A stretch of 32,000 nucleotides of DNA from an uncultured Eubacteriales bacterium (GCA_934462705.1 CAKSIH010000003.1:79718-111717), one strand, 5' to 3'. Positions 1-32,000 are shown, counted from the first letter of the stretch. Notes: generated by a model not told the origin, from the letters alone. Numbers and translations are program-made.

Positions 1-714
1 ATCAAAAAAAGGGTTTCTTCTAACTGTAGACTCTTTTTGTGGACTTACTTTTTTTTCATTTATATTTTTACATAATTTTTCAAGTTCTCTAACAGAAAGC
101 ATCTTTTCTACAACAGTATTTGCAACTTTCTCTATCTCACTTTCATCCTTTAAGGAAAGCAAGGTTCTTGCATGCCCTGCCGTTAAATCGCCTTTTTCGA
201 TCATATCAATAACTTTTTTTGGTAACAATAAAATTCGCAAAGAATTTGTAACAACCGACCTGGACTTTCCTACAATCTTAGCAACCTGTTCCTGGGTATA
301 ATCATAAGTGTTAATTAAAGACTGATATCCCTCAGCCTCTTCTATCGGAGACAAATCCTCCCTTTGCAAATTTTCTATTAAAGCAATCTGCATAACCTCT
401 AAATCTGTTAATTTTTTTATTATTACAGGAACCTCAGTAAGCCCCGCCATTCTAGAAGCGCGCCAACGTCTTTCTCCTGCAACAATTTGATAACTTCCAC
501 ATGCAAGAGGCCTTACCAGCAAAGGCTGTAAAATACCATGCTGTGAAATTGAATCTGCAAGCTCAGAAAGAGCTTTTTCATCAAAATCACGTCTTGGTTG
601 ATTTCTATTGGGTTCTATTTCAGAAATTCTTAATTTTACAGCACTATTGTTTTCGGCATCATTTTCTATAAAAATTGCATCTAAACCCTTTCCTAAACCA
701 CTTAACTTAGCCAT
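1..714 (-). CDS. parB: ParB/Spo0J chromosome partitioning protein (C-terminal end runs off the left edge)
   Basis: Minus-strand open frame from ATG 714-712. Translation starts MAKLSGLGKGLDAIF and contains the ParB box IVAGERRWRAS and an HTH region. It starts 13 nt after the soj stop. It is absent from the ORF track because it has no stop in the window. Confidence 0.9.
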   Translation of the reverse strand, partial: MAKLSGLGKGLDAIFIENDAENNSAVKLRISEIEPNRNQPRRDFDEKALSELADSISQHGILQPLLVRPLACGSYQIVAGERRWRASRMAGLTEVPVIIKKLTDLEVMQIALIENLQREDLSPIEEAEGYQSLINTYDYTQEQVAKIVGKSRSVVTNSLRILLLPKKVIDMIEKGDLTAGHARTLLSLKDESEIEKVANTVVEKMLSVRELEKLCKNINEKKVSPQKESTVRRNPFFD

Positions 715-726
715 ACAACCACATCC

Positions 727-1488
727 TTATTTATTTTTTATTAATTCCCTTGCTAGGTCTATATAAGCCTTAGACCCTTTACAATTTTTATCAAAATAAA
801 TAACAGGTTTACCAAAACTTGGCGCCTCGCAAATTCTGACACCCCTAGGAATTGTAGTTTTAAAAATTTTGTTAGGAAAATGTTTTTTAAGCTCTTCTAC
901 GACCTGATGCGTCAATTTTAAACGACCATCAAACATAGTTAATAAAACGCCTTCAATATCTATATCAGGATTGTATAATCTTTTTACTCTTCTCACCGTA
1001 CTCATAAGTTGAGATAGGCCCTCTAAAGCATAATACTCACTTTGAATTGGTACTATTATCGAATTGCAAGCACAAAGAGCATTTGCCGTAACCAATCCAA
1101 GTGAAGGTGGACAATCAATTATTGCATAATCGTATTCATTGTAAATTGTTTTGATGGCCTCTTTTAAAATTGAGTCTCTATTTTCCATATCTGCAAGTTC
1201 AATTTCTGCTGCAGCTAAATCCATTGATGACGGTATAACATCCATTTTTTTAAATTCAGTCTTTATAATTACATTTTTAATTTCAGCTGTCTTGACTAGC
1301 ACGTCATATATAGATGATGGTATGTTTCTTTTGTCAATTCCCACCCCACTTGTGCTATTTCCTTGTGGGTCCACATCAATAAGCAATGTTTTTTTTCCTA
1401 AATTTCCTAAGGATGCGGCTAAATTTACCGCTGTAGTAGTTTTCCCTACACCCCCTTTTTGATTTGTTATTGCAATAATTTTCTTCAC
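727..1488 (-). CDS. soj: ParA/Soj partitioning ATPase
   Basis: 253-aa ORF with the deviant Walker A KGGVGKTT (MKKIIAITNQKGGVGKTTTAVNLA). It sits between the noc-like gene and parB. Confidence 0.95.
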   Translation of the reverse strand: MKKIIAITNQKGGVGKTTTAVNLAASLGNLGKKTLLIDVDPQGNSTSGVGIDKRNIPSSIYDVLVKTAEIKNVIIKTEFKKMDVIPSSMDLAAAEIELADMENRDSILKEAIKTIYNEYDYAIIDCPPSLGLVTANALCACNSIIVPIQSEYYALEGLSQLMSTVRRVKRLYNPDIDIEGVLLTMFDGRLKLTHQVVEELKKHFPNKIFKTTIPRGVRICEAPSFGKPVIYFDKNCKGSKAYIDLARELIKNK

Positions 1489-1569
1489 CGTACTCCCCCT
1501 TTATAGTTTATGTTAAAATTATACCATATATAATAATAAAATCAACATAAAATATAAAGACAAATTAAA

Positions 1570-1585
1570 TGTTTCACGTGAAACA
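1570..1585. promoter_or_regulatory. parS: parS centromere site, TGTTTCACGTGAAACA
   Basis: Perfect 16-bp palindrome matching the Bacillota parS consensus TGTTNCACGTGAAACA. The palindrome extends to 22 bp (1567-1588) and lies in the noc-soj spacer. Confidence 0.85.
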
Positions 1586-1644
1586 TTTAAAGGCCAACGC
1601 TCATCATATCAATAAGCACTGGCCTAATAATACAGTATTAAAAA

Positions 1645-2463
1645 TTACGCTGTATTTTTGTTTTTTGCTTTTGCTGATTTCGGAATAACAACCACATACT
1701 CAATATAATCATCAGTCTCCCTCTGAGATCTCTTCGCATCTATTCCTGAAAGTTTCATTGTATCAATAGCTTTATTAATAGTGTTCATAAAAATACGTAA
1801 ATCCTTTATAATAATCGTCCTTTGCGATTTCCCGGCTTTTTTCAACGTTTTATTGAGCATAGATTCTATTAAAAGTTCTGTTTTTTGCACATTTAATCCA
1901 TTAATAATAATTTTATTTAAAGCTATATCTCTTTGCAAGGGATCTTGTAAACGCAATAAGCTTCTTGCATGACGTTCAGTCAATCCTGCTTCTGTTATTT
2001 TTTCTCTTTCCTCTAAAGAAAGCTTTAAAAGTCTAAGTTTGTTTGCAATGGTTGATTGCTTTTTCCCTAATTTTTTTGCTGCCATCTCCTGAGTTAAATT
2101 AAAATTAGTGATAAGATTGTAAATTCCTTCTGCCTCTTCAAAAGGACCTAAATCTGCTCTTTGTAAATTTTCTAATAAAGCAAAAACAGCTGATTGTTCA
2201 TCATTGCAAGACAGAACAATGCATGGCACCATCTTTAAACCTGCTTTAATTGCTGCCCTAAGTCGTCTTTCCCCGGCAATTAATTCATAACGTGATGCCA
2301 ATATTTTTCTAACTGTTAGAGGTTGCAATATCCCGTTTTCCCTTATGCTTTCTGATAAACTTAAAATTTTATCTTCTAGAAAAACAGTCCTCGGTTGAGC
2401 TCTATTGGACTCTATTTGAACAACCGGTATAAATTTCACTTTTTCCGACGTTTGATTGAACAT
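1645..2463 (-). CDS. noc: Noc-like ParB-family protein (nucleoid occlusion protein homolog)
   Basis: Contains the ParB box LIAGERRLRAA and the motifs QSTIANKLRLLKL, ITERHAR and LNVQKTE. The order rsmG-noc-soj-parB matches Bacillus. The start is moved from the track value 2577 to ATG 2463, which lies 7 nt after AGGGGGA. The upstream codons look like AT-rich read-through. Confidence 0.85.
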   Translation of the reverse strand: MFNQTSEKVKFIPVVQIESNRAQPRTVFLEDKILSLSESIRENGILQPLTVRKILASRYELIAGERRLRAAIKAGLKMVPCIVLSCNDEQSAVFALLENLQRADLGPFEEAEGIYNLITNFNLTQEMAAKKLGKKQSTIANKLRLLKLSLEEREKITEAGLTERHARSLLRLQDPLQRDIALNKIIINGLNVQKTELLIESMLNKTLKKAGKSQRTIIIKDLRIFMNTINKAIDTMKLSGIDAKRSQRETDDYIEYVVVIPKSAKAKNKNTA

Positions 2464-2573
2464 AAACATTCCCCCTACTTGTCCTAACTTCAAAAAAATA
2501 ATATCACATAACTTTTGAAAATTATTAGAACTTTGTGTAAGCGAAAAATATATATTTATAATAAAAATTAAAC

Positions 2574-3287
2574 TCAAAGAGGTTTTTTTGAAATTTTAGC
2601 ACTTTGTCTGGGATAAGTCGACGGCGTATTATTTATTTTTCTTATTTTCACAATGCTTCTTTCACTGCCATCTTCTAAAATAAAATCGTCAACTTTCCCT
2701 AAAATCCCCCCTAATTTTTGAATTGCATTCAAAGACTCATTTACCTCAAATTCAACCTTTTTGCTTTTCATTGCAATAAAAAAACCATTTTTCTTTACAT
2801 AAGGCAAACATAATTCAGATAACACATTCAAGCTAGCCACTGCCCTCGATATAGCAAAATCGTATTTTTCCCTGTAAACATTATCATGCGCAAAATTTTC
2901 TGCTCTTGCATGGACCAAAGTCGCATCAATATTTAAATTTGTTAGTACATCCTCTAAAAATACCAGGCGTTTATTTAAGCTATCCATTAAAGTCAAATTT
3001 ATATCAGGACGTACAATTTTTAATGGAACACCCGGAAAACCAGCCCCTGTCCCTATATCAATAACTTTACAATTATCTGCAAAATTAATATGTTGCAGAA
3101 CACTAATACTATCAACAAAATGTTTTATAGCAATTTCCCTTGGTTCAATAATAGACGTTAAATTCATTTTTTTATTCCAAGATATAAGCAAATCTGCATA
3201 CTTACAAAACTGAAATATCATTTTTTCATTAAGCGGATATGATTGCTTTTCTAAAACATCAAAAATTATATTTTTTAAATTACTCAT
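2574..3287 (-). CDS. rsmG: 16S rRNA (guanine527-N7)-methyltransferase RsmG/GidB
   Basis: 237-aa ORF with the SAM-binding motif VIDIGTGAGFPGVPLKI, located immediately downstream of mnmG. Confidence 0.93.
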   Translation of the reverse strand: MSNLKNIIFDVLEKQSYPLNEKMIFQFCKYADLLISWNKKMNLTSIIEPREIAIKHFVDSISVLQHINFADNCKVIDIGTGAGFPGVPLKIVRPDINLTLMDSLNKRLVFLEDVLTNLNIDATLVHARAENFAHDNVYREKYDFAISRAVASLNVLSELCLPYVKKNGFFIAMKSKKVEFEVNESLNAIQKLGGILGKVDDFILEDGSERSIVKIRKINNTPSTYPRQSAKISKKPL

Positions 3288-3291
3288 ATTT

Positions 3292-5166
3292 TTATTTTCC
3301 TTTGCAATGTTTAGTAATCCAAATTAGTAAGACTGAAATATCTGCTGGACTAACGCCAGAAATTCTAGAAGCCTGAGAGATATTTTCAGGTTTTACCAGG
3401 TTTAATTTTTCTATTGCCTCTAATCTTAATCCTAAAATTGTACTATAATTAATATTACTTGGCAAAATTTTGTATTCCAGCCTTCTAAGTTCCTCTATTT
3501 GAGATAGCTGTTTTTTTATATAACCCTCATACTTTACCTCTATTTCAATCTGTTCTAAAATTTGTTCATTCAAATCAGGTCGACCCTCATCTATACTTTT
3601 TAAACATTCGTAATTTATTTGCGGCCTCTTTAGCAAATCTATTAATTTCACTCCAGACACTATTGGGGATGTTTCACGTGAAACAAGAATGTCATTAACC
3701 GCATCACTTGGGGAAATAACAGTGTTTTTTAGTCGTTTATATTCTGCTTTTTTTAACTCTTGTTTCTTTTGAAAAGAGAGCCATCTTTCATTATTTATCA
3801 ACCCAATTTTTCTTCCCACTGGAGTCAATCTTTCATCTGCATTATCTTGCCTTAAAATAAGCCTATATTCCGATCTTGATGTCATCATTCTATAAGGATC
3901 GCTAACCCCTTTTGTAACCAAATCGTCTATAAGAGTTCCAATATAAGAGCTCGCTCTATCTAGAGTAATTAAATTTTTGCATTGAGCTTTAAGCGCAGCA
4001 TTGATTCCGGCAATTATCCCCTGTGCCGCAGCCTCCTCATAACCAGAACTTCCATTAAACTGTCCAGCACCAAACAATCCTTGAAAATTTCTGAATTCTA
4101 AGTTTGAATTCATTTGTAGTGGATTAACACAGTCATATTCAATTGCGTAGGCAGGTCTCATAATTAAAGCTTTTTCTAAACCAGGTATAGAATGATAAAT
4201 TTCAAGTTGGACATCTTCAGGTAAAGATGATGACATTCCTTGAATATACATCTCGTCAGTGTTCATTCCGCAAGGCTCTACAAATAATTGGTGTCGCTCC
4301 TTGTCTGCAAATCGCATAATTTTGTCCTCTATACTAGGACAATATCTCGGACCTTTCCCCTCTATTTTACCAGAATAAAGAGGCGACCGGTGAATATTAC
4401 TTTTAATGATTTGCTTAGTCTTTTCATTTGTATATCCAATATAACAAAGAGCCTTATTTTCACCCAAATATTTGGTATCATAAGAAAAAGGAACTACCCT
4501 TTCATCTCCAGACTGCTCTTCAAGTTTAGAAAAATCAATGCTGGATTTTAGTACCCTTGCAGGAGTTCCTGTCTTAAACCTTCTCATTTCAAGGCCCAAT
4601 TTTTTTAAAGATTCTCCCAAAAAAGACGCAGGAAAAATTCCATCTGGCCCACTCTCATAAGAGACCTCTCCAACATAAATTTTGCTATTCAAATATGTAC
4701 CAGTAGCAACAACAACCGTTTTAGATTTAAAAATTGCATTTAGCCTTGTTTTAAGCAGCCACATCTCACCTTCATGTGTCAAGGCAACAATTTCAGCTTG
4801 TCTAAGATCCAAGTTTTTTTGCTTTTCCAACTTATGCTTCATTATACTTTTATATTTTTCCCGATCGATTTGTGCTCTTAAAGAATGTACTGCAGGGCCT
4901 TTACCCTTATTAAGCATTCTACTTTGCAAAAAACATTCATCTGCAGTTTTTCCCATTTCTCCACCAAGTGCATCTATCTCTCTAACTAAATGTCCTTTTG
5001 CAGTCCCTCCAATTGAAGGATTACAGGGGCAATTACCCACCGCATCCATATTTATAGTAAAAATTGCAGTGCGACAGCCCAATCTTGCTGCAGCCAAAGC
5101 AGCCTCTATTCCAGCATGTCCCGCACCAATAACAGAAACGTCATATTCGCCTGCATTATAAGTCAT
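3292..5166 (-). CDS. mnmG: tRNA uridine 5-carboxymethylaminomethyl modification enzyme MnmG/GidA
   Basis: Has the FAD-binding N-terminus YDVSVIGAGHAGIEAALAAAR and family motifs throughout. ATG 5166 is preferred because GGAGG lies 5 nt upstream. The track start 5178 abuts the mnmE stop. Confidence 0.95.
   Translation of the reverse strand: MTYNAGEYDVSVIGAGHAGIEAALAAARLGCRTAIFTINMDAVGNCPCNPSIGGTAKGHLVREIDALGGEMGKTADECFLQSRMLNKGKGPAVHSLRAQIDREKYKSIMKHKLEKQKNLDLRQAEIVALTHEGEMWLLKTRLNAIFKSKTVVVATGTYLNSKIYVGEVSYESGPDGIFPASFLGESLKKLGLEMRRFKTGTPARVLKSSIDFSKLEEQSGDERVVPFSYDTKYLGENKALCYIGYTNEKTKQIIKSNIHRSPLYSGKIEGKGPRYCPSIEDKIMRFADKERHQLFVEPCGMNTDEMYIQGMSSSLPEDVQLEIYHSIPGLEKALIMRPAYAIEYDCVNPLQMNSNLEFRNFQGLFGAGQFNGSSGYEEAAAQGIIAGINAALKAQCKNLITLDRASSYIGTLIDDLVTKGVSDPYRMMTSRSEYRLILRQDNADERLTPVGRKIGLINNERWLSFQKKQELKKAEYKRLKNTVISPSDAVNDILVSRETSPIVSGVKLIDLLKRPQINYECLKSIDEGRPDLNEQILEQIEIEVKYEGYIKKQLSQIEELRRLEYKILPSNINYSTILGLRLEAIEKLNLVKPENISQASRISGVSPADISVLLIWITKHCKGK
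3670..3685. promoter_or_regulatory. parS: second parS site, TGTTTCACGTGAAACA, inside mnmG
   Basis: Identical perfect 16-mer located within the mnmG reading frame, where it encodes V-S-R-E-T of ILVSRETSPIV. Confidence 0.8.
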
Positions 5167-5178
5167 AAAAACCTCCAT

Positions 5179-6546
5179 TTACTTTCCAACACAAAATTTT
5201 GAAAAAACCTCATTAACAACAACATCCGTCACACGTTCTCCTGTTAACTTCAAAAGTTCAGAAATAGCAAAATCAATAGAAACGCTAACAGCGTCAAGAG
5301 TCATCAAGTCATCTAAAGCCATAATTGCCTCAATTAGAGCTTCGTATGCCGATTGAACGAATCGCCTTTGTCTCTCTGTTGATAAAACGCCTTCTGTTGA
5401 TTCAGCCTTGGAAAAGTCCACACAATTAGATATAAATTGACTTAAATTTTCTATTCCGGATCCTTTTAAAGCTGACATAAAAATCACCTCATCTAAAAAA
5501 GGCCTAATTTTCTCATCTTCAAAATTACACACCAAATCAGACTTGTTTACAATACCTATTTTTATTGCATCTTTAGGAAAACTTCTCAATAATTCTAATT
5601 CGCCAACATCCAGCGGTTTAGAATAATCAAAAACTGTAATTATTAAATCGGCATTATCAATTTTTTTCTTTGCTTTTAAAACCCCAATTTTCTCGATTGG
5701 GTCATCCGTATCACGAATTCCGGCCGTGTCACACACATTAAGAATAACATCGCCAAGCACAATTTTTTCTTCAATTGTGTCCCTAGTTGTACCAGGAATA
5801 TCCGTAACGATACATCTCTCACAACCAGATAGCAAATTCATAAGAGTAGACTTACCAACATTAGGCCTACCAACAATAACTGTATCAAGCCCCTCTCTCA
5901 AAACTTTGCCAGAATCATATCCATCAAGCAAATTTTTTATTTCATTTACAGAAATAGATAATCTATTTTTCAGCGAATCAACTTTCAGCTGAGGGATATC
6001 CTCTTCAGGGTAGTCAGCCCACACAGCAAGATGAGCTGCTATTTCCACAAGGGAATTTTTAACAGTTGTTATTTTTTTATAAAGAGCTCCCTCATGCGCT
6101 GCAGCAGCCAATTTGGCAGCATGTCTTCCGTTAGCTGAAATAATATCCATGACAGATTCTGCTTGTGTTAAATCTATTTTTCCATTTAAAAAAGCTCGTT
6201 TTGTAAACTCGCCGGGTTCAGCTGGTACAGCACCTGCCTTAAAAATCAACCCTAAAATCATTTTTAATATGAACAACCCACCATGACACGTCACTTCAAC
6301 TACATTTTCGCCAGTATAACTGTGCGGGTTTCTAAAAATCAACGCGACTGCATCATCAATTACGTTGCCAGACTCGTCCATAACTTTGCCATACTTAGCG
6401 GTATATCCCGGAACTTCAGCTAGTGACACTCCAGAAACTGGTTTAAAAACCTTGTTCACAATGTCAATTGCATCTTCGCCAGATACCCGTATCATTCCAA
6501 CGCCACCTTGACCCAGTGGCGTTGCTATTGCTGCAATTGTACTCAT
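5179..6546 (-). CDS. mnmE: tRNA modification GTPase MnmE/TrmE
   Basis: G-domain motifs GRPNVGKSTLMN and DTAG and the C-terminal FCVGK. The RBS AAGGAGG lies 5 nt before the ATG. Confidence 0.95.
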   Translation of the reverse strand: MSTIAAIATPLGQGGVGMIRVSGEDAIDIVNKVFKPVSGVSLAEVPGYTAKYGKVMDESGNVIDDAVALIFRNPHSYTGENVVEVTCHGGLFILKMILGLIFKAGAVPAEPGEFTKRAFLNGKIDLTQAESVMDIISANGRHAAKLAAAAHEGALYKKITTVKNSLVEIAAHLAVWADYPEEDIPQLKVDSLKNRLSISVNEIKNLLDGYDSGKVLREGLDTVIVGRPNVGKSTLMNLLSGCERCIVTDIPGTTRDTIEEKIVLGDVILNVCDTAGIRDTDDPIEKIGVLKAKKKIDNADLIITVFDYSKPLDVGELELLRSFPKDAIKIGIVNKSDLVCNFEDEKIRPFLDEVIFMSALKGSGIENLSQFISNCVDFSKAESTEGVLSTERQRRFVQSAYEALIEAIMALDDLMTLDAVSVSIDFAISELLKLTGERVTDVVVNEVFSKFCVGK

Positions 6547-6559
6547 TTTTGCCTCCTTG

Positions 6560-6591
6560 TTTTCAACAAAAAATTAAAAATCGGTTGAAAA
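6560..6591. repeat. inverted repeat TTTTCAAC-N16-GTTGAAAA in the jag-mnmE spacer
   Basis: Perfect 8-bp arms at 6560-6567 and 6584-6591 with a 16-nt AT-rich spacer. The same architecture recurs at 19670-19705. Confidence 0.6.
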
Positions 6592-6623
6592 ATTTAAAAG
6601 GTGACTCATTGCTGAATCACCTT
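6585..6623 (-). terminator. probable intrinsic terminator after jag
   Basis: Hairpin AAGGTGA..TCACCTT (6598-6623, with inner pairs), followed on the minus-sense RNA by a U-rich run (UUAAAUUUUUC). Confidence 0.4.
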
Positions 6624-6652
6624 AAACAACCAATCATAGTATAAAAATTAAA

Positions 6653-7357
6653 TTAATTACATCTTTCATAAAGAGAAATTTTATTTTCTTCAAAGCAATT
6701 ATCTCTATTATTAAGGTTAACAGCACGTTTTTTCAAAATCGGTGCAATAATCACATGGCGGTTCAAATCCTCGCCCTCAGAATAAGATTCAACACCTAAA
6801 ACTTGACTCACAGCTGCGTGAATTACCTTTCTTTCATAGGGCGTCATTGGTTCTAAAACAACTTTTTCCTTGTTTTTTAAAGCCTTAAAAGCAAGTTTTC
6901 TGCCTAAAATTTCCAAGGTTTCCCTGCGTCTCTCCCTGTAATCTTCAATATTTATGGTAATTCTGTAGTAATTTTCGCACACACTGTTTGCAACCAGGCA
7001 GGTCAAATACTGTATGGAGTCGAGAGTATCGCCGCGCCGGCCAATCGCCCGATTTGCATTTCCACCCTTGACTAAAAGTTCTGAACCATTATCTTTTTTG
7101 TTAATCGATATATCAAAATTCTTAGCACCAAAAGCGGTCAAAACAGTTCTTAAATAATCCGCTGCCAGCTCTGCCGGATCTACGTACAACAAAGCCCGAA
7201 CTTTAGCTAACCTGCCGCCAAAAATACCTAAAATTTTTCTTTTTGGCAATTGAATTACTTCAAAAGATACTTCACCATCGCTTACACCGAGTATTTCGCA
7301 GGCTTTTTTTTGCGCTAAATTTATTGTATCCCCTACTCCTATTGCTTCCCTTGTCAA
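6653..7357 (-). CDS. jag: Jag/KhpB RNA-binding protein (Jag_N, KH, R3H)
   Basis: The N-terminus has the Jag_N pattern (GDTINLAQKKACEILGV). The C-terminus is R3H-like (MTPYERKVIHAAV). The gene lies downstream of yidC. The track GTG at 7366 overlaps its own GGAGG, so TTG 7357 (8 nt after GGAGG) is preferred. The start remains uncertain. Confidence 0.88.
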   Translation of the reverse strand: MTREAIGVGDTINLAQKKACEILGVSDGEVSFEVIQLPKRKILGIFGGRLAKVRALLYVDPAELAADYLRTVLTAFGAKNFDISINKKDNGSELLVKGGNANRAIGRRGDTLDSIQYLTCLVANSVCENYYRITINIEDYRERRRETLEILGRKLAFKALKNKEKVVLEPMTPYERKVIHAAVSQVLGVESYSEGEDLNRHVIIAPILKKRAVNLNNRDNCFEENKISLYERCN

Positions 7358-7398
7358 AAATGACACCTCCGCTTACTGCTAAAATTTAACAACAATTT

Positions 7399-8328
7399 CT
7401 ATATCCTTTTTACTTTAGATTCTTCAATTTCCCTCAAAGCAATTCTTGCTGCTTCTTCCTTTGTATTTATCATGCTAGGGCTGAAAAATTTTGCTATTAT
7501 TACATTTTGCACAACAGATAAAATATTTGATACTAAATAATAAAGCCCTAGCGCAACCGGCGCGTAGAAAACGAATAAAACAAATGGGATTGACATTATG
7601 TATGGAGTCAGTTTCACGCAGCCCTGCTGTGGTATATCAGTTCCTTGTCCCATTTTAGTTCCCAAATGCACAGATAGTATCATTGTCGCCGCACAAAGAA
7701 CCGGCCAAATCCATACCATGGAACTAAATCCACTATTTGCCGGAATCGCAAATAAATCTGTTCCTAAAAATTTAAAACCCGTATTAAAATCCAAAATATT
7801 ACTAATTTCCTGATCACTGAACATTGTAAGTTTATCGCTAACAGACGGGAAAAGTTTTATAACTTCAAGTTGAGCATACTGGGCATTAAATGTCCTGCTG
7901 ATTCCCGGAATTGACGATAAATATTCTATAGCAGAATTAACTTTATCTGCAGATATATGGAACATATTGGTAAGAGGTTTTACAATAGCAGTCCAAACTC
8001 CAAAAAAAGCAAACATTGGAAATAACATTGGCATGCAACCCTTCATAGGGCTCGCACCCTCTTCTTGATACAACTTAGCCAGTTCCTCATTCATTTTTTG
8101 CTTGTTGTTAGCATATTTTTTTTGTATTTCCCGCGTTTTCGCTGAAAACCTCGATGTTTTTGCATTTGCCTTTCGAGACTTTAAGTCAAAAGGGAAAACC
8201 AATACCTTGATTATAATTGTAAAAAGAACTATTGCTATGGCATAATTGTTAAACAAGTCAAAGAAAAACCAAAGCAAATATCCAAAAACTTGACCTAGGG
8301 TATCCCCTACAACATTTAAAATATTCAT
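7399..8328 (-). CDS. yidC: YidC/OxaA membrane protein insertase
   Basis: Multi-TM protein with a conserved region of typical YidC hydrophobic core (KYANNKQKMNEELAKLYQEEGASPMKGCMPML). ATG 8328 has GGAGGA 10 nt upstream. The track GTG at 8358 has no RBS. Confidence 0.9.
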   Translation of the reverse strand: MNILNVVGDTLGQVFGYLLWFFFDLFNNYAIAIVLFTIIIKVLVFPFDLKSRKANAKTSRFSAKTREIQKKYANNKQKMNEELAKLYQEEGASPMKGCMPMLFPMFAFFGVWTAIVKPLTNMFHISADKVNSAIEYLSSIPGISRTFNAQYAQLEVIKLFPSVSDKLTMFSDQEISNILDFNTGFKFLGTDLFAIPANSGFSSMVWIWPVLCAATMILSVHLGTKMGQGTDIPQQGCVKLTPYIMSIPFVLFVFYAPVALGLYYLVSNILSVVQNVIIAKFFSPSMINTKEEAARIALREIEESKVKRI

Positions 8329-8398
8329 AAATTTTTTATCCTCCAAAACTGCATACACAAGTCAATTGTTTTCTTTGCAAATTGCCTCTGGTCTGTCT

Positions 8399-8494
8399 GG
8401 CCCGCCCGCAAGGCCCCCACAAGGCTTTCAGCCTTGTGGGAAGAGTGGCAAAGCCTCTCTTCGAGAGCATAGCCCTCGGCCTTGCGGCCGGGCC
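8399..8494. other. GC-rich multi-stem structured element in the yidD-yidC spacer
   Basis: An outer 17-bp stem pairs 8399-8415 with 8478-8494 (one C-C mismatch). It encloses a perfect 11-bp hairpin (8416-8426 with 8430-8440, 3-nt loop) and a second short hairpin (8455-8459 with 8463-8467). Local GC is far above the AT-rich surroundings. Confidence 0.45.
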
Positions 8495-8561
8495 CATAGC
8501 AAAAACTGATATTAACAGAAAAAACAAAACCTTGGCATCAAAGCGTAAAAGCAAAGAAACT

Positions 8562-8786
8562 TTAAAAATTCTTTTTTTTAGGAACAGGATCATACCCACC
8601 GGGAAAGAGTGGGTTGCATCTCAAAATTCTAAAAGCCGAAAGAGCCAAGCCTTTAACAGCGCCAAATTTACTAATAGCCTCAATAGCATAACAAGAGCAA
8701 GTGGGAAAGAATCGGCACCGAGGAGGAGTTTTAGAGGAGATTTTAAATTGATAAAGCTTAATTAGGCGAATAAGAAAAGCACTCAA
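8562..8786 (-). CDS. yidD: membrane protein insertion efficiency factor YidD
   Basis: 74-aa ORF with the YidD signature [17 protein letters not shown] and RILRCNP. TTG start, located between rnpA and yidC. Confidence 0.9.
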
Positions 8787-8808
8787 AGTGCAGTCACCCC
8801 CTCCAAAA

Positions 8809-9150
8809 TCAAAAATCGAGCAAGACTTTGGCCTCCTTAAGATGCTTTTTCATAACAGACCGAACCATAAAGCTTTTCACAAAGGAGGTTTTAGTTCTTG
8901 CGACAAAAACAATATCAAAACCGGGTTTAATATTTGCAACCAACTGTCTATAAGAATCCTTAATAACGCGTCTTGCACGGTTTCTTCTAACGGCCTTGCC
9001 GACTTTTTTGCTGGTCGTGATACCAAGTCTCACCTGATTAAGTCTGTTTCTGCGAACATAAGTAACAAGGATCGGAGAAACAAAGCAAGTACCTTTAGAA
9101 TAGGCGCGAAGAAACTCTTTATTTTTTTTTAGCGTTAAAATTTCAGACAC
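8809..9150 (-). CDS. rnpA: RNase P protein component RnpA
   Basis: 113-aa basic protein with [17 protein letters not shown] start with AAGGAGG 7 nt upstream. Located downstream of rpmH. Confidence 0.92.
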
Positions 9151-9171
9151 AGATGCACCTCCTTGGTAAAA

Positions 9172-9216
9172 AAGAAAAAAACAGCTAAAACAAAGACCAC
9201 CAAAAACAGTGGTCTT
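9172..9216 (-). terminator. intrinsic terminator/attenuator between rpmH and rnpA
   Basis: Hairpin AAGACCAC/GTGGTCTT (9193-9216, 8-nt loop), followed on the minus-sense RNA by UGUUUUAGCUGUUUUUUU. Confidence 0.6.
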
Positions 9217-9246
9217 ATAAAAATCTAGAGAAAGGAATGCAAAAGA

Positions 9247-9381
9247 CTAGTGAGTGAGGCGATGTCTCCCTTTAGCTCTTCTGCGCGCCAAAACTCTTCT
9301 ACCGTTTCTATCAGACATTCTTTTTCTAAACCCGTGTTCTTTTTTTCTGTGAAGCTTTTTAGGCTGATAAGTTCTTAACAT
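9247..9381 (-). CDS. rpmH: 50S ribosomal protein L34
   Basis: Hand translation gives [44 protein letters not shown] (44 aa). AGGAGG lies upstream. The ORF is too short for the ORF track. Confidence 0.93.
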
Positions 9382-9422
9382 AAAGACGTCCTCCTTTCAA
9401 CAAAATAGCCTTATGGTATAAC

Positions 9423-9452
9423 ATTATACCTTAAGGAAGAGAGTTTTGTCAA
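9423..9452 (-). promoter_or_regulatory. sigma-A type promoter for rpmH
   Basis: On the minus strand, TTGACA (9452-9447), an 18-nt spacer and TATAAT (9428-9423), about 40 nt upstream of the rpmH ATG. Confidence 0.6.
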
Positions 9453-9540
9453 CCACAGAATAAAAAAATAAGATAGGGGAAAAAATAGAGGCAATTACTA
9501 AGCACAAAGTGAAAACTAATTATGGGAAATAAATAATAAA

Positions 9541-9569
9541 TTGAAAAGTAAAAAAAAATGTGTTATGCT
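9541..9569 (+). promoter_or_regulatory. candidate dnaA promoter
   Basis: TTGAAA (9541-9546), a 17-nt spacer, and TGT-TATGCT (extended -10, 9561-9569). An alternative TATAAT lies at 9570-9575. Confidence 0.4.
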
Positions 9570-9685
9570 TATAATGTATAATTTTATCATGGAGTAACTT
9601 TACCCCAAAAACAAAGAGCGATTGTAAAAACGATTCACAAAACAGCCACGATAAAAAACAAAATTAAACCCGGAGGGATACATAA

Positions 9686-11005
9686 ATGGAATCTTTTAAC
9701 GAGGCGTGGGAGCTTATTTGCGACTATTGCAAAACTCGTATTACCGACGTAGCTTATAAGACCTGGATAAGCAGAATTGAGCCAATAAGCATAGATTTTA
9801 CAACAGGTGACGCAAAGTTAATGGTGCCAAACGAGTTTCATCGGCAAACGCTAACAAGATGTTACACACCTCTACTAAACAGTGCATTTGAAGAGATATT
9901 TGGGTCCATCGGAATAAATATTTGTTTCTTGGTACCGAATCAAACCGCACAAAAACCGACATCAAATAACGACAACCTAGCAATAGACGCCGTGCCAGAG
10001 CTCACTTTCGACACATATATAGTAGGGTCATCAAACAAATTTGCACATGCTGCCTCACTGGCTGTGGCGGCAAATCCAGCAGGTTCGTATAATCCTTTGT
10101 TCATATATGGAAATTCGGGGCTTGGAAAAACGCACTTGCTTTACGCAATTTGCAACGATATAAAAAAGACACACCCCGAGATGAGGACACTGTACATAAA
10201 AGGGGATGAATTCACAAATGAGCTTATAGATTCAATAAGGAAGAGCACAACGAGAGAATTTCATCAAAAATACAGACAAACAGATATCTTATTGGTGGAC
10301 GACATACAATTTATAGCAGGAAAAGACTCAACACAAGAGGAATTTTTCCATACATTTAATACATTATACGAAGCAAAAAAACAAATAGTACTCACATCTG
10401 ACAGACCACCAAAAGAAATTCAAACATTAGAAGACAGGCTGCGCACAAGGTTCGAGTGGGGCCTAATTGCAGATATTCAGCCACCAGATTTTGAAACAAG
10501 AATAGCGATTATAAAAAGAAAAGCGGAACTTTTAGATATCGAAATTCCACACGAAGTTTGTGAGTTTATAGCAACCAAGCTAAAAACAAATATTCGTCAG
10601 CTAGAAGGCGCAGTGAAGAAGATGAAAGCATACTATCTGTTGCAAGGGGACACACCAAGTAAACAAACAGCGCAGGCAGCAATTTCAGATATACTTAACA
10701 ACGATCAGCCGCCGCCACTTACAGTTGAAAAGATAATCGAAGAAGTTGCGCGAACCTTTGGAGTCACAGCAGATGAGATTCGGTCATCCAAAAGATCATC
10801 AGTAATATCGAATGCACGACAGGTTGCCATGTATGTGGCAAGGGAAATTACGCAACTTTCCATGAGTTTAATCGGCAAAGAATTCGGAAAAAGAGATCAT
10901 TCCACAGTGGTATATGCAATACAACAGGTGGAGAAAAATATGGCATTAAACCCTAAAACAAAAGCGATGATAGAAGACACTATAAAGAACATTCGAGACA
11001 GGTAG
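9686..11005 (+). CDS. dnaA: chromosomal replication initiator DnaA
   Basis: 439 aa with Walker A GNSGLGKTHLL, Walker B LLVDDIQF and the domain IV signature RDHSTVVYA. GGAGGG lies 8 nt upstream of the ATG. Confidence 0.97.
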   Translation: MESFNEAWELICDYCKTRITDVAYKTWISRIEPISIDFTTGDAKLMVPNEFHRQTLTRCYTPLLNSAFEEIFGSIGINICFLVPNQTAQKPTSNNDNLAIDAVPELTFDTYIVGSSNKFAHAASLAVAANPAGSYNPLFIYGNSGLGKTHLLYAICNDIKKTHPEMRTLYIKGDEFTNELIDSIRKSTTREFHQKYRQTDILLVDDIQFIAGKDSTQEEFFHTFNTLYEAKKQIVLTSDRPPKEIQTLEDRLRTRFEWGLIADIQPPDFETRIAIIKRKAELLDIEIPHEVCEFIATKLKTNIRQLEGAVKKMKAYYLLQGDTPSKQTAQAAISDILNNDQPPPLTVEKIIEEVARTFGVTADEIRSSKRSSVISNARQVAMYVAREITQLSMSLIGKEFGKRDHSTVVYAIQQVEKNMALNPKTKAMIEDTIKNIRDR

Positions 11006-11221
11006 CTAAAAAGTTGAAAACTAATTAACAATTCAACAAAAGCTGTTAAATTAGAGAAAATTAGGGGTCAAAGTTTTAAACAAAAATTAAACAATTAACA
11101 AAAAGTATTCAACAGAGACGTTGAAAAAAATTAATGGAGTTAAAAAAGAGAAAAGAAATTAACAAAGGACAAACAACATACAAGCATTGTTTAAATAACG
11201 AACAACCTGGGCTCGATAAAA

Positions 11222-11292
11222 TTTTCAACAAATTAACAGGCCCTACTGCTATTACTATAATTTAAAAATATTAAATGCTATAAAAATAAAAG
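11222..11292. other. oriC: putative oriC unwinding module: tandem box-like 9-mers, GC cluster, DnaA-trio-like repeats, AT-rich tract
   Basis: TTTTCAACA (11222-11230) and AAATTAACA (11230-11238) are followed by GGCCC. Then come CTA CTG CTA TTA CTA TAA (11243-11260) and a nearly pure A/T run to about 11292, immediately upstream of dnaN. Confidence 0.5.
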
Positions 11293-11305
11293 GACGGTAG
11301 ATTCA

Positions 11306-12412
11306 ATGAAAATAATGTGCAATCGCGCAAGTCTTGTTGAAGCAGTGTTAAATGTTCAAAGAGCTGTTTCTACAAAATCATGTTTAACAGCACTTGAAGG
11401 AATTCTAATAAAAACGCAAGAGGATAAAATTGAACTATGCGGGTATGACCTTGAAATCGGAATAACAACCACAGTTCCCGCGAATATATCAGAACCTGGA
11501 GAAATAATAATAGGAGCAAAAATTTTTTCCGACATAATAAGACGATTGCCGGGAGGGGATATAGAAATCACCTCAGACGACAAACTGGTAACAACAATAA
11601 AAAGCGAAACCAGTGTATTCTCGCTATCGGGGCTGCCGGCAAGCGATTACCCAGAATTACCAAGCGTAGAAAGCCACGCAACATTTTGCATAAGTACAAC
11701 TGCACTGAAAAGCATGATAAAGCAAACCATATTTGCAGTCTCGGATTCTGATTCAAAACCCATAAATACAGGAACCCTTTTTGAAATCAGCAATGGTAAT
11801 ATTAATCTCGTTTCTGTAGATGGCTACAGACTTGCCAAAAGAACCGAGAAAATCGACATGAAAGAGGAATGCAAATTTGTAGTTCCAGGAAAAACACTAA
11901 ACGAAATTCTAAAACTCATTCCTGAAAAAGATGAACCAGTGACAGTAATCGTAGGAAGACGACATATTACCTTCAAGGTGGGGAATTATAATATAATTTC
12001 AAGGCTGCTTGAAGGAGAGTTTCTTGATTATACATCAGCCATCCCAACAGAGCACAACACAAACATAATAGCAAATACAAGAAACCTAATCGATAGCATC
12101 GAAAGGGTTTCTCTGGTGATCACAGACCGCTTAAAAAGCCCGATCCACTGCATTTTTGCTAACAATAGCGTAAAAATCTCATGCATAACAAATATTGGCA
12201 GAGCCAATGACGAGACAGACCTTATAATGGAAGGCGACAATTTGGAAATAGGTTTCAACAATCGTTATTTACTAGATGCATTACGCAACTCCGACACCGA
12301 TGAAGTACGCTTGCAAATGAACGGTCCACTGGGTCCTTTAAAAATTCTCCCAAAGGAAGGGGAATCTTTCATATTTTTAGTACTGCCGGTGCGCTTAAAG
12401 GCAGGAGAATAG
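11306..12412 (+). CDS. dnaN: DNA polymerase III beta sliding clamp
   Basis: 368-aa ORF following dnaA. The N-terminus has the typical DnaN pattern (MKIMCNRASLVEAVLNVQRAV) and the C-terminus ends LVLPVRL. Confidence 0.95.
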   Translation: MKIMCNRASLVEAVLNVQRAVSTKSCLTALEGILIKTQEDKIELCGYDLEIGITTTVPANISEPGEIIIGAKIFSDIIRRLPGGDIEITSDDKLVTTIKSETSVFSLSGLPASDYPELPSVESHATFCISTTALKSMIKQTIFAVSDSDSKPINTGTLFEISNGNINLVSVDGYRLAKRTEKIDMKEECKFVVPGKTLNEILKLIPEKDEPVTVIVGRRHITFKVGNYNIISRLLEGEFLDYTSAIPTEHNTNIIANTRNLIDSIERVSLVITDRLKSPIHCIFANNSVKISCITNIGRANDETDLIMEGDNLEIGFNNRYLLDALRNSDTDEVRLQMNGPLGPLKILPKEGESFIFLVLPVRLKAGE

Positions 12413-12442
12413 TTTTTCTCAATTTTTGAAAGGTAAGAAAAA

Positions 12443-12655
12443 ATGGAAACAATAAAAATACAAATATCTGGCGATTACATCCGGCTAGACGCAATTCTTA
12501 AGCTTGCAGGAGTGGTGCCAACGGGTGGTCAGGCAAAACTTTTAATTCAAAATGGCAAGGTTTTAGTCAATGACGAAATTTGCACGCAACGGGGCAAAAA
12601 AATCATCGTCGGCAGCAGAATTCAAGCGGAAAATACAATCATAGAGGCAAGTTAA
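12443..12655 (+). CDS. yaaA: S4-domain RNA-binding protein YaaA
   Basis: 70-aa ORF between dnaN and recF, with the S4-like motifs IRLDAILKLAGVVPTGGQAK and NGKVLVNDE. Confidence 0.85.
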   Translation: METIKIQISGDYIRLDAILKLAGVVPTGGQAKLLIQNGKVLVNDEICTQRGKKIIVGSRIQAENTIIEAS

Positions 12656-12656
12656 G

Positions 12657-13757
12657 TTGACAATACGGGAACTTAAATTTAAAAATTTTAGAAATCTGAA
12701 GCCAGGCAAGATGCAGCCAAGCGAAACCATAAATGTAATCCACGGTGAAAACGCTCAAGGAAAAACCAATTTGATTGAGGCAATGTGGCTATTCACAGGA
12801 GGGAGATCTTTTCGCGCCACTAAAGATGCGGATCTCACCATGTTTGGAGAAAACCGGACAGAACTTGAAATGGAATTAAAAACGCAGGGGCGCAATCAAG
12901 ATATAAAAATATCCATAGAAAAAGGCGCGCGAAAAGTTGAAGTAAACATGGTGCAAAAACGGTCGTCAGAGATGATAGGTAAATTTTGTGCAGTGGTTTT
13001 CTCGCCAACACATCTATCGCTCATAAAAGACGGACCATCGCAAAGGCGGCGCTTTTTGGATGCAGCAATATGTCAGCTGTGGCCAATTTACGCAAAGAAT
13101 TTAATAAAATACAACAAGACGATAAATCAACGAAACGCGCTTTTAAAAAGCTGCAAACAAAGCTCTCGATTCAGCAATACCATAGAAATCTGGGATGAAA
13201 GCCTGGCTGTGTGCGCAGCAGAAATTACAAAAAAACGATTGGAATACATAAAACTACTTCAAGATTATGCCGTAAGTGCTTACCACGGAATTTCTTCTGG
13301 AAAAGAGGAGTTAAGTTTGCAGTATAAATCAAGTTTGCCGAAGGGCGAAGTTGAAAATGCAAATGAGGCAGCACTTTCAGAACTATATTTACAAGTTTTT
13401 CAAAAGAGCAAAAATGAAGATTTTGCTCTGGGTTTTACAACAAAAGGCCCACATCGGGATGATTTTGACATAAAAGTAAACGGCAAACATGCAAGAATGT
13501 TTAGTTCACAAGGGCAGCAAAGAAGCGTAGTTTTGGCAATGAAGCTTGCAGAGGCGAAGATAATTGAAAAAGAGCGGTATGAAAGCCCGGTAATTCTGCT
13601 AGACGACGTAATGAGCGAGCTTGACAGCAAGCGACAAAACTACATTTTAAACGCACTGGGAAATTTACAAGTATTTATAACCTGCTGCAACCCGGAGATT
13701 TTAAACCAGATGGCGGGCGGCAAAACCTTTTTGATTGAAAAAGGGGAGATAACATGA
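12657..13757 (+). CDS. recF: DNA replication and repair protein RecF
   Basis: Walker A GENAQGKTNLIEA, the ABC signature FSSQGQQRS and Walker B ILLDDVMSELD. TTG start. Confidence 0.93.
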   Translation: MTIRELKFKNFRNLKPGKMQPSETINVIHGENAQGKTNLIEAMWLFTGGRSFRATKDADLTMFGENRTELEMELKTQGRNQDIKISIEKGARKVEVNMVQKRSSEMIGKFCAVVFSPTHLSLIKDGPSQRRRFLDAAICQLWPIYAKNLIKYNKTINQRNALLKSCKQSSRFSNTIEIWDESLAVCAAEITKKRLEYIKLLQDYAVSAYHGISSGKEELSLQYKSSLPKGEVENANEAALSELYLQVFQKSKNEDFALGFTTKGPHRDDFDIKVNGKHARMFSSQGQQRSVVLAMKLAEAKIIEKERYESPVILLDDVMSELDSKRQNYILNALGNLQVFITCCNPEILNQMAGGKTFLIEKGEIT

Positions 13758-14039
13758 AGAATTTATATTTGCATTTAGGCAAAAAAGTTGAAGTAAAAAC
13801 CACAGACATTGTTGGAGTTTTTGATCTGGATACGGCATCGTTGCAAAAGGGAACGCGCGAATTTTTAGAAAGAGTCCAAAAGGAAGGAAAAGTAATAAAC
13901 GTGTCAGAGGAATTACCAAAATCATTTACACTGGTGCAGCAAGATGGCGAAGAAGGGGTTTATGTAGGCCCGCTTATGGTATCAACATTGATGTCACGGC
14001 TGGGGATTCCCCAATTAACAATTTTGGAGAGCAATCAAA

Positions 14040-14050
<11 letters not shown>
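13754..14050 (+). CDS. remB: DUF370 / RemB (YaaB)-like protein
   Basis: 98-aa ORF overlapping the recF stop by 4 nt (ATGA). It occupies the conserved recF-remB-gyrB position seen in Bacillota. Confidence 0.75.
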
Positions 14051-16314
<2,264 letters not shown>

Positions 16315-16340
16315 TTAATTTTAACTTATGGAGGAATAAA

Positions 16341-17027
16341 ATGAACGAGCACGAAGACAAGTTAAACATTACAAGCGGAGCGAATTCCGAGGACGGAAAA
16401 ATTGTATTAACAGAGTCGGAAGAAGAATCTCAAGATGATAAACCTGACCCGTGCGAGAGCGACTGGGATGGCACGGAATCGGAATTTGTGGAGGATGATG
16501 ATGCAGAGGAATACGAGGAAAAGTATAGCGGAATAAAGCTTAGCTATTCATTAAAGCGCGAGGAGATAACATCATGTTTAAAGCACGTGGGGTTTAATAA
16601 AAATAGCGGAATTCGCCAAATTGTAGAGCTATGCTTGCTGACAATCCTTGTAGTAATGTTTTTTGTAATGTATTCGGTGACGGGATTGAAAACCAATTTA
16701 GTGCTGGCTGGTTTGGCAATACTGACAATGGTGATTCTTTTGGTGGTGCCGGCTGTAAGCTTAAATATAAACGCGGAAAAAATGACAACCGGGAGACAGC
16801 TTGATGTAGAGATTTATCCTGACAGCATAGAAGTGTACAGTGGAGCGTCGAAGTGGGAAATACCAATGGATGGCAGCAGTCAATTTGAGGAATTTAATAA
16901 AATGCTGCTTGTTTATATGCCGCAAGAGAAAATATTTATTATCCCGATAAGGGCTATAGAGCCGGACTTTTTAGCAGATGTTCAGGCAATGATAGTGGCT
17001 GGAACAAGTCCGAAGACAGACGATTAA
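16341..17027 (+). CDS. hypothetical membrane protein with acidic N-terminal region
   Basis: 228 aa with a D/E-rich first 60 residues, two predicted TM helices (LCLLTILVVMFFVMY and LAGLAILTMVILLVVPAV) and a C-terminal soluble part. It may be YcxB-like, but I cannot verify this. GGAGGA lies upstream. Confidence 0.6.
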   Translation: MNEHEDKLNITSGANSEDGKIVLTESEEESQDDKPDPCESDWDGTESEFVEDDDAEEYEEKYSGIKLSYSLKREEITSCLKHVGFNKNSGIRQIVELCLLTILVVMFFVMYSVTGLKTNLVLAGLAILTMVILLVVPAVSLNINAEKMTTGRQLDVEIYPDSIEVYSGASKWEIPMDGSSQFEEFNKMLLVYMPQEKIFIIPIRAIEPDFLADVQAMIVAGTSPKTDD

Positions 17028-17067
17028 GGCAGCAAAGTATGAAAAATAAGAAAGAGGTGTCATTTTT

Positions 17068-19545
17068 TTGAATACCGATGAAAATTTAGTATTGGATTCC
17101 AAAATAATAAATGTAGAAATCGAGAAAGAAATGCAAAAGTCTTTTTTAGATTATTCAATGTCGGTAATAGTAGCAAGGGCGCTTCCAGACGTGCGAGATG
17201 GTCTAAAACCGGTACACAGACGAATTTTATACACGCTGTTTGAAAACGGACTTGGACCAGACAAAGCATACAGAAAATGTGCGGATACGGTAGGCTCGGT
17301 GTTAGGTCGGTATCATCCTCATGGAGATACTTCGGTTTACGACGCTTTGGTAAGGCTTGCTCAGGATTTTTCCATGCGATACATTTTGGTTGATGGCCAT
17401 GGAAATTTTGGTTCGGTGGACGGTGATCCGCCGGCTGCATACCGTTATACAGAGGCGAAAATGAGTAAGATGTCGGTGGAGATGCTGACGGACATAGACA
17501 AGGACACGGTAGATTTTACGCCAAACTACGATGACAGGCTTAAAGAGCCGGCAGTGTTGCCGTCGCGGTTTCCAAATCTCTTGGTGAATGGGTCAACAGG
17601 GATAGCCGTAGGCATGGCGACCAACATACCACCGCATAATTTGGGCGAGGTTGTGGATGCAATTTGCTATTTTATAGATAATCCCGATGCGACCCTGGAA
17701 GATTTAATGATGTATATAAAAGGCCCGGATTTCCCAACAGGTGCGCAAATTATGGGTCTGAGCGGTATAAGGGCGGCATATGCTACAGGGCGCGGAAAAA
17801 TTACGGTGCGGGCATGTGCAGAAATTGTTGAGGATAAAAATGGCAGATTTAAGATAGTGGTAACCGAGCTGCCATACCAAGTTAACAAGGCAAGGTTATG
17901 CGAGAGCATAGCAGAACTCGTAAAAGATAAGCGAATAGAGGGGATTTCAAATATAGAGGACCACTCTGATCGGAACGGAATGCATATTCGGATTGACCTT
18001 AAACGTGACGCGACACCGCAGGTTGTACTGAACCAACTTTACAACTATACGCAGATGCAAATAACATTTGGTGCAATAATGCTTGCAATAGTAAATGGTG
18101 AGCCCAAAATTTTGACCCTTCACGACATGATAAAGCATTATGTCGATTTTCAAATTGAGGTTATCACACGGCGTACCGTATTTAATCTGAAAAAGGCTCG
18201 CGAGAGAGCGCATATTTTAGAGGGGCTAAAAGTTGCAATTGACAACATAGACGAGGTAGTGGAGATCCTCAGGTCATCCAAATCGGTAGCAGAGGGCAAA
18301 ACCAGATTAATGGAGCGCTTTAATCTCGATGATATACAGGCTCAAGCAATAGTGCAAATGAGACTAGGCCAGTTAACGGGTCTTGAGCGCGGAAAAATCG
18401 AGGAAGAGTTGAAAGAACTAGCAGAGAAGATATCGGATTTAGAGGACATATTAGCGAATAAAGAAAGGCTTTTATCGATACTTAAAGAGGAGATAACACA
18501 AATAAAGGCAAAGTTTGCAGACGATCGCAGAACTCAGATAACCGCGGTGACCGGCGAAGTTGATATAGAGGACTTAATACCGCAAGAAGAGTGCGTTTTA
18601 ACCATGACAAACTTTGGCTACGTAAAAAGGCAGAAAATCGATGCATATAAGCTGCAAAAGCGTGGCGGCAAGGGAATCTCAGGAATGACACGACGCGAAG
18701 AGGACTTTGCGAGTGAAATGTTTATAACGAATACGCATGATTACGTAATGTTCTTTACGAATTTAGGCCGAGTCTACAGGTTGAAGTGCTATGAAATTCC
18801 GGAAGGTTCCAGGTCCTCCAAGGGCACAAATATTGCAAATCTTATACCAATAGTGCCAAACGAAAAAGTAAATGCAATGATAAAGGTCTCAGCGTTTGAT
18901 GACGAACACTATCTTGTGATGGTAACACGGCATGGTATCATAAAGAGGACGCTGCTTAGTGCATATGATACGGCAAGAAAGGGCGGTTTAATTGCTATTG
19001 ACCTTGATGACGGCGATGAGCTTGCTTGGGTAACCGTTACAGATGGCTCGGCAGAGTTAATCGTGGCAACCAGGGACGGCATGGCGATAAGAATTTTAGA
19101 AACAGATATAAGACCGCTGAGCAGGGCGGCGCGAGGGGTTCGTGCGTTGACGTTAAACCCGGATGATGAGGTTGTTGGTATGGCGCATGTAAAGGAGAAT
19201 GAGCTTTTGCTGACGGTATCTGAAACAGGGTACGGAAGGCTGTCTGAATTTAGTGAATATCGCTTACAACGTAGAGGTGGCAAAGGTTTAATAAATTATC
19301 ACGTGGAAAAATACGGGAAGGTGGCATCAATAAAATCAGTAAGCCTTGATGATGATGTCATATTAATCGCAGAAAATGGAGTGATAATTAGGATAGCCGT
19401 TAACTCTATCAGGGCTTGTTCGAGGGGCTCCAAAGGTGTTAAAGTAATGAGGATCGGAGAAGGCAACAAAATAGTAGCTGTGGCCACGGCTCCTCATGAT
19501 GAAGAAGCCATGGATGAGTTTGAAGAGGTTGAAGAAGAAAGTTGA
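17068..19545 (+). CDS. gyrA: DNA gyrase subunit A
   Basis: 825 aa with the motifs [17 protein letters not shown] and the active-site region [10 protein letters not shown], plus an acidic C-terminal tail. TTG start 8 nt after AAAGAGGTG. Confidence 0.97.
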
Positions 19546-19669
19546 GAAAATAAAATCAGGCATAATTTGGGGAGCACGAGGAGAATCAAAAAAATGCGAT
19601 ATATCCAGAATATCGTAATGAAAAAGTCCCAAATAAGATTAAAAAATTAAAATTTTAGAAAAAATAAAA

Positions 19670-19705
19670 AGTTTTCAACGAATTTTTAAAAGTTTGTTGA
19701 AAACT
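19670..19705. repeat. inverted repeat AGTTTTCAAC-N16-GTTGAAAACT upstream of rpe
   Basis: Perfect 10-bp arms (19670-19679 and 19696-19705) with a 16-nt AT-rich spacer. The core and spacing are the same as at 6560-6591. Confidence 0.6.
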
Positions 19706-19738
19706 TTGCTTCTAGAGGGCAACAAGAGGAGGGTTACG

Positions 19739-20398
19739 ATGGAGATATCACCATCAATGCTGGCAAGCAACTTTGCAAATTTGAGCGATGAATTGAAGAA
19801 AATTGAGAAAAATGGCGCGGACTACGTGCATTTAGATGTAATGGATGGAATGTTTGTTCCGAATATCACGTTTGGTGCGCCAGTTATAAAATCGATGCGA
19901 AAGTACAGTGTACTGCCTTTTGACGTGCATTTAATGATAAATGAGCCATTTAGGTATATAGACGACTTCGTGAAGGCTGGCGCAGATATTATAACATTTC
20001 ATGTAGAGGCTGAATCGGATATAGAGGGTACAATCCATAAAATAAAGAGCGGTGGTGTAAAATGTGGATTATCAATAAAACCGGGAACGCCAGTAGAGGA
20101 GTTGTATCCTTTTATAAAAGAGATTGATTTAGCGCTAGTTATGACGGTTGAGCCGGGGTTTGGGGGTCAAAAGTTTATGCCGGAAATGATGGAGAAAGTA
20201 AGGCTTTTGAAAGATAAGATAACGGAAACCGGTGCGGCAGTAAAAATAGAGGTTGACGGCGGCATAGATGAAAAAACAGCAAAACTAGCAGGGGCCAGCG
20301 GTGTGGATATTTGTGTAGCAGGGACAGCAATTTTTAATGCAAGCAATATGCAAGCAAGTATAAAAGCAATAAAAAACGGTAACCATAAGCAAATATAA
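19739..20398 (+). CDS. rpe: ribulose-phosphate 3-epimerase
   Basis: Motifs HLDVMDGMFVPNITFG, DVHLM and MTVEPGFGGQKF. ATG 19739 follows GAGGAGGG. The track TTG at 19694 lies inside the inverted repeat and adds 15 non-conserved residues. Confidence 0.93.
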   Translation: MEISPSMLASNFANLSDELKKIEKNGADYVHLDVMDGMFVPNITFGAPVIKSMRKYSVLPFDVHLMINEPFRYIDDFVKAGADIITFHVEAESDIEGTIHKIKSGGVKCGLSIKPGTPVEELYPFIKEIDLALVMTVEPGFGGQKFMPEMMEKVRLLKDKITETGAAVKIEVDGGIDEKTAKLAGASGVDICVAGTAIFNASNMQASIKAIKNGNHKQI

Positions 20399-20426
20399 AG
20401 TGTATAAGGTTTGGACATAAATGAGG

Positions 20427-20488
20427 GCGCGGGGGCGCGATCGAACGGAGTTTAGTCGTTCGGCCGCGCCCCCGCGCTTCCGGTTTTT
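20427..20488. terminator. GC-rich bidirectional terminator hairpin between rpe and the XRE gene
   Basis: A 13-bp stem GCGCGGGGGCGCG/CGCGCCCCCGCGC plus an inner 6-bp stem CGAACG/CGTTCG, followed by TTCCGGTTTTT. Confidence 0.7.
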
Positions 20489-20505
20489 GCAAGTATAAAA
20501 AGTAA

Positions 20506-20829
20506 TCAAATAAGAATCTCAATTAAATCAATAACAACTTTTCTTTTTTGGCTGGAAAGTTTTCTAAATTGCTGAATAAAGGTTTTTTCTGCAATATTTA
20601 AATCAAACTTTTCGGTGGGTTCAATTTTATGCTTAATATCGGTATATCCAACTAGATAGTCAATGGAAGTATCAAAAATATCAGCGAGAGTCATAAGGGC
20701 TTCGATGTCTGGTTCAATGTAATTATTTTCATATTTATGTACGGATTGTTGAGTTACTCCAAGTGCATTAGCCAAAACTTGCTGCGTTAAACCGTGTTCT
20801 TTACGTAGAGACTTAATGTTAAAAGGCAT
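20506..20829 (-). CDS. XRE-family helix-turn-helix transcriptional regulator
   Basis: The HTH is LRKEHGLTQQVLANALGVTQQSVHKYENN. ATG 20829 is preceded by AGGAG. The 47 upstream codons in the track ORF are AT-rich read-through. Confidence 0.85.
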   Translation of the reverse strand: MPFNIKSLRKEHGLTQQVLANALGVTQQSVHKYENNYIEPDIEALMTLADIFDTSIDYLVGYTDIKHKIEPTEKFDLNIAEKTFIQQFRKLSSQKRKVVIDLIEILI

Positions 20830-21093
20830 ATTAAAAACACTCCTATAAAAATTTATAATTTTAATAAAGGTTACAAAACAGTAGATTAGTGCTAAGGTTA
20901 ATTTAAAATGTTGATTACAAAAACAGATTACAAAAAAATAATCAATAAAACCATTGTAACGAAAAAACATTGTAGATACAAGAGGAAATTTGTCAAGGTT
21001 AAAAAATAGAAAATGAGCAAATAAGAGAAAAGGTGAGTAAAAATGAGAAAACTAAAGAATAGACTAATGCAAATTAAAATAATAAAAAAGTTA

Positions 21094-21122
21094 TTGACTA
21101 AAAAAAAGTTTTATGGTAAAAT
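21094..21122 (+). promoter_or_regulatory. sigma-A type promoter for rplM-rpsI
   Basis: TTGACT (21094-21099), a 17-nt spacer and TGG-TAAAAT (extended -10, 21117-21122). Confidence 0.6.
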
Positions 21123-21163
21123 CAAAAAGTGAGAAAATAAATAAAAAATTAGGAGGAAAGAAA

Positions 21164-21592
21164 ATGACAACTTATATGCCAAAACAGCATGAAGTTACGC
21201 GTAAGTGGTATGTAATAGATGCAAAAGGAAAGCCGCTTGGAAGAGTAGCAGCAAAAGCAGCAACCTTGCTTCGTGGAAAACATAAACCAACATTTGCACC
21301 ACACGTTGATTGCGGGGACCATGTAATAATCATCAATTGTGGGGAAGCAAAATTAACAGGAAATAAGTTAACACAAAAATTTTATTATCGTCACACAGGA
21401 TACATTGGACATTTAAAAGAAATTCGGTATGACAGACTAATGGCAGAAAATCCTGAGAAAGCAATGATGTTAGCTGTAAAAGGTATGATTCCGGATACGA
21501 CAATAGGTCGACATGCACTAACAAGACTAAGAGTATACAGGGGCGCAGAGCATGTACACGCAGCGCAAAAACCCGAATCCTTAGAGATATAG
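21164..21592 (+). CDS. rplM: 50S ribosomal protein L13
   Basis: MTTYMPKQHEVTRKWYVIDAKGKPLGRVA is a typical uL13 N-terminus. AGGAGGAAAG lies upstream of ATG 21164. Confidence 0.95.
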   Translation: MTTYMPKQHEVTRKWYVIDAKGKPLGRVAAKAATLLRGKHKPTFAPHVDCGDHVIIINCGEAKLTGNKLTQKFYYRHTGYIGHLKEIRYDRLMAENPEKAMMLAVKGMIPDTTIGRHALTRLRVYRGAEHVHAAQKPESLEI

Positions 21593-21607
21593 GAAAGGAG
21601 AACCAAT

Positions 21608-22009
21608 ATGTACGATAAGGCACCATATTTTTACGGTACAGGAAGAAGAAAGAGTTCTGTTGCAAGAGTAAGAGTTTATAAGGGAACAGGCAAGATTACA
21701 ATTAACGATAGAGATATCGATGATTATTTTGGCCTGGAAACACTAAAATTAATAGTACGTCAACCATTGGTGCTAACAGAAACCAATGAAAAATTTGATA
21801 TAGTGTGCAGAGTTGCAGGCGGCGGCGTAACCGGCCAAGCAGGAGCAATTCGTCATGGAATATCAAGGGCATTATTACAATACGATTCAGAAAATTTAAG
21901 GCCAATACTCAAAAGGGCTGGCTTCTTAACACGTGACCCAAGAATGAAGGAACGTAAGAAATACGGACTAAAAGCAGCTCGTCGCGCTCCGCAGTTCAGC
22001 AAAAGATAA
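21608..22009 (+). CDS. rpsI: 30S ribosomal protein S9
   Basis: 133 aa with the motifs [12 protein letters not shown] and [19 protein letters not shown] and the C-terminal [17 protein letters not shown]. Confidence 0.96.
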
Positions 22010-22044
22010 TCGACTGTCCAAACAGTCTCAAAATGGTTCAAAAA

Positions 22045-22076
22045 CCCCGGAAAATCAGGATTTTCCGGGGTTTTAT
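22045..22076 (+). terminator. intrinsic terminator after rpsI
   Basis: An 11-bp stem CCCCGGAAAAT/ATTTTCCGGGG with a 4-nt loop, followed by TTTTATT. Confidence 0.8.
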
Positions 22077-22659
22077 TGTACCCAAACGGGCCAAAATAAT
22101 TTGACGTGATTTGGGTTAATGAGAATCGTGCGCGCTCGCTCAATTGTAGAAAGTTATGGAGATAACATATGAGCTAAGATAAATTGGTTTTTATGAATGG
22201 TGACAAGTAAAAGTATGTTGTGGATTGGAAGGAACAGGAGCAGAGCAAACATTTTCACGAAAGGCCGATGGATTGACAGGAACATGGGCAGCAGTGAGAG
22301 CGGTCTTGTAGAAGTCAGCCAAAACCAGAATACAAAAAGACAGTGCCAAAAGAAGACAATTATTGACATTTATACGAAGGTCAAGTACAATAAACCAAAA
22401 GACTTTGGGTTTAGTGAATAAATCACTCGGTCAAAATGTCCCAGAATATCTGAATTCACAGAAATATCATGTCCGAATAAAAATTTACAGTGTGCCGTAT
22501 GATATTCTAGGTATTATTTAAACTGTATATTTTTTATTTTGCAACTGGCATCAAATTAATGCTGGTTGCAAAGGATAAGATAAAATATAGGGAAATAACC
22601 GTTAATTGAATGCTGTTTTTATCAGTTATAATGTTTTTTCAGTGGCAGGTGTAAGATAA

Positions 22660-24270
22660 ATGAAAAAAATAATTATTATAGGTTCCGGTGCTGCAGGCTT
22701 AAGTGCAGCTTTGGAGCTTGCAGAAAATGGATTTCAGTCAATACTTGTGTCGGACATGCCATCGGAGAGAGCCCAGTCGGTTATGGCAGAAGGGGGAATC
22801 AACGCGGCAGCAAATAACGAGATAGATTCTCCAAATCTTCATGCAGAAGAGACCATTAAAGCTGGCAGATATATTGTGAATCCGAAAGCCATATATCAGA
22901 TGACAGAAGCTGCTCCTGAAATTATAGAGAATTTATTTTCAACAGGGATGTCATTTACACTTAATAAAGATAAAAAACCAGATGTAAGAGCTTTTGGTGG
23001 ACAGTCTGTAAAAAGAACGTTTTTTGCGGCAGCAAATACCGGAAAGCAGCTTATGTATGTCCTAATTGACCAGGTTCGTAAATATGAAGCTGTAGGGTTA
23101 ATTGAGCGTATGTGTGGTTGGACATTTTTAAAACTATTGTATTGTGATAATCAGGCCTATGGTTGTATCCTTTTTCATCCGATCACGTTGGAAAAAAAGT
23201 ATGTTTATGGAAAAATAATTATTGCATCCGGCGGTCTTAATGGAATGTTTGGAAACGCCACTGGGTCAGTAAAAAACACAGGATCAGTTACCGCAAACCT
23301 GTTCTCTTCTGGGGTTAAATTTGCTAATGGTGAATTTATTCAGTATCATCCGACGACAGTAAAATTATATGGAAAAAATATGTTGATTACAGAAGCTGTG
23401 CGTGGAGAGGGTGGCCGCCTTTATGTATTGGATAATGGCAACCCAATTTATTTCATGGAGGAAAAGTATCCTGAGCTTGGTAATTTAATGCCGAGAGATG
23501 TGATTGCAAAGGAAGAATGGATGCAAATTAAGCGTGGGAAAAAAATATACCTTGATATGCGGTATCTTGATGCTATGGTTTATGAGAGCAAATTAGAAGG
23601 AGTTATTAATGATTGTATCCGTTTCCTGAATCTTGATCCGAGAAAAGAGCCGATTCCAATCCTTCCAGGAATACACTATTTTATGTGCGGAATATGGGTG
23701 GATGCAGATCATCGCACGTCAATGAAAAATCTTTATGCGTCAGGAGAGTGTGCGTGCCAGTATCATGGAGCAAACCGACTAGGAGGTAATTCTCTTCTTG
23801 GGGCTTTATATGGAGGAAGAGTTGCAGCAAGGTCAGCACTGGAAGATGAAGAAGTATCAGAATGTCTAGATATTGAGGATAAGATTCCCAAAAATAAAAA
23901 CAATGTTTCAGGCAGTTATACAAAAAATTGGAAGTGCATGCAGAGCGTGCTAAAAAATGGACTTTGCATCGACCGAAATGAAGAATCGCTAAAGAATGCA
24001 GTGGCAAAGCTGGACAGGATTGTGGAAAGGCTTGACAAAGAATATGATGATACAGCGACAGAAGCAGAAAATCTGGCAATTTTTGATTGCTGTGTATTAG
24101 GAAAAGCAATGTTACTATGCGCATTGGAAAGAAAAGAAAGTAGGGGTGCACATAACAGGAGTGACTATCCGACAGAAAACGAGGAATATCGGAAGCAAAC
24201 TGTGGCAGAGCTTGTGAAGGGAATAATTCGTATTTATTTTCAAAAGGTGGGTGATGAAAATGACAATTGA
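22660..24270 (+). CDS. FAD-dependent succinate dehydrogenase/fumarate reductase flavoprotein-like subunit
   Basis: Dinucleotide fold IIIGSGAAGLSAALELA, plus the motifs YHPTT, ITEAVRGEGGRLY, HYFMCGI and GANRLGGNSLLGA. The site of the covalent-FAD His reads RAQSVMAEGGINAA, with Gln in place of His. Confidence 0.85.
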   Translation: MKKIIIIGSGAAGLSAALELAENGFQSILVSDMPSERAQSVMAEGGINAAANNEIDSPNLHAEETIKAGRYIVNPKAIYQMTEAAPEIIENLFSTGMSFTLNKDKKPDVRAFGGQSVKRTFFAAANTGKQLMYVLIDQVRKYEAVGLIERMCGWTFLKLLYCDNQAYGCILFHPITLEKKYVYGKIIIASGGLNGMFGNATGSVKNTGSVTANLFSSGVKFANGEFIQYHPTTVKLYGKNMLITEAVRGEGGRLYVLDNGNPIYFMEEKYPELGNLMPRDVIAKEEWMQIKRGKKIYLDMRYLDAMVYESKLEGVINDCIRFLNLDPRKEPIPILPGIHYFMCGIWVDADHRTSMKNLYASGECACQYHGANRLGGNSLLGALYGGRVAARSALEDEEVSECLDIEDKIPKNKNNVSGSYTKNWKCMQSVLKNGLCIDRNEESLKNAVAKLDRIVERLDKEYDDTATEAENLAIFDCCVLGKAMLLCALERKESRGAHNRSDYPTENEEYRKQTVAELVKGIIRIYFQKVGDENDN

Positions 24271-24934
24271 AATATTAGTAAAAAGACAAAAATCCCCAAA
24301 GGAAAGCTCATATATTCAAAAGTTTATATATACAGGAAATGGTAATTTGACTGTTGCAGACTGGCTGACAGAAGTAAACCAAAATGAAGCTAAGCTTAAT
24401 CGCATTGCGTGGGAATGTGGCTGCCTTGAAAAAAAGTGTGGTGCTTGTGCCATGCGCATTAATGGATACCTGACTCTTGCATGCAGCGTGTTTTTAAAAG
24501 ATATAAATAAACACGGGAAAATTGTTTTAGAGCCTTTTCATAAATTTCCAATTGTGAAGGATCTTATTGTTGATAGAAGTACAATGTTTCATAAAATGAA
24601 GGAAATGAAAGTATGGATGGATGAAAAAGCTTCGTCAGACTTTTTATGGAACAGGGATTTACAGCGTAAAGCGGGGCAGTGCTTGCAATGTGGCTGTTGC
24701 CTTGAAGTTTGCCCTATTTTTTTTGCGGGCGGTAAATTCAGTGGTGCATCTGCCATGATAGAAGCATATCGGGCAATTGAGCAAAATTCAAAAAATGAAC
24801 ATAAAGAAGATATGATAAAAGAGTATAGAGATAAGTTTTTTTTAGATTGTAGACAATGCTTTTTGTGCAAATCAGTTTGTCCACAGAAATTGCCTTTGGA
24901 TGAAATTATGGCAAGGGCTAACAGTAATAAATAA
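24260..24934 (+). CDS. SdhB/FrdB-like iron-sulfur subunit
   Basis: 2Fe-2S pattern CGCLEKKCGACAMRINGYLTLAC and two CxxCxxCxxxCP motifs (CLQCGCCLEVCP and CRQCFLCKSVCP). ATG 24260 lies 9 nt after AAGGTGG. Alternative starts are at 24251 and 24254. It overlaps the flavoprotein stop. Confidence 0.82.
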   Translation: MTIEILVKRQKSPKESSYIQKFIYTGNGNLTVADWLTEVNQNEAKLNRIAWECGCLEKKCGACAMRINGYLTLACSVFLKDINKHGKIVLEPFHKFPIVKDLIVDRSTMFHKMKEMKVWMDEKASSDFLWNRDLQRKAGQCLQCGCCLEVCPIFFAGGKFSGASAMIEAYRAIEQNSKNEHKEDMIKEYRDKFFLDCRQCFLCKSVCPQKLPLDEIMARANSNK

Positions 24935-25005
24935 GGGTTATGCTTTATAAAGAACAACTTCGACAAATTTCAGTTTGTAAAAAGGATAGATTAACTCATC
25001 GTTGA

Positions 25006-25039
25006 GCAGGGAATTTTTTTTGTTTCCTGCTTTTATTTT
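25006..25039 (+). terminator. probable terminator after the Fe-S subunit gene
   Basis: Stem GCAGGGAA/TTTCCTGC (one G-U pair), followed by TTTTATTTT. Confidence 0.45.
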
Positions 25040-25758
25040 GCTCAAAAATTATATAATGATAGAACCCACTACGCAAATTAAAACCGAAATATATGCTGTG
25101 GATAATAAATTACCATTACCGTCTTTGCATGAGGGGTGAAATTTTGTTTTTTCAGTTAAGGTTCCTTGACGCTTCAAATAAGTTTGAAATTAGGAGTTAG
25201 CAAAAATTTTTTTTGGCCCTTATAATTACCTGTAAACGCAAACCTGCCAACAGTAATTTCAAGTGTATTATTGCAAAGAGCAAGGACAGAGTGCTGATTT
25301 TTAATACCTTTATTGATTACTGCTTTCATTTGGTTTAGTTACATTATAAAAAAAGAAGATATTAATAATTTTGTAAAATTTAAGCTATTTTCCAAATGCG
25401 TTTAAGATTGGTTATTATAAAATGTGTTAAATTTATTAATGCGAGATTTGATGCAAGGCAAGTAGCCATATAAAGTTGAGAAGCAAGTAAACTTAAAGGA
25501 TCTATTTTATATCTAATTTGAGAAAAAATAACAGTTAATTTTGAATAAGGCCCAGCGTGTAGGGAATTATAGGGACAGGAGGAGCAAAAGTGTAATGATT
25601 TGTAACTATTTTGTAACCTAAGAAATTCTACTACTTGCACAAATATTTAAAGAAAAAAACTGAACGAGGTTACAGAAAATTCCATTTTAAAATACAAAAC
25701 CTATCGTCAAAAGGACGAAAACGAAAAAAAGTGCACAAAAAACCCCAAAATTACAATT

Positions 25759-25787
25759 TTGACAATCAATGAAATATATAATATAAT
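25759..25787 (+). promoter_or_regulatory. consensus sigma-A promoter for the G5/3D-domain gene
   Basis: TTGACA (25759-25764), a 17-nt spacer and TATAAT (25782-25787). The leader to the TTG start is about 115 nt. Confidence 0.65.
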
Positions 25788-25908
25788 AAATATCGTTGCT
25801 GAAAAACAAAAAAACTTGCCCTTAGTTTGAGCAAGTAAAACTTAAAAATTTTGAAATGAAAATGTAATTTTTCGTAGCATTTCTTTTAAGTTAAAAGGAG
25901 GAGATTAT

Positions 25909-27141
25909 TTGACTATAAAAGAAAAAGCAAAACAGTTTTTATCTCAAAACAATAAGAAAGTGACAGCGGTTTTTATCATGACAGCAATGGGCCTGACTTC
26001 GGCTATTTCTGTGTCGGCTTTGAGTAGAGATGTAAACATCAAGGATGGCAACACCGTGATGACTACAAGAACAATTCAATCTGATATAAATAAAATTTTG
26101 GATAACGTCAAAATCAGTGTTTCAAATGATGATAAAGTTGAAACCGATTATTCGGTTCATGGTGTAATAAACATAGATATAAAGAGAGCTTTCACTGTCA
26201 ATTTAAATATTGGAAATGAGATAAAAGAAATTAAAGTGAACGATGGAACTGTTTGCGATCTTTTAAAATCAGAGAACATCATACTACCTGAGAATAAAAC
26301 AACAAATATTCCACTAAGTACAAAGTTGCAACCAAATATGAACATCAATATAGTTGATTTAATTAATATTACACTTGATATGGATGGAGATTTAAAACCT
26401 TTACAGGTGCCAATGGGATCTCTTGAAGATGCACTCGCGTTTTCGGGAATAACATTAAATGAAACATATGTCACATCGGTAAATAAGGATGCCATTGTAG
26501 AAAATGGCATGATCGTTATAGCAGGGCCGCTTGAAGAAAAAAATGAAGAAGAAATAGAACAAATTCCTTTCAATACGGTTCAAAAAAATACAGATACCTT
26601 GTTAAAGGGCAAAACTAAAATCGAGCAAAATGGCTCAAATGGCGAAAAATTAGTGCTAAACAAACGTAAATATATAGCAGGCAAGCTTGTTAAATCTGAA
26701 CGAGTAAGCGAATCTGTGATTAAACAGCCGGTTGATCAAGTAAAATTGCTTGGAACCAAGGTGGAACCAGTTGTTAAAAACTCCACTGTAACTGTAAATA
26801 CTGAAAACAAGACACTTACTGATTCAAACGGAAATGTATTGTCGTATGCTAAAGTTATAAAAGGCACATGTACGGCATATTCCAATAAATTTGGAAAAAC
26901 AACATCTACGGGTAGAGTTGCTAAACGAGGCGTTATAGCGGTGAACCCTAAGATTATACCATATGGAACCAAAGTATATATAAAGTCGCCAGATGGAAGA
27001 ATTGTCTACGGTCACGCAGTAGCTGGAGACACAGGTGGTTTTACTAAACATGGAAATGTTTTGGCGGATCTATGCTATGATTCTGAATCTGAATGCGATA
27101 GCTTTGGTAGAAGACAAATGGAAATATATATTTTAAACTAG
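25909..27141 (+). CDS. YabE-like cell-wall protein (N-terminal TM anchor, DUF348-like repeats, G5 domain, C-terminal 3D domain)
   Basis: TM segment VTAVFIMTAMGLTSAISVSAL. G5-like region IPFNTVQKNTDTLLKGKTKIEQNGSNGEKLV. 3D-domain tail GTCTAYS..STGRVAKRGVIAVNPKIIPYGTKVYI..AGDTGG. TTG start 7 nt after AAGGAGG. Confidence 0.82.
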   Translation: MTIKEKAKQFLSQNNKKVTAVFIMTAMGLTSAISVSALSRDVNIKDGNTVMTTRTIQSDINKILDNVKISVSNDDKVETDYSVHGVINIDIKRAFTVNLNIGNEIKEIKVNDGTVCDLLKSENIILPENKTTNIPLSTKLQPNMNINIVDLINITLDMDGDLKPLQVPMGSLEDALAFSGITLNETYVTSVNKDAIVENGMIVIAGPLEEKNEEEIEQIPFNTVQKNTDTLLKGKTKIEQNGSNGEKLVLNKRKYIAGKLVKSERVSESVIKQPVDQVKLLGTKVEPVVKNSTVTVNTENKTLTDSNGNVLSYAKVIKGTCTAYSNKFGKTTSTGRVAKRGVIAVNPKIIPYGTKVYIKSPDGRIVYGHAVAGDTGGFTKHGNVLADLCYDSESECDSFGRRQMEIYILN

Positions 27142-27149
27142 CCTCCTTT

Positions 27150-27183
27150 CCCTAAAAACGGAATATTCCGGATTTGGGTTTTT
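27150..27183 (+). terminator. intrinsic terminator after the G5/3D gene
   Basis: Imperfect hairpin CCC.AAA..CGGAA/TTCCG..TTTGGG, followed by TTTTT. Confidence 0.5.
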
Positions 27184-27194
27184 ATAAAAAATAA

Positions 27195-27230
27195 GGGCCC
27201 GCGGCGCACTATATTGCGCGCCGCGGGCCC
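27195..27230. other. second, extremely GC-rich hairpin directly after the first terminator
   Basis: A perfect 13-bp stem GGGCCCGCGGCGC/GCGCCGCGGGCCC with a 10-nt loop. It is flanked by an A-run on the left and a weak T-run on the right. Confidence 0.55.
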
Positions 27231-27513
27231 TACTCTTTTAGTTTAATAGCCTTTGTCTATAGTTATATGCTCTGTCTAATTATTAAATCCAATTATTGCT
27301 CTCTTTTAACAGTTATTTGTTTTGCTAACCCGATATCTCTGTATATCCCCAATTTTGTTTGATCCACCCAATTATGTGATTGCCGAGAATGTCAGTGGTT
27401 GTCATATTAAAGTTTTGCTCATTTTCTATGTTACAACAAAATATTCTTTATAATTTGATGGTAATGTTATATAATAAGATATGATTTGACTTTATTAAAG
27501 AGGAGTGTTACAT

Positions 27514-28449
27514 ATGCCACTAGTAAATACAAAAGATATGTTTAAAAAGGCTTATGATGGGGGGTATGCAATAGGCGCGTTTAACGTGAACAATATGGAG
27601 ATTGTACAAGGAATTACAAAAGCGTGCAAGGAGCTAAATTCGCCGGTAATTTTGCAAGTTTCAGCTGGAGCACGAAAGTATGCAAGCCATGAATATTTAA
27701 TAAAATTGGTGGAAGCAGCTGTGAAAGAGACCCCTGTACCAATTGCGCTACACTTGGATCACGGGGACAGCTTTGAATTATGCAAAAGCTGTATAGATGG
27801 CGGATTCACCTCGGTTATGATAGATGGTTCACATCTTGATTATGAGGATAATATTGCACTTGCTAAGAAGGTTGTAGAATACGCACACCCTCGCAATGTT
27901 ACAGTGGAAGCAGAACTTGGTCAACTGGCAGGAATAGAAGATGATGTAAACGTTTCAGCCGAGGATGCATCATACACTAATCCAGCTCAGGTAGAGGATT
28001 TTGTGGAGCGCACAGGCGTAGATTCATTGGCAATTGCAATAGGAACAAGTCACGGTGCATACAAATTCAAACCGGGGCAGAAACCACAATTAAGGTTTGA
28101 TATATTGGAGGAAGTTGAAAACAGATTGCCGGGATTTCCGATAGTACTACACGGAGCATCATCGGTGATACCCGAATTTGTTGAAATGATAAATCGATAT
28201 GGCGGAAAAATGCCGGACGCAATTGGAATACCGGAAGAGATGCTTAGGCAGGCAGCCAAGAAAGCTGTATGCAAAATCAACATAGACTCAGATTTAAGAT
28301 TGGCGATGACGGCAACAATAAGAAAATATATGGCTGAAAATCCCAGTCACTTTGATCCCAGACAATATTTAGGGCCTGCAAGAGAGGCAATTTATAAAAT
28401 GGTTGTGCACAAAATTAATACCGTTTTGGGATGCGCAAATAAACTATAA
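27514..28449 (+). CDS. fba: class II fructose-1,6-bisphosphate aldolase
   Basis: MPLVNTKDMFKKAYDGGYAIGAFNVNNME and the motifs LHLDHG and GTSHGAYKF. ATG 27514 lies 8 nt after AAGAGGAG. The track GTG at 27505 lies within the RBS. Confidence 0.95.
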   Translation: MPLVNTKDMFKKAYDGGYAIGAFNVNNMEIVQGITKACKELNSPVILQVSAGARKYASHEYLIKLVEAAVKETPVPIALHLDHGDSFELCKSCIDGGFTSVMIDGSHLDYEDNIALAKKVVEYAHPRNVTVEAELGQLAGIEDDVNVSAEDASYTNPAQVEDFVERTGVDSLAIAIGTSHGAYKFKPGQKPQLRFDILEEVENRLPGFPIVLHGASSVIPEFVEMINRYGGKMPDAIGIPEEMLRQAAKKAVCKINIDSDLRLAMTATIRKYMAENPSHFDPRQYLGPAREAIYKMVVHKINTVLGCANKL

Positions 28450-28475
28450 AAAAAGCACCATATGGTGCTTTTTTG
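28450..28475 (+). terminator. intrinsic terminator after fba
   Basis: AAAAAGCACC-ATAT-GGTGCTTTTTT. Confidence 0.8.
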
Positions 28476-28582
28476 TAATTAAGTGAGAACATACTAAAAA
28501 TTTTAAAAATAAATCTATTTTATAAACATAATTAATTTTGGCTGTGTTATAATGATAGCGCCTATTTGAAAGGAGAATGAAT

Positions 28583-28659
28583 ATGTAATTTTTTTACAAA
28601 TAATCTTAGCGATTGTAATGCACGTAATTCCAGTGGAAGCATTTTTTATTTGCAATTGA
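28583..28659 (+). pseudogene. decayed 5' remnant of the secreted-paralog family (RBS plus signal-peptide fragment)
   Basis: AGGAGAATGAAT-ATG resembles the leaders of the intact copies. After the ATG there is an immediate TAA and a 1-nt shift. The shifted frame reads VIFLQIILAIVMHVIPVEAFFICN-stop, alignable to KKFLSIILAIAMIILPVGAISCFADG of copy 2. Confidence 0.6.
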
Positions 28660-28963
28660 AAAATAAAGTAATTTTGAGTTATTAAAGTGGAGACAAGCAG
28701 AGCGAAAAAGTAAGCATAGGTTAGTCTGTTTAAAGAAAAAGTGGTAATTATTTAGCAGAATTTTCATTGTTTAGTAAGAATGAAAGATTTTTAAATGTAC
28801 AAAGTGTAACTATATTAAATAAACATCTAAATTCAAGGATGTTGGATTTATTTTTGGGTTAAAATTTAAAATGGGAGAGGCCGTGCGCTGCAGGGATAGC
28901 ATTACACTTTATGTCAATATATTAGCTTGCATGTAATTTTTTATGATTTATAAGGTGTTTATA

Positions 28964-28992
28964 TTGAAATTATTGGTTGAATTGGTTATAAT
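28964..28992 (+). promoter_or_regulatory. sigma-A type promoter for the secreted-paralog array
   Basis: TTGAAA (28964-28969), a 17-nt spacer and TATAAT (28987-28992), about 100 nt upstream of copy 1. Confidence 0.55.
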
Positions 28993-29090
28993 AATAATAT
29001 ATGCATATATAAAAAGTTGGTTTTTTAATAAAAATCAACGAATCACAACCAAAATCTAAATTTTTAAATTTTACCCAAAGGAGAGTACAT

Positions 29091-29675
29091 ATGAAAAAGT
29101 TTTTATCAGTATTTTTAGCACTGGCAATATTAATAGTGCCGGTGGGAACGATGTCAAGTTTTGCAAACGGAGAACAATATGGAGAGGTTGGCTTTAGTGA
29201 TTTATTAAGGACGGATACCATAGATCAAATTACAGTGCAGATTGGTACAGATCCAACTGGTGAGGTCATGTTTAGCGGGTTTTTAATCGGAGAAAGAGGT
29301 CGGATTCTGAAAATTTTTAAAATTCCGGACCAACGAGATATGCGCTTTATTGAACGTTTTGGATTTGTAAGTAAATTAAAAGAGTGGAAAAGAGGCAGTG
29401 CATGGGTTTTATTTGATTTTAAGGTAAATGGGAATATCGTAGCATATGCGCGATATTACGACTGTGAAGGAGAGTGTATTAAAGGCTGTAATTATAAGCG
29501 AGCTATTAAAAGTTATAAATGTATGTCATTTTATAGAATTGAAGACAGACTTGTTAGAGCCTGCAATTGTTTAATGAAGAGCGATGATGACGATGCTTTT
29601 CTAAGCGCTGAAGAAAGGCTTGCTGCAGCCTGCGATTGCTTAGTGGGTGATTGCGACATATCTTTTTTTAGGTGA
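29091..29675 (+). CDS. small secreted protein, paralog family copy 1 (with Cys-rich C-terminal extension)
   Basis: 194 aa. The signal peptide is MKKFLSVFLALAILIVPVGTMSSFA-NG. The RBS is AAAGGAGAG. Confidence 0.8.
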   Translation: MKKFLSVFLALAILIVPVGTMSSFANGEQYGEVGFSDLLRTDTIDQITVQIGTDPTGEVMFSGFLIGERGRILKIFKIPDQRDMRFIERFGFVSKLKEWKRGSAWVLFDFKVNGNIVAYARYYDCEGECIKGCNYKRAIKSYKCMSFYRIEDRLVRACNCLMKSDDDDAFLSAEERLAAACDCLVGDCDISFFR

Positions 29676-29748
29676 TGTTGCAACGAAGCTAGCAATGCAT
29701 AACATTAATATTTAATATTTTGAAAAATTTATCCAAGGGAGAATACAC

Positions 29749-30195
29749 ATGAAAAAATTTTTATCAATAATTTTAGCAATTGCAATGATAATATTACCGG
29801 TGGGAGCGATATCTTGTTTTGCAGATGGAGGAAATAATGATCAATCTGTTTTTGATGTACTGAGGGAATGTGAGATCGGTAAGACAAGGGCAGACATAGT
29901 TTTGCTAAATGATGGAAGATACTTTGCGCAGATGTCTTTCTTTGGGGAGGATGATCAATATCTTGGAGCGAAAGAAGCAAGCCAGGAGTCTTATAGGAGG
30001 GTTGGAAGGACTCTTATTGCACTTGGGATAGGGGAAAAAATTAGAGAATTGGGATGTAACAAGGCTCACGTTATATGTGAGAATTACGTTGGCGGTTGTT
30101 ACTCTATAATCATTAATTTTTATAACTATGAGGGGATAATCGTTAAAACCTTAAAAAAAGAAGGTTACAACAGAGAGATGGAACTTGGAATCTAA
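29749..30195 (+). CDS. small secreted protein, paralog family copy 2
   Basis: 148 aa. The signal peptide is MKKFLSIILAIAMIILPVGAISCFA-DG. The RBS is AAGGGAGA. Confidence 0.8.
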   Translation: MKKFLSIILAIAMIILPVGAISCFADGGNNDQSVFDVLRECEIGKTRADIVLLNDGRYFAQMSFFGEDDQYLGAKEASQESYRRVGRTLIALGIGEKIRELGCNKAHVICENYVGGCYSIIINFYNYEGIIVKTLKKEGYNREMELGI

Positions 30196-30265
30196 TTATT
30201 TCTGGGATCCGGTTAAATTACCCCCCAATAATTAATTTTAATAATTTTAATTAGGAGAGAATAGC

Positions 30266-30694
30266 ATGAAAAAATTTTTGTCAGTAATTTTAATGTTAAC
30301 AATGCTAATAGCGCCGGTGGGAGCGGCCTCAAATTTTACGGCCGGAGTATCAAAATATGATTTTGTTGATGATCTGAACAATGCGAATTTTGATATTATT
30401 TTTACGAAAATTAAGGTAAATGCAACCGGTGCTTATAATGCCAAAATTAGTATTTATGGAAGAGAGGACGAATTAATTACAGAAATTGTTTTTACTGAAG
30501 CAGATCATAATCTACTAATCGAAAATGTGTTGGAAGAATTTAACATATACCATGGAATGAGAAGTTTTGATACTCCTAAAGCTGAATTGCTGATCGAATC
30601 CATACAATCTGAAGGTACCGTTAGAGCAATTGCAAGATTTTTCAATGCAAATAATGAAGTCGTAAGAACTGTACCTTTTGGTATCGTTCTTTAG
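30266..30694 (+). CDS. small secreted protein, paralog family copy 3
   Basis: 142 aa. The signal peptide is MKKFLSVILMLTMLIAPVGAASNFTA-G. The RBS is TAGGAGAG. Confidence 0.8.
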   Translation: MKKFLSVILMLTMLIAPVGAASNFTAGVSKYDFVDDLNNANFDIIFTKIKVNATGAYNAKISIYGREDELITEIVFTEADHNLLIENVLEEFNIYHGMRSFDTPKAELLIESIQSEGTVRAIARFFNANNEVVRTVPFGIVL

Positions 30695-30876
30695 CGGTAA
30701 TTCTTATAAGCACGCGCAGGCAGGCCTGAGACAATATTTGCGGCTACATAAACGCGAAATAAAAATTTATTAACGACTTTGTAGGCTTTTAAATAATTAG
30801 TGAAATGACGGGTTAGCAATACTGGACGCTGTTTCGAGGCAATAAGAGGATCTAATTTTAATTTGGAGGAATATGT

Positions 30877-31302
30877 GTGAAAAGGCTTTTATCAATAATT
30901 TTGGCACTGGCAATGTTAATAGAGCCAGTGGGAGTAATTTTCTGCTTTGCAGCTGGCAGAACACCAGAAGAAGTTCATATGGACCTTATAAGACTTATGA
31001 ATGAGCAAGAATTGGGGAAGGTAAGAGTAATTGCTACTTTACTTATTGATGGAACAATGAACATACAAATTGCTTATTTTGACAGAGATGGAAGATTTAT
31101 AAAAAATGTTGATGTAAAAGAGGAAGACTATGAGGATTTAGAAAAAGAAATTCAAGGTGCTGAAGTTCTTGGAAAATTAAGAGGACTAAATTTAAGTGTA
31201 GCGCAAATTATATATGAAGTTTACGTTAAAGGTAATTCAGATGTAAATATATATTATTTAGACTCAATTGGCAGAATTAAATGCACTGAATACGAAAATT
31301 AA
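30877..31302 (+). CDS. small secreted protein, paralog family copy 4 (GTG start)
   Basis: 141 aa. The N-terminus is (M)KRLLSIILALAMLIEPVGVIFCFAA-G. The frame was chosen by homology to the other copies. GGAGGA lies upstream. Confidence 0.72.
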   Translation: MKRLLSIILALAMLIEPVGVIFCFAAGRTPEEVHMDLIRLMNEQELGKVRVIATLLIDGTMNIQIAYFDRDGRFIKNVDVKEEDYEDLEKEIQGAEVLGKLRGLNLSVAQIIYEVYVKGNSDVNIYYLDSIGRIKCTEYEN

Positions 31303-31319
31303 ATTTAAGGAGAATACGC

Positions 31320-31730
31320 ATGAAAAAGTTTTTATCAGCAGTTTTAGCATTGTCAATACTAATAATGCCGGTGGGGGTAATATCCAGCTTTGCTGATGGT
31401 ATTTTAGAAGGGGAACTTAGTCCCCTTATTAGATTCATAAAAGAACAGCAATCTGAAAAACTTAAAATAATTGCTACCATGTTTATTGATGGAACATTGG
31501 ATGTAGGAATAGTTTATCTTGGAAAAGATGGAAGATTTTTAGAAAATATCAGTGCAGATAGAGATCTTTATAGGAATTTTAGAAGAAGATTTGAATTTTT
31601 GGGAACTTTGAACAAAATGAGGCGGAACAGGTTAATTGCAACACAAATGGTATATGAGGTAGATGGCAAAGACTGTTTTATACGCACTTTTTATTTAGGT
31701 GCAGAAGGCCAATTTAAGAACATTTTGTAA
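31320..31730 (+). CDS. small secreted protein, paralog family copy 5
   Basis: 136 aa. The signal peptide is MKKFLSAVLALSILIMPVGVISSFA-DG. It starts 17 nt after the copy 4 stop. The RBS is AAGGAGAA. Confidence 0.8.
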   Translation: MKKFLSAVLALSILIMPVGVISSFADGILEGELSPLIRFIKEQQSEKLKIIATMFIDGTLDVGIVYLGKDGRFLENISADRDLYRNFRRRFEFLGTLNKMRRNRLIATQMVYEVDGKDCFIRTFYLGAEGQFKNIL

Positions 31731-31800
31731 ACACTTAAGTGTGTAGCTGTGAACAAAATTAAATGCAAACTTTAATAAAATTAGATTAAGGGGAATATAC

Positions 31801-32000
31801 ATGAAAAAATTTTTATCAGCACTATTAACATTGTCAATGCTGATAGTGCCGGTGGGGGCAATATCCAGCTTTGCTGATGATGGACAAGGCAGTACATTTA
31901 ACTTTGGTGAAGTAATGAAAGCCTGCAATATAGATATGATGCAGGTAATTGCTGATGTGAATAAAGATGGAAAATTTGTATTACATTCGCGTTGCTTTGC
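31801..32000 (+). CDS. small secreted protein, paralog family copy 6 (partial, runs off the right edge)
   Basis: Hand translation gives MKKFLSALLTLSMLIVPVGAISSFADDGQGSTFNFGEVMKACNIDMMQVIADVNKDGKFVLHSRCFA... The RBS is AAGGGGAA. It is not in the ORF track because it has no stop in the window. Confidence 0.75.
   Translation, partial: MKKFLSALLTLSMLIVPVGAISSFADDGQGSTFNFGEVMKACNIDMMQVIADVNKDGKFVLHSRCF

Follow-up and report, generated by a model that had tools for sequence, protein, structure and literature searches.

Diverged exported paralogs that keep their signal sequences alike and are clustered in tandem on the chromosome are familiar from staphylococci, where the Lpl/DUF576 lipoproteins and SSL proteins are regarded as host-facing; these are larger proteins with different folds, found in well-studied pathogens. 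The streptococcal tipC genes form tandem strings of up to 15 paralogs, whose products are exported or anchored by a conserved N-terminal signal, and show a conserved 5' block, a variable middle and inter-paralog recombination (PMC9484751); TipC itself, an immunity protein that is exported and encoded in tandem repeats, has a soluble helix-strand domain in which helices back one face of the beta-sheet and the open face binds the toxin (PMC6193138). Strings of non-identical esaG paralogs, 12 of them in S. aureus RN6390, evolve by recombination via shared blocks (PMC9484751), and EsaG folds as a sheet of four strands packed between five helices (PMC9616950).

The DNA analysed here, a window of 32,000 nucleotides, comes from an uncultured low-GC human-gut bacterium that has been met only in human-gut metagenomes and whose gene order is typical of Bacillota. 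Between fba and ychF its chromosome carries an array of 13 paralogous genes, all on the same strand, together with one decayed copy. An earlier note made from the window had described tandem genes for small secreted paralogs, and five complete plus-strand ORFs are indeed found there, with a sixth cut by the window edge, which falls inside the array; the continuation was read from a 159-kb metagenome scaffold (ENA locus L001) that matches the window with 0 mismatches in 10,681 bp. Followed rightward in this way, as the note had proposed, the array proves larger and ends after 13 genes, copies 7-13 lying outside the window at L001 10993-14913 and being followed by a small SLOG-domain gene and then ychF. 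The array is on the leading strand near the replication origin, about 19 kb from dnaA, and the gaps between the 13 genes are short (17-182 nt). Apart from the small SLOG-domain gene, those flanking genes that have a Pfam scan or precomputed Pfam assignments are housekeeping genes; a small 85-aa ORF gave no significant match. No tRNA gene was found at the locus, no phage or plasmid record matched the array, no mobile-element or secretion gene adjoins it, and the fba-to-ychF locus is occupied by related arrays in sister species as well. As far as its sequence context indicates, the array is not obviously a mobile or strain-specific island. The note had spoken of an AT-rich accessory segment; the array is AT-richer than the rest of the window, though only modestly (GC 0.328 vs 0.375), and "accessory" is too strong, since the locus is syntenic across related species.

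Directly 3' of the fba stop codon, a G+C-rich hairpin flanked on either side by T/A runs (28449..28474, no strand assigned; L001 7130-7155) resembles an intrinsic terminator, and this terminator-like hairpin sets fba apart from the array. A decayed 5' copy, also claimed in the note, is present as a pseudogene remnant at 28570..28859 on the plus strand, recognised from the sequence, from repeat families D3 and D8 and with the family HMM. Its first part, 28570-28656, has a ribosome-binding site, an ATG, an immediate TAA and then an out-of-frame signal-peptide relic, FLQIILAIVMHVIPVEA (family HMM match at L001 7251-7337, profile positions 4-22, E 0.002), while its second fragment, 28734-28859 (L001 7415-7540; profile positions 56-80, E 0.012), is similar to the family's first beta-hairpin region. 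The best promoter match of the region, a sigma-70-like TTGAAA-17-TATAAT that is a consensus match only (11/12), lies at 28964..28992 on the plus strand (L001 7645-7673), about 100 nt upstream of copy 1, and is a candidate promoter of the array. Terminator-like sites on the array strand were seen only inside the ORFs of copies 1 and 10 and none between genes, and the 13 genes are probably co-transcribed.

All of the copies in the window are plus-strand ORFs. Copy 1 (29091..29675, 194 aa) comprises the signal peptide, the helix-strand core and a Cys-rich helical C-terminal extension of ~70 aa with ACNCL and ACDCL motifs, which is kept in orthologs P0005 and P0008. Copy 2 (29749..30195, 148 aa), whose mature part is 60% identical to that of its ortholog L007_1, is followed by copy 3 (30266..30694, 142 aa) and copy 4 (30877..31302, 141 aa, with a GTG start). 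Copy 5 (31320..31730, 136 aa; repeat family D4) starts 17 nt downstream of copy 4, its closest paralog, and copy 6, whose initial 66 codons fall within the window (31801..32000), is complete at L001 10482-10901 and encodes 139 aa. Copy 9 has a hydrophobic C-terminal tail. In relatives the final gene of the array codes for a protein of 273 aa, in which two membrane helices are predicted; in the host species this anchored member is split by a frameshift, the array apparently not having been lost. The 3' end of the array encodes a small two-helix membrane protein, which in relatives is part of the last family member. Copies 1 and 2 are fused in one strain.

A block running from -30 to +81 of the start codon (29061..29171, plus strand, in copy 1; repeat families D1 and D2), and made up of ribosome-binding site, spacer and signal-peptide codons, is common to the start of every copy. 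Copies compared in pairs are on average 56-82% identical at the nucleotide level in this 5' block; the aligned mature region gives 42% and unrelated sequence ~30%. Each gene has its own strong ribosome-binding site, as had been noted, of the AAGGAGA type and 7-8 nt before the start. The copies in the window all open MKKFLSxxLxLxMLIxPVGxxSxFA, and the signals of the family are laid out as MKK or MKR, 12-13 hydrophobic residues, Pro17 and then (S/C/N/Y)-(F/V)-(A/T) at -3 to -1, with Ala at -1 in 12 of the 13 copies and small residues at both -3 and -1 in 12 of 13. In a rule-based check of the 13 copies the N-termini conform, in all three regions and at the (-3,-1) positions, to what Sec export and signal peptidase I call for (a positive n-region, a hydrophobic h-region of ~10-15 residues, small residues at -3 and -1), which agrees with the Sec signal peptide cut after SFA described in the note. 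With high confidence, each gene product is predicted to be a small protein whose Sec signal peptide is cleaved after (S/C)-F-A, and we infer that the array proteins are exported. Charged c-region residues in four copies argue against a membrane anchor, and no anchor is visible in 11 of the 13 mature proteins. A lipoprotein (signal peptidase II) reading was rejected: a lipobox always has Cys at +1, preceded at -1 by Gly, Ala or Ser, and five of the 13 copies have no Cys at that position, while Cys/Ser swaps at -3 between orthologs and the Phe at lipobox -1 in four copies also argue against lipoproteins.

The mature parts, of ~110 aa, had been described as very divergent but built on a common plan. 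Paralog identity is 61% in the signal and 23% in the mature part, yet leave-one-out tests find significant homology for each of the 13 mature domains. The AlphaFold2 model of the copy 4 mature domain (pLDDT 92.8, pTM 0.81) has the elements H5-18, E23-31, E36-43, E49-55, H61-69, H72-78, E83-91, E96-103 and E109-115, that is, helix-three strands-helix-three strands, with six strands and 2-3 helices, and it matches the helix, hairpin, helix and second hairpin that the note had read from the sequence; a unit of one helix and three strands, duplicated internally, accounts for that plan. Compared by hhalign, the halves prove homologous to each other (probability 96.4%, E 1.3e-9), each repeat being ~55 aa long, and the model indicates with high confidence a mature domain of two homologous helix-plus-three-strand halves. 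Invariant columns are confined to the signal peptide, save one turn glycine; conservation within the mature domain is limited to turn glycines and core hydrophobic positions, and the mature pI spans 4.6 to 9.2. Since no candidate catalytic residue appears in the mature domain, it can with high confidence be predicted to be a scaffold rather than an enzyme.

Small helix plus antiparallel-sheet units are also found in BLIP, where the unit is repeated in tandem and the joined sheet holds the target, and in PepSY, whose exported units end in a "...D..G.v" strand motif that the FYD..G.iV motif here resembles; the repeat described here differs in being one helix and three strands, ~55 aa long. The faintly PepSY-like second half proposed in the note gained no HMM support (PF03413): neither PepSY nor BLIP (PF07467) gave an hmmscan match at E up to 1-10, a range in which the HMMER filters drop most matches above ~0.1, and neither was among the best 50 Foldseek matches. 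No confident match to a characterised family was found in Pfam or NCBIfam, and none in a PDB sequence search; PADLOC and PHROGs models also gave no match, which does not place the proteins among those anti-phage or phage proteins. An exhaustive search of 1.84 billion proteins yielded ~30 family clusters, from no more than a few rare species; all of the contexts inspected are arrays, and those with a visible flank occupy this same locus. By these searches the family is one without known relatives, as the note had suspected in assigning none, and the core of its reading, tandem, fast-diverging, Sec-exported paralogs of an unassignable family, is supported at the sequence level.

In structure searches Foldseek gave weak matches only (TM <=0.46, rmsd 6-10 A, none with an E-value <=1e-3). 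Those at the top, in the PDB and a viral library, were MHC-I-like platforms (MICA, ULBP, CD1d) and viral MHC-like immunoevasins (cytomegalovirus m157/m144); DUF600/EsaG was among the best, though weak, neighbours. Weak matches to the 9-1-1 clamp were also seen. The MHC class I-like alpha1-alpha2 platform has four strands and a helix, twice, giving an eight-stranded sheet with two long antiparallel helices in ~180 aa. The modelled domain is likewise pseudo-twofold, two repeats forming one antiparallel sheet with two helices, but the helix precedes three strands, there are six strands in ~110 aa, and the comparisons stand at TM 0.36-0.46, rmsd 6-10 A and 6-14% identity; the likeness is most probably a convergence of shape. 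As the best Foldseek neighbours, these platforms and immunoevasins nevertheless speak for secreted factors facing the host or environment; once released into the gut lumen, each would bind a different host or dietary molecule (protease, antibody, receptor, mucus), the paralogs acting as inhibitors, adhesion helpers or immune modulators by analogy with staphylococcal SSL, Eap and SCIN. The predicted cleavable signal peptide with no anchor in 11 of 13 copies, the non-enzymatic scaffold with variable surfaces and widely spread pI, and the finding of the organism only in the human gut would suit such a role. Its appeal is lessened by the weakness of the structural likeness (TM ~0.4) and an element order unlike that of MHC platforms, and no known host-binding motif or domain was found. 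The Lpl/DUF576 and SSL clusters are alike in arrangement but have no sequence relationship to this array, which has no lipobox, and the staphylococcal examples come from pathogens and are far more widely distributed than a family confined to a few rare species. We regard host-facing factors as possible but rather unlikely.

Wherever six same-species contigs overlap, the 13-gene content appears alike, with 13 intact ORFs in each, and gene sizes match except for copy 4 in L006 (137 aa rather than 141 aa); such stability within the species would fit a colonisation function of host-facing factors. The sole pair compared base by base, L001 and L003, shows 12 nucleotide differences in 12,222 bp, all inside a 34-bp tract in the signal-peptide codons of copy 3 (30280..30313, plus strand; L001 8961-8994), and 10 of the 12 are the sequence of neighbouring copy 2; on this comparison, gene conversion of the L003 tract may be called demonstrated. 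Between sister species, gene content at the same locus varies, members having been gained, lost or replaced: in L007, eight of 13 genes have colinear L001 counterparts, identity being 52-67% in seven of the pairs and 40% in the eighth. The selection analysis, which the note had proposed along with the strain comparison, gave a pooled ortholog dN/dS of ~0.47 (mature-domain range 0.31-0.76), compared with 0.02 for fba at similar dS. The ratio peaks at exposed helix positions (0.62), is lower at core positions and is well below 1 in every structural class, with no site class exceeding 1. These patterns point with high confidence to a family that grows by tandem duplication, gene conversion keeping the 5' block alike while the mature surfaces diverge fast. 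With the 13 ORFs intact throughout the contigs of the species, intact orthologs in no fewer than three or four sister species, uniformly strong ribosome-binding sites, a confident predicted fold and the dN/dS pattern just given, it is extremely improbable that the ORFs are non-functional or decaying, duplicated junk with no selected function, for all that one copy is clearly decayed, one member is frameshift-split, one strain has copies 1 and 2 fused and dN/dS is high for a bacterial gene. In several species the genes remain intact and selection on them is purifying, though relaxed, and they do not appear to be relics.

The broadly kept order of orthologs (the eight colinear L007 genes) and the single apparent operon would also be expected of paralogous subunits of one extracellular or envelope assembly, a hetero-oligomer packed edge to edge via its beta-sheets, with the membrane-anchored last member as base and copies 1 and 9, with their C-terminal extensions, as specialised subunits. 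The membrane domain is found only in the terminal gene of relatives, copy 9 has its hydrophobic tail and copy 1 a conserved extension, and the pseudo-dimeric helix-plus-three-strand domain recalls ring-forming clamp domains, the 9-1-1 matches included. Interfaces are normally conserved, however, and here nothing is conserved past the core; evolution is fast, members are gained, lost and replaced between sister species, the anchored member is split in the host species with the array apparently retained, and no sortase, pilus genes or other assembly machinery lie nearby, all of which makes the assembly improbable.

Across the 28 kb before the array and the 5.5 kb after it, no toxin, T7SS, LXG, bacteriocin, transporter or protease genes were seen, and no T7SS-linked toxin (EsaD, YeeF, TelC, LXG) or T7SS locus within ~42 kb of continuous sequence, that is, the 32-kb window and ~9.7 kb of L001 past its edge; the note's reading that no partner gene is in view is supported. 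The array proteins could themselves be antibacterial effectors, Sec-dependent and bacteriocin-like, directed against competitors, since small, predicted Sec-exported proteins are encoded in a diversifying array, and the small two-helix membrane protein at its end might in principle be an immunity protein. Thirteen toxins with one candidate immunity gene would be implausible, however, and that gene is part of the last member in relatives; moreover, the mature proteins are soluble helix-strand domains that show neither catalytic nor pore-forming motifs and match no toxin or bacteriocin family, and such effectors seem very improbable.

Compared with the TipC arrays of Streptococcus and their T7SS toxin TelC, the locus is alike in its 13 tandem paralogs, its -30 to +81 block, its conversion tract and, in the predicted fold, a sheet of six strands with 2-3 helices; as regards terminal homology, the 5' block alone is present and no 3' block was seen in the copies. 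TipC differs in being ~180 aa, with seven strands and a membrane or lipid anchor that most members here do not have, and tipC lies beside telC and T7SS genes, neighbours that this array does not have; there is no sequence match, and TipC2 (6DHX) was not among the best 50 Foldseek PDB matches. The EsaG/DUF600 proteins of Staphylococcus and Bacillus also come as paralog strings, and BH3703 (DUF600) and EsaG were among the top Foldseek matches, but DUF600 proteins are cytoplasmic, with no signal peptide, where all members here have one. Membership of DUF600/EsaG was rejected, with no PF04634 match in 13 of 13 members (E limits 1-10) and no PDB sequence match, as was the EsaG fold, the model having helix-three strands twice (six strands, 2-3 helices) rather than four strands and five helices, and TM 0.32-0.42 to 2ia1 and 8gup.

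Several of these observations count against the array as an immunity battery: the housekeeping flanks with no toxin or T7SS partner, the gene content apparently shared by same-species contigs, where classic immunity islands vary among strains, the dN/dS that exceeds 1 in no site class, and the weakness of the Foldseek matches with an EsaG fold unlike the model. Further, the 11 of 13 members with no visible anchor would diffuse from a single-membrane cell, which suits secreted factors better than membrane immunity. On the other side, a non-catalytic fixed scaffold with diverging surfaces, array dynamics like those of immunity arrays (the 5' block, the 34-bp conversion tract, sister-species gene content), the same features in esaG and tipC arrays, DUF600/EsaG as weak structural neighbours and the 273-aa last gene with two predicted membrane helices in relatives all count in favour. 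We tentatively favour, as plausible though still short of probable, a set of exported proteins that would each bind or neutralise a specific partner, in effect an extracytoplasmic "poly-immunity" or inhibitor battery; the binding function and the identity of its targets are what we infer for it. The paralogs would be exported together and would bind or neutralise proteins on the outer side of the membrane, the last member having in related species a two-helix membrane anchor; the variable surface of each would recognise a different target, and these targets may be envelope-acting toxins or enzymes made by competitors.

Five complete plus-strand ORFs follow fba (27505-28449), the upstream neighbour of the array in the window, and a sixth, starting at 31801, is cut by the window edge, as the earlier note had read them from the sequence alone. 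They are copy 1 (29091-29675, 194 aa), copy 2 (29749-30195, 148 aa), copy 3 (30266-30694, 142 aa), copy 4 (30877-31302, 141 aa, with a GTG start) and copy 5 (31320-31730, 136 aa). The strong ribosome-binding sites ascribed to them are present, of AAGGAGA type and 7-8 nt 5' of every start, and the common N-terminus, MKKFLSxxLxLxMLIxPVGxxSxFA, heads all copies; the invariant alignment columns are confined to it, plus one glycine. The supposed decayed 5' remnant has turned out to be a real degenerate copy within the 641-nt gap 3' of fba, one fragment (28570-28656) carrying a ribosome-binding site, ATG and TAA and then an out-of-frame FLQIILAIVMHVIPVEA, and a second (28734-28859) matching a later stretch of the family profile. 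The gaps within the array are 17-182 nt long and no terminator-like site falls in any of them; on the array strand, such matches occur only within coding sequence, in copies 1 and 10. This, together with the best promoter-like site (11/12) about 100 nt upstream of copy 1, suggests that the genes are likely to be co-transcribed. The GC content of the array is 0.328, against 0.375 in the rest of the window.

Copy 5, looked up by exact match, occurs on 15 contigs. The longest, a 158,956-bp ENA human-gut scaffold of the same species (L001), is identical to the window across the shared 10,681 bp. The array does run past the window, as had been proposed: 13 same-strand genes of 136-194 aa each occupy L001 7772-14913. 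They are followed by an 82/103-aa two-helix membrane ORF, a 113-aa SLOG/YAcAr protein and then ychF, ogg and mecA. The SLOG-domain protein that adjoins the array end (L001 15358-15699; YAcAr and DprA-like, Pfam E ~5e-7) looks like a free-standing, truncated DprA/Smf-type domain, and its gene is also found 3' of the array in sister species, where two loci (L014, L015) read last member, SLOG gene, ychF. On the other side, the window spans the chromosomal replication origin, with the sign of the GC skew flipping near 9 kb. Between 1 and 20000 lie the origin-region genes soj/parA, parB, rsmG, mnmG, mnmE and yidC on the minus strand and the Pfam-confirmed dnaA, dnaN and gyrB on the plus strand; two ORFs beside them on the same strand, at 12657-13757 and 17068-19545, are presumed to be recF and gyrA. 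These genes and the skew switch place dnaA and the array about 19 kb apart, with the array on the leading strand. A mobile-island reading was rejected, since the scanned flanking genes on both sides are housekeeping genes and no tRNA gene (tRNA scan), Rfam family or phage or plasmid match (tblastn) was associated with the array; no integrase was seen among the matches reported for the scanned flanking genes.

The Sec signal claimed for the copies has a cleavable-type anatomy -- MKK, a hydrophobic core of 12-13 residues, Pro17 and a c-region ending (S/C)-F-A -- with Ala at -1 in 12 of the 13. A charged c-region residue in four copies argues against an uncleaved anchor, and the signal-anchor reading was rejected on that ground. 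A lipoprotein reading was also rejected, because the Cys at -3 is not invariant, being missing in five copies and interchanging with Ser among orthologs, and because -1, tested as a lipobox position, is Phe in four copies. A disulfide joining Cys23 to the conserved Cys that precedes strand 4 was dismissed, Cys23 lying upstream of the predicted cleavage site. Some matches from the protein search (P0038-P0045, among them a proline-rich protein of 843 aa and small proteins whose hydrophobic stretches may span the membrane) have the signal type MKK(L/V)LS…(I/V)(G/N)xxSxFADE in common and nothing more, and were rejected as relatives since they match in the signal peptide alone. The presence of the S-x-F-A-D-E/G signal on unrelated proteins suggests that it is the ordinary signal of the lineage, with a lineage-typical signal-peptidase site, rather than a dedicated sorting tag.

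The similarity among the paralogs exceeds these common signal peptides, as each, stripped of its first 25 residues, still reaches 27-78 bits with a profile built from the remaining twelve. An AlphaFold2 model of mature copy 4, built on a 33-sequence alignment (pLDDT 92.8, pTM 0.81), has the predicted order helix, three strands, kinked helix, three strands. The N- and C-terminal halves of the domain are homologous (hhalign probability 96.4%, E 1.3e-9), which makes it an internal duplication of a helix-plus-three-strand unit of about 55 aa. The conserved mature positions are turn glycines, alternating strand hydrophobics and a few helix core positions, and the mature pI ranges from 4.6 to 9.2 across copies. 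The mature domain alignment contains no conserved polar residue and therefore no candidate active site; that the proteins are secreted antibacterial effectors seems quite unlikely.

None of the 13 members had a match past curated threshold or significance in Pfam-A, NCBIfam, the defence-system and phage models of PADLOC and PHROGs, or PDB sequences, in keeping with the earlier view that no family could be assigned; the PepSY-like character seen in the second half is without HMM support, the strand-turn motif FYD..G.iV of the domain being, as we take it, reminiscent of PepSY. Nor was a characterised family found by structure: with the confident model of mature copy 4 as query, Foldseek returned nothing at E <= 1e-3 in the PDB or in the viral library BFVD. 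The best PDB matches (TM 0.32-0.46, rmsd 6-10 A) were MHC class I-like platforms (MICA, UFA, CD1d, ULBP, m157) and DUF600 BH3703/EsaG, and the best in BFVD were cytomegalovirus MHC-like proteins. The EsaG fold is a four-stranded sheet sandwiched by five helices (PMC9616950), a topology that differs from the twice-repeated helix and three strands of the modelled copy 4. The MHC platforms have four strands and then a helix, eight strands in all, whereas the array domain has a helix and then three strands, six in all. We read both sets of matches as reflecting general shape, a two-repeat sheet with helices, and not homology. MICA, ULBP and viral m157 are NKG2D and NK-receptor ligands with an MHC class I-like fold, and it is very improbable that this human-gut commensal secretes its 13 proteins as mimics of that fold, by way of their duplicated helix-strand platform, to engage host immune receptors or their ligands; if it did, bacteria would have their own equivalent of the MHC-like immunoevasin families of cytomegalovirus. 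The family is new at the level of sequence and fold, and its genomic architecture is of a known kind.

Several members carry additional segments. Copy 1 is extended at its C-terminus by about 70 aa, helical and rich in Cys (window 29500-29675), for which no Pfam match was found; this extension contains two similar helices with A-C-x-C-L motifs (EDRLVRACNCL, EERLAAACDCL) and nine Cys in total, and is retained in the orthologs P0005 and P0008 and, more loosely, in one gene of the L007 array (L007_7). Copy 9 (L001 12043-12621) and its orthologs P0006 and P0007 have a conserved hydrophobic C-terminal tail (…IIDKLGLWHQLICVYFLFA), absent from other members, which may be a membrane-associating segment. 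In the sister species copy 13 is one 273-aa protein, fused with the two-helix membrane ORF; in L001 an A8 homopolymer (14896-14903, about window coordinate 36215, beyond the window) splits this last array gene into a 184-aa secreted-type part and an 82-aa two-helix membrane ORF. At that site sister species read GCTAAAGAAAAATCACAG, the A8 version being 2 nt shorter, and A8 occurs in 5/5 same-species contigs covering it; the tract may be a frameshift that has become fixed, or slippage there may yield both soluble and anchored forms. A 329-aa protein on 2 ENA contigs (P0047) is an in-frame fusion of copies 1 and 2, with the intergenic region and most of the copy 2 signal peptide deleted, and is either a structural variant of some strains or an assembly artefact.

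Searched exhaustively with HMMER, 1.84 billion representative proteins gave 40 matches at E <= 1e-3, about 30 of them true members and the remainder signal-only matches or two giant repeat proteins. The latter (P0030 and P0033, with 23 and 13 matched stretches) have long runs of near-identical repeats and were rejected, their scores being the sum of many weak hairpin-like matches. No Pfam domain lies on any of the matches found. Two word-indexed searches added nothing, the one with a 35-sequence mature-only profile returning family members alone. Among GTDB species genomes, neither the signal-peptide pattern alone (at least 600 unrelated matches) nor six 8-mers from copy 1 found a relative. 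The 27 loci (L020-L046) from a metagenome-contig scan with a 39-nt 5'-block pattern were also rejected; they belong to an abundant gut organism and encode a lipoprotein of about 280 aa resembling an amino-acid ABC-transporter binding protein, whose first 13 codons are the exact pattern through a chance match of signal-peptide codons.

Wherever context was retrieved, members sit in arrays. The 7-kb contig L007 holds 13 members and nothing else, and L008-L011 hold 3-7 each; L016 and L017 read fba, then a copy-1-like and a copy-2-like gene, while L012 has fba, 97.4% identical to that of the window, followed by a member only 39% identical to any paralog here. A distant tandem set encoding 163-212 aa with the same signal type, on a 2.8-kb ENA contig of 42% GC (L018), has only marginal profile similarity in its mature parts, so the superfamily may reach further than HMMER detects. 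All samples with members are gut metagenomes, the source sets being Hadza, Nepal and MERR22, and the family is confined to a small clade. That these are secreted factors facing the host or the environment is a possible reading, to which we give some credence.

Within this genome, identity between paralogs is 61% in the signal but drops to 23% in the mature part. The homology block that spans -30 to +81 shows 56-82% nucleotide identity, against 42% for the mature part in a protein-guided alignment and about 30% for unrelated sequence. L001 and a second strain (L003) are identical over 12,222 bp but for 12 nt, and these all fall within 34 bp of the copy 3 signal codons (window 30280-30313), where 10 of the 12 match the neighbouring copy 2; this tract is a clear gene-conversion event. 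Between L001 and the sister-species L007 there are eight colinear gene pairs, seven at 52-67% identity and one at 40%, and five L007 genes have no L001 counterpart above 39%. The rapid divergence claimed for the mature parts is borne out by an ortholog dN/dS of 0.31-0.76 (pooled 0.47), against 0.02 for fba at comparable dS. The ratio is 0.36 at core positions and 0.62 at exposed helix positions, and exceeds 1 in no structural class. Since dN/dS is raised but below 1, the genes are taken as real and constrained as a fold, with surfaces evolving fast; that they are decaying ORFs is the least probable reading of all.

The proposed mode of action is export of the proteins, which would then serve together as an assortment of specific binders. 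The tipC arrays of streptococci are the nearest working analogy, with esaG arrays second. The former comprise up to 15 exported paralogs with a conserved N-terminal block and recombination among paralogs (PMC9484751), comparable to the 13 copies with Sec signals and a recombining 5' block here, and TipC binds toxin by a sheet face (PMC6193138). On this analogy we rank first, though tentatively, an extracytoplasmic neutraliser or "poly-immunity" battery. Against such a battery, the array has no linked toxin or T7SS gene, an anchor is absent in most members, gene content appears constant within the species where same-species contigs overlap, and the structural similarities found are weak. That the proteins are subunits of one extracellular assembly appears unlikely.

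The genomic pattern, exported paralogs in tandem whose 5' block is conserved while their surfaces diverge, has precedents in tipC, esaG and the lpl and ssl clusters of staphylococci, arrays that stand at the forefront of conflict between bacteria and their competitors or hosts. What is new here is the protein family itself, with no sequence relative beyond about 30 clusters in the 1.84 billion representative proteins, no confident structural neighbour and, within the sequence examined, no link to a toxin or secretion system; it bears on bacterial conflict systems and on the effectors of gut commensals. Should its members prove to be extracellular neutralisers, a gut anaerobe would possess an exported poly-immunity battery that stands alone, and the domain, about 110 aa in two repeats, would offer a compact binding scaffold open to design; should they instead be directed at the host, commensal effectors would gain a new family. 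Either way, the 13 natural variants of this one scaffold, together with the orthologs from sister species, are a ready set for specificity mapping.
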